Source: an uncultured delta proteobacterium (GTDB taxonomy: Bacteria; Desulfobacterota; Binatia; Binatales; Binataceae). Taken from it: 64,000 nucleotides of DNA. This document shows positions 1 to 64,000 of the stretch, in pieces (position 1 is the stretch's first letter; the number at the start of each line of letters is the position of its first letter). Location: NCBI GenBank assembly GCA_963711565.1, contig CAVQEQ010000003.1, positions 224,001 to 288,000 of the forward strand. The letters run 5' to 3'. The translations under genes were made by a program, and so were the position numbers. The notes below the pieces were generated by a model. It worked only from the letters and a program-made list of their open reading frames with translations, had not been told where the DNA came from and ran no database searches.

Positions 1-225
1 ATGCACCATGCCGTCGCCGTCGAACCAGTGATAGCGCCCGCGCGGCTGGAAAATCGGATTAGGTCCGTTGCGTAGATAGGCGCCGTCGAGGTCTTTGGGG
101 ATTTCGCCGATAACCGTCAAATCATCGGCGGTGATCTCCGTCGAGATGGGCGCATAGATCCCCTTGAGGAACGAATTCTCGCCGGGATCGATCTGGATAG
201 GAATTTCGCGCTCAATCTTCACCAT
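1..225 (-). CDS. carotenoid oxygenase/lignostilbene dioxygenase family protein, N-terminal part (runs off the window)
   Basis: Manual translation from the ATG at 225 gives MVKIERE...GEIPKDLDGAYLRNGPNP...YHWFDGDGMVH, the RPE65/CCO signature motifs. Confidence 0.9.
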   Translation of the reverse strand, partial: MVKIEREIPIQIDPGENSFLKGIYAPISTEITADDLTVIGEIPKDLDGAYLRNGPNPIFQPRGRYHWFDGDGMVH

Positions 226-562
226 GATGCGCTCCGCGTTAGCTGCGACATTGTCCAGCCGCGAGCCTATCACGCAGGAGGACAAAGCAACACAGAATTT
301 GTTGTTCGGCGTCTGTTTTGATTCCCGCGCGTCCTCACGTTGGTGAGGGTGCGGGCTTTGCAGAGGAAGCGGCCGCCACTGTAGCCGTTAGACCATATAT
401 TCTGGCAGCGTCACGCCGAAACGTACAGTTGAGCGTAATCCGCTGCCAACCTAAAATGAATAACTATGACTTCCGATACTTCGTCGATCTTCCCCAGACC
501 GCAACCTTCTTCGCAGACTCCGCAATGATCAACGGTCTCGTATCTGGCTATAAGGGACGGTC

Positions 563-940
563 GTGAAACTTGACGCTCAAGAGCACTTCGATCTCGCGAA
601 GCGTCATTTGAAAAAAGTCCTGGCAGCTTGGGATGACCCAACGGACTGGTCAGATCTCGCAATCTACGGATTCTACTGCTTGGAGCAGGCCGTGGTGGCC
701 GCGGCCACCGAATGCGGCCTGAAGGGTAAACGGCAACACCGAGATAAAGTTCAGCTCGCGAAGACCCTGCATAAGACGAAGGGACTTCCTGATGTCGCCA
801 AGTTGCTGACTCACCTTCACCGCGCTCAAAAATACAAATCGTATGGCAACGTCAAGCCTCCTCCGCTGGATCCTGGGGATGTTGCCAGGGAGATCGAAGA
901 ATACGTAGAAGCGGTCTCTAAGATTGTTGAATCGCCATGA
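563..940 (+). CDS. HEPN-like domain protein
   Basis: 125 aa helical protein (A.RHL...FYCLEQA...H); its stop overlaps the start of the following nucleotidyltransferase gene. Confidence 0.6.
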   Translation: MKLDAQEHFDLAKRHLKKVLAAWDDPTDWSDLAIYGFYCLEQAVVAAATECGLKGKRQHRDKVQLAKTLHKTKGLPDVAKLLTHLHRAQKYKSYGNVKPPPLDPGDVAREIEEYVEAVSKIVESP

Positions 941-1626
941 GCAGGCGTTCAGATAGCGCCCGGTTGGCCATCGGGGTCGTTCGGCACTGGCCAAGTTTGA
1001 ACGCCAAGAGATGGGCAATCTCCAAGTTGAGCCGCTTGGCTTCGGAAGGTGCTACTGCGGCGATTGTCGGCATTGGTTCCGCGGTCAGACCGGTCCATCA
1101 TCCTGGGTCCGACGTAGACTTCCTGGTCGTTTCGGATATCGATCTCAGGCCAGACGAGTCTCAACCGATCGACGTTGACCTGTGCATATTTCGCACTACC
1201 GATATCGACCAAAGACTTCAGGCATTCGATGACCTTCTGGGTTGGGCGCTCCGATTCGGCCGGCCTATCTTCGACCGTAATCAATACTGGGCGAATCTCT
1301 GTACCCGGTGGGCTGATAAGATCCCTTTTCCTTCGCCCGAAGTCTCTATCGCACGGGCCCTTCATTTTGAGCGTTTCGCCCGAGAACTAGTCTCGATGCA
1401 GGATCTCGATGCCGCTTTGGAACAGGTGGTCGCGATGCTTACCCACCGAAGCCGTGCAAAACTACTCCGGTCTCGGACTTACCCTGCATCTCGTCCCGAA
1501 CTTCCTGCGCAGCTGCGAGAAATTGGAGAGTACCGCCTGGCCGAATGGCTGGAAAGCGCCCTTCTGAATCGTGAGATTGCTCAAGACCTCCTTGATAAAT
1601 TGAAGGAGAGAGCGAAAGCAGCCTGA
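937..1626 (+). CDS. minimal nucleotidyltransferase with a C-terminal helical (HEPN-like) extension
   Basis: GSAVR...SDVDFLVV...VDL pol-beta NTase motif; ATGA overlap with the upstream gene. Confidence 0.7.
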   Translation: MSRRSDSARLAIGVVRHWPSLNAKRWAISKLSRLASEGATAAIVGIGSAVRPVHHPGSDVDFLVVSDIDLRPDESQPIDVDLCIFRTTDIDQRLQAFDDLLGWALRFGRPIFDRNQYWANLCTRWADKIPFPSPEVSIARALHFERFARELVSMQDLDAALEQVVAMLTHRSRAKLLRSRTYPASRPELPAQLREIGEYRLAEWLESALLNREIAQDLLDKLKERAKAA

Positions 1627-1857
1627 GTTCTCATCGGACCGACGCCTACGACAAGAATTCTTTGAGCTGGGGCAGCTTGTCGCTGATCTCGAACCACGGC
1701 GCCTTCGAGCCCACAAAGATGTGAGCGTCGGGAGGCACGCCGGGTTCGTCGTCGAGCGCTCCCAGGTAAATGAACAGGCTGCCACCGATAGGGTCGCCGC
1801 GGCCGGCAACGCGGCAAGGCCGGCGTTAACTACGACGGCAGCAAAATGCTTTGCAAC

Positions 1858-2235
1858 TCAGTTCCGGACTTTCCGTCGTTTGCGCGGTTTCGGCTTTGGC
1901 TCTGGTCGCCGGTTCGCTTTGGAGACCTGTGCTCGCTCAAGCAGGCGAACAACCCGGTTCAAACTTCTCGAGACCGTGCGCAACTGCCGGGCACCGCATA
2001 TCAGCGTCCGAGAGAGCGGCTTACTGAATACGCGCTCGGCGGAAACCATCTCCATTTCTTCCGCACCCTGGTCGATTGCGCGCCGGAGGCTCCGCAGCTG
2101 AAGAACCACATCGGAACGGTCGATCTCGAAAATCTCGTTTTGATCCCACGATGCGTCAACTGTGGTCGCAGCAACGGGACGTTGTCGCCTATTGCCTTCA
2201 ACCACGAGCGGGACGGTGAGCATGAGTTGTGCCAT
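1858..2235 (-). CDS. hypothetical protein
   Basis: 125 aa ATG-started ORF with a basic C-terminal tail; no recognised motif. Confidence 0.45.
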   Translation of the reverse strand: MAQLMLTVPLVVEGNRRQRPVAATTVDASWDQNEIFEIDRSDVVLQLRSLRRAIDQGAEEMEMVSAERVFSKPLSRTLICGARQLRTVSRSLNRVVRLLERAQVSKANRRPEPKPKPRKRRKVRN

Positions 2236-2444
2236 GACTTTCCGTTGCTATGACTGAACCCTAACCGAATTCCACGGTGTAAACAAGAAGTCACATTTCG
2301 ATACTGTTGTTCCGGCGCGGCTGCGCCGGTTCTTCGGCCATGCAAAGGGGGCCTTCAGCGAGCCCGTGATCAGCCGAGTCTCAGGCGGGGGATTGACGCG
2401 GTCCGCGATAGCCTCAGTCGCGATCGCATGCTCTACTCGTCGCT

Positions 2445-2975
2445 ATGGACGTCTCGAAAATTCCGCCCGGCCGCAATCCACCCGAAGACATCAACGTGCT
2501 CGTGGAAATTCCGCAAGGCGGAGTTCCGGTGAAGTACGAGCTCGACAAGGCCTCCGGCGCGCTCTTCGTGAATCGTTTTCTGCATACCGCGATGTTTTAT
2601 CCCGCCAACTACGGGTTCATCCCGAACACGCTGTCCGAAGACGGCGACCCTTGCGATGTGATGGCGCTGTCGCAGGTGCCGGTCGCACCCGGCGCGGTCA
2701 TCAGATGCCGTCCGGTGGGCGCGCTGATGATGGAAGACGAAAACGGCATCGACGAAAAAATTCTCGCGGTGCCGGTCGATGAGCTGAATCCATACTTCGA
2801 CGGAATCGCGAACTACACCGACCTGCCGCAGATCATGCTCGACCAGATCGATCACTTCTTCCGCCACTACAAGGATCTGGAGAAGGGCAAGTGGGTGAAG
2901 ATCGGCGACTGGGTGGATCGCGAGGCGGCGGCCAAGCTGATCCTCGAAGCAATCGAGCGCGTGCACAAGAAGTAA
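2445..2975 (+). CDS. ppa: inorganic pyrophosphatase
   Basis: EIP...KYE.DK...YPANYGFIPNTLSEDGDPCD...DEKI...HFFRHYKDLE, family I PPase motifs. Confidence 0.97.
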   Translation: MDVSKIPPGRNPPEDINVLVEIPQGGVPVKYELDKASGALFVNRFLHTAMFYPANYGFIPNTLSEDGDPCDVMALSQVPVAPGAVIRCRPVGALMMEDENGIDEKILAVPVDELNPYFDGIANYTDLPQIMLDQIDHFFRHYKDLEKGKWVKIGDWVDREAAAKLILEAIERVHKK

Positions 2976-3134
2976 AGCGCAGCTAGCTCGTCGTGCCGCC
3001 CCAGACGCAAGCTGAAGCCGAACGTATCGCGGAGCCAATCGATCGCCGCGCCAACGTCCGGATAACCTAAAACAGGATCGCCGTACGCGACGGCATCGAC
3101 CGATTCTCAAGCACGGAGCTTGTTAACCGGCCTA

Positions 3135-3641
3135 CTACTGCGAAGCGGCCTCGCCCGGGGTCTGCGCGAGCGGCACCAACTGCGCGATGTCGCACTGGAT
3201 CAGCGCCTGGATCTTGTTATCGATCTGGTAGAACCGCGTCACCTTCACCTGCGAGACAACCGCCAGGAATTGCGGGATGAACTCGCGCTGCACATCGAGC
3301 CGCGCCTGCGCAATAGCCATGACCTCGTCGAGCTTCTTTTTCGCGTCGGCGTCGGTGAGATTATTGTACTTGGCGGCGAATTCCTTGAGCTCCTTGACGT
3401 GGCGGTCCTCTATTTTGTCCATCTTCGCTTCGTAAGCGTCGTAAACCGGCCAGAAACTGGCGGCTTCAGCGGAGGTGAGGTTCATGTTGGCGCCGACGGT
3501 GGCCTTGCGCTGCGCGCGTGCGGCCGCGATGTCGAGTTGCTTCTGCGAAGTCTGTGCAGAGGCAACCCCGCTCAGTCCAAGCGTACAGATGACAAGTGAA
3601 GCAGCGGTCAAACCGGCAAGAATATTCTTAAGGGTCATCAA
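3135..3641 (-). CDS. secreted helical hypothetical protein
   Basis: Signal peptide; MNLT..EA..FWPVYDAY motif seen in periplasmic helical proteins. Confidence 0.75.
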   Translation of the reverse strand: MMTLKNILAGLTAASLVICTLGLSGVASAQTSQKQLDIAAARAQRKATVGANMNLTSAEAASFWPVYDAYEAKMDKIEDRHVKELKEFAAKYNNLTDADAKKKLDEVMAIAQARLDVQREFIPQFLAVVSQVKVTRFYQIDNKIQALIQCDIAQLVPLAQTPGEAASQ

Positions 3642-3866
3642 CGGGTTCTCCTGAGTTTTGCTTACAGCAGCGACCGCAGGATGGTGCGGGATTGCAAGTT
3701 CATAGTCAAGTGATAGCTAGTTGGCTCTAGAACTGAGAATCCCTCGTATTGCATTTAGCCAAGTAAAGTGCGAGTTTGCATCCTCAAACCGGGTAAATAA
3801 CTTGAGGGACTTTTCGCTGGCACCGGCCAGCCTGAACGGGAAGCCTCACCACAGACGGAGGAGACA

Positions 3867-4424
3867 ATGAATTCGAAAGCACGAGGAATGGTAATCGCAC
3901 TGGGGTTAGCGGTAGCACTTGCCGCGGGTGCGCCATCGGCACAGGCCCAGGGCGCAGCGCCTGCAGCGGCGCCCGCTTCGAGCGGCGGCGGCAGCGGCGG
4001 AGCAGTCCGGGCAGGATACCTGACTTGTCATGTCGCGGCAGGGTGGGGATTTATTTTCGGATCGTCGCGCAAGCTGCAGTGCGCTTATGCGATGCAGCCG
4101 GGATACACCGAGTACTACACCGGTTCGATCACGAAGTTCGGCGCTGATATTGGATACCTTTCGTCGGGCGTAATTCTGTGGGCGGTTCTCGCCCCGACTA
4201 GCAACCCCGGACAGGGTGCGCTTGAAGGTACCTACGGCGGAGCGACTGCGAGCGCAGCGGTCGGAGTCGGCGCGGGCGCCAACGTACTGGTCGGCGGCTT
4301 CAACAGCTCGATCGCGTTGCAGCCGGTCTCGATCGAAGGACAGAACGGCTTGAACATCGCGGCAGGTGTGGCCGCGCTGCATTTGAAGTTCAACAAAGAG
4401 AAGCCGGCGAAGGCCACTCCGTAG
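3867..4424 (+). CDS. DUF992 domain protein
   Basis: Signal peptide; GYLTC...GWGFIFGSSR.L.C...GVGAGANVLVGG...LQPVS pattern; GGAGG RBS. Confidence 0.9.
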   Translation: MNSKARGMVIALGLAVALAAGAPSAQAQGAAPAAAPASSGGGSGGAVRAGYLTCHVAAGWGFIFGSSRKLQCAYAMQPGYTEYYTGSITKFGADIGYLSSGVILWAVLAPTSNPGQGALEGTYGGATASAAVGVGAGANVLVGGFNSSIALQPVSIEGQNGLNIAAGVAALHLKFNKEKPAKATP

Positions 4425-4456
4425 CCAGCACCGTAGTTAGTCCTAGTTATGTTCAG

Positions 4457-4489
4457 CGGGAGCGGTCGTTGTGACCGCTCCCGTTTTTT
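4457..4489 (+). terminator. rho-independent terminator
   Basis: CGGGAGCGGTC-GTTGT-GACCGCTCCCG followed by TTTTTT, just after the DUF992 stop. Confidence 0.85.
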
Positions 4490-4572
4490 GCACCATGCAA
4501 GTCTCGCCGCGGCATAGCGCCAAAAGCCGTACAGACCCACCCATGCGCAGATGATAGGATTGCGCTCGATTT

Positions 4573-5823
4573 TTGTCGCCATCGGGGGAAGCGACGAGCG
4601 TGGATCTGAAACGGGCGCATCCAGAGGAACCATGGCTATGGCGCGCGGAGTGGGCCGCGGGCGAGATCCACTCGAGCGCGAGGCCCGTCGCGATTGCAGT
4701 CTGCGCGCTCGCGCTCTTTTGGAATGCCATCGCGCTGCCGACCGCCGTGCCCGCCTTGCTCGCCCACAACCTGCGTTACGAGCCAAAATTCGCTGGGCTC
4801 GCAATTTTTCCGATAATCGGATTCGGGCTGATCGCGTGGGCGATACATCTGCTCCTAAGGTGGAATGCGTACGGCGATTCGCGCTTCGAGATGAAATCGG
4901 TGCCGGGAAAAATCGACGGAACGCTCGAAGGCTCTATCCACATTGGCCGCGGTGTCGAGCCGATGCGCCCGGCAAATCTCAAGCTGGTTTGCATCAACTA
5001 CATATCGTCCGGCAACAACAGTACCGCCACGCCGTTGTGGAGCGACGAATCGCAGGTCACGGCCGGCGGCGATGGATCGATCCCGGCCTCGTTCCTGATT
5101 CCGCCCGAATGCAAACCGAGTGACGATACCAACTTCCACGATCGCATCTGCTGGCGACTGAACGCAAAATCACCCGTAGGCGTAGTCAGCTACAAATCGA
5201 GCTTCGAAGTGCCGGTCTTTCAGATCGACGAAACCACCGCGCAGGCCGCGGAAGCGGTTGATCTGCGCACGCGCCGCGACCAGCGTGTCAGCGAGTTTCG
5301 CCCGCAAGGATCGGCCATCCGCTTCGGCCTCAACCCTGACGGCCAAACCGAAATCTATTTTCGAGCGTTCCGCAATCCGTCAATAACTTTCGTACTGCTA
5401 GGATTCCTCGCTATCTGGTCCTGCGTCACCTATCTGATCTTCAAGGAGCACGCGCCGCTGATCTTCAGAATCATGTGGCCGGTTTTCGAAGCGATCGTCG
5501 TTGTCTGGGTCATCTCCCTGATGTTCGGCACCACAACCGTACTCATCGGCGACGGCCCGTTGAAGGTGACGCGGCACCTTCTCGGCATACCAGCATCGAC
5601 GCGTCGAGTTCCGGCCTGCGATGTGCTCGATATTCGCTCGATCGCGGGCATGACCGCGGGAACAACGGTATATCGACCGATCCAGGTCCGTTACGGACGC
5701 GGGGAAAAACTCAATTTCGGCGATGGAATCGAAGATCCAATCGAAGCCGATTGGCTCGCCACAAAGATCGCCGAGACGCTTGGGTTGACGACGGCCGCAG
5801 CCGCGCAGAAAACGGTCGCCTAG
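4573..5823 (+). CDS. membrane protein, hypothetical
   Basis: About 416 aa with two pairs of hydrophobic helices; start uncertain. Confidence 0.7.
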   Translation: MSPSGEATSVDLKRAHPEEPWLWRAEWAAGEIHSSARPVAIAVCALALFWNAIALPTAVPALLAHNLRYEPKFAGLAIFPIIGFGLIAWAIHLLLRWNAYGDSRFEMKSVPGKIDGTLEGSIHIGRGVEPMRPANLKLVCINYISSGNNSTATPLWSDESQVTAGGDGSIPASFLIPPECKPSDDTNFHDRICWRLNAKSPVGVVSYKSSFEVPVFQIDETTAQAAEAVDLRTRRDQRVSEFRPQGSAIRFGLNPDGQTEIYFRAFRNPSITFVLLGFLAIWSCVTYLIFKEHAPLIFRIMWPVFEAIVVVWVISLMFGTTTVLIGDGPLKVTRHLLGIPASTRRVPACDVLDIRSIAGMTAGTTVYRPIQVRYGRGEKLNFGDGIEDPIEADWLATKIAETLGLTTAAAAQKTVA

Positions 5824-5921
5824 CAGGGTGTTGAAGAACTCTTACCTACAACATCTCCCCCTTTGGGGGAGACAAGAGAGAGGGAGCAGGCGTTGAAAAT
5901 TACTTTTTCAACAGCCTGCTA
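5821..5921. repeat. MITE/REP-like element with terminal inverted repeats
   Basis: TAGCAGGGTGTTGAAGAA ... TTTTTCAACAGCCTGCTA; fills the gap between two convergent stop codons. Confidence 0.6.
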
Positions 5922-6329
5922 CATCTTTGCCTTCGGATATCGCGCCCGCATCCAGGCCACGAACTTTTCCGGCACCGCCATCGTCGAGAGACGTCCTTGT
6001 CGTACCAGCGCCCAGTCGTCGAACTTGCCCGACTGCTTGATCTCCGCCAGCGTGACAGGCGAATCGAGGCGTCCGGCGAATTCCAAATCGACTATCGCCG
6101 ATTTGGGATTTTTGGGATCGTCGCGCCCCGGCGATTTCACGACGGCCGTCCCGACCACGCTCGAAACGCCGCCGCTATGATAAATGAACACGATGTCGCC
6201 CGGCTTCATCTCGCGGATCGCGCGAACCGCTTGCGGATTCGTCACGCCGTCCCAGGTTGTGCGGCGGTCGCGCTCGAGATCGTCGATCGAGTAAGTATTC
6301 GGTTCGGTCTTGGCAAGAAAATAGTTCAT
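5919..6329 (-). CDS. EVE domain protein
   Basis: MNYFLAKTEP..YSIDDL...WDGVTN...GD..FIYHSG...RQGRLS. Confidence 0.93.
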   Translation of the reverse strand: MNYFLAKTEPNTYSIDDLERDRRTTWDGVTNPQAVRAIREMKPGDIVFIYHSGGVSSVVGTAVVKSPGRDDPKNPKSAIVDLEFAGRLDSPVTLAEIKQSGKFDDWALVRQGRLSTMAVPEKFVAWMRARYPKAKM

Positions 6330-6388
6330 CGGCGCGTCCTCTTTAGACGTGATTCGGGGTAAATCTAACACGGCGCGCGGAAACTCTC

Positions 6389-7288
6389 ATGCCTGAACTA
6401 CCTGATGTCAGCGTATACGTGGAAGCGATCAGAACGCGGGTCGCCGGCCACAAGCTCGTCAGGACGACTGTCAAGTCGCCGTTCCTGCTGCGCTCCACTG
6501 CTCCCCCGATCACCGCGACCGCGGGCAGGACGGTCCGCGAGGTTCGACGGCTCGGCAAGCAGATCGCAATCGGAGTCGACGGCGACTTGTGGCTCGTCTT
6601 GCATCTCATGATCGCGGGCCGGCTGCATTGGAAAACGTCCGCGCCCAAGCTCGGCAGCAGAAATATCCTGGTCGCGTTCGAGTTCGACAACGGCTGGATG
6701 TGGTTGACCGAGGCGGGCACGCAGCGCCGCGCCGCGCTCCGGGTCGTTGAAGGCGAAGCGGGACTTCGGTCGTTGAACGCCGGCGGCATCGAACCGCTCG
6801 ACGCGAGCCTCGACGCGTTCAGCGCCGCGCTACGATCTTCGAACCACACGCTGAAGCGCTCGCTCACCGACCCGCACATCTTCAGCGGTATCGGCAACGC
6901 GTACTCCGACGAGATTCTGCATCGCGCGCAACTCTCGCCGATTGCGATGTCGCAGAAGCTGACTGCCCCCGAGATCGAGCGACTGTACGACGGCACCCGC
7001 GCGATACTTACCGAGTGGACCGATCGCCTGCGCGCCGAAGCGGCCGGGGAATTTCCGGAGAAGGTTACCGCGTTTCGTCCCGAGATGGCGGTTCACGGGC
7101 GCCATGGGATGCCGTGCCCGCGATGCGCCGCCAAGGTCCAGCGCATCCGCTATGCCAGCAACGAGACCAATTACTGTGCGCCATGCCAGACCGGCGGCCG
7201 CCTGCTCGCCGACCGCGCTCTTTCGAGGCTGATGCACGAGGATTGGCCGCGAACGCTCGAGGAACTCGAGGCGCTCAAGAATCGATGA
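6389..7288 (+). CDS. Fpg/Nei family DNA glycosylase
   Basis: MPELPDV start, HLMIAG, H2TH motif GIGNAYSDEIL, zinc finger CPRC...CAPCQ. Confidence 0.95.
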   Translation: MPELPDVSVYVEAIRTRVAGHKLVRTTVKSPFLLRSTAPPITATAGRTVREVRRLGKQIAIGVDGDLWLVLHLMIAGRLHWKTSAPKLGSRNILVAFEFDNGWMWLTEAGTQRRAALRVVEGEAGLRSLNAGGIEPLDASLDAFSAALRSSNHTLKRSLTDPHIFSGIGNAYSDEILHRAQLSPIAMSQKLTAPEIERLYDGTRAILTEWTDRLRAEAAGEFPEKVTAFRPEMAVHGRHGMPCPRCAAKVQRIRYASNETNYCAPCQTGGRLLADRALSRLMHEDWPRTLEELEALKNR

Positions 7289-7817
7289 GGTGAGACTTAA
7301 GCGGCGTCTTTTGATGCGAGTGCTCGACGGACGATTCGGCGCGCAGTCGGCTCGCCAGTCCGAGCGCGATTCTCCGCCACAGCCGCGGGAACCGGTCGGC
7401 GAGCGCCGAGAAGTCAGACTCCGCAATTCGCGCGACGATCGAATCGCATGTCGCGATGACCGACGCCGATCGAGGCATTCCCGGATCGACGACGGCCATT
7501 TCTCCGACATGCTCGCCGGCTTTCTTGCGGGCCACGACGCGCCCGTCGATCGCAACCGAAACCGCGCCCTCGAGAATCAGGAAGAGGTCACTGTCCGACG
7601 CGCCCTGCTGAATCAGGTTCGCGCCTGCGGAAATATCCTCCAGCTTCAGGTGTTGGGCGACGACCACGGCCAAGTCCTGATCGCGGACCAGTGGCTGCGC
7701 CGTCAATGCGTCAATCAGACGGCGTCGACCGTCAGAGCCCAAGAATCGCTTCAGCAAGGGCTTTTCGGTGGTCTCAGGTTTTGTCAAATCCCGAGAATCC
7801 TTCGTTTGAACTAACAT
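7275..7817 (-). CDS. stand-alone cyclic nucleotide-binding domain protein
   Basis: LIQQG...LFLILEG...VGEMA...PRSASVIA cNMP-binding motif; no effector or HTH domain follows. Confidence 0.85.
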   Translation of the reverse strand: MLVQTKDSRDLTKPETTEKPLLKRFLGSDGRRRLIDALTAQPLVRDQDLAVVVAQHLKLEDISAGANLIQQGASDSDLFLILEGAVSVAIDGRVVARKKAGEHVGEMAVVDPGMPRSASVIATCDSIVARIAESDFSALADRFPRLWRRIALGLASRLRAESSVEHSHQKTPLKSHLIDS

Positions 7818-8110
7818 AAGCGTCTAAATCTTCTTTGAGCAATTTAAAATTGCTCGCTATTCCTCGTACGTCTTCATATCTAAAAATGAGCGCATTTACC
7901 ATGCCATGCAAGGCGACGAAAATCGGCCGATCGAGGCGAGGAGATTCTTGAGCAAATTAAAGGAAAAGATGCTTGAGCCGAGTTCCAACGTCTCAGGCCC
8001 TCTTTTCAAATTGAAATGAAACAATGCGGCGATTTGAAGGGTTAAGGCCGCGCGCGCCGAAGAAGTGCTTCATCCGCATGTGAGCTATAGGCGGCACGCT
8101 TGATGCTGAT

Positions 8111-8605
8111 TTGGCCAGCATGGCCAGCGTCATTCCATTTCGGCGTTCGCATGACGAGCCCATGGCTCCGCCGAGCATCAGGTCAATCGCGAGTGTACCT
8201 GAACTACCGAAGACCGCCGTTGTCGCTTGCCTGAATACCGACAGCTCGAGCAATAGCGAACTGCTGCGCAAGGCTCGGCGCGCGGCGCAAGAGAGTGATG
8301 GCGAATTCTACGCTGTCCTGGTCGATTCGCCGCACACCCGATTTGGAAGGGTTCAGGCCGGCACGCTGCTCGACAACGTCATCCTCGCCAGCTACTTCGG
8401 CGCAAAAATCGTCCGGCTCAAATCGTCCGACGTGGTAGGCGAACTAATCCAGTTCGGGCGCCAATCTCGAGTCGGCCGGATCTTCATTACGCGAAGTCAG
8501 CCGCGTCCATTCCCGCGAGCATTCGGGCGCCGTATCTATTCCGAGCTGCTGAGCCGCAGCGAAGGTTTCCGCATCGACGTGATCGGGTTCGAGCGCGCGA
8601 ACTAA
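8111..8605 (+). CDS. Usp-like (KdpD-type) domain protein
   Basis: VVACL...LLRKARRAA...GAKIVRL.S.DV..ELIQF, resembling the KdpD Usp domain. Confidence 0.7.
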   Translation: MASMASVIPFRRSHDEPMAPPSIRSIASVPELPKTAVVACLNTDSSSNSELLRKARRAAQESDGEFYAVLVDSPHTRFGRVQAGTLLDNVILASYFGAKIVRLKSSDVVGELIQFGRQSRVGRIFITRSQPRPFPRAFGRRIYSELLSRSEGFRIDVIGFERAN

Positions 8606-8714
8606 TCCGCTAGCGACTGAAATTCAGACACTCAGCCCCGAATTAAAATAGTGCCTTCGGCTTGTTTCGCTCTTATTTCAGTACGGCAGCGGAATCGAAA
8701 TCGCCGCCAGTTCC

Positions 8715-11649
8715 CTACTGGGCGGCAGTGCCGGGATTCTCATTCAGTTCATCGAGCAAGGCCTTGGCCTCTTTGAGTGCGAGCGTATCGAAGCCCTCAA
8801 TGAACCAGCCATAGGTCTCGCCGAGCAGCGCGCGAGCCTCCGCGCGGCGCCCCTGCCCTTTGAGCCATCGCGCAAAAGGAGTCGCCGCCTGGAGCTCGAA
8901 GTACCTGGCGTTCTGATCGCGCGCACATTGGAGCGCTTCGCGGTATGCCGCGGCAATCGCCGAAGCGTCGGCGTTGCTCTGAGCGAGCAGTTCCGCCCGC
9001 TGCCGAAGGGCCGGCGATCTGACTACGGCGTGCTCTTCCGAATCGACGAGAACCTCGGCGACGAGAGCGAGACCGTGGTCAGTCTGCTGCCGGCTGGCGA
9101 AGTATTCCGCCTCATCCAGCTTGGCCCATCGCATATGCGAGAGCAGGCCGCTTTCCTTGTGGAGCGGAACCGCCCGGCGCGAGCAGTCCACCCCTTTCCT
9201 GCCAGCGGCCTTGAAGCATGAGCGCGCGCCCCATGTTCTGGTCGGCCATACATTGAAATACCGGTTGCCGAGCGGCCACACGCCCTAAAGCCTGGGCATG
9301 CTCCAAAGCCCGGTCTGCGTCGCGGAGAAAGCCGCTGACCATGCCACCCCACATATGCGCAACGCCCAGCCAGAACGGATGATCGCGACGCTGCGCGCGG
9401 CGCAGGCCGGCTTGCAACAACTGACGTGCCCGATCGGGAAAGCCGAGCAGCAGAGACGGTATTGCCGCAAGCGCGAGCGCGTCGATCCCCATCGCTCCCA
9501 GTTCGGTCCGATTGTCTTCGTGGTAGAAACTGTCAGCCAGTTCGAGGTGATCGCGCGCCTCGGTAAATTGGGCACACGCCATGAGAGTGGCCGCAAGACG
9601 CGCATGCGCCCCGCAGAGCGCCGCGCGATCCCTGCTATGCTCGGCCGCCAGCAATGCCAGCGTTCCCAGATCAAGTGCCAATTTGAACTGCCCGTTCCCG
9701 TCGGCGACCGACTTTTGGCCCATCAGCACCCGCAAGAGCTGATCGGTCTCGCCAAGCTTTCTCGCCAATTCTTCCGCACGCGCAAAGGCCCGACCCGTCT
9801 CCTGATGCGACCAGCTACGTGAGCCGCGCAGCACCGTCCCAAGCGCCATCTGGACTTCGATCTCTTGGTGATCGCGTGCCGCACTTTCCGGCAACTCCGT
9901 CAGGAGTTCGATGGTACGGCGGTAATGATTCTCCGCCTCCGCGGTGGCGCCGCGTCTGACCGCCCGCCTTCCGGCTTGCCGCAGGTATTTGATCGCCTTC
10001 ATCCTGTCGTTGGCGCGACTGTAGTGATGCGCAAGCTCGGTGGCGACTTCATCCGCACGTTCGCCGTAGCCGGTCTCTTCGCGCGCCGCAATCAGCCGAT
10101 GAAGGTCCATCCGATCTGCGGGCGAGAGCAAGTCGTAAATGATCTCCTGATAGAGCGCGTGATGAAACCGAAAGCCGGCTGCCACGGTGCCATCCGGCCA
10201 TTCGACGGGGCCGTTTGCGGTGACGAATTGCTTCTGTCGCGACAGCCGCGTGAAGCACGCCTCGACTTCCCTCTGCGGGCGTTCGAGCGCCGCCGCGACT
10301 GAAGCGGCCGAGAACTCTGCGCCGACGATGCTGGCGCCCTCGAGTACCGCCTGTTCCTCCGCTTGCAGTTGGTGCAGATTGCGCTCGATCATCTCGCGGA
10401 TGCTGCGCGGTGCATCGAGACCAAACGAGCGCAGCGCCTCAACCGCCGCGCCGGCGTCGCCGGAGCTCGGCGACAATCCCGCTTCGACCAGGTAATCGAC
10501 CACACTGACCATGAACAGCGGATTACCGTCGGTGCGTGCGTGGATAGCAGGTGCGAGGCTGTCGAATTTCACTGGACTATCGGCCGCAAAGCGGCGCGCG
10601 AGGTAGCTCGTAACGTCCTTTTCGTTCAGCAGCTTGAGCGACAACTCTTCGTAGTAGCGATGGAGACCGAGCTCGTGACTCATCGTGCGGAGCGGATGCT
10701 CGTAGGCAAGCGCCTCGACCGGCCGGTTGCTCCCAACAATCAGCAACCGCGCCGGCTCGGTCCGCCGCGCAACCGCGGAGATTAGCTCGAGCGTCGAGAA
10801 ATCGCTCCAGTGTAAATCTTCAAGCACCAGAACCAACGGCACGTCCGCTGCCAGCGCTTCCAGCGCCTCCGTCATCTCGCGCAGCATTAGATTCCGTGTC
10901 ACATCCTCATTCTGCGCCTGCATCCGCGCGCGCTCTTCAGGCGTCTGCAAAGCCGGCATCTGTGACAACCATGTGGGAGCGAAGCGGTTCAGAAGTTCAA
11001 TCACGCGACTGTTGCCGGGCTCCTGACCCAGGCGACTCAGCGCCTCCAGCACCGGCATGTACGGCTCGCCCGATCCGTACTGCTCGACGCACTGGCCGCG
11101 AGAGACGCGCACCGCGCCCCGTTGCGCAAGCGAATCGAGGAAGGACTGAACGAACGTGGTCTTGCCGATGCCGGCTTCGCCGACAACGAAGACTACGCGG
11201 CGATGACCCTGCAGGACATGCGAATACCAATCCTGCAGTTGCTCCATCTCCTGCTCGCGCCCGACCACCATCGGCGCAGGACCGTTCGATGCCGGCGGCG
11301 GCCGTTCAGGATCCAACTCCTGCGTAGCCGCGATCTTCACGTCCGCGATGATACGGTAGCAGCGGCGATGCACGGTCTCGATGAAGCGTGGTGTCTTGGC
11401 CTCGTCACCCAGCGCCTTGCGCAGTTCGGCAACGCAGGTCGCCGGCATCGAGTCGCTGACTATAACCTCCGCCCATACAGCATCGAGCAGCGCCGCCTTG
11501 GTCACCAGCTCACCGGGATGATCGACCAGATAGCGAAGCACATCGAAGGTCTTGCGCCTCAGCCTGATCTCCTTATCGCCCCGCCAAAACTGAGCGTTAA
11601 CAGGATCGAGGCGAAACGGGGGGAAAACGTGAATGGGTCCGTTGGCCAT
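8715..11649 (-). pseudogene. winged-helix + AAA ATPase + TPR transcriptional regulator, single frameshift near 9195
   Basis: OmpR-like wHTH N-terminus, GEAGIGKT Walker A, LEDLHW; the C-terminus (YGWFIEGFDT..LKEAKALL) lies in another frame, and removing one base at 9195-9197 joins them. Confidence 0.85.
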
Positions 11650-11794
11650 GAGCGCTTATTCAAAGGGTCGAAATGCGAAAATCACAACAATTGAGTCCAA
11701 ACTGCATCAAAGTTGCATCCGACTCACAAGACTTCAATCCGCGCCAGGTTTACCTTGCGCTTGCAGAGGCGCGAGACGATCAAAGAGGACGACA

Positions 11795-13906
11795 ATGATG
11801 AATAGTAGAAGGCTTTTGTTACGGTTCCTTTCTCATGGAGCGGCTCTTGTCGGGGCTTTGTTTCTGACACTGGCGACGGCGGGCGTGGCCAGTGCTGGAC
11901 CGACACACATAGGATCGGTTCAGGGCCTTGTCGAGAGCGACGGCGTCGGATTGAGGAACTATCAAGTCTCGCTGTACGCCTCTCTGCCGAACGGCGGGGG
12001 CTGGCAGTCTCTCGCTCACACCACAACCGACGCGACGGGTCATTTCACGATGACCTATTCGGTTCCGCAGACGCAGAGCGGGCAACCGCAACCGCCGCTG
12101 TTTGTTGAAGCAGTGTCCGGCCCCGTTATGCTCGCAAGTGCGATCGGCAACGTGGGCAACGTTCCTCAGAATGTGGTTATCAACGAACTCACTACCGTCG
12201 CGACCGGCAACGCTTTCGCGCAATTCATCGGCAACGGTGGCATCCAGGGTAACCCCTACGGCATAAGCAACGCAGTGCAGATGGCGGCCAATCTCGCCGA
12301 TCCACAAAGCGGCGATGCCGGCGTCGTACTGGCCTCATTGCCGAATGCGACGGAGACGTTGACCCTGGCGACTTTTAATTCGCTGACCAACGCCGTGGCA
12401 AGCTGTGTAGCAGTCGCCAATAACTGCGCGAAGCTGTTTGCGGCGGCCACACCGCCGGGCGGTCCAACTCCGGCCAACGTGCTCCAGGCGGTGGCGAACG
12501 TCGTGAAAAATCCATCCTACCTCAAGCCGAATGGCACGCCTGCGCCGGACGATCCGCTCTTCGACCTGTCGGAGCAAAGGAAAATATACAGTCCCTATCT
12601 GGCCCAACGCCCGACGAACTGGCTGCTGTTTCTCAAGATTACGGGAGGTTTCTACAGCGACCAGGACCAAGACAATCTTTTGAACGGTCCAGCCAATTTC
12701 GCTATCGACAAGCAGGGCTCCGTCTGGGTAGCCAACAACTACATTCCCGAGCCGCCGAGCGAGACCGCCTGCGCCGGCAACCAGATGAACAGGTTTACTC
12801 CCTGGGGCGCGGTTTATCCCGGTTCGCCGTATTTTCGCGGCGGCGTGGACCGCGCCGGATACGGCATCACGTTTGATCCGAGCAACAATCTCTGGCAGGC
12901 GAATTTCGGCTTCCAGGATCCGCCTTGCGCCTCGACTCCAGAGGCGGCGACGAACGACAGCGTTTCGCTCTTCAAAGACGACGGTACCGCGCTGTCCCCT
13001 TCCACTGGAATCACCGCAGGCGACATTTCGTGGCCACAGGGAGTTGTGTCGGATCACCACGGCAACATCTTTGTCGCCAATTGCGGCAACGATTCGGTCA
13101 CAGAAATACCGGGAGGACATACCGATCTGGCGTTCAACATCAAACTGAAAGACGCGAGCCAAACTCCAGGCGAACCGCAAGTGAAGCCGTTCGGCATCGC
13201 GCTCGATCTCAGCGGCAACGCATGGATCACCGACAACTACAACAATACAGTTTCGATCGTCTCTCCATCAGGCCATCTGATCGATACTCTACCGGGCACC
13301 TACAATGGCAAGTCGGTGCTGACTCATCCGGTAGGCAACGCCGCCGACAGCAAGGGGAACGTATGGGTTGCCAACTCGGACTGGCTCGATGTGCCCTGTC
13401 CGAACGCAACTGCTGGTGCGGGAGTTAATCCGTCGATCACCTTGTATCCGACGAATACTCGCGCGCCATACAAGGGCTCGCCTTTCACCGGCGGTGGTCT
13501 TACCATTCCGTGGGGAATCGCCGTCGATGGGAGCGACACCGTTTGGGTCTTTAACTTTGGATCCGTACCGGTGAATCCGATGGCCTGCGCTCAAACCGGT
13601 ACCAACCAATTCGCCTGTGCCCCGACCGGCATAAGCCGCTTTTGCGGCACCAACACCAATTCCTGTCCGGCGGGGCTGCAATATGTCGGAGCCCCGCTAT
13701 CGCCCAAGGGCACCGGCTATCAGAGCAACGCACTGATGCGAATCACGGGAGGCCAAATCGATCAGTCGGGGAATATTTGGATCACGGGTAACTGGAAGAT
13801 CAATGCGACGCCGAACATGAATCCCGGCGGAAACTCAATTGCAATCGCAATCGGAGCCGCGGCACCAGTACAGACGCCGCTGATCGGTCCGCCCGTCCCG
13901 TTTTAA
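11795..13906 (+). CDS. secreted NHL-repeat/beta-propeller protein
   Basis: Signal peptide; repeated P.GIA.D..GN.WV.N units; GAGGA RBS. Confidence 0.85.
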   Translation: MMNSRRLLLRFLSHGAALVGALFLTLATAGVASAGPTHIGSVQGLVESDGVGLRNYQVSLYASLPNGGGWQSLAHTTTDATGHFTMTYSVPQTQSGQPQPPLFVEAVSGPVMLASAIGNVGNVPQNVVINELTTVATGNAFAQFIGNGGIQGNPYGISNAVQMAANLADPQSGDAGVVLASLPNATETLTLATFNSLTNAVASCVAVANNCAKLFAAATPPGGPTPANVLQAVANVVKNPSYLKPNGTPAPDDPLFDLSEQRKIYSPYLAQRPTNWLLFLKITGGFYSDQDQDNLLNGPANFAIDKQGSVWVANNYIPEPPSETACAGNQMNRFTPWGAVYPGSPYFRGGVDRAGYGITFDPSNNLWQANFGFQDPPCASTPEAATNDSVSLFKDDGTALSPSTGITAGDISWPQGVVSDHHGNIFVANCGNDSVTEIPGGHTDLAFNIKLKDASQTPGEPQVKPFGIALDLSGNAWITDNYNNTVSIVSPSGHLIDTLPGTYNGKSVLTHPVGNAADSKGNVWVANSDWLDVPCPNATAGAGVNPSITLYPTNTRAPYKGSPFTGGGLTIPWGIAVDGSDTVWVFNFGSVPVNPMACAQTGTNQFACAPTGISRFCGTNTNSCPAGLQYVGAPLSPKGTGYQSNALMRITGGQIDQSGNIWITGNWKINATPNMNPGGNSIAIAIGAAAPVQTPLIGPPVPF

Positions 13907-13959
13907 CAAGCGCCCGGCCTTGTCGTCCCGGTTGGGATTTGTCCGATGCGCCAGGCAAG

Positions 13960-13995
13960 GAGTGGAGGGCGCGCCGAGCGGCGCGCCCTCCACTC
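13960..13995. terminator. 17-bp perfect inverted repeat (hairpin) after the beta-propeller gene
   Basis: GAGTGGAGGGCGCGCCG-AG-CGGCGCGCCCTCCACTC; no U-tract. Confidence 0.5.
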
Positions 13996-14175
13996 GCAAG
14001 AAGGTTTCGACAACGCGACGAGCATCTTCGTCGCGCTTGCAGCACATAGGGCTGTGCCCGACACCAGCAGGTCACGCAGTCAGGCGCGGCAACTCCCGTA
14101 GGTCCTGCACGATGTCTTTCGAATATCCATGTGCCGCTGGAGAACCACTTCATCGTCGTCACGCGAACTGCTGAC

Positions 14176-14236
14176 TGCCGGGGGCGGGGGTCGAACCCGC
14201 ACGGAGGTTACCCTCCAGAGGATTTTAAGTCCCCTG
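14176..14236 (-). tRNA. 3' fragment of tRNA-Leu(UAA), att site of the genomic island
   Basis: Minus strand reads GGGGA-CTTAAAA-TCCTC anticodon arm, GGAGG-GTAA-CCTCC variable arm, GCGGG-TTCGACC-CCCGC T arm, then CCCCGGCA; the D arm and 5' acceptor strand are absent. Confidence 0.9.
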
Positions 14237-14282
14237 AATATAGTCCTAACTATGCGAAATTATTGGGTTTCTTTCATCACTC

Positions 14283-14310
14283 ATGTGTAAATGTGTAACT
14301 TTATGTGTAA
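14283..14310. repeat. three ATGTGTAA direct repeats, putative integrase arm sites
   Basis: Copies at 14283, 14291 and 14303 in AT-rich DNA next to the att core. Confidence 0.65.
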
Positions 14311-14453
14311 GTTTTGAAGTAAATCCGACTGGTCTTGAAGGCCTGTCAGGCCGGTTTGCAGGCTCCAGGGCGAGCGATGGGCATCGATGTCAGAGGTCCT
14401 TCGGTTCGGGCCGCAGGCGGTCGCTTTGACGTACATAATTTTTCCTCATCATT

Positions 14454-14666
14454 CTACTCATGCTTCGGACACCGGGAAATCAGCTTGCGAGTTTTTGCGC
14501 ACACCGGGCACGGTGACGGCTTAAGTTTCAGCAAATCGCGCAAGGGCTGCAAGACTTCGGTTTCAAACTCGCGGCTTGCCGGCGTCATGCTGTCGAGCGC
14601 CTCGATGACGCCAATCGCTTCCTTCAATCCTGTCCTCAACGCTCCGACGTATTGGGTTGCGTTCAC
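14454..14666 (-). CDS. small hypothetical protein (CxxC near the C-terminus)
   Basis: GTG start with GAGGA RBS, downstream of ssb; 70 aa. Confidence 0.5.
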   Translation of the reverse strand: MNATQYVGALRTGLKEAIGVIEALDSMTPASREFETEVLQPLRDLLKLKPSPCPVCAKTRKLISRCPKHE

Positions 14667-14734
14667 GGGATTCCTCCTGTGTGTTGAGATTGATTGAGGG
14701 AGAGCCGCTTGCGCGGCCCTCCCGGCAGCATTTC

Positions 14735-15106
14735 CTAGAATGGAGCGTTTGCAGCCGGCTGGGCCGCCGCATCGCCGCGCCGTCCCAAGAACCGGATTTG
14801 CCGCGCGACGATTTCCGTGCGGTAACGCTTGCCGCTGCCGTCCTTCGCCTCGTACTCGCGGGTCGTCAGCCGTCCTTCGACGTAGACCTGGCGCCCCTTG
14901 CTGAGATACTCCGCGCATGTTTCGGCCAGCTTCCCGAAGGCCACGATGCGGTGCCATTCAGTCCGTCGCTGCTTCCCGCCATTGCGGTCGGTAAACCGCT
15001 CGGTCGTCGCCAGCGAAAGATTCGCCACGCTCTGACCCGACGGAAGAGTCCGCGCCTCGGGAGTCGCACCCAGATTGCCGATCACCGTTACACTGTTTAC
15101 TGCCAT
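14735..15106 (-). CDS. ssb: single-stranded DNA-binding protein
   Basis: MAVNSVTVIGNLG..PE.R...TEWHRIVAFGKLAE...KGRQVYVEGRL; C-terminal PF. Confidence 0.96.
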   Translation of the reverse strand: MAVNSVTVIGNLGATPEARTLPSGQSVANLSLATTERFTDRNGGKQRRTEWHRIVAFGKLAETCAEYLSKGRQVYVEGRLTTREYEAKDGSGKRYRTEIVARQIRFLGRRGDAAAQPAANAPF

Positions 15107-15123
15107 TTTCCTTCCTCCTGCGC

Positions 15124-15237
15124 CCGCTTCCCGTCTTCGGGCAGGGCGTTTGTTCCGTTTGCTTTGTGTCCCAAATGAAAAGAGGGAATTTTTTTTCCGG
15201 CCTCTCAAAAAAGAGTGGAGGCCGGAGAAAAAAATAA
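15124..15237. repeat. dispersed ~110-bp repeat, copy 1 (upstream of ssb)
   Basis: Near-identical to 32228-32336; contains the CCGGCCTCTC-AAAAAA-GAGTGGAGGCCGG hairpin. Confidence 0.9.
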
Positions 15238-15499
15238 GTCGGGGTGGAGCGGCGGTTGGGCGGTTACAATTTTGGATCGCGAAGACGCGGCGTCCTGCGG
15301 ACGCAGGACAGGACTGTTTTACCTTCTTTAATGCGGTTCGCGTCAAGGATTTTTTTACGTTTTGATTTTGCCCTGGCCAAGGACGCGCGACGCGGCAAGC
15401 CACCTCTTTAAATGCGGTTCGCGTCAAGGATTTTTTACGTTTTCATTTTGCCCTCTCCGTTAAAGCGATCGATGATGTCATCCCCATGCGAGCCTCGGC

Positions 15500-15740
15500 A
15501 GGTATCACGCTTCTTTCCGGGATCGGCGCCAGCATGAGCTTGCGTGAGGCGCGCCGTCCCAAATGACTGTCCATTCGAAGAGTGAAGCGGAACCATCTGG
15601 CCATCGTGGTCGCTCGGTCCTGAATTTCGACCGCCTCCACTAGGTAAAAGCCGTTCTCGCTCCAGTCTCTTCCCGTCCTGCCGGACGGCTCTTCGCCGAT
15701 AGTGGCGGCGGAGAAGCTAGATAAATCGTTTACTCCTTAA
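15500..15740 (-). ncRNA. putative bridge RNA/seekRNA
   Basis: Four short segments match the reconstructed target and donor junction halves (15719-24, 15642-49, 15597-603, 15510-16); RNA ends are approximate. Confidence 0.7.
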
Positions 15741-15748
15741 GTGATGGG

Positions 15749-16795
15749 CTAAGCTGCGGCCGCCAGCGCGTCAACGCCAGGCTGATTGAACCGGAACTCG
15801 GTTCCATCGCGCCACATCGCGTGCAGGATTACCGCGAGTCTGCGCGCTACCGCCACGCAGGCTTTTTTCTTCGAGCTGCGTTTAGCAAGGCGCAGGCCCC
15901 AAGCCTTCAGTGCACTCGGCTTGCCACGGGTGAGAAGCACAGTGGCGGCTTCAAAGAGATGCGATCGCAAGAACGCGTCGCCGCACTTGGTGATATGGCC
16001 GTCATAATCCACTTCCCCGGATGCATACTTCCTGGGTGTCAATCCGACCGCTGCGCCCACCGCCTTTGAACGCGCAAACCTTTGCGGCCGATCGATGGAT
16101 GTTTTGTACAAAAGGGCGGTCAAGGGTCCGATCCCTGGAGCCGTCATGAACCGACGGCATACTTCATCATCCCTGACGTGATCCAGAATCATCTTCTCCA
16201 GTTTCATCATCTGGACGATAAGCTCGCGCCGCACGGCCAGCATCGGAAAGATGTAAGCCTGGAGTTCCTGGTCGTCTCCAATCAGCTCGCGGATGCGCGG
16301 TTCATAAGAGCGAATCGTAACCTTGCCGGTCTTCATGCCGAACACTTTGAGCGTTCCCCGGATTTGACTGTCAATGTCGAGCCGCTTGTCCAGAAGGCAG
16401 CGGCGATTGTTGAGCAGAACGCGGAGCTTCTGACTGACGTGGCTTTTCAGGTGGACTTCTCGATACCAGCCAGTGCGCATGATGTGCGCAATGCCTCGGG
16501 CATCGTTGCGGTCAGTCTTGACTTGCTGTGCTTTAAGCGCCGCTTTCGCGTGCCGGGTTTCTATGCAGATGGCCGGATAGTTCAAGGACAAAAGCTCATG
16601 GCACAGCCAGGGCGTAAGACCGCCAGCTTCCAGGCCAACTCTCTCCATGGCGAGTCCGAGCTTGCCGAGCCACTCGTGGATGGCGGCAGGCTCCGTAGGC
16701 ACCTCGCCTTCGCGCACGATGTCGCCGTCCTGGTTCACGACGCACAACGCCGTGCTGTTCAATGACACGTCCAGACCGCAGAAATATTTCTTCAT
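15749..16795 (-). CDS. IS110 family transposase/recombinase
   Basis: DEDD RuvC-like motifs GLDVS, GLEAG, KTDRNDA; PGIG; catalytic-serine motif ASG; AVARRLA. Confidence 0.96.
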   Translation of the reverse strand: MKKYFCGLDVSLNSTALCVVNQDGDIVREGEVPTEPAAIHEWLGKLGLAMERVGLEAGGLTPWLCHELLSLNYPAICIETRHAKAALKAQQVKTDRNDARGIAHIMRTGWYREVHLKSHVSQKLRVLLNNRRCLLDKRLDIDSQIRGTLKVFGMKTGKVTIRSYEPRIRELIGDDQELQAYIFPMLAVRRELIVQMMKLEKMILDHVRDDEVCRRFMTAPGIGPLTALLYKTSIDRPQRFARSKAVGAAVGLTPRKYASGEVDYDGHITKCGDAFLRSHLFEAATVLLTRGKPSALKAWGLRLAKRSSKKKACVAVARRLAVILHAMWRDGTEFRFNQPGVDALAAAA

Positions 16796-17109
16796 AGCTG
16801 TTCTCCGTTGTTGATGGCAGGAAAGGTGAATCTACAGCCGGAACAGATCTTTTTCTATGCAGGGTCAGACTGTTCCGCTGGCTGCCGTCGAGCCGCATTA
16901 CAGTTATCTGGCCAAGGACGCGCGACGCGGCGAGCCACCATAATCCCCGGCGCCGCCATCGGTATAGCCGCGCGTCTGATCAACCAGCGGTCAGGGTGAT
17001 ACGTTGTCGGGCATAGACCCGCGAGAAGCGCTCGAGCGCGCTGAGTGTGTATTGCCGGAGGCGGAGGCAGATAGGCCGTCGCACGTCCCGGCCAAGATGC
17101 TGGTCCTGG

Positions 17110-17757
17110 CTAAGGCGTCTGCTCGATGAAGGAAGACCTTATCGCATTAAGGCACCCGGCTGCCGGTAGGACCACCCCCCGGGGGAACCCGCCCTGATGC
17201 GGCGGGGTACCGGGAAGTGGCCCCACTCCTTCTGGCCCCGGACCGGGGGCCGCGAGAAGCCGGTTAGCAAGATTTTCGCGTTCATCTGCGGACATGGCGC
17301 TGATTCTCGTTGCCGCGCTGTCCTGCATTTTTTGTTTGAGATCACTCATAATCTTGTCGATGCTTCCGAAATGTGCGAGTACATCGGCCTTGGTCACGCT
17401 GCCCTGTTTCAGCTTTCCGGCAAATTCTTTGCGCAGATTGCCGATCCGGTCGAAGTTCTCCTGCAACGATGCAAGATTGTCTTTCATGTCTTGCGGGTGG
17501 AAAACGTCGTCCGGACCAAAGAATGGCGGCGGCGCACCCAGTTCGGGCCCACCCCCTAGCCTGCCGTCCGGCCGGACCCCCGCTAGAAAGGGAGCTGGTC
17601 CTATTCGTGGTCCATGGAACATCATCTCGCACGGCCCAAGGCTGCCATGATGACCGACTATAAGGCCGATCAGAAACACATTCAGAGCTGCGGATCCCAA
17701 CAAAAGTTTCGTGCTTCTCAGACCATTCACGTAAGCCCCCCTGTCATGGTTGTTCAC
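17110..17757 (-). CDS. periplasmic heavy-metal-sensor/Spy-like membrane-anchored protein
   Basis: LLGSAALNVFLIG anchor, Pro/Gly linker, helical domain ending MSADER; third gene of an ECF triad. Confidence 0.7.
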   Translation of the reverse strand: MNNHDRGAYVNGLRSTKLLLGSAALNVFLIGLIVGHHGSLGPCEMMFHGPRIGPAPFLAGVRPDGRLGGGPELGAPPPFFGPDDVFHPQDMKDNLASLQENFDRIGNLRKEFAGKLKQGSVTKADVLAHFGSIDKIMSDLKQKMQDSAATRISAMSADERENLANRLLAAPGPGPEGVGPLPGTPPHQGGFPRGVVLPAAGCLNAIRSSFIEQTP

Positions 17758-18125
17758 AGCATAATTTCATAAGGCGAATCCGGACCCAGTATGATGAGGT
17801 CGGCATACCCTTTGCGATATTTCACCGCCTTGAAGTGTGCCGAACCCATGTCAGAATCCGTGAAGCTCGCCATTGCAGCATCGTGCCTGCTATCTCGTGT
17901 TTCTCCGATACCCAGCGTAAAACCAGATAGCCCGATCAAAAGATACAGCACCGCATACGCAAGCCGCGTCCAATATGGGTTTTGCTCCTGAATCTGATTG
18001 GCGGCAAGGTGGGTGGCCGGCAGGAACTCTGCAATTTCGATTGCCGCAAGCACCCGCTGAAATAGAGCTTCGTCCGCACCTGCGGCGGTATAGGTATCAA
18101 GCAGCCGATCTAGATCCTTATCCAT
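17754..18125 (-). CDS. putative anti-sigma factor
   Basis: Single TM helix; overlaps the ECF sigma stop. Confidence 0.65.
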   Translation of the reverse strand: MDKDLDRLLDTYTAAGADEALFQRVLAAIEIAEFLPATHLAANQIQEQNPYWTRLAYAVLYLLIGLSGFTLGIGETRDSRHDAAMASFTDSDMGSAHFKAVKYRKGYADLIILGPDSPYEIML

Positions 18126-18675
18126 GCTTCTCCTCCTGTAAATTCTCTCTCAAATCCTGTTTCAGGTTCTGCCGAGCGCGATAGAGCAATTGTTCAAATG
18201 CGCCAAGCGGAAGCCCCATGACGTTTGCCGCCTCCTTGTTGCTGATCTGCTCGTAATAGCTGAGAATGATGGCTGCCCTCTGCCGTTCTCCTAAATCTCC
18301 TATCGCCCTGCGAACATGTGATCCGCGTTCGCGATCAATCAGAGTCTTTTCTGCGCCCGGTTTCTGGTCTTCGACCAAGTCCAGGTCGAGATTCGCGACA
18401 GGTACTTGACGGCGCTTGTGATCGATAGAGGCATTGAGCACCACTCGATAAAGCCAAGTCGAGAACTTCGCCTGCGGCTGCCAGCGCTCTGCTTCGTGCC
18501 AAATCTTGAAACATACGATCTGCGTTATATCTTCCGCATCCTGGCGATTTCCCACCATGCGCTCAGCAACGCGCACACACAAATCCATATATTTATGCAT
18601 CAACTCGCGATACGCGAGTTGATTCTTCTGCGCAATCTGCACGATCAAAAAGTGGTCGGCGTCAGAAAAGGGCAA
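18118..18675 (-). CDS. ECF sigma-70 factor (ECF1)
   Basis: DAEDITQ...FSTWLYRVVLN...L.ERQRAAIILSY...LLYRAR. Confidence 0.93.
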   Translation of the reverse strand: MPFSDADHFLIVQIAQKNQLAYRELMHKYMDLCVRVAERMVGNRQDAEDITQIVCFKIWHEAERWQPQAKFSTWLYRVVLNASIDHKRRQVPVANLDLDLVEDQKPGAEKTLIDRERGSHVRRAIGDLGERQRAAIILSYYEQISNKEAANVMGLPLGAFEQLLYRARQNLKQDLRENLQEEKHG

Positions 18676-19020
18676 ACACCTGTCTCCTCAGCTCTCCTGC
18701 GCAGACTGCTGTTTCTTTTAACGAGTGCCGCGCGAAAACCTTACGCGACAATTTCTCTTTTGCGCACTAAAGGCACAAAATGAATTTAACGGTAAATGCC
18801 TTTTCGAAAGGACTACAGATTTTATTATCTTTTGAACTGACTACGACAGCTAGCCGACAAAAGAGAACCCAGCACGCCAAATAACGCACACCCGTTTCGG
18901 AAGAGCATCAATAAAGCACCCGGCGTATATCATGGAACGAAAGAAGAGACGAGGCGAGGTGGCCCCGTCTCTTCTCCGCAGTCCGGCACTTCCTTACATC
19001 AAAGCCACCTGGGGGGAGGA

Positions 19021-20013
19021 TCAGGCTGAGATGCCTCCTAGGCTGGAAGTGCTTTGTTGGCTAAATTGACTTAGCCAATTCTGAGCCGAACTGGATTGTG
19101 TCGCGGAGCCAGAAGATGTAAGCATACCAAATAGTTGTTGTAATTCCGCGATCAACTCAGTGTCTGTCGAAGGCGTAGAGTTTGTACTGGAGTCTGTAGA
19201 AGACGTAGAGTCTGTAGAAGACGTAGAACCTGTATTAGAGGATGTTGTATCAGTTGAAGCACTCGTGCTGGAAGTTGAGTTGCCTGATGTCGCGCTGTCA
19301 GTCGCATCCGCTCCGGAAGAAAGTGCATTAACCAACTGCTGTAACGCCGCGATCAGATTAGCATCGCTAGAAGAAGTAGTGTTTGCACCAGTTGAAGCAC
19401 CTGGGCTGGAAGCTGCTGCGGTTGATGTGGTGCTATCGGTATTGTTATCAGCCATCGTCGGCGGTGGCGGCATCATGCCGGGTGGCATTCCCTGCATCAT
19501 TGCGGAGGCCAGCTGACTTTCCGTTATCGAGTCAGAGTTACTGTTTCCGCTGATTGCGGAAAACATCGTGTCCGCTTCCGCCTGAGTGCCTCCGTTGTTC
19601 TCGATGAAGCTTTCAAACTCCGTTTTTGAAACGCTGCCATCGCCATTGGTATCCATCGCAGCGTACAGTTGCTGAGCAGGCGATTGCTGCGTGGATGTGC
19701 CGGAAGTGCTGCTGGTGGAATCACTATTACCGCTTGCGTTGGTGGTGCTGCTACTCGTAGCGGATGTACTGGAATCTTCCTCCTGCAATTGCAGAAGAAG
19801 ATCCATGATAGCGCCACTGATCTGTGTCGTGCCGCCAGTATAGCCCTGTGCCTGCGTTGTTGAGCTGTCACTGGCGCCGGCGGCACTACAGGTACTTGTA
19901 GACTCGGCGTCAGAATCGCTATCGGTTTCTGATGCTTGATCGAGTTGGCCGTAAAGCTGCGAGAGTACCTGACTAAGGTTGATTGAACCGGAAGTTATGG
20001 AATCGATGGACAT
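19021..20013 (-). CDS. Ser/Thr-rich acidic EF-hand protein
   Basis: DTNGDGSVSKTEF EF-hand loop; GGAGG RBS; low-complexity S/T tracts. Confidence 0.85.
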   Translation of the reverse strand: MSIDSITSGSINLSQVLSQLYGQLDQASETDSDSDAESTSTCSAAGASDSSTTQAQGYTGGTTQISGAIMDLLLQLQEEDSSTSATSSSTTNASGNSDSTSSTSGTSTQQSPAQQLYAAMDTNGDGSVSKTEFESFIENNGGTQAEADTMFSAISGNSNSDSITESQLASAMMQGMPPGMMPPPPTMADNNTDSTTSTAAASSPGASTGANTTSSSDANLIAALQQLVNALSSGADATDSATSGNSTSSTSASTDTTSSNTGSTSSTDSTSSTDSSTNSTPSTDTELIAELQQLFGMLTSSGSATQSSSAQNWLSQFSQQSTSSLGGISA

Positions 20014-20597
20014 GGCTCTGCCTCCGTTGGAACGATGGATATATGCGCCGACCAAACTTCTCGGGCAGGTGCAAGGCTGCGAGCAGTCAGACGATCCTCG
20101 TCCGACAGGGTCCTCTCGAGGCATCATGGGCAAATTTCGTGCCGCAGAAATGTACGTGTGAAATCATGCGCGTAGAGTTTTTGAAGCGGCAACCACAATC
20201 CGAGTTCTGGCAAAATGTGCCGCGCGATTTCTGAGGTGGTTCACTTTCCGGCTATTGTTGTTCATGAAAGGGGTGTGTGTTGCTGGCGCCCGCGTAACAT
20301 TTATGTCGATGCGACACACAATCAAATAAGTGCGCAAGAAAAGTGGATTCCACCTTGGTGGTCTAAACAACGCGCCAGGCTTCAATGCATACTAACTAGG
20401 CATTTGGTGTTATCGGCAGGTTTATCACGGCAATGGCAAACGACTAGGCAAATCAGGCTTAGTGTCAGCTTACTCAGCTTTGCTCTTTCCTACTAAGCGT
20501 TTGATTTACTTGATGTGTGGGCTTGGCAACAGTCTTGCTGCGGTTCACTCAAGGTATGTGTGTGCCAGGACTGTGGCATTTTGAGAGGGAGCGAAGC

Positions 20598-20726
20598 ATG
20601 AACATTGAAAGCGCGGATGAGTATTACCTCACCGACCCCGAGCCGCTTGAAACATACGAACTGCTCGACTGCACTGACATAAATGCTCTTAACGAGTGTC
20701 TAGATCGGGCGCACATGCCAGATTGA
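20598..20726 (+). CDS. 42-aa acidic peptide (paralog of 54523-54642)
   Basis: GAGGGAG RBS; LTDPEPLETYEL...ALNECLDR. Confidence 0.6.
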   Translation: MNIESADEYYLTDPEPLETYELLDCTDINALNECLDRAHMPD

Positions 20727-20798
20727 GCAAATGCGCCAGAGCAAGAGTTCATCATATCGGCAACGATACGATGATTTAGGGAAGGAAGGAACGAGACC

Positions 20799-21605
20799 AT
20801 GACGATCAGCGAAATCTCCTACAGTACCGCTACTTCGGCGGGAACCTCTGCTAGCAGCGCCGCCAGCAGCGCCACGACCAGCGCCTCTGGCAGCGCGACA
20901 TCTAATCCTCTGGCGTCGCTGAGTGACGATTTCAACACATTTCTGCAATTGCTAACTACGCAGTTGCAGAACCAGGACCCGCTCTCGCCTGAAGATCCGG
21001 ATCAGTTCACCCAGGAACTCGTTGAAATGACGGGCGTCGAACAACAGATCACCGGCAATGGCGATCTCAGCCAACTCGTTACTCTTTCGCAAAGCAACGC
21101 CTCGGCAACCTATATGGGTTTTATTGGCCAGACGGTCACCACGCCCAGCAGTCAGATTGCGCTCGAAAATGGCTCCGCCCAGTTCTCCTATACCCTGCCA
21201 AGCGAAGCCTCCAACGTGACCATCTCGATAGAAGACAGCAACGGCAACACGGTCGCAACTCTAACGCCTGGCAGCGATGCCGCCGGCACGTATGACAAGA
21301 ATTGGGACGGCACCTCCGATAGTGGCACCACGGAATCGAGTGGCAGCTACACAGTCAGCGTCTCCGCCACGGACGCAAACGGTGACGCGATTAGCAGCAC
21401 TTCGACCCAAATCATCGGAACCGTCACCGGCGTACAAACCAGTTCGTCGGGCTCGGCCATACTCGATATCGGCCCGGTTTCGGTTGCAGCCAGCTCTGTG
21501 ACCGATGTCGGCAGCGACACCAGCACAACGAGCACCACCACTACGAGCAGCGCCGTCAGTACTCTGGCAAGCCAGCTTACCAGCGATCTTGAGAGCGATC
21601 TCTAG
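20799..21605 (+). CDS. flgD: flagellar hook capping protein FlgD (orphan)
   Basis: FLQLLTTQLQNQDPLSP...FTQEL...VEQQ, then an FlgD Ig-like domain with WDG. Confidence 0.92.
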   Translation: MTISEISYSTATSAGTSASSAASSATTSASGSATSNPLASLSDDFNTFLQLLTTQLQNQDPLSPEDPDQFTQELVEMTGVEQQITGNGDLSQLVTLSQSNASATYMGFIGQTVTTPSSQIALENGSAQFSYTLPSEASNVTISIEDSNGNTVATLTPGSDAAGTYDKNWDGTSDSGTTESSGSYTVSVSATDANGDAISSTSTQIIGTVTGVQTSSSGSAILDIGPVSVAASSVTDVGSDTSTTSTTTTSSAVSTLASQLTSDLESDL

Positions 21606-21660
21606 CAGTCTAGTTCAGCACTGTCCTCTCGGCCATCAACTTATACGATCAACAACATCG

Positions 21661-22140
21661 CTACTGCAGTTGGAGATCGAAAGTTCCTTTGCCATTGCAG
21701 TGCTTATGATTTCCCTTGACCAGAAACGTGCCCGACATCGTGTCACCGTCAACCGTCGCCATGACGGCAGCGGTGCATTTGTGCTCGGTTCCACCGGTAG
21801 TATGAAACGTAAGCGTAAGGTCGTTTCCAGAGATTTTGCCTGCGAGTTTTCCGACAGGCGTCTCGTCGCCGGCCGTTATGCTGAACGTACCGTCGATCGT
21901 TTTTTTATGCTGAGTAAGATCCAGGGTCATAGGACCTGAGCCGCTTCCTTGGTCACCTTCGTCCAGAGTGTCAGTGCCACTCCAAGTACCCGCGACTTGT
22001 GTGATCGGCCCCGTCTCCCTCGCCTCGTACGTGCTTGATTCGTCAGCGTCCTGAGCACGGCCTGCGGTCTGGCAAAGCACCGCCAACAGCATCGACGCGG
22101 CGGCGAGGGTGGCTGGAACAAGTGTGATGGGGAACTTCAT
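21661..22140 (-). CDS. secreted hypothetical beta-rich protein
   Basis: Signal peptide; VAGTWSG; one Cys pair. Confidence 0.7.
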   Translation of the reverse strand: MKFPITLVPATLAAASMLLAVLCQTAGRAQDADESSTYEARETGPITQVAGTWSGTDTLDEGDQGSGSGPMTLDLTQHKKTIDGTFSITAGDETPVGKLAGKISGNDLTLTFHTTGGTEHKCTAAVMATVDGDTMSGTFLVKGNHKHCNGKGTFDLQLQ

Positions 22141-22200
22141 CTAATTCTTACCGAGTTTAACCTGCTCAAAGGCAGAGACATGCAACCGTTGAGAATCGCG

Positions 22201-22404
22201 CTACTTCTCAGCGCTGAAACAAGGCGTTACAACGCTACCGGATGTGTTGGCATCACTGCTTATCTGCGTCCTATAAGCCTTACAATCGGATTCAGCCTTA
22301 AAAGGTCCGACCTGAGTGAACGGAGCATAGCCGGTGTTCCAGCTAATCAGAAAGTACCAAACAAACACGAGCGCTGTGGCATTGCGTAGGAGTTTCGTCT
22401 TCAT
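22201..22404 (-). CDS. small secreted/membrane hypothetical protein
   Basis: GAGG RBS; hydrophobic N-terminus; GPF....DC...C pattern. Confidence 0.55.
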   Translation of the reverse strand: MKTKLLRNATALVFVWYFLISWNTGYAPFTQVGPFKAESDCKAYRTQISSDANTSGSVVTPCFSAEK

Positions 22405-22510
22405 TCTTCCTCTTGTTGCTGCGTTGCAATTTTAAGACTGGTAGAAGAGGTCCTTCGGCCGATTTGGGAGAATTTTAGATTTTGCCTCCAGGGGATACTT
22501 ACCACCAACA

Positions 22511-24908
22511 TCAATGCAGGGGGGGAACCTCGGTCGTGTTGAACGGCGTATCGCCGCTGTTAGAAGTGCCCGGTTCCGCGGCTCCACTGTCTGGCTCCGT
22601 GCTTGGAGGAGCATCGTACGGAGCATTCAAGTCGGCCGCAGGCGGAACAGGAATAGAAAAGCTCGGCTTGTAGAGCTCGCGGATCTGCGAAGCAGGCATA
22701 TCGTGAATCTCTTTGCGGCCTAGCGAGCTGACCAACTTCTGGCGTTCGTCCAGAGCTAGTGAGCGGAGATCCGATTTGGTGCGAATGATGTGTGGAGTAA
22801 CGAATACGATGAGATTCGTCTTATCCTTTTCTTTGGACTTGTCCGAGAACAGATTCCCGATGACCGGTACTTCGGAAAGAAACGGAATGCCTTGGTTGGT
22901 ATTCTCGTCGTCGCTCAAGAGTAGGCCGCCAATCACGGCAGTCCGATGATCCTGTACGTAGATGGTCGTCGACGCGGACCGCAGAGTCGTGGTTGGGCCG
23001 TTGGTATTGTTCGCCGTTCCGCTCACAACATTTGACACTTCCTCGTACATATCAATCTTCACGTAGTCGCCGGATGTGACTTGAGGAACCACGTCGAGTG
23101 TGATGCCCACGTTCTGCCTCTGCACGGAGTTGAATATTTCCCCCGAAACCGCTGAATTGGCCGATGACGATGAAACAAAAGGCAGGTTCTCGCCGACCAC
23201 GATCATTGCCTCTTCGTTGTCTGCCGTAAGCAGGGTCGGGGCAGAAAGCACATTCGAATGTGTATCTGCCTGGAGAGCATTAATTAACGCCACGTCACAT
23301 GGAACGGTGACGTAGTCCGAACTACTCGACGAAGTGCTACTCGAACTTGAGGAGGTTGACACTTTGCATTTGCTTCCCGATGCGATTCCGAAACTCAGGC
23401 CAGTTAGCGACAGGGGATCGGTAAGTGCGCTCGACAGGGTGCCGAAGTTCAGCGATCCGACTCCGATCGCACTTCCGCCACCAGCGGCAGCGTTATATTG
23501 AACGCCAAGTTCTCGCTGATGCTGCTGGGAAATCTCGACAATGATGGCCTGTATGAACACCTGCACGCGGGGAACGTCGAGCTCATCTATGACTTGTCGC
23601 AGCGTCTGCCAATCCTGTGGCGCGGCGGTTACCACCAACGCATTGGTCGCGGGATCTGCCGCGATGTTAACCGGATAGCTGAAGTCCATGCTCTTCCCGC
23701 TACTGCTGGCCGTTGCAGACCCGCTGCTGGCGTTCGACGAACCGCCCCCGCGCATCCCACCGAAACCACCGCTCCCGCCGGTTCCGCCCAAGCTGCCGCC
23801 ACCGCTTGTGCTGCCGAAGCTGGAGCTGCCGGACGTGCTGCTGCCACCGAGTCCACTCATCCCGCCGAATCCGGAGTTACCGTTGGAAGCGTCGTTGAAG
23901 CTGGAGCGGCCAAGGGATCCCTTGCCGGTGGTGGGCGAGAGCGTAGTTGGACCGCTACCGCCGTTGAGAAGGTTGTTGAGCACCTGGACCATCTCGAGCG
24001 CTTGCGCGTTCTTGAGTCGATAGACGTGGATACGCGAGGTGGCCAAGGGAGGATTGACGTTCGAGCTTCTGCACGATTTCCTGGATCTCGCGCATCTGCA
24101 CCGGCGGCGCGGCCACGATGAGGCAATTGGTGCGCTCGTCAGGAATCACTTTGTAACCCATGGCTGTACCGGTGCTCGAGGGCGCTACGCCCATTTGGGG
24201 CCGTATCCCTGTCTGCGAGGCGCCGGAGGTGCCGCCCATCTTGGCGGTCATAAGCGCGTCGATCTCGGGCGCGAGCTCGGTGGCAAATGCGAGCTTGAGC
24301 GGAATAACGACAATGGACTGCTGCTCGCCGCGCACGTCGAGGCTGCCGATGATGTCGAGCAGGCGCTCAACGTTATAGGCGTCGTCGGTGACGATAATCG
24401 TGTTGTCTTGCGGAAATGCGGCAATCAGGCCGTCGTGCGAGACCATCGGCTGTATCGCGCTGATGACGGAAGCGGCGTCGATATTCTTAAGCCGCACCAT
24501 CCGCGTGACGTACTCGTCGCCAGTACCTTGGGAGGGAGTTTGCGACTCGGTAAGCTCGGCTGACGAGCGGACATTGCGGGCGGGAACGATTTTGATGATT
24601 TTGCCAGCTTGTACGGTCGTGAAACCCTTCACCTGCAGGACCGACTGAAAGATTGAATAAGCTTGCTCGGGCGTGACCTTGCTCGGCGAGATGATGGTGA
24701 CTTTGCCGCGCACGGATTCATCGATGATGAAATTGCGGCCGGTGATCTCACTGATGAATTTGGCCAACACGGGAATATCCACGTTTTGGAAGTTCATCGT
24801 AATTGTGTTGTTGGGCGAGAGCGGTTGAGTATCGGCAGCTTCGGACCCAAGCGCTATCAAACCAAGTAATACAGTCGCGACTGTAGCCCGGAAAAAAAGG
24901 CTCGTCAT
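22511..24908 (-). pseudogene. gspD: type II secretion secretin GspD, one-base frameshift at 24060-24061
   Basis: ITMNFQNVDI N0 domain and secretin domain (LDVPRVQVFIQAIIVEI, SAPTLLT.DNEEA, GIPFLSEVPVIG) are split across two frames; CTC GAAC GTC would read CTC GAC GTC if intact. Confidence 0.92.
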
Positions 24909-24999
24909 AAAAACATCTCCACCTTGCTGAGAAGCGCTTCGGTGCTTTTGGTTGACGCCTGCTCGAAGGCGCACCTTCACTTCACCGCTTCGAGTTGGG

Positions 25000-25027
25000 A
25001 GACGCGCGCGATCGCAGAAAGTTGCGC
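25000..25027 (-). promoter_or_regulatory. ECF-type promoter upstream of gspD
   Basis: GCGCAACTTT-N13-CGTCT, with boxes identical to those upstream of ECF2. Confidence 0.75.
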
Positions 25028-25174
25028 AGCAAAATTCTGAAAGGGCCGAGCGAGACAATTTTGGGGAAAATGGTGCGATTGAGCCTCGGTGGCCGTGACA
25101 GGACTTAATCAACGCCGCGGGGATTCGAGTCCACCGACCAGTTTTTGGTCACGGGCGGTCGCGCACGCGCAGCA

Positions 25175-25202
25175 GCGCAACTAAATCATCTTTGGAGCGT
25201 CA
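25175..25202 (+). promoter_or_regulatory. ECF-type promoter upstream of the HTH-tolC-macA-macB operon
   Basis: GCGCAACTAA-N13-CGTCA. Confidence 0.7.
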
Positions 25203-25528
25203 TGCATTCTGATCGTGGAGCGGCGACAAATGAGATTCCGCGGCAACTACCAGGACAACGAAACGTGACCAATCCCGGTTTACGACAATCACATTCGATC
25301 TGGACGGTGCGCGATGTCGTAACATATTTGCGAATCAGTAAGAGCGAGATTTATCGGATGGCGAAACGGGGGGCATTGCCTTGCTTTCGCATCGGCGGAC
25401 AACTGCGGTTCCCAGCCAGCGAAATAGTGAAGTGGTCGAGCGAGTCGAGCGAAGAAAAGAAATCTACAAAGACGGCAGAAATTAAATCGGCCGAGTTCCT
25501 GAGCGGAATCGTGGCAAAGTACCTTTGA
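25202..25528 (+). CDS. excisionase-like (HTH_17) DNA-binding protein
   Basis: WTVRDVVTYLRISKSEIYRMAKRGALPCFRIGGQLRF; start uncertain (GTG at 25265 possible). Confidence 0.8.
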   Translation: MHSDRGAATNEIPRQLPGQRNVTNPGLRQSHSIWTVRDVVTYLRISKSEIYRMAKRGALPCFRIGGQLRFPASEIVKWSSESSEEKKSTKTAEIKSAEFLSGIVAKYL

Positions 25529-27084
25529 ACAACGGTCGCTTAAACAGAGACTGCAGTTTCTCGCACCGCCGCACAACGCGAGTGCCTGATCGGTTCCAGG
25601 CGCCAGCCGTTGCACGGGCTCTGTTGGCCGTATTTGGCGTGTTCTGGGGCTGCGCGGTTGGTCCAAACTACCGGCAGCCAAAGGTTCCGGTGGAGTCCGG
25701 ATGGAGCGAAGCGGCCTCGAACAAGAATGCCGCCCCCAGCCAAACCGGTCCCGATCAATGGTGGCTGGTATTCAAAGACCCAAAGCTTAATTCGTTGGTA
25801 GAGCGCGCAATCAAAGCCAATCTAGATCTTCAGTTAGCGGAAGCGCGGATTCATGAAGCACGCGCGACCCGGCAGATCGAGGCCGCACCTTTGTGGCCTG
25901 AGTTGGATGCGACCAGCTCTTTCTCGCGAACTTTACAGAGTCAGAATCAGACTCAGAACGCGGGCGTCTCGCTTTCAACAGGCTTCGCCATTTCAAATCA
26001 ACCCATGAATCTTTACGAGTCAGGCTTCGATGCAAGCTGGGAGATTGACGTCTTCGGTGGAACGCGGCGCTCGGTTGAATCCGCCCAGGACAGCCTCGAG
26101 GCCTCAATTTACGACCGCAATGATGTGCTCCTGACGCTGCTCGGCGAAGTGGCGAGCGGCTACATCGATTTACGCTCCTATCAAACGCAACTGGAGGTCA
26201 CCCGGAACAATCTTGCTGCGCAAACCGGCACGCTCAAGCTGACACGTGCCCGTTATGAAGGCGGCCTCGCCAGCGACCTCGACGTCGCGCAGCAGGAAGC
26301 ACAGGTCGCGGCAACCGCGTCGGAGATTCCGACCCTGGAAACCTCATGCCGTCAATCGATTCACTCGCTTGGTACTTTGCTTGGCGAGCAACCAGACGCT
26401 CTGTCGGAGGAATTGAGTTCGCCCGCGGCAATTCCGATTGCTCCATCGAAATTGCCGATCGGGCTGCCGTCGGAACTGTTGCGCCGGCGCCCCGATATAC
26501 GCCGCGACGAAAGAAAGCTGGCGGCCACGGTCGCCAATATTGGCGTGGCCACGGCAGACCTCTTTCCCAAGTTTTCTCTGACCGGCGCCACGCAGTTGCA
26601 AAGTATTAGCGTAAACACTCTGCTCTCCGAAGGAAGCATCTACTGGACTTTCGGACCAACCGTCACATGGCCGATCTTTGAGGGTGGTGAGATACTCGGC
26701 AACATCGACAAGGCCGATGCGCAGAGAGACGAAGCTCTCATCACCTACCAGCAGACGATCCTCAATGCGCTCGAAGAGGTGGAAAACGAAATCGTCGCAT
26801 TCAGTCACGAGCGCGAGCGCTACCAGTATCTGTTTACAGAGGTCAGCGCGAGCCAGCGAGCGCTCGATCTTTCGACCGAGCTTTATCTCGGTGGTCTGAA
26901 GAACTTCCTTGATGTTCTCGATGCACAACGCACCTTGCTCACGTCTGAGAACGACCTGGCCACCAGCCAGGCGGCGGTGTCGAAAGATCTGGTAGCGCTG
27001 GACAAAGCTTTAGGTGGCGGATGGCAGGGTTCCCAGTACGACGCGAGCCAACCGCTGCCCGCAGTCAAAGTGATGGATGATTAG
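25525..27084 (+). CDS. NodT/TolC-family efflux outer membrane lipoprotein
   Basis: GCAVGPNY lipobox, ASWEIDVFG, LPSELLRRRPDI, KALGGGW. Confidence 0.95.
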   Translation: MNNGRLNRDCSFSHRRTTRVPDRFQAPAVARALLAVFGVFWGCAVGPNYRQPKVPVESGWSEAASNKNAAPSQTGPDQWWLVFKDPKLNSLVERAIKANLDLQLAEARIHEARATRQIEAAPLWPELDATSSFSRTLQSQNQTQNAGVSLSTGFAISNQPMNLYESGFDASWEIDVFGGTRRSVESAQDSLEASIYDRNDVLLTLLGEVASGYIDLRSYQTQLEVTRNNLAAQTGTLKLTRARYEGGLASDLDVAQQEAQVAATASEIPTLETSCRQSIHSLGTLLGEQPDALSEELSSPAAIPIAPSKLPIGLPSELLRRRPDIRRDERKLAATVANIGVATADLFPKFSLTGATQLQSISVNTLLSEGSIYWTFGPTVTWPIFEGGEILGNIDKADAQRDEALITYQQTILNALEEVENEIVAFSHERERYQYLFTEVSASQRALDLSTELYLGGLKNFLDVLDAQRTLLTSENDLATSQAAVSKDLVALDKALGGGWQGSQYDASQPLPAVKVMDD

Positions 27085-27111
27085 CGCGTCACGCCCGGAG
27101 GCAGTGAGAAA

Positions 27112-28416
27112 ATGGACCAGGTCGATACAACTCACAACGGCGGAGGCAGCCCGTCGCAAAGGAGTACTAGCGCGCCGGGCGAAAGCAACTCGCATCGCGG
27201 CGTGATCATCAATTCCAAGAGATCGCGCTCCCGCCGCAAACTTACATTTCTGGCCCTCGGCATCGGAGTGATGGCGATCGCTTCGACCTTGATGATTCAG
27301 CGGCACAATCAGAACACCGACGCTCAGGGCTGGACGACCGCCAAAATCTCAACCGGTTCGATCGTTCGTGTCGTCACGGCGACGGGAACCGTCGATCCCG
27401 TAATTACGGTCGAGGTCGGCACATACGTGTCCGGTCCGATAACCGCGATTTATGCCGACTACAACGCCTCAGTTAAGGCGGGGCAGCTCATCGCCAAGAT
27501 CGATCCGCGGCCGTTTCAAGTGAAAGTTGATGAGGCTGCGGCATCGCTGGCCAATGCGACCGCACAACTCCACAAGGACATCGCCGACGAGAAGTACAAA
27601 AGTGTCGCGTACCGGCGAGATGCCAAGCTCCTCAAACAGAAGGCTGTGTCTCAGGACGCACTCGACAGCGCCCAAAGCGCATCTGAGCAGGCGACCGCTC
27701 AAATCGAGCTCGACCGCGCGACGATTCAGCAGCAGCAGGCAAATTTGAGAGATGCGGAACTGAATCTCAAATACACCGACATTGTTTCTCCGGTCAGCGG
27801 CACGGTCATCGCGCGCGAGGTGGACGTCGGCCAGACAGTCGCGGCAAGTCTTCAGACGCCCACGCTTTTTCTAATTGCCAAGGATTTGACCAAGATGCAG
27901 GTCGATTCGAACGTAAGCGAAGCCGACATCGGAGAGGTGCGTGCCGGACAGAAGGCGAAATTCACGGTAGATGCCTATGACCGCAGCTTCGAAGGAGTGG
28001 TCAGGCAAGTCCGCCAAAACCCAAGCACGACTCAAAACGTCGTCACGTATGACGTGGTCGTCTCTGCTGACAATCCGCAAATGCTGCTGGCGCCAGGCAT
28101 GACCGCGAATGTCAAAATCATCACGCAGGAGCGCACCAATGTACTGCGTGTGCCGCTGCAGGCGATCAAGTATGAGTCCGTCGGCACATCTCTGGACCGC
28201 GACGAATCGGCGCCGGAAAACCTCCAGGCTTTTCTGTGGATCCCGGACGGTGCGGAGCGAAAACGCTTGCCGGTGCAGACTGGGGTTCGCGACGCGAAAT
28301 TCGCAGAGATAATCAGCGACCGCATTCACCCTGGCGCCACCATCCTGATCGAACCGGCGGCGCAGTCCGAAACGAATTCCGCCAACCAGCCGCCTGGGCC
28401 TCCGGGAATGATGTGA
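27112..28416 (+). CDS. MacA-like membrane fusion protein
   Basis: ATGTV.P...VEVGT.VSG, SPVSGTVI.R.VDVGQTVAASLQTPTLF, PGMTANV. Confidence 0.95.
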   Translation: MDQVDTTHNGGGSPSQRSTSAPGESNSHRGVIINSKRSRSRRKLTFLALGIGVMAIASTLMIQRHNQNTDAQGWTTAKISTGSIVRVVTATGTVDPVITVEVGTYVSGPITAIYADYNASVKAGQLIAKIDPRPFQVKVDEAAASLANATAQLHKDIADEKYKSVAYRRDAKLLKQKAVSQDALDSAQSASEQATAQIELDRATIQQQQANLRDAELNLKYTDIVSPVSGTVIAREVDVGQTVAASLQTPTLFLIAKDLTKMQVDSNVSEADIGEVRAGQKAKFTVDAYDRSFEGVVRQVRQNPSTTQNVVTYDVVVSADNPQMLLAPGMTANVKIITQERTNVLRVPLQAIKYESVGTSLDRDESAPENLQAFLWIPDGAERKRLPVQTGVRDAKFAEIISDRIHPGATILIEPAAQSETNSANQPPGPPGMM

Positions 28417-30500
28417 GCAAAATCGCCGACAGCGTTATCGAACTCTCTGGTCTCTCACGGTGTTACGACTTGGGAGAGATCTCGGTCATCGCGCTCAACG
28501 GTGTCTCATTGTCGATTGCGCGTGGCGAGTTCGTCGCGATTATGGGAGCTTCGGGCTCCGGAAAATCCACCCTGCTGAATCTCTTGGGATGCCTGGATCA
28601 AGCCACCTCCGGTTACTATCGACTCGAGGGCACCGATGTCGGAGGACTCGACGAGCCTTCACTTGCGCATGTGCGAAGTCTCAAGGTGGGCTTCGTGTTT
28701 CAGAGTTACAACCTGCTTTCCAGGACGACCGCGCTGGAAAATGTCGAGTTGCCGTTGGTCTATTCGGGCCGGCCATCCGACGGCCACGAGAGAGCCTCAA
28801 ACATGCTTCGCCTCATCGGACTCGGCGACCGCGCGCAACACTATCCGAACCAGCTATCCGGCGGCCAGCAACAGCGGGTGGCGATCGCGCGCGCCCTCGT
28901 CAACGATCCGGCCATCCTGCTCGCCGACGAGCCAACCGGAAACCTCGACTCGAAAAGCTCACTTGAGATCATTGCGATTATCCGCCGACTCAACCAGGAA
29001 CAGGGGCTTACGGTCGTTCTCGTAACGCATGAACCAGACATAGCATCCTTCGCGGATAGGATTATCACGCTGCGAGACGGCGTTATCCTCTCAGACGTTG
29101 ACAACCAACAGACCCGGCTCGCCGACTCCCATAGCCAACGCGTTCGCCCGGTATCCGATCGAAACTCGCGCCCGGAAATCGAGGCGATACGCGGCGGCGC
29201 CTTCGCGATGATGATGTTGCGGACCGCATGGATTGCGATCAATCGCAACCGGCTTCGATCGGCTCTTACCGTGCTCGGCATCCTGATCGGGGTGGCGGCG
29301 TTGATCGCGACGGTTACCGTCAGCCGCGAGGCGGGCCAGCATGTCCGCCAACAAATCGAGGGCTTGGGCACCAACCTTCTGATCGTCCTCCCGGGAGCCA
29401 CCACCTCGTCCGGCGCCAGCGGAGGATTCGGCAGCCGTTCGACATTAACGGTTGACGATGCCGACGCCGTAAGTGAGAACGCTCCGTCAGTTGAGTTCGT
29501 CACCTACAGCAATCGACAATCAGCGCAGGTCGTTTATCGAGACCGCAACTGGAACACTACGGTTGAAGGCGTAAGCGCAAGCTATTTGGCGGTGCGCGAT
29601 TGGTCGGTCGCTATCGGACGAAGTTTTCTAGCGCAGGAAGATTCGGCGGGAGCGCGTGTCGGCATTCTCGGCCAGACGGTGGCAAAGACGCTGTTCGACG
29701 ATGCCGATCCGATTGGCTCGACCGTCCGGATCGGCGGGATACCGATCGAAGTGGTCGGCGTACTCACGCCCAAAGGACGTACCGGATTCGGCCAGGATCA
29801 GGATGACATCGTCCTTGTGCCCTTCAACACCGCGCAAGACCGAATTACCGGTGTGACCGCGCCGACCTCGACGGTGTCAAACAGCAATCCGATCTTTAAT
29901 GCGTCCTCGAATCCTCTCGGCGTCGGGCGAAAAATTGCGGGAATTGTCGGAACCATCTTTGTCAAGAGCCGCAGCCCCGAACTAAGCGGTCAGGCGATGT
30001 CGGAGGTAGAGCAGATTCTTCGCCGTCGTCATCGCCGGCCGCAAGATCAGGCCGACGACTTTACCGTAAGGAACATCAACGACCTGCTCAATGTCGCTCA
30101 AAGCACGACGCGCTCGTTATCTTTGCTGCTCGCTTCGGTTGCCGCCATTTCGCTCGCGGTCGGAGGCATCGGCATCATGAATATATTGCTGGTATCGATC
30201 AGCGAACGAACGCGCGAGATCGGCATTCGGATGGCGATCGGGGCCACTCGAATTCATATACTTTCGCAATTTTTGCTCGAAGCCGTTGCGCTCAGCGCTG
30301 TCGGAGGCAGCGCCGGGATCGTCGTGGGCCTGGGCATTTCTCTGGTTGCGTCCGCTATCGCAGGTTGGTCGATCTCGATTTCATTCACCGCGATCATGGT
30401 CGGGTTTCTTTTTTCCGTGATCATCGGGATTTTCTTCGGCTACTACCCCGCGCTGAAGGCTTCGAGACTTAACGTCATCGATGCTCTCCGCTTCGAGTAG
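28413..30500 (+). CDS. MacB-like ABC transporter, ATPase + permease fusion
   Basis: GASGSGKS, LSGGQQQRVAIARAL, ADEPTGNLD, GGIGIMNI...ERTREIGIRMAIGA; GTG start overlapping macA. Confidence 0.95.
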   Translation: MSKIADSVIELSGLSRCYDLGEISVIALNGVSLSIARGEFVAIMGASGSGKSTLLNLLGCLDQATSGYYRLEGTDVGGLDEPSLAHVRSLKVGFVFQSYNLLSRTTALENVELPLVYSGRPSDGHERASNMLRLIGLGDRAQHYPNQLSGGQQQRVAIARALVNDPAILLADEPTGNLDSKSSLEIIAIIRRLNQEQGLTVVLVTHEPDIASFADRIITLRDGVILSDVDNQQTRLADSHSQRVRPVSDRNSRPEIEAIRGGAFAMMMLRTAWIAINRNRLRSALTVLGILIGVAALIATVTVSREAGQHVRQQIEGLGTNLLIVLPGATTSSGASGGFGSRSTLTVDDADAVSENAPSVEFVTYSNRQSAQVVYRDRNWNTTVEGVSASYLAVRDWSVAIGRSFLAQEDSAGARVGILGQTVAKTLFDDADPIGSTVRIGGIPIEVVGVLTPKGRTGFGQDQDDIVLVPFNTAQDRITGVTAPTSTVSNSNPIFNASSNPLGVGRKIAGIVGTIFVKSRSPELSGQAMSEVEQILRRRHRRPQDQADDFTVRNINDLLNVAQSTTRSLSLLLASVAAISLAVGGIGIMNILLVSISERTREIGIRMAIGATRIHILSQFLLEAVALSAVGGSAGIVVGLGISLVASAIAGWSISISFTAIMVGFLFSVIIGIFFGYYPALKASRLNVIDALRFE

Positions 30501-30507
30501 CGGAAAC

Positions 30508-31119
30508 TCAGGGAGCGGCGGGCGGGGGCAGTACTTTTTCGAGTTTAAAACTGGGTGGCGGCGTTTCGTCAACCAGAGTGATTAACTTGTTCCGCCGATC
30601 GATCAATAAGTCCTTGAGTTGCTTCTGCTGGTTGTCATCGAGACTGAGATCCTCGGTGAAATGTTCCAGCAACGGCCGGTAGATCACCATCGAGACGAAG
30701 ACAGGACCCATTATCGGACCACAGCCGGGCAGTGGATCGGGAAGGTTCGCGATGCGAGCCTTGATGACATCGAATTTACGTTTCTGCTCAGAATTTAGTA
30801 TCGTTTCGAAGGAACTCCTGAATTGCTGCTCGATCGCATCGACGCTCTTTCGAAAAGCCTCGACTTGGGGTTCGAGCATCGCGATCCTTTTGCGAATCTC
30901 CTCCGCACCTGGAGGCGGCTCATTATGTGAATTCTGTATCCAGGGTGGAAGCGCCGGAGGAGGGCCTGGGAACCCGGGAAGCGATTGCCCGCCGAATTCG
31001 CTCATCGGCCCAAACGGCGGCGGCGGCATTGGCCGCACCTTCTGTGTCCAGATTCCGACGAGAAGTCCCGACAGAAACAGGGCAACCGTTATCAGGATGA
31101 CCCGAAGGTTGTCCCTCAT
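30508..31119 (-). CDS. membrane-anchored periplasmic helical protein (ECF triad member)
   Basis: N-terminal TM, Pro-rich linker, L..EQ/L...QQ repeats. Confidence 0.7.
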   Translation of the reverse strand: MRDNLRVILITVALFLSGLLVGIWTQKVRPMPPPPFGPMSEFGGQSLPGFPGPPPALPPWIQNSHNEPPPGAEEIRKRIAMLEPQVEAFRKSVDAIEQQFRSSFETILNSEQKRKFDVIKARIANLPDPLPGCGPIMGPVFVSMVIYRPLLEHFTEDLSLDDNQQKQLKDLLIDRRNKLITLVDETPPPSFKLEKVLPPPAAP

Positions 31120-31382
31120 ATTGCCTCCTCGAGCGCCTGGATCTGGGCAGTCACCTGCGTCCACGCTGCGAGACTCTGTTTCTCAGCCGATTGGGTCTTT
31201 AGCCAATGGAACGATACCGTTGTGACTACACATAGCGTCCCGGTTATCACCATCAATCTGAGTTGTCCTAATACGTAGCGCCGCTTCTTGGCGTCTTCTA
31301 CGACCCGCCTCGCAAAATCCGGCGGCAGACGAAGCCCAGCCTGACGTTGAAGATGCTGCATGTAGCGTGAGCTAATCTTCAT
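31116..31382 (-). CDS. putative anti-sigma factor
   Basis: LPPDFARRV motif followed by a single TM; overlaps the sigma gene. Confidence 0.7.
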   Translation of the reverse strand: MKISSRYMQHLQRQAGLRLPPDFARRVVEDAKKRRYVLGQLRLMVITGTLCVVTTVSFHWLKTQSAEKQSLAAWTQVTAQIQALEEAI

Positions 31383-31920
31383 CGGTCTCCCTCCCTCGAA
31401 GAAATTCTCTCGCTCTGAACAGCCGTGACTTTACTGAACTTACGGTGCTGTTTGTGATTTCTGCCAGCTGCTCGTAAGACCAATCGTTTTCGGCGAGCAG
31501 CAGGATCAGCTCCTTCTGCGCGCGTGGCAGACCCTCGACCGCAACTCGAAAGGCGTCCAAACGACTGTCCAGATGGTGTCCCGGCGTCGTTACTGGTTCG
31601 TGCTTGAGCTCAAAGGGCACAAACAGCCGGCGCACCCGTTCTTTCCGAAAGTGATCGTTGCAGACGTTCCGCGCGATTTGGAACAGCCACGGTTCGAAAC
31701 TGTTGGCATCTCGGAGTCTGGGTAAACCTGAAATCATTTTGAGAAAGGCGTTGTGACAGACATCCTCAATTGCGTCACTCTTGCCGATCAGAGAGTAGAC
31801 GAGCCCGGCGATCCTATCCTGGAACCGGCGGACGAGCGCCTCCATAGCCGCTTCAGACCCATCCTGAGCTCGGCGTACCAAGGCGGCCAAGTTTTCCTGG
31901 TCAGGATTGGTCTTCGTCAC
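31372..31920 (-). CDS. ECF sigma-70 factor (ECF2)
   Basis: LVRRAQDG...FEPWLFQIARN...SYEQLAEI...VKSRLFRAR. Confidence 0.93.
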   Translation of the reverse strand: MTKTNPDQENLAALVRRAQDGSEAAMEALVRRFQDRIAGLVYSLIGKSDAIEDVCHNAFLKMISGLPRLRDANSFEPWLFQIARNVCNDHFRKERVRRLFVPFELKHEPVTTPGHHLDSRLDAFRVAVEGLPRAQKELILLLAENDWSYEQLAEITNSTVSSVKSRLFRAREFLRGRETDED

Positions 31921-31938
31921 CCATCTCTCTGTTTCTTA

Positions 31939-31966
31939 AGACGGAATTACGAGGCAAAAGTTGCGC
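31939..31966 (-). promoter_or_regulatory. autoregulatory ECF promoter of ECF2
   Basis: GCGCAACTTT-N13-CGTCT, about 18 nt upstream of the start codon. Confidence 0.75.
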
Positions 31967-32227
31967 TAGATTTCCCAATCATTGCGAAGCCAATCGGGAC
32001 GGACGGCCCGTTTTGAGACGCGGGGACGGCGCGCCGATGCACGTTCCGGCGCGCCGCCCGCGCTCCGCGGCGTAAAAGGGGGGTCCAAACGGCCGCGAAG
32101 ACTATAAGCTTTGCGTTCGAGAGCTCGTGATAAACTCTCTTCAGGTAGGACGATTCATTCGGGTAAAAGTTGCGCTGCGCTGGAAAGCGATTAGATCCGA
32201 TTGGTGTCCGGCGGCTTTACAATAGCT

Positions 32228-32336
32228 CCGCTTCCCGTCCTCGGGCAGGGCGTTAATTCCGTCTTCGTGTCCCAAATGAAAAGGGGGAATTTTTCCCCGG
32301 CCTCTCAAAAAAGAGTGGAGGCCGGAAAACAAAATA
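32228..32336. repeat. dispersed ~110-bp repeat, copy 2
   Basis: Direct repeat of 15124-15237. Confidence 0.9.
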
Positions 32337-32650
32337 CCGAGGACGGCTTGCGCGGATCAGCGACAAGATTGAGCACTCGCGGATAACTAAGGGCGCTCTG
32401 GGTGATGCTATCCGCCGGCGGATGATGCAGGACGGCGTCATCTCCCTTGAAAGAAACATGTATTTCCTCAACCCCGACGCGCTTGGGCGAATTGTCGGGG
32501 AGACTTATCAGGATTTGAAGCTAAAACGGTTCAACGACAGGGTGCGCCAATATGTTTCGTACATTGCCGCATAGTTTCCAATAGGCGAAATGTTGAGGGG
32601 CAAAGTTCCTGAAGACTGATAACTAGTTGAAATCTCGCGAAGGTGTGCCA

Positions 32651-33082
32651 ATGCTGAGGGAGCGCTATGGCTTTTCTGAGGATGAGTGGCAATCGCTGAA
32701 GGAGCTGCTAAGGCGCATTTTGGTCGAGAGGGTCCGTTCGGACAACCTGATGATTGCCTATTCGGAGTTGATTCAGGTTGCGGTTTCTCAACTCGAGCGC
32801 CGACCGACGCTATCCGCAAAGACCAGAGACATACTGACGCCGGAGTCCTATGGGCTCGGGGCGATGTTGGGAGAGATCTCGACCGATTCATGCAGCGCTT
32901 CTCCGGACCACGGAATGCTGTCGGTGATAGTCGTGCATAAGCACGGAGACTCGCGCCCAGGGAAGGGCTTTTTCGAGTGCGCGGAGAACCTCGGGCGTCT
33001 ATCACGCGCGGCATCAAACGATGAGAAAGAGGCGCTTTGGGTCAGACAGTTGCGTCTGGTGCAAAGCAGTTGCCACGGATAA
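32651..33082 (+). CDS. hypothetical protein (possible winged-helix)
   Basis: IAYSEL...LGEIS...MLSVIVVHK....PGKGFF, a conserved-looking pattern. Confidence 0.7.
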   Translation: MLRERYGFSEDEWQSLKELLRRILVERVRSDNLMIAYSELIQVAVSQLERRPTLSAKTRDILTPESYGLGAMLGEISTDSCSASPDHGMLSVIVVHKHGDSRPGKGFFECAENLGRLSRAASNDEKEALWVRQLRLVQSSCHG

Positions 33083-33086
33083 ACAA

Positions 33087-33368
33087 CTAGTCTCCCTGCT
33101 GCGCGCGATACGCTTCGAAGGATCGCACAAGCAGTTCAATGAGCTTAAGGTCGTGGCGGGCGGCGTAGGTCTTGAACGAGCGCCGAAAATCGGCAGATAT
33201 CCGGAAATTGAGCGGCTTGAGCGTTGCGTGCCCTGCCCTTTCCTCTCGCTGCTGCGGTGCGACGGTTTGCGGAGGCGCAACGCCGGTGCGTGGCGGCATG
33301 TCGATAGCGGGAGCCGCCTTGCCTTTGACAGCGACCAGTCCGGCGGAGAGCTGGGGCCTGTTGTTCAT
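33087..33368 (-). CDS. ribbon-helix-helix partition partner (ParB/ParG-like)
   Basis: PLNFRISADFRRSFKTYAA; overlaps the parA stop. Confidence 0.8.
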   Translation of the reverse strand: MNNRPQLSAGLVAVKGKAAPAIDMPPRTGVAPPQTVAPQQREERAGHATLKPLNFRISADFRRSFKTYAARHDLKLIELLVRSFEAYRAQQGD

Positions 33369-34015
33369 TGCTGTTCTTCCTTTCGTGCTTTCGTGCTTTT
33401 TGACAAGAGGCCATGGAGGAAGGCCCAGAGTGCGATCATTTCCTCGGCGCTGCGCCCTTTCGCATCGGTCTCCTGGACCGTCCGGCCATCGATCATGGAA
33501 CCGGCATAATCGACGCGGTCGTGCACGACCGCTTGGGCCACGGCACCATGCGCAGACAGTGCTGCGACGGCCTGAACGGTGAGGCGCGCGTTTGGTTTCG
33601 CTTGGGTAACGACGAACACGAAGGGTTTTTCCTCTGCGCGCACGAGGTCGACAGTGCTCCCGACGGCACGAAGGTCGTGCGGACTCGGCCGGGTCGGAAT
33701 GAGAACAAGGTCGGCCGTTGCGACGACGGCCCGGATGGCGTCGGTGATGGCCGGTGGCGTGTCTATCACGGCGACCGCATAGCCGGCTGTCTTCAGGCCT
33801 GCGAGCTTTCCAGGAAGCTCCGCAATCATTGTGGACGCCAATGAGGGAGATTCGTGCTCGCGGACGTTCCACCAAGCAGATAGTGAACCTTGCGGATCAG
33901 TGTCGATCAGCACGGCACGTCCGATACCTGCCGCCTCGGCGGCGATTGCCAAATGCGCGGCGAGTGTGGTCTTCCCTGCCCCGCCCTTCTGGCTTGCGAG
34001 CACAAGAACGTGCAT
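33365..34015 (-). CDS. parA: ParA family ATPase (short type Ib)
   Basis: KGGAGKTT, DTDPQGS, IDTPP. Confidence 0.95.
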   Translation of the reverse strand: MHVLVLASQKGGAGKTTLAAHLAIAAEAAGIGRAVLIDTDPQGSLSAWWNVREHESPSLASTMIAELPGKLAGLKTAGYAVAVIDTPPAITDAIRAVVATADLVLIPTRPSPHDLRAVGSTVDLVRAEEKPFVFVVTQAKPNARLTVQAVAALSAHGAVAQAVVHDRVDYAGSMIDGRTVQETDAKGRSAEEMIALWAFLHGLLSKSTKARKEEQQ

Positions 34016-34063
34016 TCTGCCTCCCTGCTTTTTGTGATTCCGTGTTTTTCAACAATACAGGGG

Positions 34064-34438
34064 GCACGAAAACCCGCAAGCACGAACTCTGCTCTTTCGT
34101 GCAAGAAAGAAAGCGTGGTCATACGTAGTTGCTACCGAGGCCGAGAGCCACTGAATATTTTGATTGTCGTTACAAGAACGCAAGAACGATTTTTGTCTTT
34201 TGTGTTTTCGTGCTTGCACGCAATTTGACTATCGGCATGCGAATCAGCGAGACGGGTGTGGTTTAGGTGGGAGGATGGTTGTGTAGACGATGTGCGTCGT
34301 CGAGCCTGTAGGTGGAAGGGCTAGGATGCCTGAAGCAGTCAGCGTCACCTGACCGATCGGCGGACGACGTGCAGGTCAATGACTAGCGATGCTGCTCCTT
34401 GCAAGTCCGGAAATTTTCGTGCTTTCGTGCTATCGTGC
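34064..34438. repeat. TTTCGTGC/GCACGAAA octamer cluster, putative parS/operator
   Basis: Copies at 34064, 34080, 34095, 34206 and a tandem triplet at 34415-34438; also twice at 33381-33396. Confidence 0.7.
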
Positions 34439-34579
34439 TGCCTTCTTTGGCTCGTCGATAGATAGACTGAGCAGCGCGAACAGCTCCACATCGATAAGTG
34501 TCTTTTTCAATTTCCCCCTTCGCAAACAATGACTTCCGTGCAATTGTGGCAAGGAGTGGCTCACGTCCGAATCTTTCTG

Positions 34580-34608
34580 GTGTCCGATAAGTATCAATTA
34601 TCGGACAC
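34580..34608. other. palindromic recombination-site-like sequence
   Basis: GTGTCCGATAA-GTATCAA-TTATCGGACAC: 11-bp arms and an asymmetric 7-bp spacer. Confidence 0.6.
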
Positions 34609-34737
34609 GGTAATTCTGGTTACGTAACAAAAGAAAAAGGGGAATTTCATGTCCGATGGCGAGGCAAAGGGGCGGGAGTAATGACAGGCGCAGCTGCGAC
34701 TACCGGTTTCTTTCCGTAAAGCAGTGGAAAGCCGGTC

Positions 34738-35091
34738 TCAGGGAGCGGGGACCGGCGGTTGAGTACGCCCTATTTTCACACCAGGAATGCTTGAAAGGTC
34801 ATAGTGATACCACTCTTCTTTCACAAAATTACCGTCGATGTAATAAGATTCGAGGGTTGTGGGCCAAGGGGCACGGAAACGGTGGATGAAAGCCGGACCG
34901 TCCGTGCAATGGAGTGTGCCGCCATGATTGCTGATCCAATTGGCTAAATCTTCGGCGGTCGGATTGGCAGTTTGAGTCAACCAATCATCCGCGCGGCGAA
35001 AGGTCTTTTCGGAGACCTTATAGGTGGCGGTAATGTCATGACGATTGTTTTTGTATGTTTCGTAGCTGTAACTCAGAGTAATCTGTCTCAT
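34738..35091 (-). CDS. hypothetical protein
   Basis: GGAG RBS; contains an LH.TDGPA motif. Confidence 0.55.
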   Translation of the reverse strand: MRQITLSYSYETYKNNRHDITATYKVSEKTFRRADDWLTQTANPTAEDLANWISNHGGTLHCTDGPAFIHRFRAPWPTTLESYYIDGNFVKEEWYHYDLSSIPGVKIGRTQPPVPAP

Positions 35092-35312
35092 TTGTTTCTC
35101 CTTGCTAACTGCCGGTTGCGCTGTGCGATACTTCCTGTAACGAACCTAACAGTAACACGCGAAGTTGAAAGTAATTAGAACTTTTTTGAGTATCGATGCG
35201 TTTGGGTGAGACGCTAAAATGAGTCGAGCCTTGATATTTCAAAGGGTTATGACCAAAAAACACAGCCCGTAGGCACGGATATTTTCTGGCACGCGCGGTC
35301 GGCATCACGTTC

Positions 35313-36260
35313 CTACCCGCGCGCCGTTCGAGCACCTTGGCTGGCAACGGTTGTCCGACCCAATCCAAGCCGCGCCGCCTGTCGCAACAGGTTGATGACC
35401 GATGAGTGATGCCAGCGCGTACCGCCGCTTGGAGTCCGCTCGTGCATGGATTGCAGTTGGGATGCAATCTGCTGCAGCGTCAGGTTTGGGGCGGCGGCGG
35501 CAATACCTGCCACCAGCACAATCAGGCGCTCGTTAGCTTTTCGTCGTGGAGACCGGTCCATCAGGCCTCGCTCCACTATTCCTTCCGCCACCAATCGCCG
35601 AACCGTCCGCCGCAGACGCTCTGTTGTCCAGCAAATCTTGCCAGTCGAGTTCAGCACGCGAACGACATCACCCCAAGGTCTGCCCGGCCTGAGCCGGCGG
35701 ACCGCAGGCAGCCACTCGTCGAGGTGAGCCAGGACTCCATCCAGATGCACCTTGTTTCGAGCGTGACTGGCCGCTCGAATGGCCTCCGGGTCTCGCGCAC
35801 GCAGACCGGGGTTGCCGCCGAGGCGTCCGCGCGCCCGTGCTGATTTAAGTCCCGCCTTGGTACGTTCGGAGATCAGAGCGCGCTCCAGTTGGGCCACGGC
35901 ACCCAGAACCTGGAGCGAAAACATTCCCTGCGGGGTTGTGGTATCGATGGGATCTCGTAGAGAACGAAAATGCGCGCCCTTTTGTTCCAGCTGCTCAATC
36001 ACTTGTAAGAGGTGAGTCACCGAGCGAGCTAACCGGTCAAGACGTACAACCACCAGAGTATCGCCTGGCTCGATGTCAAGCAGGAGTTGGGCAAGGACAG
36101 GACGGCCTCGGTCCGCGCCGGAGGCGTGCTCCTCGTGGATTGTCTCACAGCCGATGGAGCGCAATTCGTCGAGCTGTGGGTCGGTTCCTTGCTCTTCCGT
36201 TGAGACGCGGGCATAGCCAACAAGTCGCCCACCGGCGTGTTTTTTCGTGATGCTGACCAT
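35313..36260 (-). CDS. serine recombinase (resolvase family) with extended C-terminus
   Basis: GYARVST, RLDRLARS, ERALISERTKAGL. Confidence 0.95.
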   Translation of the reverse strand: MVSITKKHAGGRLVGYARVSTEEQGTDPQLDELRSIGCETIHEEHASGADRGRPVLAQLLLDIEPGDTLVVVRLDRLARSVTHLLQVIEQLEQKGAHFRSLRDPIDTTTPQGMFSLQVLGAVAQLERALISERTKAGLKSARARGRLGGNPGLRARDPEAIRAASHARNKVHLDGVLAHLDEWLPAVRRLRPGRPWGDVVRVLNSTGKICWTTERLRRTVRRLVAEGIVERGLMDRSPRRKANERLIVLVAGIAAAAPNLTLQQIASQLQSMHERTPSGGTRWHHSSVINLLRQAARLGLGRTTVASQGARTARG

Positions 36261-36604
36261 TGCTTCGACGAATCTCTGAATTGCAGGAGATTTTACAATC
36301 TAAAAGGTTAAGTCCAAACCATCGTTTGCAGAAGTGGCTAAATCATTTCAGTCGCGCCAAAAGACCGGCTGGCACAGCGGTCGGCGATGGTGAACGGCAT
36401 CAGTGGCCGGGGCGGGGAGAGCGCAGTGAGACCCAGAAAGAAAATGCTGCTGAAACCTGCTTCCCATGCGAAAGAAAACCCCTGTGCTCTTTTCATCTTG
36501 GAAGTTAACCTGTTGTCATAGCTTGTATCTCTCAAAGAACCATGGAAGCCCATGAGTGGCCTTCCTGACGAAGCTGAAGAACCATGGTGGGAACCGGTGT
36601 CGGC

Positions 36605-36719
36605 AGGCACTAATTCATGCAAAAGCCTTCTGCGGAAGGCCATGCTTGAAGTAAGAGGCACTAAATGATGCAAATAAGGAGCACTTAATCGTGCAAAAAA
36701 AGGCACTCAATCATGCAAA
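36605..36719. repeat. four imperfect 19-bp repeats at the start of the HTH gene
   Basis: AGGCACTAATTCATGCAAA-like copies at 36605, 36656, 36679 and 36701. Confidence 0.75.
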
Positions 36720-37776
36720 CAAATTCTTGCCGAGCCCGGGTTCCGCTCGCGAGCAACCTCTCCTTCCTAAAGCCGCGCGGTCTGCCGGGACTGACCTGTA
36801 CCATCCACTCTTGTTCCCATTATCTCAGGCACAGAACGGTATCGCGCGACTCGGGGCATCGGTTGCAACAGCTTCGGCCGCCGTCGCCGAAGGGATTCGC
36901 GCCAGAACCGCCTATTGCGAGGCTGCGGGCTGGCTTGCCCACGTAAGCACCTGGATTCATCCGAACGATCTGGCCCTGCGCGACTCGGGCTTAACGGGAT
37001 CTTATCTGGCCGCAGCGCCGAGCGGTGTGCTGCAAACCCACCTGCCGTCAATGGCGCCCATGGACACTACGCCAGAACTTCTGTTTTTAGAGCAGAATAT
37101 TGCTGCCGCGCTGCGCTTTGCCCTGCACTGGCGCCGGCTGGCCGAATTCAAAACCTGGCGTCCCTTGGCGGATGCGGCGGCCGTGCGGGAGACGGTCGGC
37201 TCTCTCGCATGCACGCGCGACCCCATGCGGGACACCGATATCGAGGCTTGGCTCGCACCGGTTCTCGGGCGTCACGAAGTTCCCGAACTCATTTCGGCGG
37301 GGCGGGCGGCGCGCGACTGGATGAATATGCACATTGAGTCTGATCCGCTGGCCATAGACGGCACATTTCTCGCTGCGTGCGTCTGGCGGGAAAAAGGTTT
37401 CGGTCGCTCGATCAGTCTGCCTTTCTGGTCCGCCACGGCTTACCGGCACCATCGCCTGACTTCGGCCGTAGGTATCCCGTGGCTTGTCGGCTTCCTCGAA
37501 TGCGTCGCCGAAGCCACTCAGGCAGCTCGCTCTGAACTGGATAGACTCCGGCGTACCGAAGAGAGGGCAGGAGCCCTCACGCGCAGCGCGCGGTCACATT
37601 TGCCCGAAGCGATTGACGCCGTGATCCGGGCGCCCATTATCACAGCGCGCAGCCTCGCAAAACGCTTGGCCATCACGCACCAGGCCGCCCTTGGGCTGCT
37701 CAAGCAATTGGTCGAAGCAGATATTATTAAGGAAGCGACGGGCCGCAGCGCCTGGCGCGCATACGTCATAACATGA
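36691..37776 (+). CDS. DUF1612/RHE_PE00001-like protein with C-terminal HTH
   Basis: EAAGWLAH....IHP.DLALRD; C-terminal LAKRLAITHQAAL...EATGRSAWRAY; divergent from the resolvase. Confidence 0.75.
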   Translation: MQKKALNHANKFLPSPGSAREQPLLPKAARSAGTDLYHPLLFPLSQAQNGIARLGASVATASAAVAEGIRARTAYCEAAGWLAHVSTWIHPNDLALRDSGLTGSYLAAAPSGVLQTHLPSMAPMDTTPELLFLEQNIAAALRFALHWRRLAEFKTWRPLADAAAVRETVGSLACTRDPMRDTDIEAWLAPVLGRHEVPELISAGRAARDWMNMHIESDPLAIDGTFLAACVWREKGFGRSISLPFWSATAYRHHRLTSAVGIPWLVGFLECVAEATQAARSELDRLRRTEERAGALTRSARSHLPEAIDAVIRAPIITARSLAKRLAITHQAALGLLKQLVEADIIKEATGRSAWRAYVIT

Positions 37777-38207
37777 TTGTCGGCAGGGAGAAGGCCAACT
37801 AGCGGGGAATTTCACATCAGGACGAGTGTCGCTCGCACGACTTAGTGCTGTTTTGTCTCATCTCTCAATGCCATTTGTCTCATAGCTTGATGCCGAGCTT
37901 AGCGGAAACACCCAGCCTGTCTTAGGGATTCTGAAAAACAGTCGAGCGTCAAAATAACGGCCTCGTGACAGGTTCACCGAGCCGCGGGCTGACATTTCTC
38001 CTTGTCGCCCGAGGGACTACGATGTTAATCCTATGGCGAAGTCGGCTATTGCCGATGCTCTGACCGGACGGTGCTTGATGAATCTTCGCAGAAGTCTTCG
38101 AAAAGTGGTCGAACGGAATCTTTTGGAAACGGGCGGTCAAGCGGATTGAGCGCGCGCGTAACTTTGCGGTCGCTATTAGTCATAACGACGTTGAACGCGT
38201 TCGGCAG

Positions 38208-38564
38208 ATGCTTGCCGAGGGAATCGATCCTAACCAGGTCTTCAACCCGCGAGATGGCGAGCGTCCGTTGCATATCGCAGCTGGTTGGGCAGGGCCGGAG
38301 ATGATAGATATTCTGGTCGCCGCAGGGGCAGATCCGCTTGTGGGGAGGCGCGTCGCGCTTTCGTCCTTGGCTCCGTCCGGATTTGCCAGACTGATGAACC
38401 GTCCAGCGAATGCAGACTATCTGGAAAAGATTGAGGAGAAGTATCGGCAGAGTATGATCGCAGCGGGCAAAAGCCCCACGACATTCGACAAGGAGGTCCG
38501 TACACTATGCCAGCTCCGGCGCTCACTCCGCACGACATTATCGAGGCCACCGGTGCCTTACTGA
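38208..38564 (+). pseudogene. ankyrin-repeat fragment
   Basis: GERPLHIAAG...DILVAAGADP; homology seems to extend upstream of the ATG to an in-frame stop, and the 3' end overlaps the next ORF. Confidence 0.5.
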
Positions 38565-39046
38565 CTGTTCTGACGCAGGTATCGAAACTGCTTGTTGGAG
38601 CTAGTGACGGCAAAAGCCATTTGATGGCAAAAGAAACCATCCTAACTCTTAGCAAAACGGCGTTAGAACTGAGCGACAAGAATCTCGAAGAACTTCGAGT
38701 GATCAGGCAGAGGCTTGTTAGTTCAGGAGTGGACTTGTCGCAAACGCCCACTCAGATAGTAGCAGATGTGCGATGGTGGAAGCTTCGGAAATACTGGGCT
38801 GTTAGAAGCTATAGCCATCGCGTTGGTAGCATCGTGAATCAGCTCGGCGACTTGCATCAGGAGATAATCGCACTAGCGCATTGCCGAGAAGCCGAAGAGT
38901 TTGTTGCAGCGACAGAAGCCCAAGCCTGTGAAGAATCGATAAAACGTCAGGACCTGGTAAGGTCTGTCAAATCACTCGACGATATCTTGAACCAGTTGCT
39001 TACTGATTCGCAGCGGCTGAATGCGATTTTGAGAGGCATTTCCTAA
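38507..39046 (+). CDS. hypothetical protein
   Basis: GGAGG RBS; 179 aa, helical, lower GC. Confidence 0.65.
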   Translation: MPAPALTPHDIIEATGALLTVLTQVSKLLVGASDGKSHLMAKETILTLSKTALELSDKNLEELRVIRQRLVSSGVDLSQTPTQIVADVRWWKLRKYWAVRSYSHRVGSIVNQLGDLHQEIIALAHCREAEEFVAATEAQACEESIKRQDLVRSVKSLDDILNQLLTDSQRLNAILRGIS

Positions 39047-39221
39047 TCAGGGGTAGGTGCGCGATTTGTCCTTTAAAGCACGCTAAGGCCATTCACCAAG
39101 GCCACCGCTGCGACAACCTTGTGGAAATTTCAACAAGGTTGATTTTGTTACGACCGCCTACTGATTCTGGTGTGGCGACCCCTTAGAGGCTGATTTGCCA
39201 GATCCTTGCCGTAACGGTCGG

Positions 39222-42200
39222 TCAGTTGTGAGAGAGTTCGGCGAAACTCTGGATCAAGGAACAATAGGCGCGAACTGTGGGTTCGGCTGCAGCAAGGCCC
39301 GCAAGAATTGTAGCACCAAGAATTTCACGCGGCGCTTTTCGCAAAAGCCGTCCCAGACGGGAAATAAGGTGTGTCGCATCGGTCGCGAGAGTTTGTTCTG
39401 GACGTGGCACTCGCTCGAAAGAAAACCTGAGGCCGCGAAGAAATACCGCTTCAGAGGCGGCCGATGACTCGCCTTTAAGTGCCCATTGGATGGAGGGAAA
39501 GAGCAGGTACGCCCAAGTGTTTGGAGGTGAACCGTCAGAGGAGTCCCAAGGCTCTTCGTTCAGAATAACCAGTACCTCAAGGGCGGCATCGATAACTGCA
39601 TCTCTCAATTCTTTATCCAGTTCGGTGATCAGCCATGTTGTGAGTTGGTCAAAGAGCATCTCGTGCAGAAAGCTCGCGTGAGCTGCGTATGCCAGGAAGA
39701 TCGGTTTAACCTGTGATTTCGACAGGAAACCGCGTATGCGAAGTATTTCCGACGCAAGCGGAAGCTTCCATATCTCACCTTCAACGAGTTTTTGGTCGAG
39801 ACTGAGCAGGTATTCGTCCGCAGCTTGGTCATTATCGCCAATCGGCGATTCCCTGACTATCATCCAGAGCCGGAGCAGTTGTTGCAGATGCGGCCGGCTT
39901 GCTTGTTGGTTCCAAATCCTTCCCCAGATGTCCAAAAGCGGGAGCGTTTCCGCTAACTTTGGCGGCAAGCCATAGCAAAAGCGGAGTGCATTGCTGATCA
40001 GAGCTCCTGGCTTGCCGATAGATGCCAGGTGAGAGAGAGCATCGTCAGTCAGCGGGGGAAGAAATAAGGACTGTTCGATTGAAGCGAGAAGAGCCGGATG
40101 AAGCTCATCAGAATCACGAGAGTATTCTTTCAGCTTGCCGAGCGAGCGGTCCATATCCGTCTCGCGTTGAATGACCCCGGCGAAAGTAGGCGGCCGTTGG
40201 CGCATCCCGTGATGTACGGCAAATCCTTCCGGTACTTGACCCAAACGAGCAATAAGCGCGGCCGCTGCAGAGCAAGTAATCGGTTGCCCATGCCGCAAAG
40301 CGTCTCGGATGGAATTCGTGTTGAGGCCGGCGAATTCGCTGCCGATTACCGCGAGCCATTGGTACGCGTCCGTCCACCGGTTTCTCTTCATTCGTGGATC
40401 GTTCAAACATTCGATTGCAGCTTCGCCAATTGCTCCGCTGTGTTCCTTTACTTCCAGACCGTATTCAAGCAGCACACCGCCATTTGCATCGGCTTCGCTA
40501 CTGCCGGTGCTAAATCTCGTATCGTCGCAAAACATTGCCCACACGACATCCTTCCACGCGGATGGCTCACTATTCGCTCGCAGTATGAGTTCCAGGAAAG
40601 GAGCCGGAGCACCTTGGTTTCTAATCTCCTCACTCGCTTCCTTGAGGGCGAGAGCAAACTCCGGGTCGCGCGCAATTCGGACCATAAGGTTGGAAAGTTC
40701 CCAGGGTCTTCCCGGTTTTGTTTTTATGGCGATACACTTTGCTTCTATCTTGGGTGACAATTGCCCACGATGGAGGTCGAACAGATGGCTTGCCGCTTGC
40801 TCTGCGGATTCGGAACTCGGATGGTCCAGTTGAGCGATGAGCCGGACAATCGAATCTTTTTCGCCTAGCACCGCCTGTCCGACAGGGTCTCGCGCCAGAT
40901 ACCAGTTTCCGGGCGCGAGAAGACTCGATTCCAATTCAGCGCGGTACGCTGGGTCGATCTCTAGCCCTCCTTTCAGAAGCAGGACAAGGGCCAGAACCCG
41001 AGAGTGTATATCCAAGAACTGCAATTGACTTTTCAGTGAGGAAAGAACGCTGGGTGTAAAATTCAGCGTGAGGCAGAACAACTCCCATTCTCTCCCGTCG
41101 AAATCAGACCGCCGGCCCGCCCTCGCTCGAATAGCGACGAAAAGCGCCTCTGCTTCGTTTCCAGGATCGGTCGCTACAAGGATCAGCGCCGCCCCTCGGC
41201 GCGTTTTCGGGTCAAGGCTGTGGAGTTGGGTACGCAACGCCTTTCGGAAGTCCAGCCCTCGGGACCCATTCAGCAAATGCAGGAAAGCCTCACGCACTTC
41301 TGGATATCGGGGCAGCGTGAATGGCCCCATGTTCCGAGCGCATCCGGCTAATACTTCCGGGCCGTCGTTCAGCTGCCCGATGTGATTGAGCAGGACTCGC
41401 CAGCAACCGGAGTGGGCACCGAAAGAGTCGTAGCTTCCAGATATTCGTGAAGCCAGCCAGCGGACTCCTTGATCGCCATTGTCCGTTACGAGTGCGGCCA
41501 GAGTCTTCTCTGCTTCCACCATGTATCCGCCATCGTGCATGGCCCGTATCAGAACGTCGCCGAGGATGGATAATCTGCGCTCGCCTCCTTCGTAGAGAAC
41601 AGTGGCCGCTCCGGCGGCGCTGGCATCGACAGTCGAGAGCATCCATCTTGCGAAGTAGGACCATCGCTTTTCTGAGAGTCTTTCGCTACAGCCGGAGAAA
41701 AACTGCTTCGCGACGGACAGACTTCGTCGATTGACGAGAGAGCGAAAGGCTGACCGGATCAGCGATACAGGGAGCTCGAGGCCGGGGTTCAACTGGAGCC
41801 AGAGGAGGCCAGCTCGCTCGCTCTCGGCAGCGCGATACTGGAGCACGTTGTTTAGCAGCGGTTGGTTTTCGCCGCCTTGTCTGAGAATCGAGAACTCTTC
41901 CGCAACCCAGTCGCCAAAGGGCGGACTTTCCAGAGCGTGGGATTGATACCAAAAACGGTCAGCCAGTTCGAAGGCTTGCGGAACCAACACCGCTAGGAGC
42001 CTCAGTACGCCAAAAAATTGACCTTCACCCGTAGCCAGGTAGGGCTTAACCAGAGTTGTGAGCTGTTGCTTCTGAGCCTCAGTGAGTTGCCCTCTCGATA
42101 GCGCGGCCCACTCCTCCAACACATCTCTGATTACGCCACTTCCGGCAAAGACAAGAGGATATCGTGGATCCAGATATTGGCTAAATAGCCATTCAAATCC

Positions 42201-44747
42201 CGTTTCACCGGCGAGCCAAAGAGTTTTGGCTATGTTACGCGCCGAAACTCTTGGTTCGTCGCCCAAGACCGTCAAAGGACGATACCCCAGAGTCTGGAAA
42301 GCCTTGACGGTTTTTTCAGCGTATGCGGCCTGCGATGTTTCGACGATGATGTAGCACGCGGCTGGCAAACCAGATGCACTCGTTAGTAATGAATCGACGA
42401 ACTGCAGAATCGGAGCTTGCAGTTCGGCTAACCAACCACGACGGCGAGCGACTGCAGCGGCAAATGATACGACCCGCCATCGTGTGTGGTCGGGCAGTAT
42501 CCAATTTCCCATCTGGGATCTCCATTGCGTCAGAAGACCAATGGCTGCCGATACTTCGACCAATGGCTGCAGCGGAAACTCAATAATGTCGCCCTTCGCA
42601 ATAAGACCTAGCCACGCGAAACAGGTTAATGCCTCTTCTGCAAGGAGGTATTTGTTAGCACCGCTGATTGACGCTGCTGCGTCCTGAAGACTCGCTTTTG
42701 CTTCATCCACTGTCATGCGCGAGGCCCCGATTGCCTTGTATGCGAGCACCGCCAGGAGCTCGGCTTTCGCCTCCGGGGTCGGAAGCATTGAGTCGAAGTG
42801 TCCGAAAGTCGAAGGTTTATCGTCTCGCTTGTGCCACCCTCCCAAACGCTCAAGAAGCAGCTCGTAGAGCAGGTCCCCCAACGTCAGTGATTTATTTGAG
42901 GAGGATTCACGAATACGCGGATAGACCAGGCGAATGGTAAGTGGTGAGTTCGCGAGTGCGTCAAGCGCCGGCATTTCCTTGAGCGCTTGCAACAAAGTTG
43001 CCGCCTTCTCGCCAGCTTGGGCGGGAGCTGCTCCATCGGCGACCATTTCCTCGGCGATCAACTGCTGCTTCGCATCGTCGCCCAGTGGCACTGTGTGGAC
43101 CACTAGCCAGTCAGTGTATGAAACACCGGTCATCTCGATCGGGCGTGCGGTAGCTGCGACCTGGATTGTGGGCCAGTGCTCAGGCAGAGTACCCGCTTCG
43201 CGCAGGACGCGGGCAGCAGCCTCTGGGGCTAATTCATCTAAACCATCGAGTACGAGCAGCACCTCGATCTGGTGCTCAAGCAGAGAATCAAGCTCAACTC
43301 CTTGAACGTTCGGGACCGCTTGCGTGGCAACGTAGTCATTGATGCTCTGCAATAGCTCCCGCTGTGTAAACTGGCTTTGTAGTCGTAAGATTTTCGCGGG
43401 AATAAAGGCCGCAATCGCAGTCTCGGACTGGTCAATAGTCTCGATGACCAATTGCGCGCCCAAGGTACTCTTCCCGGCGCCGAGATCACCAACGAGGAGG
43501 GTACGACGCCCTCTGCGCGTTGCTTCGTAAAAAGGGATTATCTGTTCAGTTCCATCCGGTCTGACGAATCGCCCCTCCGGATCGAACTGTTGGCGTTGCG
43601 CGCTGACGCGCACGGAGACTTCGCGCGGCACGAGTCGAGGAAGTCGGCCCATGGGTCGCAAGAGTCGCGACTTTTGTTCCAAAATTCTCGAGGCATGGGC
43701 TCGAAGAGCAGTGCGAAGCGCAGCCGCGGTGAATTGTGGTTTTGCGAGGGCCGCGGGTCCTTCAGTTTTTTTTTCCGATCCCAGTGGGAGGCTAACAGCC
43801 TCGTTCGATTTCCATTTGTTTTCGGCGGAGCGTGGGTCGAATTCGAACGATCGATAGATGATCCTCTCGCGACTGATTTGCAGTAGACGAAACGAATTGA
43901 AGTGCGATGCCTTGGCGTACGCAGAGCCACCCGCAAAGTGGTATGCGCTCTCTGCGATGCGATTGGAGGGACGCACTTCGGCATGCGTATGACCGGTCAG
44001 GATAACGTGGGAGCGTTGAGCCAGATAGTCGACTGTATTGGGCCGGGAGCTTGAAGCTCGCTGCTCATCAGGATGCAGCCATTCAGGTGGGTGGTGCATG
44101 AGAGCGACGGTAACGGGTCCTTTACCGTCGAAGGAAACCAGTGAAAGCTGGTCGTGTGCCTCCAGGTACTTAAGGTGAGGCCGCCCTAGCCAAAGTCTGT
44201 CCTTGTCGTCGTCGTCTTTTGCAAACCATGCAGAATTGAGTGTTACAAATCGCAGGTCGCGGATGGTTCGTTCGCCGACAAGATATGATTCGTCGTTCCC
44301 AAGTTTGGATGGAGGCAGGCCGAGTTCTTTACAAAATTCGCTGTATCCCGAAAACGACTGAAGGTACTGTTCTGCCAGGGGTGGCTCCAGAACTTCGTCT
44401 GCTTCTGCGGAAGTTGGAGGCCGGGCGATCTTGCGGGCTTGTTCGCGAATGATGTCGTGGTTGCCAGGGCAGGCGACGAATTGACTGTAGTCTAGACCAG
44501 AACATTCGATAAGTCGGTTAAGCCACAGCTTTGCCTCGGTGTAGTCAGATGGGGCACCGCGCCATCCTACGTCACCGGTTAGGCAGATGATCGATGGTTT
44601 CCACGGTGGCTGCAGTCTTGAAATTTCACCAAGCAACGACTCCAGACAGACTGTTCGGTCGGCCTTTTGGCTCGAATTATTTCCCTCCCACCCGAAATGA
44701 ATGTCGGTGATGTGAAGGATCGTTTCCGTCACGCTCACGGTCCGCAC
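39222..44747 (-). CDS. calcineurin-like metallophosphoesterase + NACHT/STAND NTPase + long helical repeat protein (bacterial NLR-like)
   Basis: DIH, GD, GNHD, HHP, GHTH phosphoesterase motifs; GDLGAGKS Walker A; LVLDGLDE Walker B; 1841 aa. Confidence 0.88.
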   Translation of the reverse strand: MRTVSVTETILHITDIHFGWEGNNSSQKADRTVCLESLLGEISRLQPPWKPSIICLTGDVGWRGAPSDYTEAKLWLNRLIECSGLDYSQFVACPGNHDIIREQARKIARPPTSAEADEVLEPPLAEQYLQSFSGYSEFCKELGLPPSKLGNDESYLVGERTIRDLRFVTLNSAWFAKDDDDKDRLWLGRPHLKYLEAHDQLSLVSFDGKGPVTVALMHHPPEWLHPDEQRASSSRPNTVDYLAQRSHVILTGHTHAEVRPSNRIAESAYHFAGGSAYAKASHFNSFRLLQISRERIIYRSFEFDPRSAENKWKSNEAVSLPLGSEKKTEGPAALAKPQFTAAALRTALRAHASRILEQKSRLLRPMGRLPRLVPREVSVRVSAQRQQFDPEGRFVRPDGTEQIIPFYEATRRGRRTLLVGDLGAGKSTLGAQLVIETIDQSETAIAAFIPAKILRLQSQFTQRELLQSINDYVATQAVPNVQGVELDSLLEHQIEVLLVLDGLDELAPEAAARVLREAGTLPEHWPTIQVAATARPIEMTGVSYTDWLVVHTVPLGDDAKQQLIAEEMVADGAAPAQAGEKAATLLQALKEMPALDALANSPLTIRLVYPRIRESSSNKSLTLGDLLYELLLERLGGWHKRDDKPSTFGHFDSMLPTPEAKAELLAVLAYKAIGASRMTVDEAKASLQDAAASISGANKYLLAEEALTCFAWLGLIAKGDIIEFPLQPLVEVSAAIGLLTQWRSQMGNWILPDHTRWRVVSFAAAVARRRGWLAELQAPILQFVDSLLTSASGLPAACYIIVETSQAAYAEKTVKAFQTLGYRPLTVLGDEPRVSARNIAKTLWLAGETGFEWLFSQYLDPRYPLVFAGSGVIRDVLEEWAALSRGQLTEAQKQQLTTLVKPYLATGEGQFFGVLRLLAVLVPQAFELADRFWYQSHALESPPFGDWVAEEFSILRQGGENQPLLNNVLQYRAAESERAGLLWLQLNPGLELPVSLIRSAFRSLVNRRSLSVAKQFFSGCSERLSEKRWSYFARWMLSTVDASAAGAATVLYEGGERRLSILGDVLIRAMHDGGYMVEAEKTLAALVTDNGDQGVRWLASRISGSYDSFGAHSGCWRVLLNHIGQLNDGPEVLAGCARNMGPFTLPRYPEVREAFLHLLNGSRGLDFRKALRTQLHSLDPKTRRGAALILVATDPGNEAEALFVAIRARAGRRSDFDGREWELFCLTLNFTPSVLSSLKSQLQFLDIHSRVLALVLLLKGGLEIDPAYRAELESSLLAPGNWYLARDPVGQAVLGEKDSIVRLIAQLDHPSSESAEQAASHLFDLHRGQLSPKIEAKCIAIKTKPGRPWELSNLMVRIARDPEFALALKEASEEIRNQGAPAPFLELILRANSEPSAWKDVVWAMFCDDTRFSTGSSEADANGGVLLEYGLEVKEHSGAIGEAAIECLNDPRMKRNRWTDAYQWLAVIGSEFAGLNTNSIRDALRHGQPITCSAAAALIARLGQVPEGFAVHHGMRQRPPTFAGVIQRETDMDRSLGKLKEYSRDSDELHPALLASIEQSLFLPPLTDDALSHLASIGKPGALISNALRFCYGLPPKLAETLPLLDIWGRIWNQQASRPHLQQLLRLWMIVRESPIGDNDQAADEYLLSLDQKLVEGEIWKLPLASEILRIRGFLSKSQVKPIFLAYAAHASFLHEMLFDQLTTWLITELDKELRDAVIDAALEVLVILNEEPWDSSDGSPPNTWAYLLFPSIQWALKGESSAASEAVFLRGLRFSFERVPRPEQTLATDATHLISRLGRLLRKAPREILGATILAGLAAAEPTVRAYCSLIQSFAELSHN

Positions 44748-44835
44748 CTCTTAGGAACCGATGCTCTGGTACTTGTCGAAGTGTTCCAGATTATCTCGTT
44801 GGTGGTGATAAAGAACATCGCTCCAGCTTTTTTCG

Positions 44836-45768
44836 TCAGATTGTGCAGGCGGACATCTGTTCGGCTAGTTCTTTCAGCGTACCCAGGCACGCGGCAAAGT
44901 CTACGCGGTCGCCATAGACCATGTCTCGCTGAAATTTCTCGTATCGCTGACTGTAGGTTGGATCGCTCGCCAGGCCATCAACGGCTCGGAGCGTCTCGGC
45001 CATCGGGTTCGCTCGATACGCCGGGAATTGATTCCCGTAAGCTTCGGCGTCAGCCAGCATGATTGGATTCAGCAAGGAGGCGAACTCGACCCGGTCATAG
45101 CGGTCGCGGGCAACGTGCAGGTCGTAAATGTGGCGCACGAGCGTATCGTCGCGTTCAAGGTCGGGATCTGCGAGTTCGGCGCCGGCACGCCGGGTCAAGG
45201 CGACGAATTTATCCGCTGCTGTCTCGACGATTGAGACGCATGAAATATTGGCGATCTCGGGAGGACGCTGGAAAGCCTCTGCCACGAAGGAACTGACTGG
45301 CAGAGCGATCGCCTGCATTCGAAGCGGCCAAAGCGATACTTCGATCTGGATTTCTGGGCGCAGAGCTCCCTCTCCGCGTAAAAGCGGCTCATAGGGCAAG
45401 CGGTAAATCGTGTAGCGGCTTTCGTTCCGGGATGCCCTGTGTGCTGGATCGTTCGGATCGAAGCGGAACCCCGCTGCCAGAAGCGCTTCGGTGATTGTTT
45501 CCCGCAATCCGCGCAATGCCGGGCGTGTCGGTTCAGGGTCGGAGACAATTCTCAAATCGATGTCTTCCGACATCCGGCGGATTATTCGATGAGCCCGGCT
45601 TAATGATGTGCCGCCGCCGAAGACCAAACGGAGCGGTGTTGTGTCAATCGCTATTATCGCGGCGAGCGCCTGGACGACGCGGAAGTCTTTTTCCACGAGT
45701 GCCGCGCTTGGCAATCCGAAATGCTGCTGGACTTCCAGCAGATCCCGCAGCGTGATTTCATCGCTCAA
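44836..45768 (-). CDS. AbiEii/AbiGii nucleotidyltransferase toxin
   Basis: VEKD, FGGGTSLSRA...RMSEDIDL, RHIYDL. Confidence 0.93.
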   Translation of the reverse strand: MSDEITLRDLLEVQQHFGLPSAALVEKDFRVVQALAAIIAIDTTPLRLVFGGGTSLSRAHRIIRRMSEDIDLRIVSDPEPTRPALRGLRETITEALLAAGFRFDPNDPAHRASRNESRYTIYRLPYEPLLRGEGALRPEIQIEVSLWPLRMQAIALPVSSFVAEAFQRPPEIANISCVSIVETAADKFVALTRRAGAELADPDLERDDTLVRHIYDLHVARDRYDRVEFASLLNPIMLADAEAYGNQFPAYRANPMAETLRAVDGLASDPTYSQRYEKFQRDMVYGDRVDFAACLGTLKELAEQMSACTI

Positions 45769-46171
45769 GGATTAGCTCCGTGTTCCCGTCCCGGAGCTGG
45801 CGCGAGAAACGCCCTTTCACGCGGACAACAGGGTTGACCGGCACCTGGGTTGATCGACCTTCGTTATAAGCGCGCTCGGCTTCGGTCGGTTCCCACGCGA
45901 CGCCAAGCTTGGTGAGTGCCTGACGTGCTGCGCCGATGAAGCCGCCTTGACTGTAGAGAATTGGCTTGCCCGAGAGCCGCGAAATGGTCGCGCGCCCGTA
46001 GACGCCGTAACCGAGGCGGACGAGCCGTTTTTCGCGCACGAGAGTACGAAGGGCGCGCAGAACCTGGTCTTCGCCACCGAGATCGTCGAACTCGCGAGTC
46101 AGGAACACGTCGTCGCGTTTTCGAGCGATCCGTGTCTCCACTCTGTTCAGCAATGTCTTGCGCTGTGCCAT
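45758..46171 (-). CDS. AbiEi-like (DUF6088-type) antitoxin
   Basis: VFLTREF.DLG..DQV.RALR.LV....LVRLGYGVY wHTH; YNEGRSTQVP; overlaps the toxin gene. Confidence 0.88.
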   Translation of the reverse strand: MAQRKTLLNRVETRIARKRDDVFLTREFDDLGGEDQVLRALRTLVREKRLVRLGYGVYGRATISRLSGKPILYSQGGFIGAARQALTKLGVAWEPTEAERAYNEGRSTQVPVNPVVRVKGRFSRQLRDGNTELILER

Positions 46172-46183
46172 GATGTTCCTCTA

Positions 46184-46220
46184 CAAAAACCCGACACTCA
46201 TCATACGCAAAAACCCGACA
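46184..46220. promoter_or_regulatory. 13-bp direct repeat, putative AbiEi operator
   Basis: CAAAAACCCGACA at 46184 and 46208. Confidence 0.6.
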
Positions 46221-46626
46221 ATTTGCAAGTCTTTGTTTGATAAATTCCTCTGGATCTATCGGCCTTTTCCCCTCGTCGGGTTGCAACCATCACGCATGCT
46301 AAAGCACATCATCATTCATGGTCCGGCGCCCGTGCAGGCGAGGAGCCCGGAAAATTTATTTCTAAAGCTTAACGATTTTTTAAGCTTTGTTCCGTATTTG
46401 TAATAAGCACTGGTTGTAGTTCCGTAACATTGATTGGAGTTGGTGATGGAAACGAGGTTGGTTCTGAGCACGGTGAGTGGAGCGTTTTTTTCCTGGATGA
46501 CTGCCTATGTGATCCGGGATGAGGAAGAAGAGATTGAATCGGTGATCCCGATGGCGCTGGTGGTTTGCTTGTCGAAGCGCGAGCGCCCTGGTCGCGATTT
46601 TGGTCGGCAGTCCTAGGAGAAAATCA

Positions 46627-46824
46627 ATGGAAAAGGCGGAATTTGAAAAGGCGCTTAAGAGCGTCTCAGAGTACGGCTGCGCCGAGAATGTTGATTGGCT
46701 GTTCGATCAGTTCGGGACGGTGGTATCGCGGCAGGGTTTGGATGATGCGGTGTGTGCGGCGGAGCGGGGAGGTCACCGGCAAGTGGTGCAAACGCTGCGG
46801 GCGCGTGGTTGTGTGTTGTCGTGA
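46627..46824 (+). CDS. small ankyrin-like protein
   Basis: AGGAG RBS; AAERGGHRQVVQTL. Confidence 0.45.
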   Translation: MEKAEFEKALKSVSEYGCAENVDWLFDQFGTVVSRQGLDDAVCAAERGGHRQVVQTLRARGCVLS

Positions 46825-46834
46825 GGGCGTGTCG

Positions 46835-47191
46835 TCATGATGTGGGCTTGGCGGCGAGTGACTTGCGGCGCTCGTCGTGTGAGCCGTCACGATATCCGCG
46901 CCGGTAGTCCTCTGAGCCTGGAGGCAACAGGCTCTGGACCGCCCGGAGCGGCTTCTCGGCTGCGGCACGGTGGGCAGCGCTCTTGATGCCGGCAACGGCG
47001 ATCTTGGCCCTGCGTGCGGCCTCTGCAATGCCCTCCCGACGACCTTCGGCTTTTTCGCTCGCGGCCCATGCGGTGATGCGCTGTTGCAGCCGGTGGGCGT
47101 CTCCCTGAGAGATGCGCCCGATGTCATGCAGGCCCTGGGCAATCTCGTGCGGGGACAGGAGCGGTTCTGGCTGCGGCTGCGGGCGTGTCAT
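46835..47191 (-). CDS. hypothetical protein
   Basis: GAGG RBS; 118 aa, downstream of the relaxase. Confidence 0.5.
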   Translation of the reverse strand: MTRPQPQPEPLLSPHEIAQGLHDIGRISQGDAHRLQQRITAWAASEKAEGRREGIAEAARRAKIAVAGIKSAAHRAAAEKPLRAVQSLLPPGSEDYRRGYRDGSHDERRKSLAAKPTS

Positions 47192-47459
47192 GCCTCGGAT
47201 GGTAGCTCATCGGAGTGAAAGCTTGGTTAAAACGGACGTGGGGCCTTGGCTTTACGCGGCCGTTTGGAGTGGTGGAATTTCGACTCGGTGAGTTCGCGTG
47301 CGATCAAACGCCAGAGTGTCCTCAATTTCGACGGCAGGTTGGAGGCCGTCAAGAGCCAGCCAACCTGCCGGAACAGGGACAGGAGTCGCGGCTTGAGCAA
47401 CTGATATTTGCGGGGGGTTGGTTTCGTTCGCCCTGGCTGTCCCGCGACGCCGGGGCGGC

Positions 47460-49448
47460 CTATCGTTCCCGGTCGCGCTTTCGCTGGAGTTCGCGCTCGC
47501 GTTCCTGCTGCTTTTGGCGCTCGGTGTTTTTCTCGCTTTCGCGCTCCTTCGCTTTGGCCGCTTCGTCCTGTTGTTTGATGAGTGCGTCTAACGGGTCTGC
47601 CGGGCGACCGCCTGGGTGGGGCGCGGTGGGTTCCGGCTGCGGCGCGGTGCGTTGGCGCTCGGGCTCCTTTTCCCTCTGCTCGGCTTGCAGGTCGCGGTAC
47701 TGCTGACGAAGTTTCTGGGCCTTTTGCTTGTATCCATCCTCGAAGCCGACCTTCTCGTCTTTTTCATTGAATTTGTCTTTGCCGTCGATCAGCTCGCGCA
47801 TACGGATGGATTCTTTGCTGACGAGGCGTCCGTTAACGAGTTCCCCGCTGAGTATCTCGCTCATTTTGGCGATGCGCTCGCCGGTGATCATCAGATAGTC
47901 GTAGCCTTCGATCAGCTTTCTGGTCTGAAGCATCTCGCGTTCTTTTGGATCGGTCGCCTTTGCAATGCTGCTGGCTAAGGTTTCCTGGTCAGCGCGGAAG
48001 GAGGCGTGTTCCGCCATCGCGGCTTTGGCGAGGCTCTCATAGGGATTGCTGAGAGTGTAGTTCTGGGCAAGGGCTTTGGCGTAGCGCGCTCCGGGGTCGC
48101 GGATATCTCCCTCAAGGTATTTTTTCTCGTCGCGATCGATGAAAGTTTGCCGATGGCGCTCGGTGGTTTCCTCCAATTGTCGAAGATGGGAGTCGATACG
48201 ATCGGGATCCGGTTTCCTTGTGTCGAATCGCTCCTGTTCTTTTTTCTGCGCGGCGATTCGTTCTTGTTCTTTGCGGAATTCCTCGGCGAGCTGGCGTTGT
48301 CTTTCGCGGAACTGGTCGCCCAGCTCCTGCAGGCGCTTGTCTTCGGCGATGGATGCCTGTTGCAGCCGGTCCTGCTCTTTGCGAGCCTGTTCTTGCCGGT
48401 CCTCTTCCAGTTTGCGCGCGTGTTCCTGGCGGTCTTCTTCCTGTTTGCGGGCCTGGTCCTGGCGCTGTTGCTCTTTGTCGTCTACCGCGACTCCGCCTTT
48501 GTTGACCGGCGATCCTGAATCCGGCATGGGAGCTGCCTCCGGTCCGGGAGCATAGGACTGCGGACGGCGTGTTTCCAGCTTGGGGCCTGGCGGCTCGGGC
48601 TCGGGACGGGTGCTTTGTTCAAAGCGTTGATATCCTTTCTCGACGGCGGCGACGATTCTCTGGATGCGCTCGACGGCGGCGATCCGGCGGTTGATGTTCG
48701 CCAGTTCGTCCTTGAGCTGTTCGCGATTGCTGTTGGCGGCTTTGCGCCGCCGGTTTTCGTCGCCGCGCTCTGTGGCGACTCCCTGATCCTCCAGGGCCTG
48801 CGCGTTCGGGCCGAGATGCGTGGTTGGCTCCCGGTCGATGCCCTGGTCTTCAAGGCTGCGATGGTCGACGCGCGTCTCAAAGCCGTACTTCTCGAGGGCG
48901 CGGTTCTGGTACTCGGCCCAACGCTCCCGCCAGTGTTCGATCAGGGCCTTCTGGTTCCAGTCCCGGTTCTTGGCGCCGAATCCGTCGCCCTCGATGATGT
49001 CGCGCATGGTCAGCAGCACATGGGCGTGGTGGTTAGTGCCATCGCCGCGTTCGGGCGGGGCGTGAATGGCAATATCGGCGATCATGCCCAAAGCGACGTA
49101 TTCGTTTTTGAAGTAGTCCCGCAGCAGCTCGACGTGCTGCTCGTGGGTCAATTCGTGAGGGAGGGAAAGTTCGAGGCTGCGGGCGAGCTGGGCCTGGTTG
49201 CGGCGGTTGCTTTGGTCCTCGCGGTGCTCGACCTCGTTCCAGAGGCGCTGACGATCGAGCATCCATTGCGAGGCATTCTCCGGAGTGAGTATCAGCGTAT
49301 TAAGGACGCCGCCGCGCCGCGAATAGTCCTTGATGTCGCCGGTGCGCTCGTCCAGTAATTTTTCGCCGGCGCGGTAGGCGGCGGCGGCGACAACGGACTG
49401 GCCGGCGGAACGGGAGATGATGGCGGCGGAGTAGCGGAATTGCGCCAT
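47460..49448 (-). CDS. MOBQ (MobA/MobL) relaxase
   Basis: SVVAAAAYRAG catalytic Tyr, LWN.VE, LPHEL, AIH...NHHAHVL, RVDHRSL, PTTHLG. Confidence 0.96.
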   Translation of the reverse strand: MAQFRYSAAIISRSAGQSVVAAAAYRAGEKLLDERTGDIKDYSRRGGVLNTLILTPENASQWMLDRQRLWNEVEHREDQSNRRNQAQLARSLELSLPHELTHEQHVELLRDYFKNEYVALGMIADIAIHAPPERGDGTNHHAHVLLTMRDIIEGDGFGAKNRDWNQKALIEHWRERWAEYQNRALEKYGFETRVDHRSLEDQGIDREPTTHLGPNAQALEDQGVATERGDENRRRKAANSNREQLKDELANINRRIAAVERIQRIVAAVEKGYQRFEQSTRPEPEPPGPKLETRRPQSYAPGPEAAPMPDSGSPVNKGGVAVDDKEQQRQDQARKQEEDRQEHARKLEEDRQEQARKEQDRLQQASIAEDKRLQELGDQFRERQRQLAEEFRKEQERIAAQKKEQERFDTRKPDPDRIDSHLRQLEETTERHRQTFIDRDEKKYLEGDIRDPGARYAKALAQNYTLSNPYESLAKAAMAEHASFRADQETLASSIAKATDPKEREMLQTRKLIEGYDYLMITGERIAKMSEILSGELVNGRLVSKESIRMRELIDGKDKFNEKDEKVGFEDGYKQKAQKLRQQYRDLQAEQREKEPERQRTAPQPEPTAPHPGGRPADPLDALIKQQDEAAKAKERESEKNTERQKQQERERELQRKRDRER

Positions 49449-49719
49449 GCGTCACCCGAGGACGGCCTGTGAGCGAGCGACGGAATGCCGGGCTCGGTCC
49501 GGCAGGGAGGCACTGGCCGTGGGTGTCGGGACACGGAAGTCCCGGCGCCGGGGTGTCGGGGAGCAAGGCTCCCTGACTGCCGGTCCAGCGCGGCACGGCG
49601 CTGGCGGGATCCAACCGGCGGACGGTTGGCCTGGAGTCTTGAGGGGGGACCCCTCAAGCCGAGGGTGCACGGGGCGCGGAAGCCCCTGCCGGAGTCCAGA
49701 GGCAGAGCCTCTGGCGCAC

Positions 49720-49749
49720 ACATTGCGAAGCAATGTATAAGTGCGCCCT
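49720..49749 (+). other. MOBQ oriT with nic site
   Basis: ACATTGC-GAA-GCAATGT hairpin followed by ATAAGTGCG^CCCT, matching the RSF1010/pSC101-type core. Confidence 0.92.
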
Positions 49750-49974
49750 TGCCTTCGGCTGCGGGACTCAGGCGGCATCCTGCCCCCCTTGTTTCCGGTG
49801 GTTTGGCCGGCGCCTCGGTCGGCTTGGCCAGTCTCCCAGATTATACGCCCGGAACCGTAAAAATTAAGAGAACTGAAAGATTACAAGCGTAAGATTGGTG
49901 GCTGCGCAATTGGTTTACGAAGTGTAAAGACCGGTCGCGCGGCAACCATATCACCAGCACAGAGGAGGCAACCC

Positions 49975-50340
49975 ATGCCAAGGACGCGCAAGACCTTCGA
50001 CGAGCGGATCGGACTTCTGAGCGGAAAAAGGAGCCAGATCGACACGCGGATCGAAACGCTGCGGAACAGACAAAATGGCCAGCGGCGAAAGCTGGACACC
50101 CGGCGCAAAATCATCGGAGGCGCCCTCGTGTTCTCCGAGGCAAGCGCCGATCCCGATTTCGCGAAGGATTTGTGCGCCCGGTTCGAGAGACGCCTCGCGC
50201 CCAAGGACAAGGGGCTTTTCGTCGAGTTGATGCAGGAGTGGCGTGGGCCGTCCGGAGGAGACGCGGCACCGCCAGCGGGTCCGGTTCGACCGGACACCAT
50301 TCGGAAGGACACCGGCCGCAACCTGTCGCACAACCGGTAA
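49975..50340 (+). CDS. MobS-like relaxosome accessory protein, paralog 1
   Basis: RRKLDTRRKIIGGAL...LAPKDKGLF; divergent from the relaxase. Confidence 0.8.
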   Translation: MPRTRKTFDERIGLLSGKRSQIDTRIETLRNRQNGQRRKLDTRRKIIGGALVFSEASADPDFAKDLCARFERRLAPKDKGLFVELMQEWRGPSGGDAAPPAGPVRPDTIRKDTGRNLSHNR

Positions 50341-50465
50341 GGGCTGTCCGCCCGGCCTGTGAAGAAGCGGCGACAGTTAGCGCATTGATTCCGGAGTTCC
50401 CTGGCGCGGGTTGGCCGGTGGAGTCCGGTTCGATCGATTCAAATATTGGGGGGAGGCCTTATCCC

Positions 50466-50723
50466 TTGGCTCGCGATGACAAGATGCTTCGGCAGGTGGT
50501 CCGCTGCCTCTCGGAGCGAAAGGGAGGTCCGACCGCCCTCAAGCGCAGAGTGCGCAGGCGGCGCGAATACCTCGCAGGCAAACTGATGGAAGCGCACGCG
50601 GCGGTCGATCGGGAGTTTCGCCGGCAGATGCAGACGACCTTGGAGATGCACCTGGCGCCCAAGGACAGGTGGGTTCTCAGGGATCTCATGCAGGAGTGGG
50701 GGTGGCCGTCCCGCAGACGCTGA
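50466..50723 (+). CDS. MobS-like paralog 2 (divergent)
   Basis: RRRREYLAGKLM...LAPKDRWVLRDLMQEW; start uncertain. Confidence 0.6.
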   Translation: MARDDKMLRQVVRCLSERKGGPTALKRRVRRRREYLAGKLMEAHAAVDREFRRQMQTTLEMHLAPKDRWVLRDLMQEWGWPSRRR

Positions 50724-50888
50724 GCCGGCCGCGTGCGGTTATTTCCCGGACCAAGGGGAGCGCACGGCGTGTTTGATCTAAGCCCGCGGGTTGACTAACT
50801 GTTGACCGAACCGGTGCGGGCGGATTGCACGATTGACCCCGAAGCCGGCGGGAGTGCGCTCGAAGACTATCCGGGAGGGCCGGAACCA

Positions 50889-51269
50889 ATGCCGAAAACG
50901 CGGAGGACACTGGACGAGCAGCTCGAGGCGCTGAAGCAGAAAAAGGAAGCGATCGAAAAACAGCTCAACGCAGTCGAAACGCGCAAGAAGGAAACCGACC
51001 GCAAGCTTGAGACGCGACGCAAGATCATCGTCGGGGGCGCCCTTCTTGCGCATGCGGAAATCGATCCGGATTTCCGCGCGGCGATGCAGGCGGCCTTGCA
51101 GAAGGCGGTTGCGCCCAAGGACCGGGCTCTCGTGGCCGATCTGATTCGCTCGGGGGTCGCCGATGCCTCGGCGGCGAAAGAGACCGCGCCTCCAGTCCCC
51201 GCGCGATCGACACGCCCCGCTCCCCAGCCTCCTGGAAGCACGCCACCCGCACCGGGACAAACCGGCTGA
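50889..51269 (+). CDS. MobS-like paralog 3
   Basis: DRKLETRRKIIVGGALLAHA...VAPKDRAL. Confidence 0.82.
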   Translation: MPKTRRTLDEQLEALKQKKEAIEKQLNAVETRKKETDRKLETRRKIIVGGALLAHAEIDPDFRAAMQAALQKAVAPKDRALVADLIRSGVADASAAKETAPPVPARSTRPAPQPPGSTPPAPGQTG

Positions 51270-51308
51270 TCTTGTATGTATTACTTTTATGTCTGATCGC
51301 TTTGATCT

Positions 51309-51764
51309 ATGTCCGAGCAAATAGTCGCGCGGCCGCAGCGGTTCGTCCCTCCACTTCCGGCGGGCATTCCGATTCTGCCGGGGCAGGTCGCCGCAAGGCG
51401 ATTGCCGAGAGGCCGTATCATACTTCTCGTGCTTGCGGGGTTGGTTGCGCTGATCTGGTTCAACAGCTGGCGTTCCGGTTCCAACGACGACCAGCGGATC
51501 AACGCGGTCGTGACCCAGGCGATGCTCGCGCGTGTATCGAAGCGAACCCGCCTTCCGGTCACGCTCCGGAGCGGGCCGCGTATGCTTCAGATCGAATACG
51601 CCATCGTCCAGTATCCGGCGACACCGATCGGCGGCATGCCTGGGGGCGCTCCGACAACCTGCGCCATGGTCACCGTGCTCGACCCGAAGACGGGAGCGAA
51701 AGACCCGGACTATCCTTACGGAAACATGACCTGCATTGAGGGACTGTCGTACCGGATTCACTGA
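51309..51764 (+). CDS. single-TM hypothetical protein
   Basis: IILLVLAGLVALIWF helix; directly upstream of virD4. Confidence 0.65.
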   Translation: MSEQIVARPQRFVPPLPAGIPILPGQVAARRLPRGRIILLVLAGLVALIWFNSWRSGSNDDQRINAVVTQAMLARVSKRTRLPVTLRSGPRMLQIEYAIVQYPATPIGGMPGGAPTTCAMVTVLDPKTGAKDPDYPYGNMTCIEGLSYRIH

Positions 51765-51798
51765 AAAAGTTTGCACGCTCGCGTCAGGAGGCGTGTTT

Positions 51799-53487
51799 AT
51801 GTCCAATCTTCTCGGGAGTGCTGACTGGAGCAAGGATCAGGGATACTGGCGCTACGTCCCGATCGGGGGCGCAGGTTCTGCCATGGAGGGGCGTTTTCTG
51901 CTGCTCGGAGAGTGCTGGAATGTCCACGGCAATCTGCATGTGCGCGCGCCCAGACAGCACGTGATCTCGATTGCGCCGACGCGTTCCGGAAAAGGCGTCT
52001 CGCTGATCATTCCCAACCTGCTCAACTACCGCGGATCCGTTCTCGTCGTCGATCCCAAAGGCGAGAACGCATGGGTGACAGCCGCGTGGCGGCGCCGCGC
52101 GTTCGGCCAGAAAACGGTAATCGTCGATCCATGGAACGAGGTCAATCGCCTGTATGGGTCGGTGGGAGGGAGGCAGGAATCAATTGCAAAGTTCAACCCG
52201 CTCTCGATTCTCGATCCCGGATCGGACGATTTTGTCGAGGACCTTGCCTATCTGGCGGATGCACTGATCATCACCGAGAGCGCGAGGGAACCTTATTTTG
52301 ACAATACCGCCCGCGAGTTGTGGGCTGGCCTCATGGCGTATGTCGTGGAGAGTCCGGCATTCCGTTCTCATGCCTCTCTTGCGCTCGCGCGCAAGCTGCT
52401 CATGAAATCGGATGAAGAATTCGCCCGCACGATACAGTCTGCGATGGACCTCGGTTCTGGCAGTGTGGCGGCCCTGAAGCTCGCACAATTCAGGAATGTG
52501 AAAGAGAGCAACTCGATCATGTCCGTGATCTCGTCCGCGAAGACGCAGACGGCATTCCTGGACAGCCCGGTCCTGAACCAGAGCATGGAAAGTTCGGATT
52601 TCAGCTTTGAGGAGTTATGCGAGGGGAACATCTCGATCTATCTGGTGCTGCCGCCGGACAAGCTGCAAACATACTCGCGGTGGCTGAGGCTCATGATCTC
52701 GATCGCGATCCGCGCGGTCGCGCGCCGCGGCTCGCAAAGCCCGTCGGGACTTCCTGCGCTCTTCGTGCTCGACGAATTCGGGACCATCGGGAAGCTGAAC
52801 GCGGTCGCGCAGGCCTACGGCCTCATGGCCGGGCTTGGCTTGATCATGTGGACCTTCTCGCAGGACCTCAATCAGCTGAAGCGCGACTATCCCGACCATT
52901 GGGAGACATTCATCGGCAATTCGGAAGCAATGACGTGCTTCGGCGTCATGGACAATTTCACGGCGGAATATATCAGCAAGATGCTGGGCACCTCGACGGT
53001 CCAGCAACAGAACGTCTCCTCGACACGCCCTTCATGGGATTCGTCTCTCGAGATTTCGAGCACCGTTTCGACACAGACGATGAGCCGGCCGCTCTTGCAT
53101 CCCGACGAGGTCCGCAACCTGAACGCGGACATTGGCCTGATCATGGGACGCTTTCCGCCGATTTACAGCCGGCGGATCGTGTATCACGAGGATTGGGATT
53201 TCTTGCACCGCGCGCAGGCAGATCCGCACTTTCCTCGTACCGAGAATGTCCGCTGGCGGGCGCTGCAGAGAAGACTCCTCGAGATGGGTTCGGTCGCGCG
53301 ACTGCTCAAGGAGTATGGGTCCGAGGTAAAAGCGCTGCGGCGCGGACAATGGGAAGTGACAAACGCTCACGGAATGCAGTCGCGCATCTTTGCCAACGCC
53401 GATGACCTATGGAGGTGGACTTACGTGATGATTATGGACGGCGTGGATGCGGCGGAAGCGCAGGCGGGTCTTTCGGGAAAGGGTTAG
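51799..53487 (+). CDS. VirD4/TraG-like type IV coupling protein
   Basis: IAPTRSGKGVSLIIPNLL, DPKGEN, FNPL, LDEF, QDLNQL...Y, RPLL.PDEV. Confidence 0.93.
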   Translation: MSNLLGSADWSKDQGYWRYVPIGGAGSAMEGRFLLLGECWNVHGNLHVRAPRQHVISIAPTRSGKGVSLIIPNLLNYRGSVLVVDPKGENAWVTAAWRRRAFGQKTVIVDPWNEVNRLYGSVGGRQESIAKFNPLSILDPGSDDFVEDLAYLADALIITESAREPYFDNTARELWAGLMAYVVESPAFRSHASLALARKLLMKSDEEFARTIQSAMDLGSGSVAALKLAQFRNVKESNSIMSVISSAKTQTAFLDSPVLNQSMESSDFSFEELCEGNISIYLVLPPDKLQTYSRWLRLMISIAIRAVARRGSQSPSGLPALFVLDEFGTIGKLNAVAQAYGLMAGLGLIMWTFSQDLNQLKRDYPDHWETFIGNSEAMTCFGVMDNFTAEYISKMLGTSTVQQQNVSSTRPSWDSSLEISSTVSTQTMSRPLLHPDEVRNLNADIGLIMGRFPPIYSRRIVYHEDWDFLHRAQADPHFPRTENVRWRALQRRLLEMGSVARLLKEYGSEVKALRRGQWEVTNAHGMQSRIFANADDLWRWTYVMIMDGVDAAEAQAGLSGKG

Positions 53488-53642
53488 GGTCCCGACCCGG
53501 CAGGCTGGAGGGATGTGGTCCCGGCGCCCCCTTCTTGTCGACAAGCCCCTTTCTTGTGCGCCCGGCTTCGGGCGCACGCGCGCGCCGCGTTGCAGCGCGC
53601 GGATCTTGCCACGCCCATGGCGTGGCTCGATTCCCTCTTCTT

Positions 53643-54194
53643 TCAGGCCGCTATGGCTCCGAGGGTTCTTCCCAGACTGATCAGAGTGGCGTCACAAGAG
53701 TTTTGCGGGTCCAGGATGATGATTTTGGGTGGTGCATTAGTAGAAATCTTTTCTTGGTGTAGAGTTCCAGCGGGATTTTCCGACTTATAATTTTCGGACG
53801 ATGTTGCGCATGGCAAAGGATCGCGGAATTTGTAGGCGTTGCTGACGCGAATGACCTGCCATCGGCCGATGTAGATTTTGTCGAAGCGGTTGACCCAATC
53901 GAGGATTCCGCTGGCCATCAAGGCCTTGATGGCTTCATAGACGGTATCGCGGCAACATTCCGCCTTCTCGGCGATAGTCTCGTAGCTCGGATAGCAGCGA
54001 CCGGTGCGGCTGTTGTGGAACTCCCACAGCATGGCTTTCAGCACACGGAGAAAGGCCCAGGTGATGGGGCCTTGATGCTGACCTTCCCGCCGGTGCCTGG
54101 CGTTGTAGCCTTTGGCGTAGGCGAAGATGCGGGCTTTGGCATTTCTATCGAGCGGGATGCCCGGCGTTTCGCGGAATACTTTTTCTCTCGGCAT
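53643..54194 (-). CDS. HTH-domain putative replication initiator
   Basis: FHNSRTGRCYPSYETIAEKAECCRDTVYEAIKAL...GILDWVNR...SNAY. Confidence 0.75.
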   Translation of the reverse strand: MPREKVFRETPGIPLDRNAKARIFAYAKGYNARHRREGQHQGPITWAFLRVLKAMLWEFHNSRTGRCYPSYETIAEKAECCRDTVYEAIKALMASGILDWVNRFDKIYIGRWQVIRVSNAYKFRDPLPCATSSENYKSENPAGTLHQEKISTNAPPKIIILDPQNSCDATLISLGRTLGAIAA

Positions 54195-54285
54195 GCGATG
54201 CCCCTTTCGGTTGCGTAATAGCAACCTGCGCGGAATAAAGGGGCCATAAAATCGGCGCGAGTTCGCCCCGTCGCGAAAATAGCGA

Positions 54286-54390
54286 TTGACGGGACGGCGA
54301 TTCTGGGGGATTCTCGTGATTACCAGACCACGAAATTCTCCGGCCTCGGCCGATATGCAGCCCGCCCTTCCCGGCGGGTTTGCTATTTCT
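54286..54390 (+). ncRNA. putative counter-transcribed RNA (with its promoter) in the rep leader
   Basis: TTGACG-N17-GATTCT, then hairpins ending CCCGCC-CTTCCC-GGCGGG-TTT. Confidence 0.5.
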
Positions 54391-54481
54391 GGGTCTTGCA
54401 TTCTCCAGATAGTGCGCGAAGCAGGATTGCCAGGCGCAAACACGAATCCTTACCGGATTCGTTTATATAGTCGAGGGAGAA

Positions 54482-54515
54482 AATGCCGGAGCTTCGGGGT
54501 TGAAGCCCCGGCATT
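54482..54515 (-). terminator. terminator after the acidic peptide gene
   Basis: AATGCCGGGGCTTC...GAAGCTCCGGCATT hairpin with a short T run. Confidence 0.6.
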
Positions 54516-54522
54516 CGGTCTC

Positions 54523-54642
54523 CTAGTAAAGGCCGCGGTCTAGCATCTCCTTGAGCGCGGAGAGGATCTCTTCCTGGTCCGCGATTTCGTCGAGCTCGAA
54601 GGATTCGAGCGGTTCAAGGTCGGTTAGGTGTAATTGGTCCAT
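54523..54642 (-). CDS. 39-aa acidic peptide (paralog of 20598-20726)
   Basis: GGAG RBS; LTDLEPLESFEL...ALKEMLDR. Confidence 0.65.
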   Translation of the reverse strand: MDQLHLTDLEPLESFELDEIADQEEILSALKEMLDRGLY

Positions 54643-54698
54643 GTTTTTCTCCATCTGAAAAAATGCGGCCCCGGCGCAATGCCGAGGCCGCTGGTTGA

Positions 54699-55025
54699 TT
54701 ATTCCGCGTCTTTCCGGTCCTTGCGGCGTTGACGTTCCCATTCCAGCGTGTATCCGGCCTTCACGTTCTTGCGCAGATAGCTGAAGATGGGACCGGCGAG
54801 CACGGGGGAGTCGAGCACGACCAGGGTGTATTCACCGCGCTTGTTCTCCCGGTCAAACGCTGCGCCGATTTCCATGTCATCGAGGATGACAAGATAATTC
54901 GGGGCCTTGGCGTTGTCAGAATCGACGGGCTGAAGGTGGATTTTCTTCGGCTCGATGCCGATGCCGGAGAGCGTACCCAGAAAGCCGCCGTCCTGTTGCT
55001 TGGTCAGTTTTGCGATCGTAGTCAT
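54699..55025 (-). CDS. DUF736 family protein
   Basis: MTTIAKLTK..DGGFLG...KAPNY...EIGAAF...LDSP...LEWER. Confidence 0.8.
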   Translation of the reverse strand: MTTIAKLTKQQDGGFLGTLSGIGIEPKKIHLQPVDSDNAKAPNYLVILDDMEIGAAFDRENKRGEYTLVVLDSPVLAGPIFSYLRKNVKAGYTLEWERQRRKDRKDAE

Positions 55026-55511
55026 GATGGTTTTCCTTTCGTTTCTTGAGTCCGCCCAATGCGGCCTCGACAGCAAACGGCCAACCCCTTGCCCTCTGCT
55101 GGTCAACACCCGGAGCAAAGCGGAGGGCTTGGGAATTTTGCAGCGAAGCGGCGGGCGAGGAGACCCCAGCGAAGCGGGTCGGGGAAAATTTTTGTTGACT
55201 TCCTTCAAGTCAACAAAACCCGTGGGGCGCCACAGGCGATTTTGTAGCGTAGCGATCGCGAGGAATCGCGCGTGCGCGAGGGGAAAATTCCTGTTTACCG
55301 GCAGAGAGCACGGGGTTAGTTTGCGTGCGTCGAGGATGCAATTGGGGGTAGGACTCAAAGACCGAAAGGGAAATAGTCAGGACGGCCACGATTGCAAGGC
55401 TGACGAACAAAAAGGATGGCGGCATGTGGGTGCGCGACTCTGGTACGAGCATTCAGACGGGAAAAATCTGGCTTCGGTTCGGTGGGGATGATGATGGCGA
55501 GGCCCGACCTG

Positions 55512-56180
55512 TTACGCGGCTTCCTCGGGGACAGGGATATCGTCCGTAGCTTTTTTGAGCCGGAGACAAGCGGTTCGGTGGTGCACCCGGTCGAGTTCGA
55601 TGCCAACGTATCGCCGCCCCGCATTCTGCGCTGCGATGAGCGTGGAGCCGGAACCGCAGAATGGATCCAGAACGACGCCGCCGGCAGGACAGAAAGCGTG
55701 GATAAGCGGTTCCAGGGCCTCGATCGGCTTTTGCGTGGGGTGCAGCAGATTTCCGGAATAGGGAAAATCAATGACATCTGAAATCGGCTCTGAGGTGCGA
55801 GGCATCGGACCTTTGCAGAGCAGATAGGCCTGCTCATGCTGGTACAGGAGCAAGCGCCGCGCGGAAGCGTAAGGCTTTCGGAAAACGATATGGCCGACGG
55901 GCCAAAGCCCGGCCGCCCGCCAGGCGGTCATGAAGACGTCGGCCATATGCCATCCGTAGAAGCTGACGCATAGCGTCGATGCTTTCATGACGCGATGGAC
56001 CTGGCTGAAGGCTGGCGCGAGCCATGCGTCATCGTCGTCGTTTGCGATCGAACGGCCGGAGCGGTCACGGTAGTTGACCAAATATGGCGGGTCCGTCAGG
56101 ACGAAATCGACACTCTCGGCCGCCAGTCCGCTCATGAGCGAGACGCAGTCGCCGTGCAGAATGGTGTTGGTGCGGTTCAT
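55512..56180 (-). CDS. orphan N6/N4 DNA methyltransferase (beta class)
   Basis: TDPPY, HPTQKP, LDPFCGSGST. Confidence 0.94.
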   Translation of the reverse strand: MNRTNTILHGDCVSLMSGLAAESVDFVLTDPPYLVNYRDRSGRSIANDDDDAWLAPAFSQVHRVMKASTLCVSFYGWHMADVFMTAWRAAGLWPVGHIVFRKPYASARRLLLYQHEQAYLLCKGPMPRTSEPISDVIDFPYSGNLLHPTQKPIEALEPLIHAFCPAGGVVLDPFCGSGSTLIAAQNAGRRYVGIELDRVHHRTACLRLKKATDDIPVPEEAA

Positions 56181-56362
56181 CCTGCACCGCCTTTCTTGGT
56201 GCGACGACGGAGCTTGGCTACTATGCGTAAGATGGATTGGATTTCGTCTTCGAGCTGGCTTAGGGCCTGAGCGAAGTCGTCTTTGTGGTCGCGAGAATCG
56301 ACAAGCTCCAGTGCGCAAAGAGCCAGCGATTCGAGGAGTTCGAGCATTTTTAGTTTTTTCAT
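56177..56362 (-). CDS. small hypothetical protein
   Basis: ATGA-coupled on both sides within the leading-region operon. Confidence 0.6.
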   Translation of the reverse strand: MKKLKMLELLESLALCALELVDSRDHKDDFAQALSQLEDEIQSILRIVAKLRRRTKKGGAG

Positions 56363-56937
56363 ACTGCACCCCCTTTCGCCTGGGCGATGGCGGCGTGGGT
56401 CGCATCAAAAATATCGGCTGGCATTTCATCGTCATCGGTGTGCGCGGTGCTTTGCCACCAGTGCATAACGGACTCAAGCGCCTCAAGCAGTTTTGGTGCG
56501 GTAAGTTGCAGCCGATATTCATCGGTTTGCCAGACGAGATGCTGTTGGCCGTGTTCGTCAGTGATAACGATTTCGCGGACGCAGTAGCCTTCGGCGATGG
56601 GCTCTAGGTCTTCTGCCGAGAAGCTCGGACCCTCGTTGTATTTATGTGCTGCGCGCAGGGCCTTTGTAGGTGACGTTGTATGGAAGATTTCAGTTACCCA
56701 GCCCGCAGGGGTGTTGAAGGTGGCCATGTATGGAGTGGTGCGGAAGCTGGAGACAGGGCCTCTGTAGTTGCAGCTTGAGCAGATGGCGTGACTTTCATCG
56801 CCCCATTCATGGTCGCCATTGTGAGCAAGGTCTGGGTCTGTGCCGTCGTGAGTCAGGCGAACCCAGATCGCGGCGAGAATGTCGATCGAGTCATCCCGAC
56901 AGCATTTCGGGCAGCGAAGGTCGAATTGGTTGCTCAT
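56359..56937 (-). CDS. hypothetical zinc-ribbon protein
   Basis: CPKC...CSSC; C-terminal TAPKLLEALE...AAIAQAKG motif typical of mobile-element proteins. Confidence 0.7.
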   Translation of the reverse strand: MSNQFDLRCPKCCRDDSIDILAAIWVRLTHDGTDPDLAHNGDHEWGDESHAICSSCNYRGPVSSFRTTPYMATFNTPAGWVTEIFHTTSPTKALRAAHKYNEGPSFSAEDLEPIAEGYCVREIVITDEHGQQHLVWQTDEYRLQLTAPKLLEALESVMHWWQSTAHTDDDEMPADIFDATHAAIAQAKGGAV

Positions 56938-57326
56938 GCCGCACCGCCTTTCCGGCGAGCGGGAACAGCGCGCTTGATCACGGCGTCGCAGAGGGCGGCG
57001 ATGCGATAGCTGTCCGTGCCTAGGCTCGGAACTCTGAAGCGCGGGGCGGTGTCGAGAGCTGCGGACGCTTGCTGGAGTACCGCGAGCAGGTCCTCAACGA
57101 GGTCCGGATTCTGGACCAATGTGCGTTCGTCGGCCCGTTCCTCTGCATAGCCGTCGCGGGCGCTGGTGAGTGCGGCTTCGAAGTCGAAGTTGTGGACATC
57201 GCCGAAGTGCATAAGGTCGCGGAGCAAATCGCTAAGGCTGTCCTCGTAGTCGCATTTGGTTTCGCGGCGAAAGCCCTCCAAGGCGTTGCGAGCCCATTCA
57301 GCACGATCTTTATTCGTGACTGTCAT
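56934..57326 (-). CDS. hypothetical protein
   Basis: RAEWA..AL...DLL.DLMH motif; first gene of a coupled operon. Confidence 0.7.
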   Translation of the reverse strand: MTVTNKDRAEWARNALEGFRRETKCDYEDSLSDLLRDLMHFGDVHNFDFEAALTSARDGYAEERADERTLVQNPDLVEDLLAVLQQASAALDTAPRFRVPSLGTDSYRIAALCDAVIKRAVPARRKGGAA

Positions 57327-57532
57327 CTGATTTTCCTTTCCAGTTGTGTCGGCCTCCACCATGGGGCCCCACAGCGAAGCGGGCCTCTGGTGGAGGCCGG
57401 AAAGGTCATTAGGGCACGCAGGCGTTGGACATTTTGCGACTGGCAGAGCGACCGGGGATTAGCTTTCGTAGTGGCAATCTATTTCAATAACTTATCCCGT
57501 GATCTAGAATGTAATCAGTTCAGGAGAACTAT

Positions 57533-58117
57533 ATGGCGTCCGATGAGTTAGAATTAAGCGTCGAAGTTGAAGGCGAGCACACTCCTGACGTTCCGGCTCA
57601 ACTTTCCAAGCTCACCCCGCAGCAGTTCAATTTGCTTCTGTCATTCCGTGCCAGAACGCAAGCATATCGACAGAGTGTTTCAGATCCTGCGGGCCTTCAA
57701 ACGTTTAAGATTGTCTCCGACTTTTTGTCAGCGGAAGAACGAGCTTTACTTGCATTGCTTTCGGATGTGGAACTTTCTCCTTTTGACGACAAAAATGAGC
57801 TACCGTGGGCACCCAAAGCTGACGATGAATTCCCTTGGGCTGGGAGCGGTAAAAACTTCCTCATACGTCTGATAAAGGGAAAATTGGCCACCCTCAAGGG
57901 CGGCAAGATATACGTCGTACCAGCAACATCGCGGGAGAAAGAGATGCCAAAGCAAGAATCGATGACCGCCAGCGAGCTTGTCGCTCGAATTATTGCCGAA
58001 ATGGATGGCGTCTCCGTGGAAACAATAACGCCTGAATATATACAAGCCTACAAATCGACGGTGACCAAACGCATGGATAAACACAAACGTGATAACCCGG
58101 ACAAGTTTCTGCCGTAA
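57533..58117 (+). CDS. hypothetical protein
   Basis: AGGAG RBS; low GC. Confidence 0.65.
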   Translation: MASDELELSVEVEGEHTPDVPAQLSKLTPQQFNLLLSFRARTQAYRQSVSDPAGLQTFKIVSDFLSAEERALLALLSDVELSPFDDKNELPWAPKADDEFPWAGSGKNFLIRLIKGKLATLKGGKIYVVPATSREKEMPKQESMTASELVARIIAEMDGVSVETITPEYIQAYKSTVTKRMDKHKRDNPDKFLP

Positions 58118-58839
58118 TGCCTCCAAAACCTCTGGATGATGGCGTCCTCGACTTAGTGATTTCCGCCAGCAACCGATTTGTAGAAGCCTTCGAAGAAAAA
58201 AAGGAAATTGAGGGGAAGACTAATCGGAAGTCTGTTGACTCACTTATCTGTGATTACAAGTTTTTCCTCGGCACCGTCTTTGAGCATAGCAGCAAGGAAG
58301 TCACTGTCGAGAATCAGAAAACTGCGGTTGAGAACTGCGTCAAAGACCTCTTTACAAGCATCCGGAACTTTTATCTCGCAGAGATGCGTCATCTGACAAA
58401 ATCCTGCAAGAAGCTTTTAAAGACATATCAAGGTGCACTGGACAAAAACCGCAGAATGCGGGGTCTGGCTAGTGCTCCGAAATCTCTAGCAATCCAGGCG
58501 CGCATCACTGACGCAGATGAAAAGCTCAAGGAGATCGAAGCGGCAGAGATACCCGATCTGAAAAGCGCATGGAAAACGGTTTTCACTTCATGGAACCAAC
58601 CCTTGGAGGATACCGCCAAAGCTATAGTCCAAATGGACGAGATACTTGAAAAAATATACAAATACGTAAGTGATAGAACCAAGACAAGATGGCAAAAGGC
58701 TGCTTTTGGTCTGGGTCTCGTGACTCTATTGTTCGGTGGCGGACTGGTCACTTCAAACTACAGCAGAATCTCGAGTTCGGCAGACAAAGCTATAGGCGTA
58801 ATTATTCATCCCCCGCAGCCACCCGGCCCAACAAAGTGA
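58117..58839 (+). CDS. hypothetical coiled-coil protein with C-terminal TM
   Basis: TAATG coupling to the upstream gene; AAFGLGLVTLLFGGGLV helix. Confidence 0.65.
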   Translation: MPPKPLDDGVLDLVISASNRFVEAFEEKKEIEGKTNRKSVDSLICDYKFFLGTVFEHSSKEVTVENQKTAVENCVKDLFTSIRNFYLAEMRHLTKSCKKLLKTYQGALDKNRRMRGLASAPKSLAIQARITDADEKLKEIEAAEIPDLKSAWKTVFTSWNQPLEDTAKAIVQMDEILEKIYKYVSDRTKTRWQKAAFGLGLVTLLFGGGLVTSNYSRISSSADKAIGVIIHPPQPPGPTK

Positions 58840-59061
58840 ATGGCTGACGAAGGGTTCTTCATCGACATGTCAGGTCGGTACTTGGGCGAGGTCGTTTACG
58901 ACGATAGGTTGATGTTCAACCGCGCCACCCCGTACAGATCGACCAACTTCGGTTCGCGTGGTAACTACGGGAATGTCGGAAACTACGGCAATCCCGGAAA
59001 CCACGGAAGCATTGGAACTGTCGGAGGTTATGACGATGTCAAAGCCGATTGGTTGCGTTGA
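58840..59061 (+). CDS. small Gly/Asn-rich protein, probably N-terminally truncated
   Basis: FIDMSGRYLGEV...GNYGNVGNYGNPGN repeats. Confidence 0.5.
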   Translation: MADEGFFIDMSGRYLGEVVYDDRLMFNRATPYRSTNFGSRGNYGNVGNYGNPGNHGSIGTVGGYDDVKADWLR

Positions 59062-59103
59062 ACCACCGTCACTGTCAGGGCCGCGCTAGCCACAAATCCT
59101 CCG

Positions 59104-59844
59104 CTAGCTTTGGAAGAATCCCGGCGGGTATTGCGCCGAATATTCGGCGCCGTTCACGTCGTAGAACCAGACCCTTACGGCTGCAGTTTGTGCGGTCGAG
59201 AGATCTCCGATCCGGTTCCTGGGACCGTGGTACAGAAGCCAGCCCGACTTCTTACCGCCTTTCACGATGACAGTCTCGTCGCGGAGCAGATTGCCGCCGC
59301 TTCTGCCGGCAAAATCTTCGGTCGATTCGCTGAGCCCCCCTTCCGTAAAGATGAACCTCACATGCGGAGGCGTGACAACTTCCAGTTTCCAGCGGTCAAC
59401 GGCGCCTGCCGCACCCGTGTTCCGGATGGTCATGAGTACGAATAGCTTGATCCAATCAGGCTGCTGATGGTCGCCCTCTACCTGTACTTTCAGGATTTCT
59501 CCCGCAAATTCAGGGCGATCCGCCTTTAGCGCCTTCCGAAATTCATTGCGAGCCGTTTCGAGTTCCGAGAGAAGCCGCCTGTTCTCTTCTCTCTGCCGTT
59601 CATGCACTTCCGACGCCTCGCGCACAAAACCTATCGCGAACTCGGCCATCGCGAGAAAGGCGTAGGTCAAGATTCCTGCCAGAATGCCCCATAAGGTTGC
59701 ATTCAAGGCTCTCAGCCCAAACTCCCACTGAAACCAAAAGCCGACGATGACAGCGGCGATACTTATGCCTCCCTTCGTCCAGGAGAGCAGAGTCGTTCTC
59801 TGCCGGGCGCCGAGGGCCACGTTATGCCAGAAGCTTTTCCTCAT
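59104..59844 (-). CDS. two-TM hypothetical protein
   Basis: Two hydrophobic helices, a coiled coil and a beta-rich C-terminal domain; directly after rmuC. Confidence 0.65.
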   Translation of the reverse strand: MRKSFWHNVALGARQRTTLLSWTKGGISIAAVIVGFWFQWEFGLRALNATLWGILAGILTYAFLAMAEFAIGFVREASEVHERQREENRRLLSELETARNEFRKALKADRPEFAGEILKVQVEGDHQQPDWIKLFVLMTIRNTGAAGAVDRWKLEVVTPPHVRFIFTEGGLSESTEDFAGRSGGNLLRDETVIVKGGKKSGWLLYHGPRNRIGDLSTAQTAAVRVWFYDVNGAEYSAQYPPGFFQS

Positions 59845-59877
59845 ATTCGGTGTACGCGGTAATGAGCGAGGCAACTT

Positions 59878-61488
59878 TTATTCTTCTGTTGCGATCTCTT
59901 CTTCCTCGTCAATTTCAGCTAGCGCCGGGCCTAGAAGGATTTGCGCGGTATCGTCCGGTAACTTTTCTACACTACGCAATTTCCGGTTCATGGTGCGGGT
60001 GCGGGCACCGAGATTTTCCACCGATTTTGCGGCGGTGCTAAGCTGCTTCGACAGTTTATCGACAACCTCATTGTATTTGCCGAATTCGTTACTGACCGCG
60101 CCAAGAATCTGCCAGACTTCGCTCGAACGCTTCTCGATCGCTAGAGAACGGAAGCCCATCTGAAGTGCATTCAGCAAGGCCATGAACGTCGTCGGCCCGG
60201 TCAGGGTTACATGATAGTCGCGCTGAAGCTGCTCGAAGAATCCTGGCCGCCGGAGAACCTCCGCATAGAGACTTTCCGTTGGCAGAAAAAGGATTGCGAA
60301 TTCCGTCGTTCGCGGCGTTGCTATGTATTTCTCCCTGATCGTCTTGGCACACTGGCGGATTCGGCACTCAAGGTCTTTGGCGGCCTGCGCAACAGCGTCA
60401 GAATCCCCCAGCTCAGCGGCAGCAATGAGCCGCTCATAGTCCTCTAGCGGGAATTTAGCATCCACCGGCAAGAGGACCTCACCGTCGGAATCACGGCCGG
60501 GCAATCTGATGGCGAATTCGACTCTTTCCTGACTGTTTTCCTTGATCTGCGCATTCTTGATGAATTGTTCCGGCGACAAGAACTGCTCCAGTATCGTGGC
60601 AAGCTGAACCTCGCCGAAGGTTCCACGAACCCGGACATTGGAAAGCACCTTCTTGAGGTCTCCTACGCCAGCCGCCAGAGATTGCATCTCACCAATGCCT
60701 TTATGAACGCGTTCCAGCTGCTCGACCACGCGGTTGAAGGATTCGCCCAGCCGGTTTTCCAAGGTTGATTGCAGCTTTTCATCGACGGTTCGGCGCATCT
60801 CATCCAGCTTGGCGGCATTCTCGGTGCGGATAGCATCGAGGCGGCCTTCGACCGTTTGCTTGAGTGTCTCTTGCGCGCGCCCGTGTTTCTCGGATAGGTC
60901 CGAAAGAGCCGTTGTAACATTTTCAAGGCGTTCCTTCTGATGCTCGCCGAGCTGGCTGAGCGTATCGGCGACGTTGGCTCCAAGCTTGCGAAAGCTGCCT
61001 GTCATCTCTTCTCGCAGCTCCTTGGCAGCGGTCGCCTGCTTTGCCGCCGCATCGTCGAGTTTTGTCTCGATAGTCTGCCTCAGCGTATCTCGGTTGCGAG
61101 TCGCCTCATCGCCCATCCGTTTAATATCCTGGTCCAGCTTAGCGGCGATGGCAGCTGCGCGGTCGTCGATGACCTTGACGCCGGTGTCGAGCCTGCCGCC
61201 GAATTCCTTCACCTGCGCTCCGAGCCCTTCGCCGAGCTCGCGGAAGCCCTTGAGAGTCGTTTCCTGAAAGCCTCTCAAGTTCTCGCCCAGCTCTTGCCTC
61301 AACGCGCGCGCCTGTTCGTCGCCAGATTTGCGGATTTGGTCAGTTTCATTCCGCAATAGCTGGGAGACTTGCTCGGCGGTCAGTGCAGCTTCCGAGGGCG
61401 AACGCACGGCGCGGAGAAATGTGAGCAGAGAAAACAACGCGGCCGTCCCGGCAAATGAAATGATGATGATGGTTGTCAAATCTGTCAT
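59878..61488 (-). CDS. rmuC: RmuC family protein
   Basis: MRRTVDEKLQSTLE.RLGESF, RGTFGEVQL, LPVDAKFP, FLPTESLYAE, LQMGFR.LAIEKRSSEVW. Confidence 0.95.
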   Translation of the reverse strand: MTDLTTIIIISFAGTAALFSLLTFLRAVRSPSEAALTAEQVSQLLRNETDQIRKSGDEQARALRQELGENLRGFQETTLKGFRELGEGLGAQVKEFGGRLDTGVKVIDDRAAAIAAKLDQDIKRMGDEATRNRDTLRQTIETKLDDAAAKQATAAKELREEMTGSFRKLGANVADTLSQLGEHQKERLENVTTALSDLSEKHGRAQETLKQTVEGRLDAIRTENAAKLDEMRRTVDEKLQSTLENRLGESFNRVVEQLERVHKGIGEMQSLAAGVGDLKKVLSNVRVRGTFGEVQLATILEQFLSPEQFIKNAQIKENSQERVEFAIRLPGRDSDGEVLLPVDAKFPLEDYERLIAAAELGDSDAVAQAAKDLECRIRQCAKTIREKYIATPRTTEFAILFLPTESLYAEVLRRPGFFEQLQRDYHVTLTGPTTFMALLNALQMGFRSLAIEKRSSEVWQILGAVSNEFGKYNEVVDKLSKQLSTAAKSVENLGARTRTMNRKLRSVEKLPDDTAQILLGPALAEIDEEEEIATEE

Positions 61489-61520
61489 GGCGGTTGTCCT
61501 CGGCGTTAAAGGAATTATGG

Positions 61521-62912
61521 CTAACTGTTACCAAGAGGTGTCGCGTCGCGCGTGAGGACATAACCAGGGTTAAATCCTCCGAAATCCCGGGCCTGTGGAA
61601 CCGCGTTGAGATGATCGGTGCTCTGGAGATCAAGATCGATCAGGCGATGGAGCGGTCCGCCGTGCAGGAGTCGGAGAACTTCAGCAACAACCAGGCAGGC
61701 AGCCACTGCTCCGACGAACGGAGCGCCGACCGCCTTGCCCGCGAGCAGCGTGATACCGCAACGGTCCAGGTCTCCCTCGCGCAGCATCTTTTGATAGGCT
61801 GCGCGGTTGGCGAGGTCCTCCTGTTCAACGGTGGCACTCCAGATTTCGGCAGCAGTCCGGCTGCCTGGGAGAGTGTGCATCCGGATGGTCCGGAAGTCGC
61901 GATGGCCGCGGCCGAGTCCCGCCTCCACGATGAACGGAAACCCGACCCGATCCAGCGCGCGCCGTCCCAGCGCGTTGTCCAGGCCGCATAATGCGATTGC
62001 CGGCTCGTCGTCGCTGCGGGTCAATGACGCGTCGAACAGCCGCTCAAGGATGCTGCTAGCGAATCCGCGCCGCTCGGCCCACGCAGCCATGGCGCGGGTC
62101 TTCTTTGCACCGGCCATGCTCAGCTCGGAGAGGATCGATGTGCTCTCCGTCGAGGGCGTGATGATGTCAACGTCTTGCAAGACCAGCGACAGGCCGGTCG
62201 GCTGCGGATAAGGGAGCAACCCCAGCGCCCACAAATATGCCTGGCCGAGATGGCCGAGCCCGATCAGCCAGAGATTCGATGGTAGATAGCGCAGCGGCGG
62301 AGCGTTCGGGTCGGCGGATAGCCAATCGGTGCGAGCAGGCTGCCAGAGGGAAAACCCGACATGTCTCCGTCCCGCCACCGTCGTCTCGCCCTGTACATGA
62401 AAGAAGGCTTCGCTGACCGCGAGCGCGACCGCGAGCATCGGTGCCAGCGGCATGATGTGCTCTTCGCCGCCCAGAAATTCGGAATGCGCGGGAATGACTC
62501 CGCCGCGCCATCCCGCATATACCGTCCTGACGCGGAATCCCGCGGAACGTGGGCGCGGGTGCCCACCAATGAAGATGCAAGGACCGTCATCGATTTCGTC
62601 TGTGGTGCATTGCGCGCCGACGGCGTTGACCGCTGCTCTTAGGGTCTCGCCGAGCGGCAAGGGCACGGCAAGTGGCACGTCAAGAGGGCCGGCAACGGAG
62701 ACGCCGCCAAGGAAAACGCGGCGAGCAAGCGCAATGCCGGTCAAGAGCGCCGCCTGATGGGCCGGATGACGCACTTCGGCTTCGCCGATGGAAAAAGCGA
62801 GGCGGTAGCCGAGAAAGATTGCGTTGGCCTCGTCAACGCTGGACGCGATGCCACTGTCGATCGCTTGTTTGACCAGACGATGCAGCGTGTCAGCGGGAGC
62901 GTATGCGTTCAT
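61521..62912 (-). CDS. E1/ThiF-like ubiquitin-activating protein (type II BilD-like)
   Basis: Inactive N-terminal half; GLGHLG nucleotide-binding motif; LDN...RR; C-terminal Cys in LDRCG..LLAGKAVGAPFVG. Confidence 0.85.
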   Translation of the reverse strand: MNAYAPADTLHRLVKQAIDSGIASSVDEANAIFLGYRLAFSIGEAEVRHPAHQAALLTGIALARRVFLGGVSVAGPLDVPLAVPLPLGETLRAAVNAVGAQCTTDEIDDGPCIFIGGHPRPRSAGFRVRTVYAGWRGGVIPAHSEFLGGEEHIMPLAPMLAVALAVSEAFFHVQGETTVAGRRHVGFSLWQPARTDWLSADPNAPPLRYLPSNLWLIGLGHLGQAYLWALGLLPYPQPTGLSLVLQDVDIITPSTESTSILSELSMAGAKKTRAMAAWAERRGFASSILERLFDASLTRSDDEPAIALCGLDNALGRRALDRVGFPFIVEAGLGRGHRDFRTIRMHTLPGSRTAAEIWSATVEQEDLANRAAYQKMLREGDLDRCGITLLAGKAVGAPFVGAVAACLVVAEVLRLLHGGPLHRLIDLDLQSTDHLNAVPQARDFGGFNPGYVLTRDATPLGNS

Positions 62913-62924
62913 GATGGTGACGCC

Positions 62925-63443
62925 TCAAAGACCGATGTGGAAGAATTCGCGGTGGTGGTTGGCACCAACGGTTTCCCATCGCCCTCCTCCGCAATAGCGA
63001 TAGATGCCAAGAGTTTCGCGCGTAACGGGCGGGGCGGCGAAGTTCGGCATGATCAGGGCGAGATGACCAGCGCGGGCGATGATCGGATGCGCGCGGTCGG
63101 AGTCGCTCTGGTACGCCGCACCGGGATGTGTGTGCACATCGGCAACGACAGTTAGTCCTCGATCCGTGCATAGGTCCCACAGCTTGCCGAAGTGACGGCC
63201 ATCCAGGCGCACGATGCCCGTGTCGAGGGCGTGGGGATCAAGGTCGTCATAAAGAATGAAATCCACGATCCGCCGCCGTCCGGAATCGTGCTTGGTCCCC
63301 AGCAGGAAAGCGCCGCTCTCCCCGACGCCGCGACCGCGCGAACGCAGGCCGCTTAGCAGCCGCCGCCAAAGGCGCCAGGAGCATGACAACTCATGCCGCG
63401 GCGCGAGCAGGCGGCATGTAATCTCGGCAATGCAGAAGCTCAT
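62925..63443 (-). CDS. JAB/MPN metallopeptidase (BilC-like)
   Basis: ESGAFLLG...DVHTHPG...QSDSD JAMM motif. Confidence 0.9.
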
Positions 63444-63861
63444 GCACTATCTCCAGGTATTGAACGAGCCCGTCAGAAGGGCGCCAGATTTTCGAGGGCA
63501 TCTGTGTGCGCCAAATGTCGTGCCCGGCGAAGGCCTCGCGGTCGCAAGGCAGATACAGCGCGGTGCCAGCCTTCCACTTGGGGTTGAACACGGCACCGAG
63601 ACGCCCTCCCCGGCTTTGCGGCCAGAGGTCGGGCGCAAGCATTGCGTTGCGCATCAGGTCCCACGGCCCTGCGGTCGGCGGGCTGGCCGGAAAGCCGGTG
63701 CAATTGAAACGCAACACGTACTCTCGGTCATCCTTGGCCGTAACGCCGATGAAGACGTGCGGCCAAGCGATGTTGATCAGGCGCCAACGCTTGTCGGCTA
63801 CGCCGACGCGGAACGCCGGACTGGTCACGTCCGCGCGGAGCGCGTTTTCGTCGGGCGCCAT
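63391..63861 (-). CDS. E2-like ubiquitin-conjugating protein (BilB-like)
   Basis: [14 protein letters not shown]...WD...LYLPCDR putative catalytic Cys; sits between the Ubl and JAB genes. Confidence 0.8.
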
Positions 63862-64000
63862 CAGCGAGTTTCCTCCGCGTGCGCCAGCGGCGAACCATTC
63901 ACGCGCTGCTCAGGGACGAGGTCGAACCGCACCCGGCAGTCGGGACAGGAAGTGAGCCTGCCGACGTGGGTGCCCGGTGCCGGGCGGTCCTGGGTCCCGG
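63861..64000 (-). CDS. ubiquitin-like protein C-terminus (BilA-like; start outside the window)
   Basis: Manual translation gives ...[36 protein letters not shown]; TGATG coupling to the E2 gene. Confidence 0.75.

Follow-up and report, generated by a model that had tools for sequence, protein, structure and literature searches.

How does an insertion sequence come to hold, between two copies of its own right terminus, a 29-bp near copy of the DNA at its left flank, and is that spacer a stored target, a working part of the element or a passenger? We addressed this question at one such locus of a soil bacterium, in the window, i.e., the whole 64,000-nucleotide stretch of DNA analyzed here, to which positions refer unless a locus is named; the features of the element, its target and the adjacent ssb gene all lie on the minus strand.

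An IS1111-type element with precise ends

The element spans 1583 bp (15325..16907) between cores at 15323-24 and 16908-09, limits that are set by empty-site joints in contigs. Its gene for a 348-aa recombinase (15749..16795), which is single-copy in the genome by tblastn, is recovered by the PF01548 and PF02371 profiles as well as by NF033542 (246.6 bits against a cut-off of 140), and the DEDD and Transposase_20 domains of the product assign it to the IS110 family. The left end (16885..16907) holds a subterminal inverted repeat, which agrees at 11 of 12 bp and is, by our own reading, spaced 7 and 4 bp away from the cores; the rule for IS1111, as given in the available text of PMC11187229 and PMC11208160, sets the distances to the ends at 7 (or 6) and 3 bp. 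Empty sites, in which 15322 is joined to 16908 with two shared letters, are present in contigs of four runs from four studies (X1, X3, X6 and X8) and end at the outer of the two terminus copies; hence, the outer copy is the end of the element and the spacer lies inside it. Insertion is precise at the 2-bp core and entails no long target duplication, the 29-bp copy being internal to the element. The window's genome contains no second copy or solo terminus, and contigs of six runs contain no back-joint of a circular form; a −35-like hexamer is present at the terminus, and no sigma-70 consensus promoter was found. The element is an IS1111-type insertion sequence, an identity proposed in the preliminary description and one on which the recombinase profiles and the downstream guides agree, and it has a predicted bridge RNA.

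The right end is a repeat-spacer-repeat structure

Read inwards from the flank, the right end consists of a CT at 15323-24, the outer copy of the terminus, a CT at 15373-74, the spacer, a CT at 15404-05, the inner copy and a CT at 15453-54. The outer copy (48 bp; 15325..15372) is the functional right terminus by its clade consensus, its match to the predicted donor guide and the empty sites, and it holds an A-tract, a −35-like TTGACG, the subterminal inverted repeat and the donor half-site. The inner copy (47 bp; 15406..15452) is 94% identical to the outer one over 51 columns, with some of the differences falling in homopolymers. The 29-bp spacer (15375..15403) equals 16910-16938 save for one base, an A at 15397 as against a G at 16932 (28/29), and its sequence has matches at only two places in the 4.84-Mb genome when up to five mismatches are allowed. 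The coordinates given earlier for the two terminus copies and the flank-like spacer hold; Tandem Repeats Finder detected nothing here. The accompanying claim that both junctions fall on the CT/AG core stands for the junction of spacer and outer copy; the inner junction, by contrast, reads as AG only with three substitutions or two slips relative to the clade-consensus terminus, and an equally short alternative, a single inserted T, turns the core into GG.

Predicted guides match the target and the outer terminus

Downstream (3′) of the recombinase gene lies a long non-coding region with predicted guides that match both target and donor, as in other IS1111 elements. We place the bridge RNA in it at 15497..15700, with approximate boundaries, from an alignment of 11 right-end regions and from guide-target matching in 16 elements; its predicted guides are the RTG (15649-15642), the LTG (15603-15597), the RDG (about 15570-15563) and the LDG (15516-15510), the register of the right guide having been set from the real flank. 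At the aligned place after the stop codon, 14 of the 16 elements match their left target exactly over at least 5 nt, and the donor guide matches its own terminus, variants included, in 16/16, a count to be read with the guide motif having also anchored the region. L023 (2600-2700) departs from most of the clade in the poor agreement of its predicted left guide with its own left flank (3/7). Rfam returned no family at threshold for the right-end region or the targets.

The donor guide of the window's element matches the outer end at 5/5 positions and the inner end at 2/5 in register with the AG core, or at 5/5 if a GG core with one T inserted further in is assumed, and the inner boundary matches the left end at 2–3/7; given the 2/5 match in register, we predict that the inner copy is inactive. 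The predicted guides fit the target and, of the two terminus copies, the outer one alone, and the spacer is therefore not needed as a guide; it also lies beyond the conserved RNA region, and the array folds no better than its shuffles (z +0.9). Around the core at 15373-74, the spacer and the outer copy together rebuild a near-cognate target inside the element (15366..15381), which agrees with the target guides at 9/14 positions (5/7 + 4/7), a score reached by none of 419 background AG sites, as against 11/14 at the true target. These matches support the earlier proposal that the left half of the target was joined at AG to a pseudo-target within the element. Near-cognate internal sites occur in 2 of the 13 elements with parsed guides. 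Each of the two aberrant joining sites has one poorly matching side: the upstream breakpoint agrees with the target guides at 1/7 and 2/7, and the internal pseudo-site agrees with the donor guide at 0/5, so that a mis-join there needs a half-match reaction.

The target is a repeat with a predicted hairpin, often upstream of ssb

The left flank (16910..16938) and the right flank (15272..15322) are the 5′ and 3′ arms of a target repeat, downstream of which lies ssb (14735..15109; PF00436, TIGR00621). Empty copies of this target are found in other species of the genus, in 3/46 by the left arm and in 4/46 by the right arm. ORFs named ssb-like by sequence likeness, Pfam having been run on the window's gene only, lie within 1.5 kb downstream of three of eight copies (L084, L089 and L328) in addition to the window, and none was seen at the other five. 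The preliminary description took the spacer for a copy of the element's own insertion flank; the target is instead a repeat family, and two other species have the variant base of the spacer in their empty targets (L181 and L182).

Conservation of the target begins about 27 bp before the core, and six natural targets share a predicted 24-pair consensus hairpin of ~80 nt, in which 5/24 pairs display two-sided changes (6–13 of 500 shuffles), although these sequences are related, two of them being near-identical. Their single-sequence folding z-scores are weak (−0.6 to −1.7). When the empty site of the window is modeled, the two arms form 16–24 expected pairs as against 4–8 for shuffled arms, and the outermost predicted pair, at 16937, is within 1–2 nt of the 5′ limit of the spacer. 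In the filled allele, RNA energies pair the spacer with the right flank (10–24 expected pairs versus 0.6–7.8 for shuffled arms), a value that halves in a longer context, whereas DNA energies yield 0.3–1.3 pairs on either strand versus 16–21 in the empty site. The spacer is the 5′ arm of this predicted target hairpin, which belongs to a repeat often placed upstream of ssb in the genus. Long imperfect hairpins upstream of ssb or ardC-like genes characterize single-strand promoters of the Frpo/ssi type, to which the target may be related.

Upstream DNA diverges at 16936-16942 in all target copies in the reads and in the relatives, which suggests from the sequence comparison that this may be the boundary of a mobile ssb cassette. 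Elsewhere in the window, the ssb leader (15124-15236) recurs at 32228-32336 (88%), there with neither the target hairpin nor ssb, and a perfect inverted repeat (17 bp, 2-nt loop) follows the NHL-repeat gene at 13960-13995. The genomes of L006, L322 and L334 contain a repeat of ~135 bp with inverted ends, and related IS1111 elements insert at either of these ends.

The spacer is constant across samples

Six of the 22 listed sequencing runs were examined, all as contigs, which drop rare variants. The structure is bridged by contigs in X2 (15285-15484, with 0 differences, possibly the window's own strain), X3 (15265-16831), X4 (15335-16938) and X8 (15285-15448). Between them, these contigs from four runs of four studies span the region 15300-15470, in which the earlier description had asked for read support. 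The structure is real and heritable, and an assembly artefact, for which one might point to the copy differences that fall in homopolymers, is refuted by these independent contigs and has a negligible probability. Nor does "one-off" fully describe the product: every bridging contig has the structure, and one relative (L006, below) made a capture independently.

Positions 15375-15403 are without any difference in X2, X3, X4 and X8, while the element bodies differ at up to 10 of 1509 bp. In X4, a single contig has 10 differences, none of them at 15397 or 16932, and continues into other DNA past 16938; the A allele of the spacer has thus been kept beside the G allele of the flank. In X8, the element-bearing contig departs at 16936 and is separate from the contig that holds the spacer. 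The same spacer where the upstream DNA differs, together with the X4 allele that is at odds with the local flank, indicates that the spacer is not rewritten at each insertion and is carried unchanged as a passenger. The differing upstream contexts could represent separate transpositions, as against one insertion in a cassette that moved, although this is weakly supported (flank differences, 2/58; element differences, 10/1509; p about 0.06). No allele collapsed by 80–81 bp was present in contigs of the six runs.

Doubled ends and captured targets are rare among relatives

Of the 20 close relatives tried, the window included, 16 allowed both ends to be located. The stretch between the bridge RNA and the terminus measures 26–340 bp in these 16 clade members; it resembles the element's own left flank in two (the window and L006) and its own right flank in one (L002), the left-flank copy being absent in 14/16. 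The wider survey drew on 111 loci with enough downstream DNA, comprising 50 with a recognizable terminus and 61 more that lack a match to the terminus motif. We left out L145, L158, L171, L174 and L057, whose long perfect self-hits are slicing artefacts, and also dropped L121 and L131, which probably reflect edges or overlaps, as well as L046, L134, L142 and L149, which are weak or without a terminus; two unpublished genomes (G018 and G023) enter the tallies only. Among the homologues checked for end repeats and flank-like spacers, the doubled terminus is confined to 1/50 loci with a recognizable terminus, and a captured target unit is found in one other of the 16 clade members. The latter, L006, holds near its right end (2800-2945) an entire repeat unit of ~135 bp that has inverted ends and is bounded by cores; this is a whole hairpin unit of the target of L006 and is also found without this element in another genome. 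As L006 has no inner terminus, it is a parallel to the window's structure and not the same structure.

Pattern searches for termini in the genomes of relatives recovered one terminus in each of nine and none in the tenth. Searches for the DNA of the element gave no match in 46 other genomes of the genus or in 400 genomes of the phylum, matches in 2/164 genomes of the family (L005 again and one remnant without ends) and in 2/401 of the class of G067, both already known. Plasmid matches are distant (49–56% among the best hits listed), the viral scans gave no close element, and relatives at 48–60% identity among the matches listed from a metagenome scan serve as background only.

Other right ends of the clade have peculiarities of their own. 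One close relative (L003, 2790-4008, and L310, G069:C32:68774-71794) has a second IS110-like gene inside the right end, ~2 kb before the terminus, and the non-coding region of this nested element displays two tandem, diverged copies of a segment like a guide loop. L001 (2780-3115) and L002 (2770-3080) share a ~180-bp right-end segment (77% identical) ending in a palindrome that is also found at the start of both right flanks; a 35-bp piece of their variable region precedes a gene in one element-free locus. The gene after L001 is presumably ArdC-like.

Origin of the doubled end

The doubled right end is probably a fossil, now fixed, of two mis-joins made by the RNA-guided recombinase of the element. 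In the first, a one-sided reaction, the right terminus would be linked to the predicted hairpin base of a target copy, ~30 bp upstream, which would give a terminus-spacer-left end product, either a circle or a tandem dimer. The left half-site of the target would then be joined to an A-rich pseudo-target 49 bp inside the right end of the second copy, which would delete the body of that copy and leave only its terminus. With the donor-guide match of the inner terminus lost, exit would proceed by the outer end only and the spacer would ride along. For the first of these steps, a precedent is the ISPpu9 circle in which 150 bp of left flank separate the two ends, as reported in the available text of bioRxiv 10.1101/2025.01.17.633520, and for the second, a top-strand transfer in which the target loop by itself guides the left junction, as described in the part of the CazIS110 preprint at hand. 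LD-bounded non-coding repeats and flank-homologous 3′ regions are likewise on record for IS110 (bioRxiv 10.64898/2026.08.14.744561, available portion), and published IS110 chemistry can make the junction of spacer and outer copy. The ends, the invariance of the spacer and the guide matches, which favor the mis-joins, are observed; the flank-bearing circle, dimer and solo terminus that would be their intermediates were not seen in the contigs, where rare forms are invisible. A neutral tandem repeat might also be expected to give the collapsed allele that the six runs lack.

That same lack is among the points that favor selection, in which a spacer that arose by mis-joining would have been kept for returning the 5′ arm of the hairpin to a place no more than 51 bp from the 3′ arm. 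Some IS1111 elements would then mend the structured site that they break, the hairpin re-forming by the ssb leader and the capture being structure-bounded. Integrative elements carry a tRNA fragment, which provides an analogy. The end of the spacer at the predicted stem base, the two-sided changes, the re-pairing under RNA energies and the whole hairpin unit in L006 all point this way; however, DNA energies fail to restore the pairing, the RNA pairing is halved in longer context, the natural targets fold weakly and are related to one another, and most clade members are without the left-flank copy, leaving us to regard such repair as unlikely. Slightly less likely again is that host replication made the structure without recombinase chemistry, through two template switches at short homologies (GGT and AG) around the hairpin: the imperfect inner junction fits a 3-nt homology and replication could plausibly stall at the base of the predicted hairpin, but three of the four internal boundaries lie exactly on recombination cores or element termini, and the available text of bioRxiv 10.64898/2026.08.14.744561 reports donor half-match enrichment at such boundaries. 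We consider it improbable that the near-cognate target rebuilt in the element works as a landing pad or a decoy, for tandem growth or self-limitation; internal near-cognate sites do recur in the elements with parsed guides, but neither an insertion at such a site nor a longer array was found in the six runs or in 164 loci, and the site has three mismatches to the right guide. Lower still we rate a CRISPR-like memory, in which each new flank would be written into the end and used as a guide, a reading to which the repeat-spacer-repeat layout and the 28/29 match to the local flank lend themselves. The spacer is invariant where flanks differ, the predicted bridge-RNA guides already track the target, the doubled terminus is a rarity, and the spacer lies outside the conserved RNA in an array that folds like its shuffles. 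Spacers that vary between copies and follow the target, as in CRISPR/TIGR-like systems, were not found, and we reject this reading as largely refuted, and with it the suggestion that the end is a way of storing target-site sequence.

Comparison with known systems

Taken as the remains of mis-joins, the locus is a base-resolved natural record of half-match side reactions of a bridge recombinase, which matters for the use of these enzymes as editors. Were the spacer selected for hairpin restoration, it would be a damage-limiting trait, which we have not found described for IS110; an IS110 end that restores a target hairpin was likewise not found in the full texts searched, a coverage outside which most subscription papers lie.

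The papers compared here, PMC13626964 being a further member of the set, are taken to the extent of their available text. The expanded IS110 loci of Hu et al. 2026 (bioRxiv 10.64898/2026.08.14.744561) have in common with the window an extended 3′ non-coding region homologous to the flank, which in the window lies inside ends defined by empty sites. These authors describe 468 tandem non-coding repeat units whose boundaries keep only the LD half-site, with half-match reactions as the proposed cause; the term IS1111 is absent from the main text as available. Unlike those loci, the window's capture corresponds precisely to a single arm of its predicted target hairpin, and its structure is fixed across studies; it also rebuilds a near-cognate target internally, whereas Hu et al. 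note that insertion regenerates no target. ISPpu9 of Pseudomonas putida (bioRxiv 10.1101/2025.01.17.633520) shares the AG core, a REP target, nested ends and a flank-holding circle, but it belongs to the IS110 group, has its RNA in the left end and features modules with both ends that move alone, in contrast to the window's extra module, which has no left end. The IS1111 seekRNA/bridge RNA systems (PMC11187229, PMC11208160) have the same recombinase family, a downstream guide region, subterminal inverted repeats and no true target duplication in common with the window, which differs from them in having two copies of the right terminus and, between these, an arm of the target. The target of ISPpu10 (bioRxiv 10.64898/2026.03.19.712850) is likewise an intergenic repeat that includes a stem-loop; this stem-loop is found 5′ of the insertion site, whereas the window's core falls within the 5′ arm of a predicted hairpin that is longer. 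Accordingly, the structure is most likely a variant of the class already described in Hu et al. and for ISPpu9, to which it adds a capture boundary that coincides, here and in one relative, with the predicted base of the target hairpin, and a product that rebuilds a near-cognate target inside the element.

Follow-up and report, generated by a model that had tools for sequence, protein, structure and literature searches.

The window, a stretch of DNA of 64,000 nucleotides, carries on its minus strand at 15323..16909 an IS1111-group element of the IS110 family (1585 bp plus one core, with an AG core at both ends). From comparison with homologous elements we consider it very probable that this intact element encodes a predicted two-loop RNA whose guides follow one another as right-target, left-target, right-donor and left-donor guide (RTG-LTG-RDG-LDG), and that this RNA steers the recombinase which joins the circular form of the element to its target at the AG. 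The element is of a known kind, that of the IS1111-group insertion sequences with a predicted right-end bridge/seek RNA. An initial annotation of the same DNA had proposed an arrangement in which the target guides lie between those of the donor; truly nested guides would have been a new bridge-RNA topology, and such a topology is absent here.

The element, its ends and its target

The element codes for a 348-aa DEDD recombinase (the transposase) in an intact frame (15749..16795, minus strand), recognized by Pfam PF01548 (DEDD, RuvC-like) and PF02371 and by NCBIfam NF033542 (246.6 bits, for a cutoff of 140). Sequence motifs place D9, E56, D95, D98 and S259 in this protein, residues whose catalytic roles we assume to be those of IS621. 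The only relatives with solved structures found by phmmer were IS621 and ISCro4 (PDB 8wt6 and 9t56), with E-values of 1.9e-10 and 8.2e-12, and a tblastn search showed that the transposase is present as a single copy in the assembly (one match in G000). A conserved structured region lies downstream of the transposase gene, as in the IS1111 group, and the features of an IS621-type IS110 element (left-end RNA, left guide first, 2-3-bp repeat) are absent: the RNA lies in the right end, the order is reversed and the repeats are long. The Pfam and NCBIfam matches, the repeats and the structured region agree with the initial annotation, which had described an IS1111-type element with its RNA in the right end, downstream of the transposase.

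The left end (16889..16909, minus strand) consists of the core AG (16909-08), the right-donor arm (16907-01) and a subterminal inverted repeat (16900-889), a geometry which recurs in the homologues with both ends. The outer, true right end (15323..15346, minus strand) presents the -35-like TTGACG (15346-41), a subterminal inverted repeat (15340-29), the left-donor arm and the AG (15324-23). The two inverted repeats (16900-889 versus 15329-40) show 1 mismatch in 11 and lie 7 (left) and 4 (outer right) bases inside the cores, in keeping with the IS1111 group, whose subterminal repeats measure 7-17 bp. The left end is short, with 114 bases versus 426 for the long right end, which carries the RNA region.

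These limits were established through empty sites. When the right junction was compared with 46 genomes of the same genus, six gave a match, and in four of these six (L173=G041, L174=G045, L176=G047 and L177=G003) both flanks are uninterrupted, with a single AG; in the G017 region, the right flank alone was matched. The relatives G018 and G023, flagged as unpublished, support none of the statements made here. Contigs from four of eight runs bridge a 1585-base skip, joining 15322 to 16908 in X1, X2 and X8, where two letters fit either side, and 15318 to 16904 in X6. The empty sites and the 1585-base joints therefore define the element as 15323-16909 and the outer right end as the true one, and they vindicate the reconstruction of target, core and donor junction made in the initial annotation. 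The single AG of the empty sites and the two-letter joints indicate a specific target, with no duplication past the shared core. A further joint in X2, from 15321 to 15372, is most simply explained by an empty target aligned to the inner flank copy described below and was excluded from the evidence.

Inside the outer right end lies a degenerate one, followed by a copy of the left flank (15373..15454 for the whole, minus strand, by blastn): the inner right end (15454-05) matches the outer copy at 94%, and the 32 bp at 15404-373 repeat the left target flank and its core with 97% identity. The inner right end (15454-04) has retained a -35 hexamer and an inverted repeat, together with an equally spaced AG, as one would expect if this copy were the functional one and the outer 80 bp belonged to the flank. 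We regard this as extremely improbable: the empty sites join at 15322/16908, the right-target guide matches DNA past the outer end, and the left-donor guide fits the outer end (AAAGA-AG) but, as the initial annotation had rightly noticed, misfits the inner copy (TAAAG-AG), with its donor arm TAAAG. The outer right end is thus retained in what follows.

The target belongs to a dispersed motif of about 85 bp, with its left part at 16910..16939 (minus strand) and its right part at about 15322-15263. Contigs carry differing DNA beyond 16933-16942, left of the target motif, and a copy 98.9% identical to our element (L081) has the same target motif, with other DNA past ~30 bases of left flank. A search for the perfect 13-base target elsewhere in G000 gave no exact match, one with one mismatch and 46 with two, and a scan of viral contigs for the target motif yielded 120 candidate loci. 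We observed that the dispersed motif is hairpin-rich, with a sharp outer edge near 16939, and that it lies upstream of an ssb gene both in the window and in G045; the gene beside it in G041 is presumably hemB-like, to judge from its sequence. The motif may be the end or the transfer origin of another mobile element. The ssb upstream region recurs at 88% identity (15125-15236 and 32228-32336), and no ssb gene is reported next to the second copy. In the right flank of L015, the element stands just upstream of a gene which we take to be an ArdC-like antirestriction gene, a leading-region context like that of ssb here.

Guides of the predicted RNA

The assignment of the guides rests on covariation between the RNA of homologous elements and their own DNA arms. 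Two scans gave 160 loci, with 59 sequences of at least 49% identity, query included. We kept 31 of them, the query and 30 homologues, for which both ends were found by pattern, and dropped two near-duplicates (L081 and L086), two left-end misfits (L090 and L091) and 24 sequences without an end. To be recognized, the ends had to show an AG core, a word resembling a -35 box and, preceding the right core, A[AG]AG[AG]; a similar left-donor pattern served to cut out the RNA. Some of the kept elements share their targets (L001/L002/L110 and L013/L014) or their target guides (L005/L098). For the guide test, 252 RNA positions were scored against each element's own arm (7 non-core bases), the query being excluded, and the cognate scores were compared with those of 10,000 re-pairings. 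In this blind scan of 252 positions, the maxima for all four arms fell within one base of the guides assigned here, at 15641/15642 (right target), 15597 (left target), 15562 (right donor) and 15510 (left donor).

The initial annotation had read the guides from four words, all of which are present on the minus strand as it had placed them: TTATCT (15724-19), TTTTACCT (15649-42), TGGCCAG (15603-597) and AAAGAAG (15516-10). When the 269-nt region was simulated with a first-order model, their chance frequencies were, in the same order, 0.038, 0.002, 0.013 and 0.020; TTATCT, with the highest frequency, is therefore the weakest of the four. When the non-coding regions of the 30 homologues were compared with their flanks, the right-target, left-target and left-donor positions covaried and the proposed right-donor position at 15724-19 did not.

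The RTG (15642..15650, minus strand), complementary to the core plus the right target, gave cognate scores of 3.70 vs 2.10 of 7 in a fixed register and of 5.57 vs 3.03 with a one-base shift, a difference reached by 0/10,000 permutations. The LTG with the core (15597..15603, minus strand) scored 4.70 of 7, vs 1.88 when permuted (0/10,000), and the core AG is present in 30/30. The RTG precedes the LTG, that is, the match to the top strand of the target lies 5' of the match to the bottom strand, and both covary. The LDG with the core (15510..15516, minus strand) scored 5.27 vs 4.74 of 7 (0/10,000), a count whose independence, like that of the promoter counts given below, is limited because the ends and the LDG were found by constrained patterns. 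Among the homologues, we observed that the register of the RTG relative to the core slides by 0, 1 or 2 bases and that its core-pairing CT is often substituted, the left guides keeping their AG in 30/30.

The word at 15719..15724 (minus strand), taken in the initial annotation for the right-donor guide, would place the target guides inside the donor guides, and the query does hold there a 6-mer which includes the core, with 7/9 matches and the chance frequency given above. We grant this nested arrangement almost no probability, because the homologues do not follow it. In the 28 homologues that cover the site, the cognate score fell below the permuted one (1.79 vs 1.94 of 7, with 9693/10,000 permutations as high); the element's own 6-mer was found in 0/30 homologues, the query alone holding such a 6-mer; and in an alignment-free search from the stop codon to 15700, the best 9-base match was 5.23 vs 5.25 for shuffled sequences, with 0/30 reaching 7. 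The region is variable and almost absent in L105 and L016, and the match at 15724-19 is likely a chance 6-mer outside the conserved RNA. Moreover, a better and covarying site exists at 15570-61.

This site (15561..15570, minus strand), missed in the initial annotation and located between the LTG and the LDG, is the RDG which the near and the far sets of homologues support by covariation. It tops the 252 positions for the right-donor arm, with 4.53 of 7 at 15562 (background 1.69, sd 0.57). With a one-base shift it scored 5.20 vs 4.58 of 7 (0/10,000), and the permutation figures of both donor guides overstate the case, since donor arms vary little and the relatives are not independent; the independent donor-guide changes amount to a handful. 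At exactly 15561 and with no shift, the homologues scored 1.77 vs 1.61 (669/10,000), a weak value due to the fact that in most of them the donor arm is one base shorter and the guide one base over. In 17 bases around 15570-61, the mean best 9-base match was 6.83 vs 4.32 for shuffled sequences, and 22/30 homologues reached 7/9.

Changes in the RDG are coupled to those of the donor arm in L105 (7/7, with a different arm), L017 (7/7) and L104. In the transposase tree, in which two rows are partial proteins, the one-base-longer donor arm together with the shifted RDG occurs in two distinct clades: the query, L112 and L006 form one (97/99), and L098 lies inside another (100/99). The pairing of the RDG is imperfect in most homologues, its commonest form having two mismatches beside the core; in L093 and L089 the donor arm is altered and the guide unaltered, and L011, L015 and L107 fit in part. 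The sisters L005 and L098, which have the same target guides, differ in donor arm length, with a matching change in the RDG, and the right flank of L098 fits its own guide worse than that of L005 does.

A far set of 109 loci with less than 53% identity (41-52%), often with an AC core, gave 76 usable loci and 42 distinct pairs. For these 42 pairs the RDG scored 4.10 vs 3.76 of 6 (0/10,000), with ends anchored by motifs and some mis-picked hairpins left in, which lowered the score; a pattern-free repeat search for the ends was noisy in this far group. The LDG is identical to the donor arm plus core in 58/58 loci, with six variants, under constrained patterns, and the left-target 6-mer lies within 60 bases 5' of the RDG in 34/70. 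The tandem guide order thus reaches well beyond the near clade. The predicted order is RTG-LTG-RDG-LDG, a target loop and then a donor loop, each with its right guide before its left guide; because the RDG lies at 15570-61, the target guides are not flanked on both sides by donor guides, and the arrangement is not nested. Three guides of the initial annotation are thus confirmed and one is reassigned.

The guides of the donor loop match both donor arms and covary, more weakly than those of the target loop. It may be argued that the target loop (~15672-15577) alone guides, the protein reading the ends via the subterminal repeats and the donor segments being structural or vestigial. The RDG indeed tolerates mismatches, and the donor changes of L093 and L089 are uncompensated. 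Furthermore, the donor loop may be non-essential because a short seekRNA of 70-100 nt sufficed for ISEc11, the role of the long form being left open in the parts of that report considered here (PMC11187229). We nevertheless hold such a division of labor to be very unlikely: the LDG follows the donor arm in 30/30 near and 58/58 far loci, including the change of the core from AG to AC, the RDG follows large donor changes (L105, L017 and the far set), and the donor loop repeats the build of the target loop. A predicted RNA in which both loops guide is therefore the reading that we keep.

Predicted structure and proposed mechanism

The predicted core of this bridge or long seekRNA (15495..15690, minus strand) was drawn from the alignment of 29 elements and from a covarying structure. 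In the RNAalifold model of the 29 elements, the target arm is made of outer stems, an internal loop with the RTG and the LTG, and an inner hairpin; the donor hairpin lies 3' of the target arm, flanked by the RDG and the LDG, with double changes in 16/22 pairs. A 37-pair model is 89% paired, with changes on both sides in 27 pairs and 0/500 shuffles as high, and it is favored over slid controls because it was drawn from the query. Both loops are built alike: the right guide is followed by a hairpin with a near-invariant closing G-C, then by a G and by a left guide that ends in the core. The candidate stem closing the donor loop (15574-72/15509-07) is weak, being 81% paired with no double changes, and a single-sequence fold buries part of the guides. 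A search of Rfam over 15200-17000 returned no family and one chance match inside the gene (E 0.43).

A long-range closing stem is also predicted (15497..15682, minus strand), pairing 15682-77 with 15502-497; a local hairpin at 15687-74 shares bases with the 5' strand of this stem. The stem is kept in 20/20 elements with the common sequence, 5/6 of its pairs show double changes, and the 11 variants are still complementary (5.5 vs 3.6 bp, 0/10,000). The local hairpin, 95% paired and almost invariant in sequence, competes with it. If the long-range stem forms, the model may bring both arms into one multi-loop, the sole sense in which there would be enclosure. One could also imagine that 15687-74 is a two-state switch between local hairpin and multi-loop closure, which would decide between a long two-loop RNA and a short seekRNA and so tip the balance between insertion and excision. 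We consider such a switch doubtful; if it were true, a clade with a covarying reversed donor loop would allow a direct test of the purpose of the long seekRNA of IS1111.

By analogy with IS621 and ISEc11, the element would circularize, the circle junction would create a sigma-70-type promoter (TTGACG-17-GATAAC), and a single transcript would hold both transposase and RNA. The RNA would then bind the recombinase, each loop would open one DNA duplex and pair with both of its strands, and strand exchange would take place at the AG core. The junction sequence is as the initial annotation had described it, and the -10 hexamer of the query, GATAAC, is without the final T. The spacing between -35 and -10 is 15-18 in 30/31 predicted junctions, for which the search pattern already included the -35. 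The 8 contig sets, which drop rare forms and are no evidence of absence, showed no circle joint, and a scan of the linear sequence for promoters and terminators gave nothing, as expected if the promoter forms only in the circle. The RNA runs X19 and X20 gave three 151-base contigs at 15717-16217, none across the guides, and are uninformative on expression.

Relation to known systems and internal flank copies

In the parts of their article considered here, Siddiquee et al. (2024) described for IS1111 an RNA located downstream and a reversed order of the target matches, and left open the role of the long RNA (PMC11187229). Our element resembles their ISEc11, ISKpn4, ISPa11 and ISPst6 by the non-coding region downstream of tnp, the subterminal inverted repeats, the 7-bp extension of the left end, the predicted junction promoter and the right match located 5' of the left one (PMC11187229); its target differs. 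In those parts, the donor guides of the ISEc11 group are unassigned (PMC11187229), whereas here covariation supports a donor loop whose guides show this reversal as well. Durrant et al. (2024), in the sections considered, predicted right-end bridge RNAs in 93% of IS1111s and 'potential' donor-binding bases in a multi-loop for many IS1111 elements, and presented predicted bridge RNAs of ISAzs32, ISCARN28 and ISPa11, with all four ISAzs32 guides drawn (PMC11208160). Many motifs of our recombinase are common with the ISAzs32/ISMex9/ISMno22/ISMpo4 protein cluster of this article, by eye only (PMC11208160). Our analysis supports a working donor loop in IS1111, a question left open in PMC11187229 and given as 'potential' in PMC11208160, as far as those parts go. 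No text on the order of the IS1111 donor guides was found in the portion of the literature searched, which included a 2026 review and a 2026 article on directionality, and figures may already show RTG-LTG-RDG-LDG.

The element also shares with IS621 and ISCro4 a DEDD recombinase and two guide loops (predicted here), each pairing with both strands and sharing a 2-nt core, according to the parts considered of PMC11208160. In IS621 and ISCro4, as far as these sources describe them, the RNA precedes the gene, a CT serves as the core and the subterminal repeats have 2-3 bp, whereas here the RNA lies downstream, the core is AG and the repeats have about 12 bp. Their left guide comes before the right one, according to parts of PMC11187229, and here the right comes before the left. 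The analysis provides the full annotation of a predicted IS1111-type bridge RNA with its AG core, four mapped guides and 30 natural examples of retargeting, and the element lends itself readily to a reprogramming assay.

The inner copies deserve a last comment. The same inner-copy arrangement is found in L081, and in 5/31 elements a diverged duplicate of the element's own flank is present between the RNA and the right repeat; it corresponds to the left target flank in three of them (the query, L006 and L107) and to the right one in the other two (L112 and L002). The flank copies of the query and L006 end exactly at the core, which generates an intact target-like site inside the element. Such an internal flank copy may be left over from half-match or tandem events, or may act as a decoy. 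Hu et al. (2026) described expanded IS110 loci with non-coding tandem repeats (10.64898/2026.08.14.744561) and Xie et al. (2026) half-match recombination (10.64898/2026.08.31.748434), and our inner right end with its flank copy resembles the partial duplications and the one-sided donor matches at borders given in the parts of these two reports considered here. Unlike the cases in those parts, the internal piece here reproduces, up to the core, the flank of the element's own target. Handshake guides were looked for by eye, with no clear pattern. Also by eye, the RNA of L003 is cut just past the LDG by an apparent IS110-type gene, and members of the repeat family seen in the internal flank copies lie inside L090, L092 and L112.
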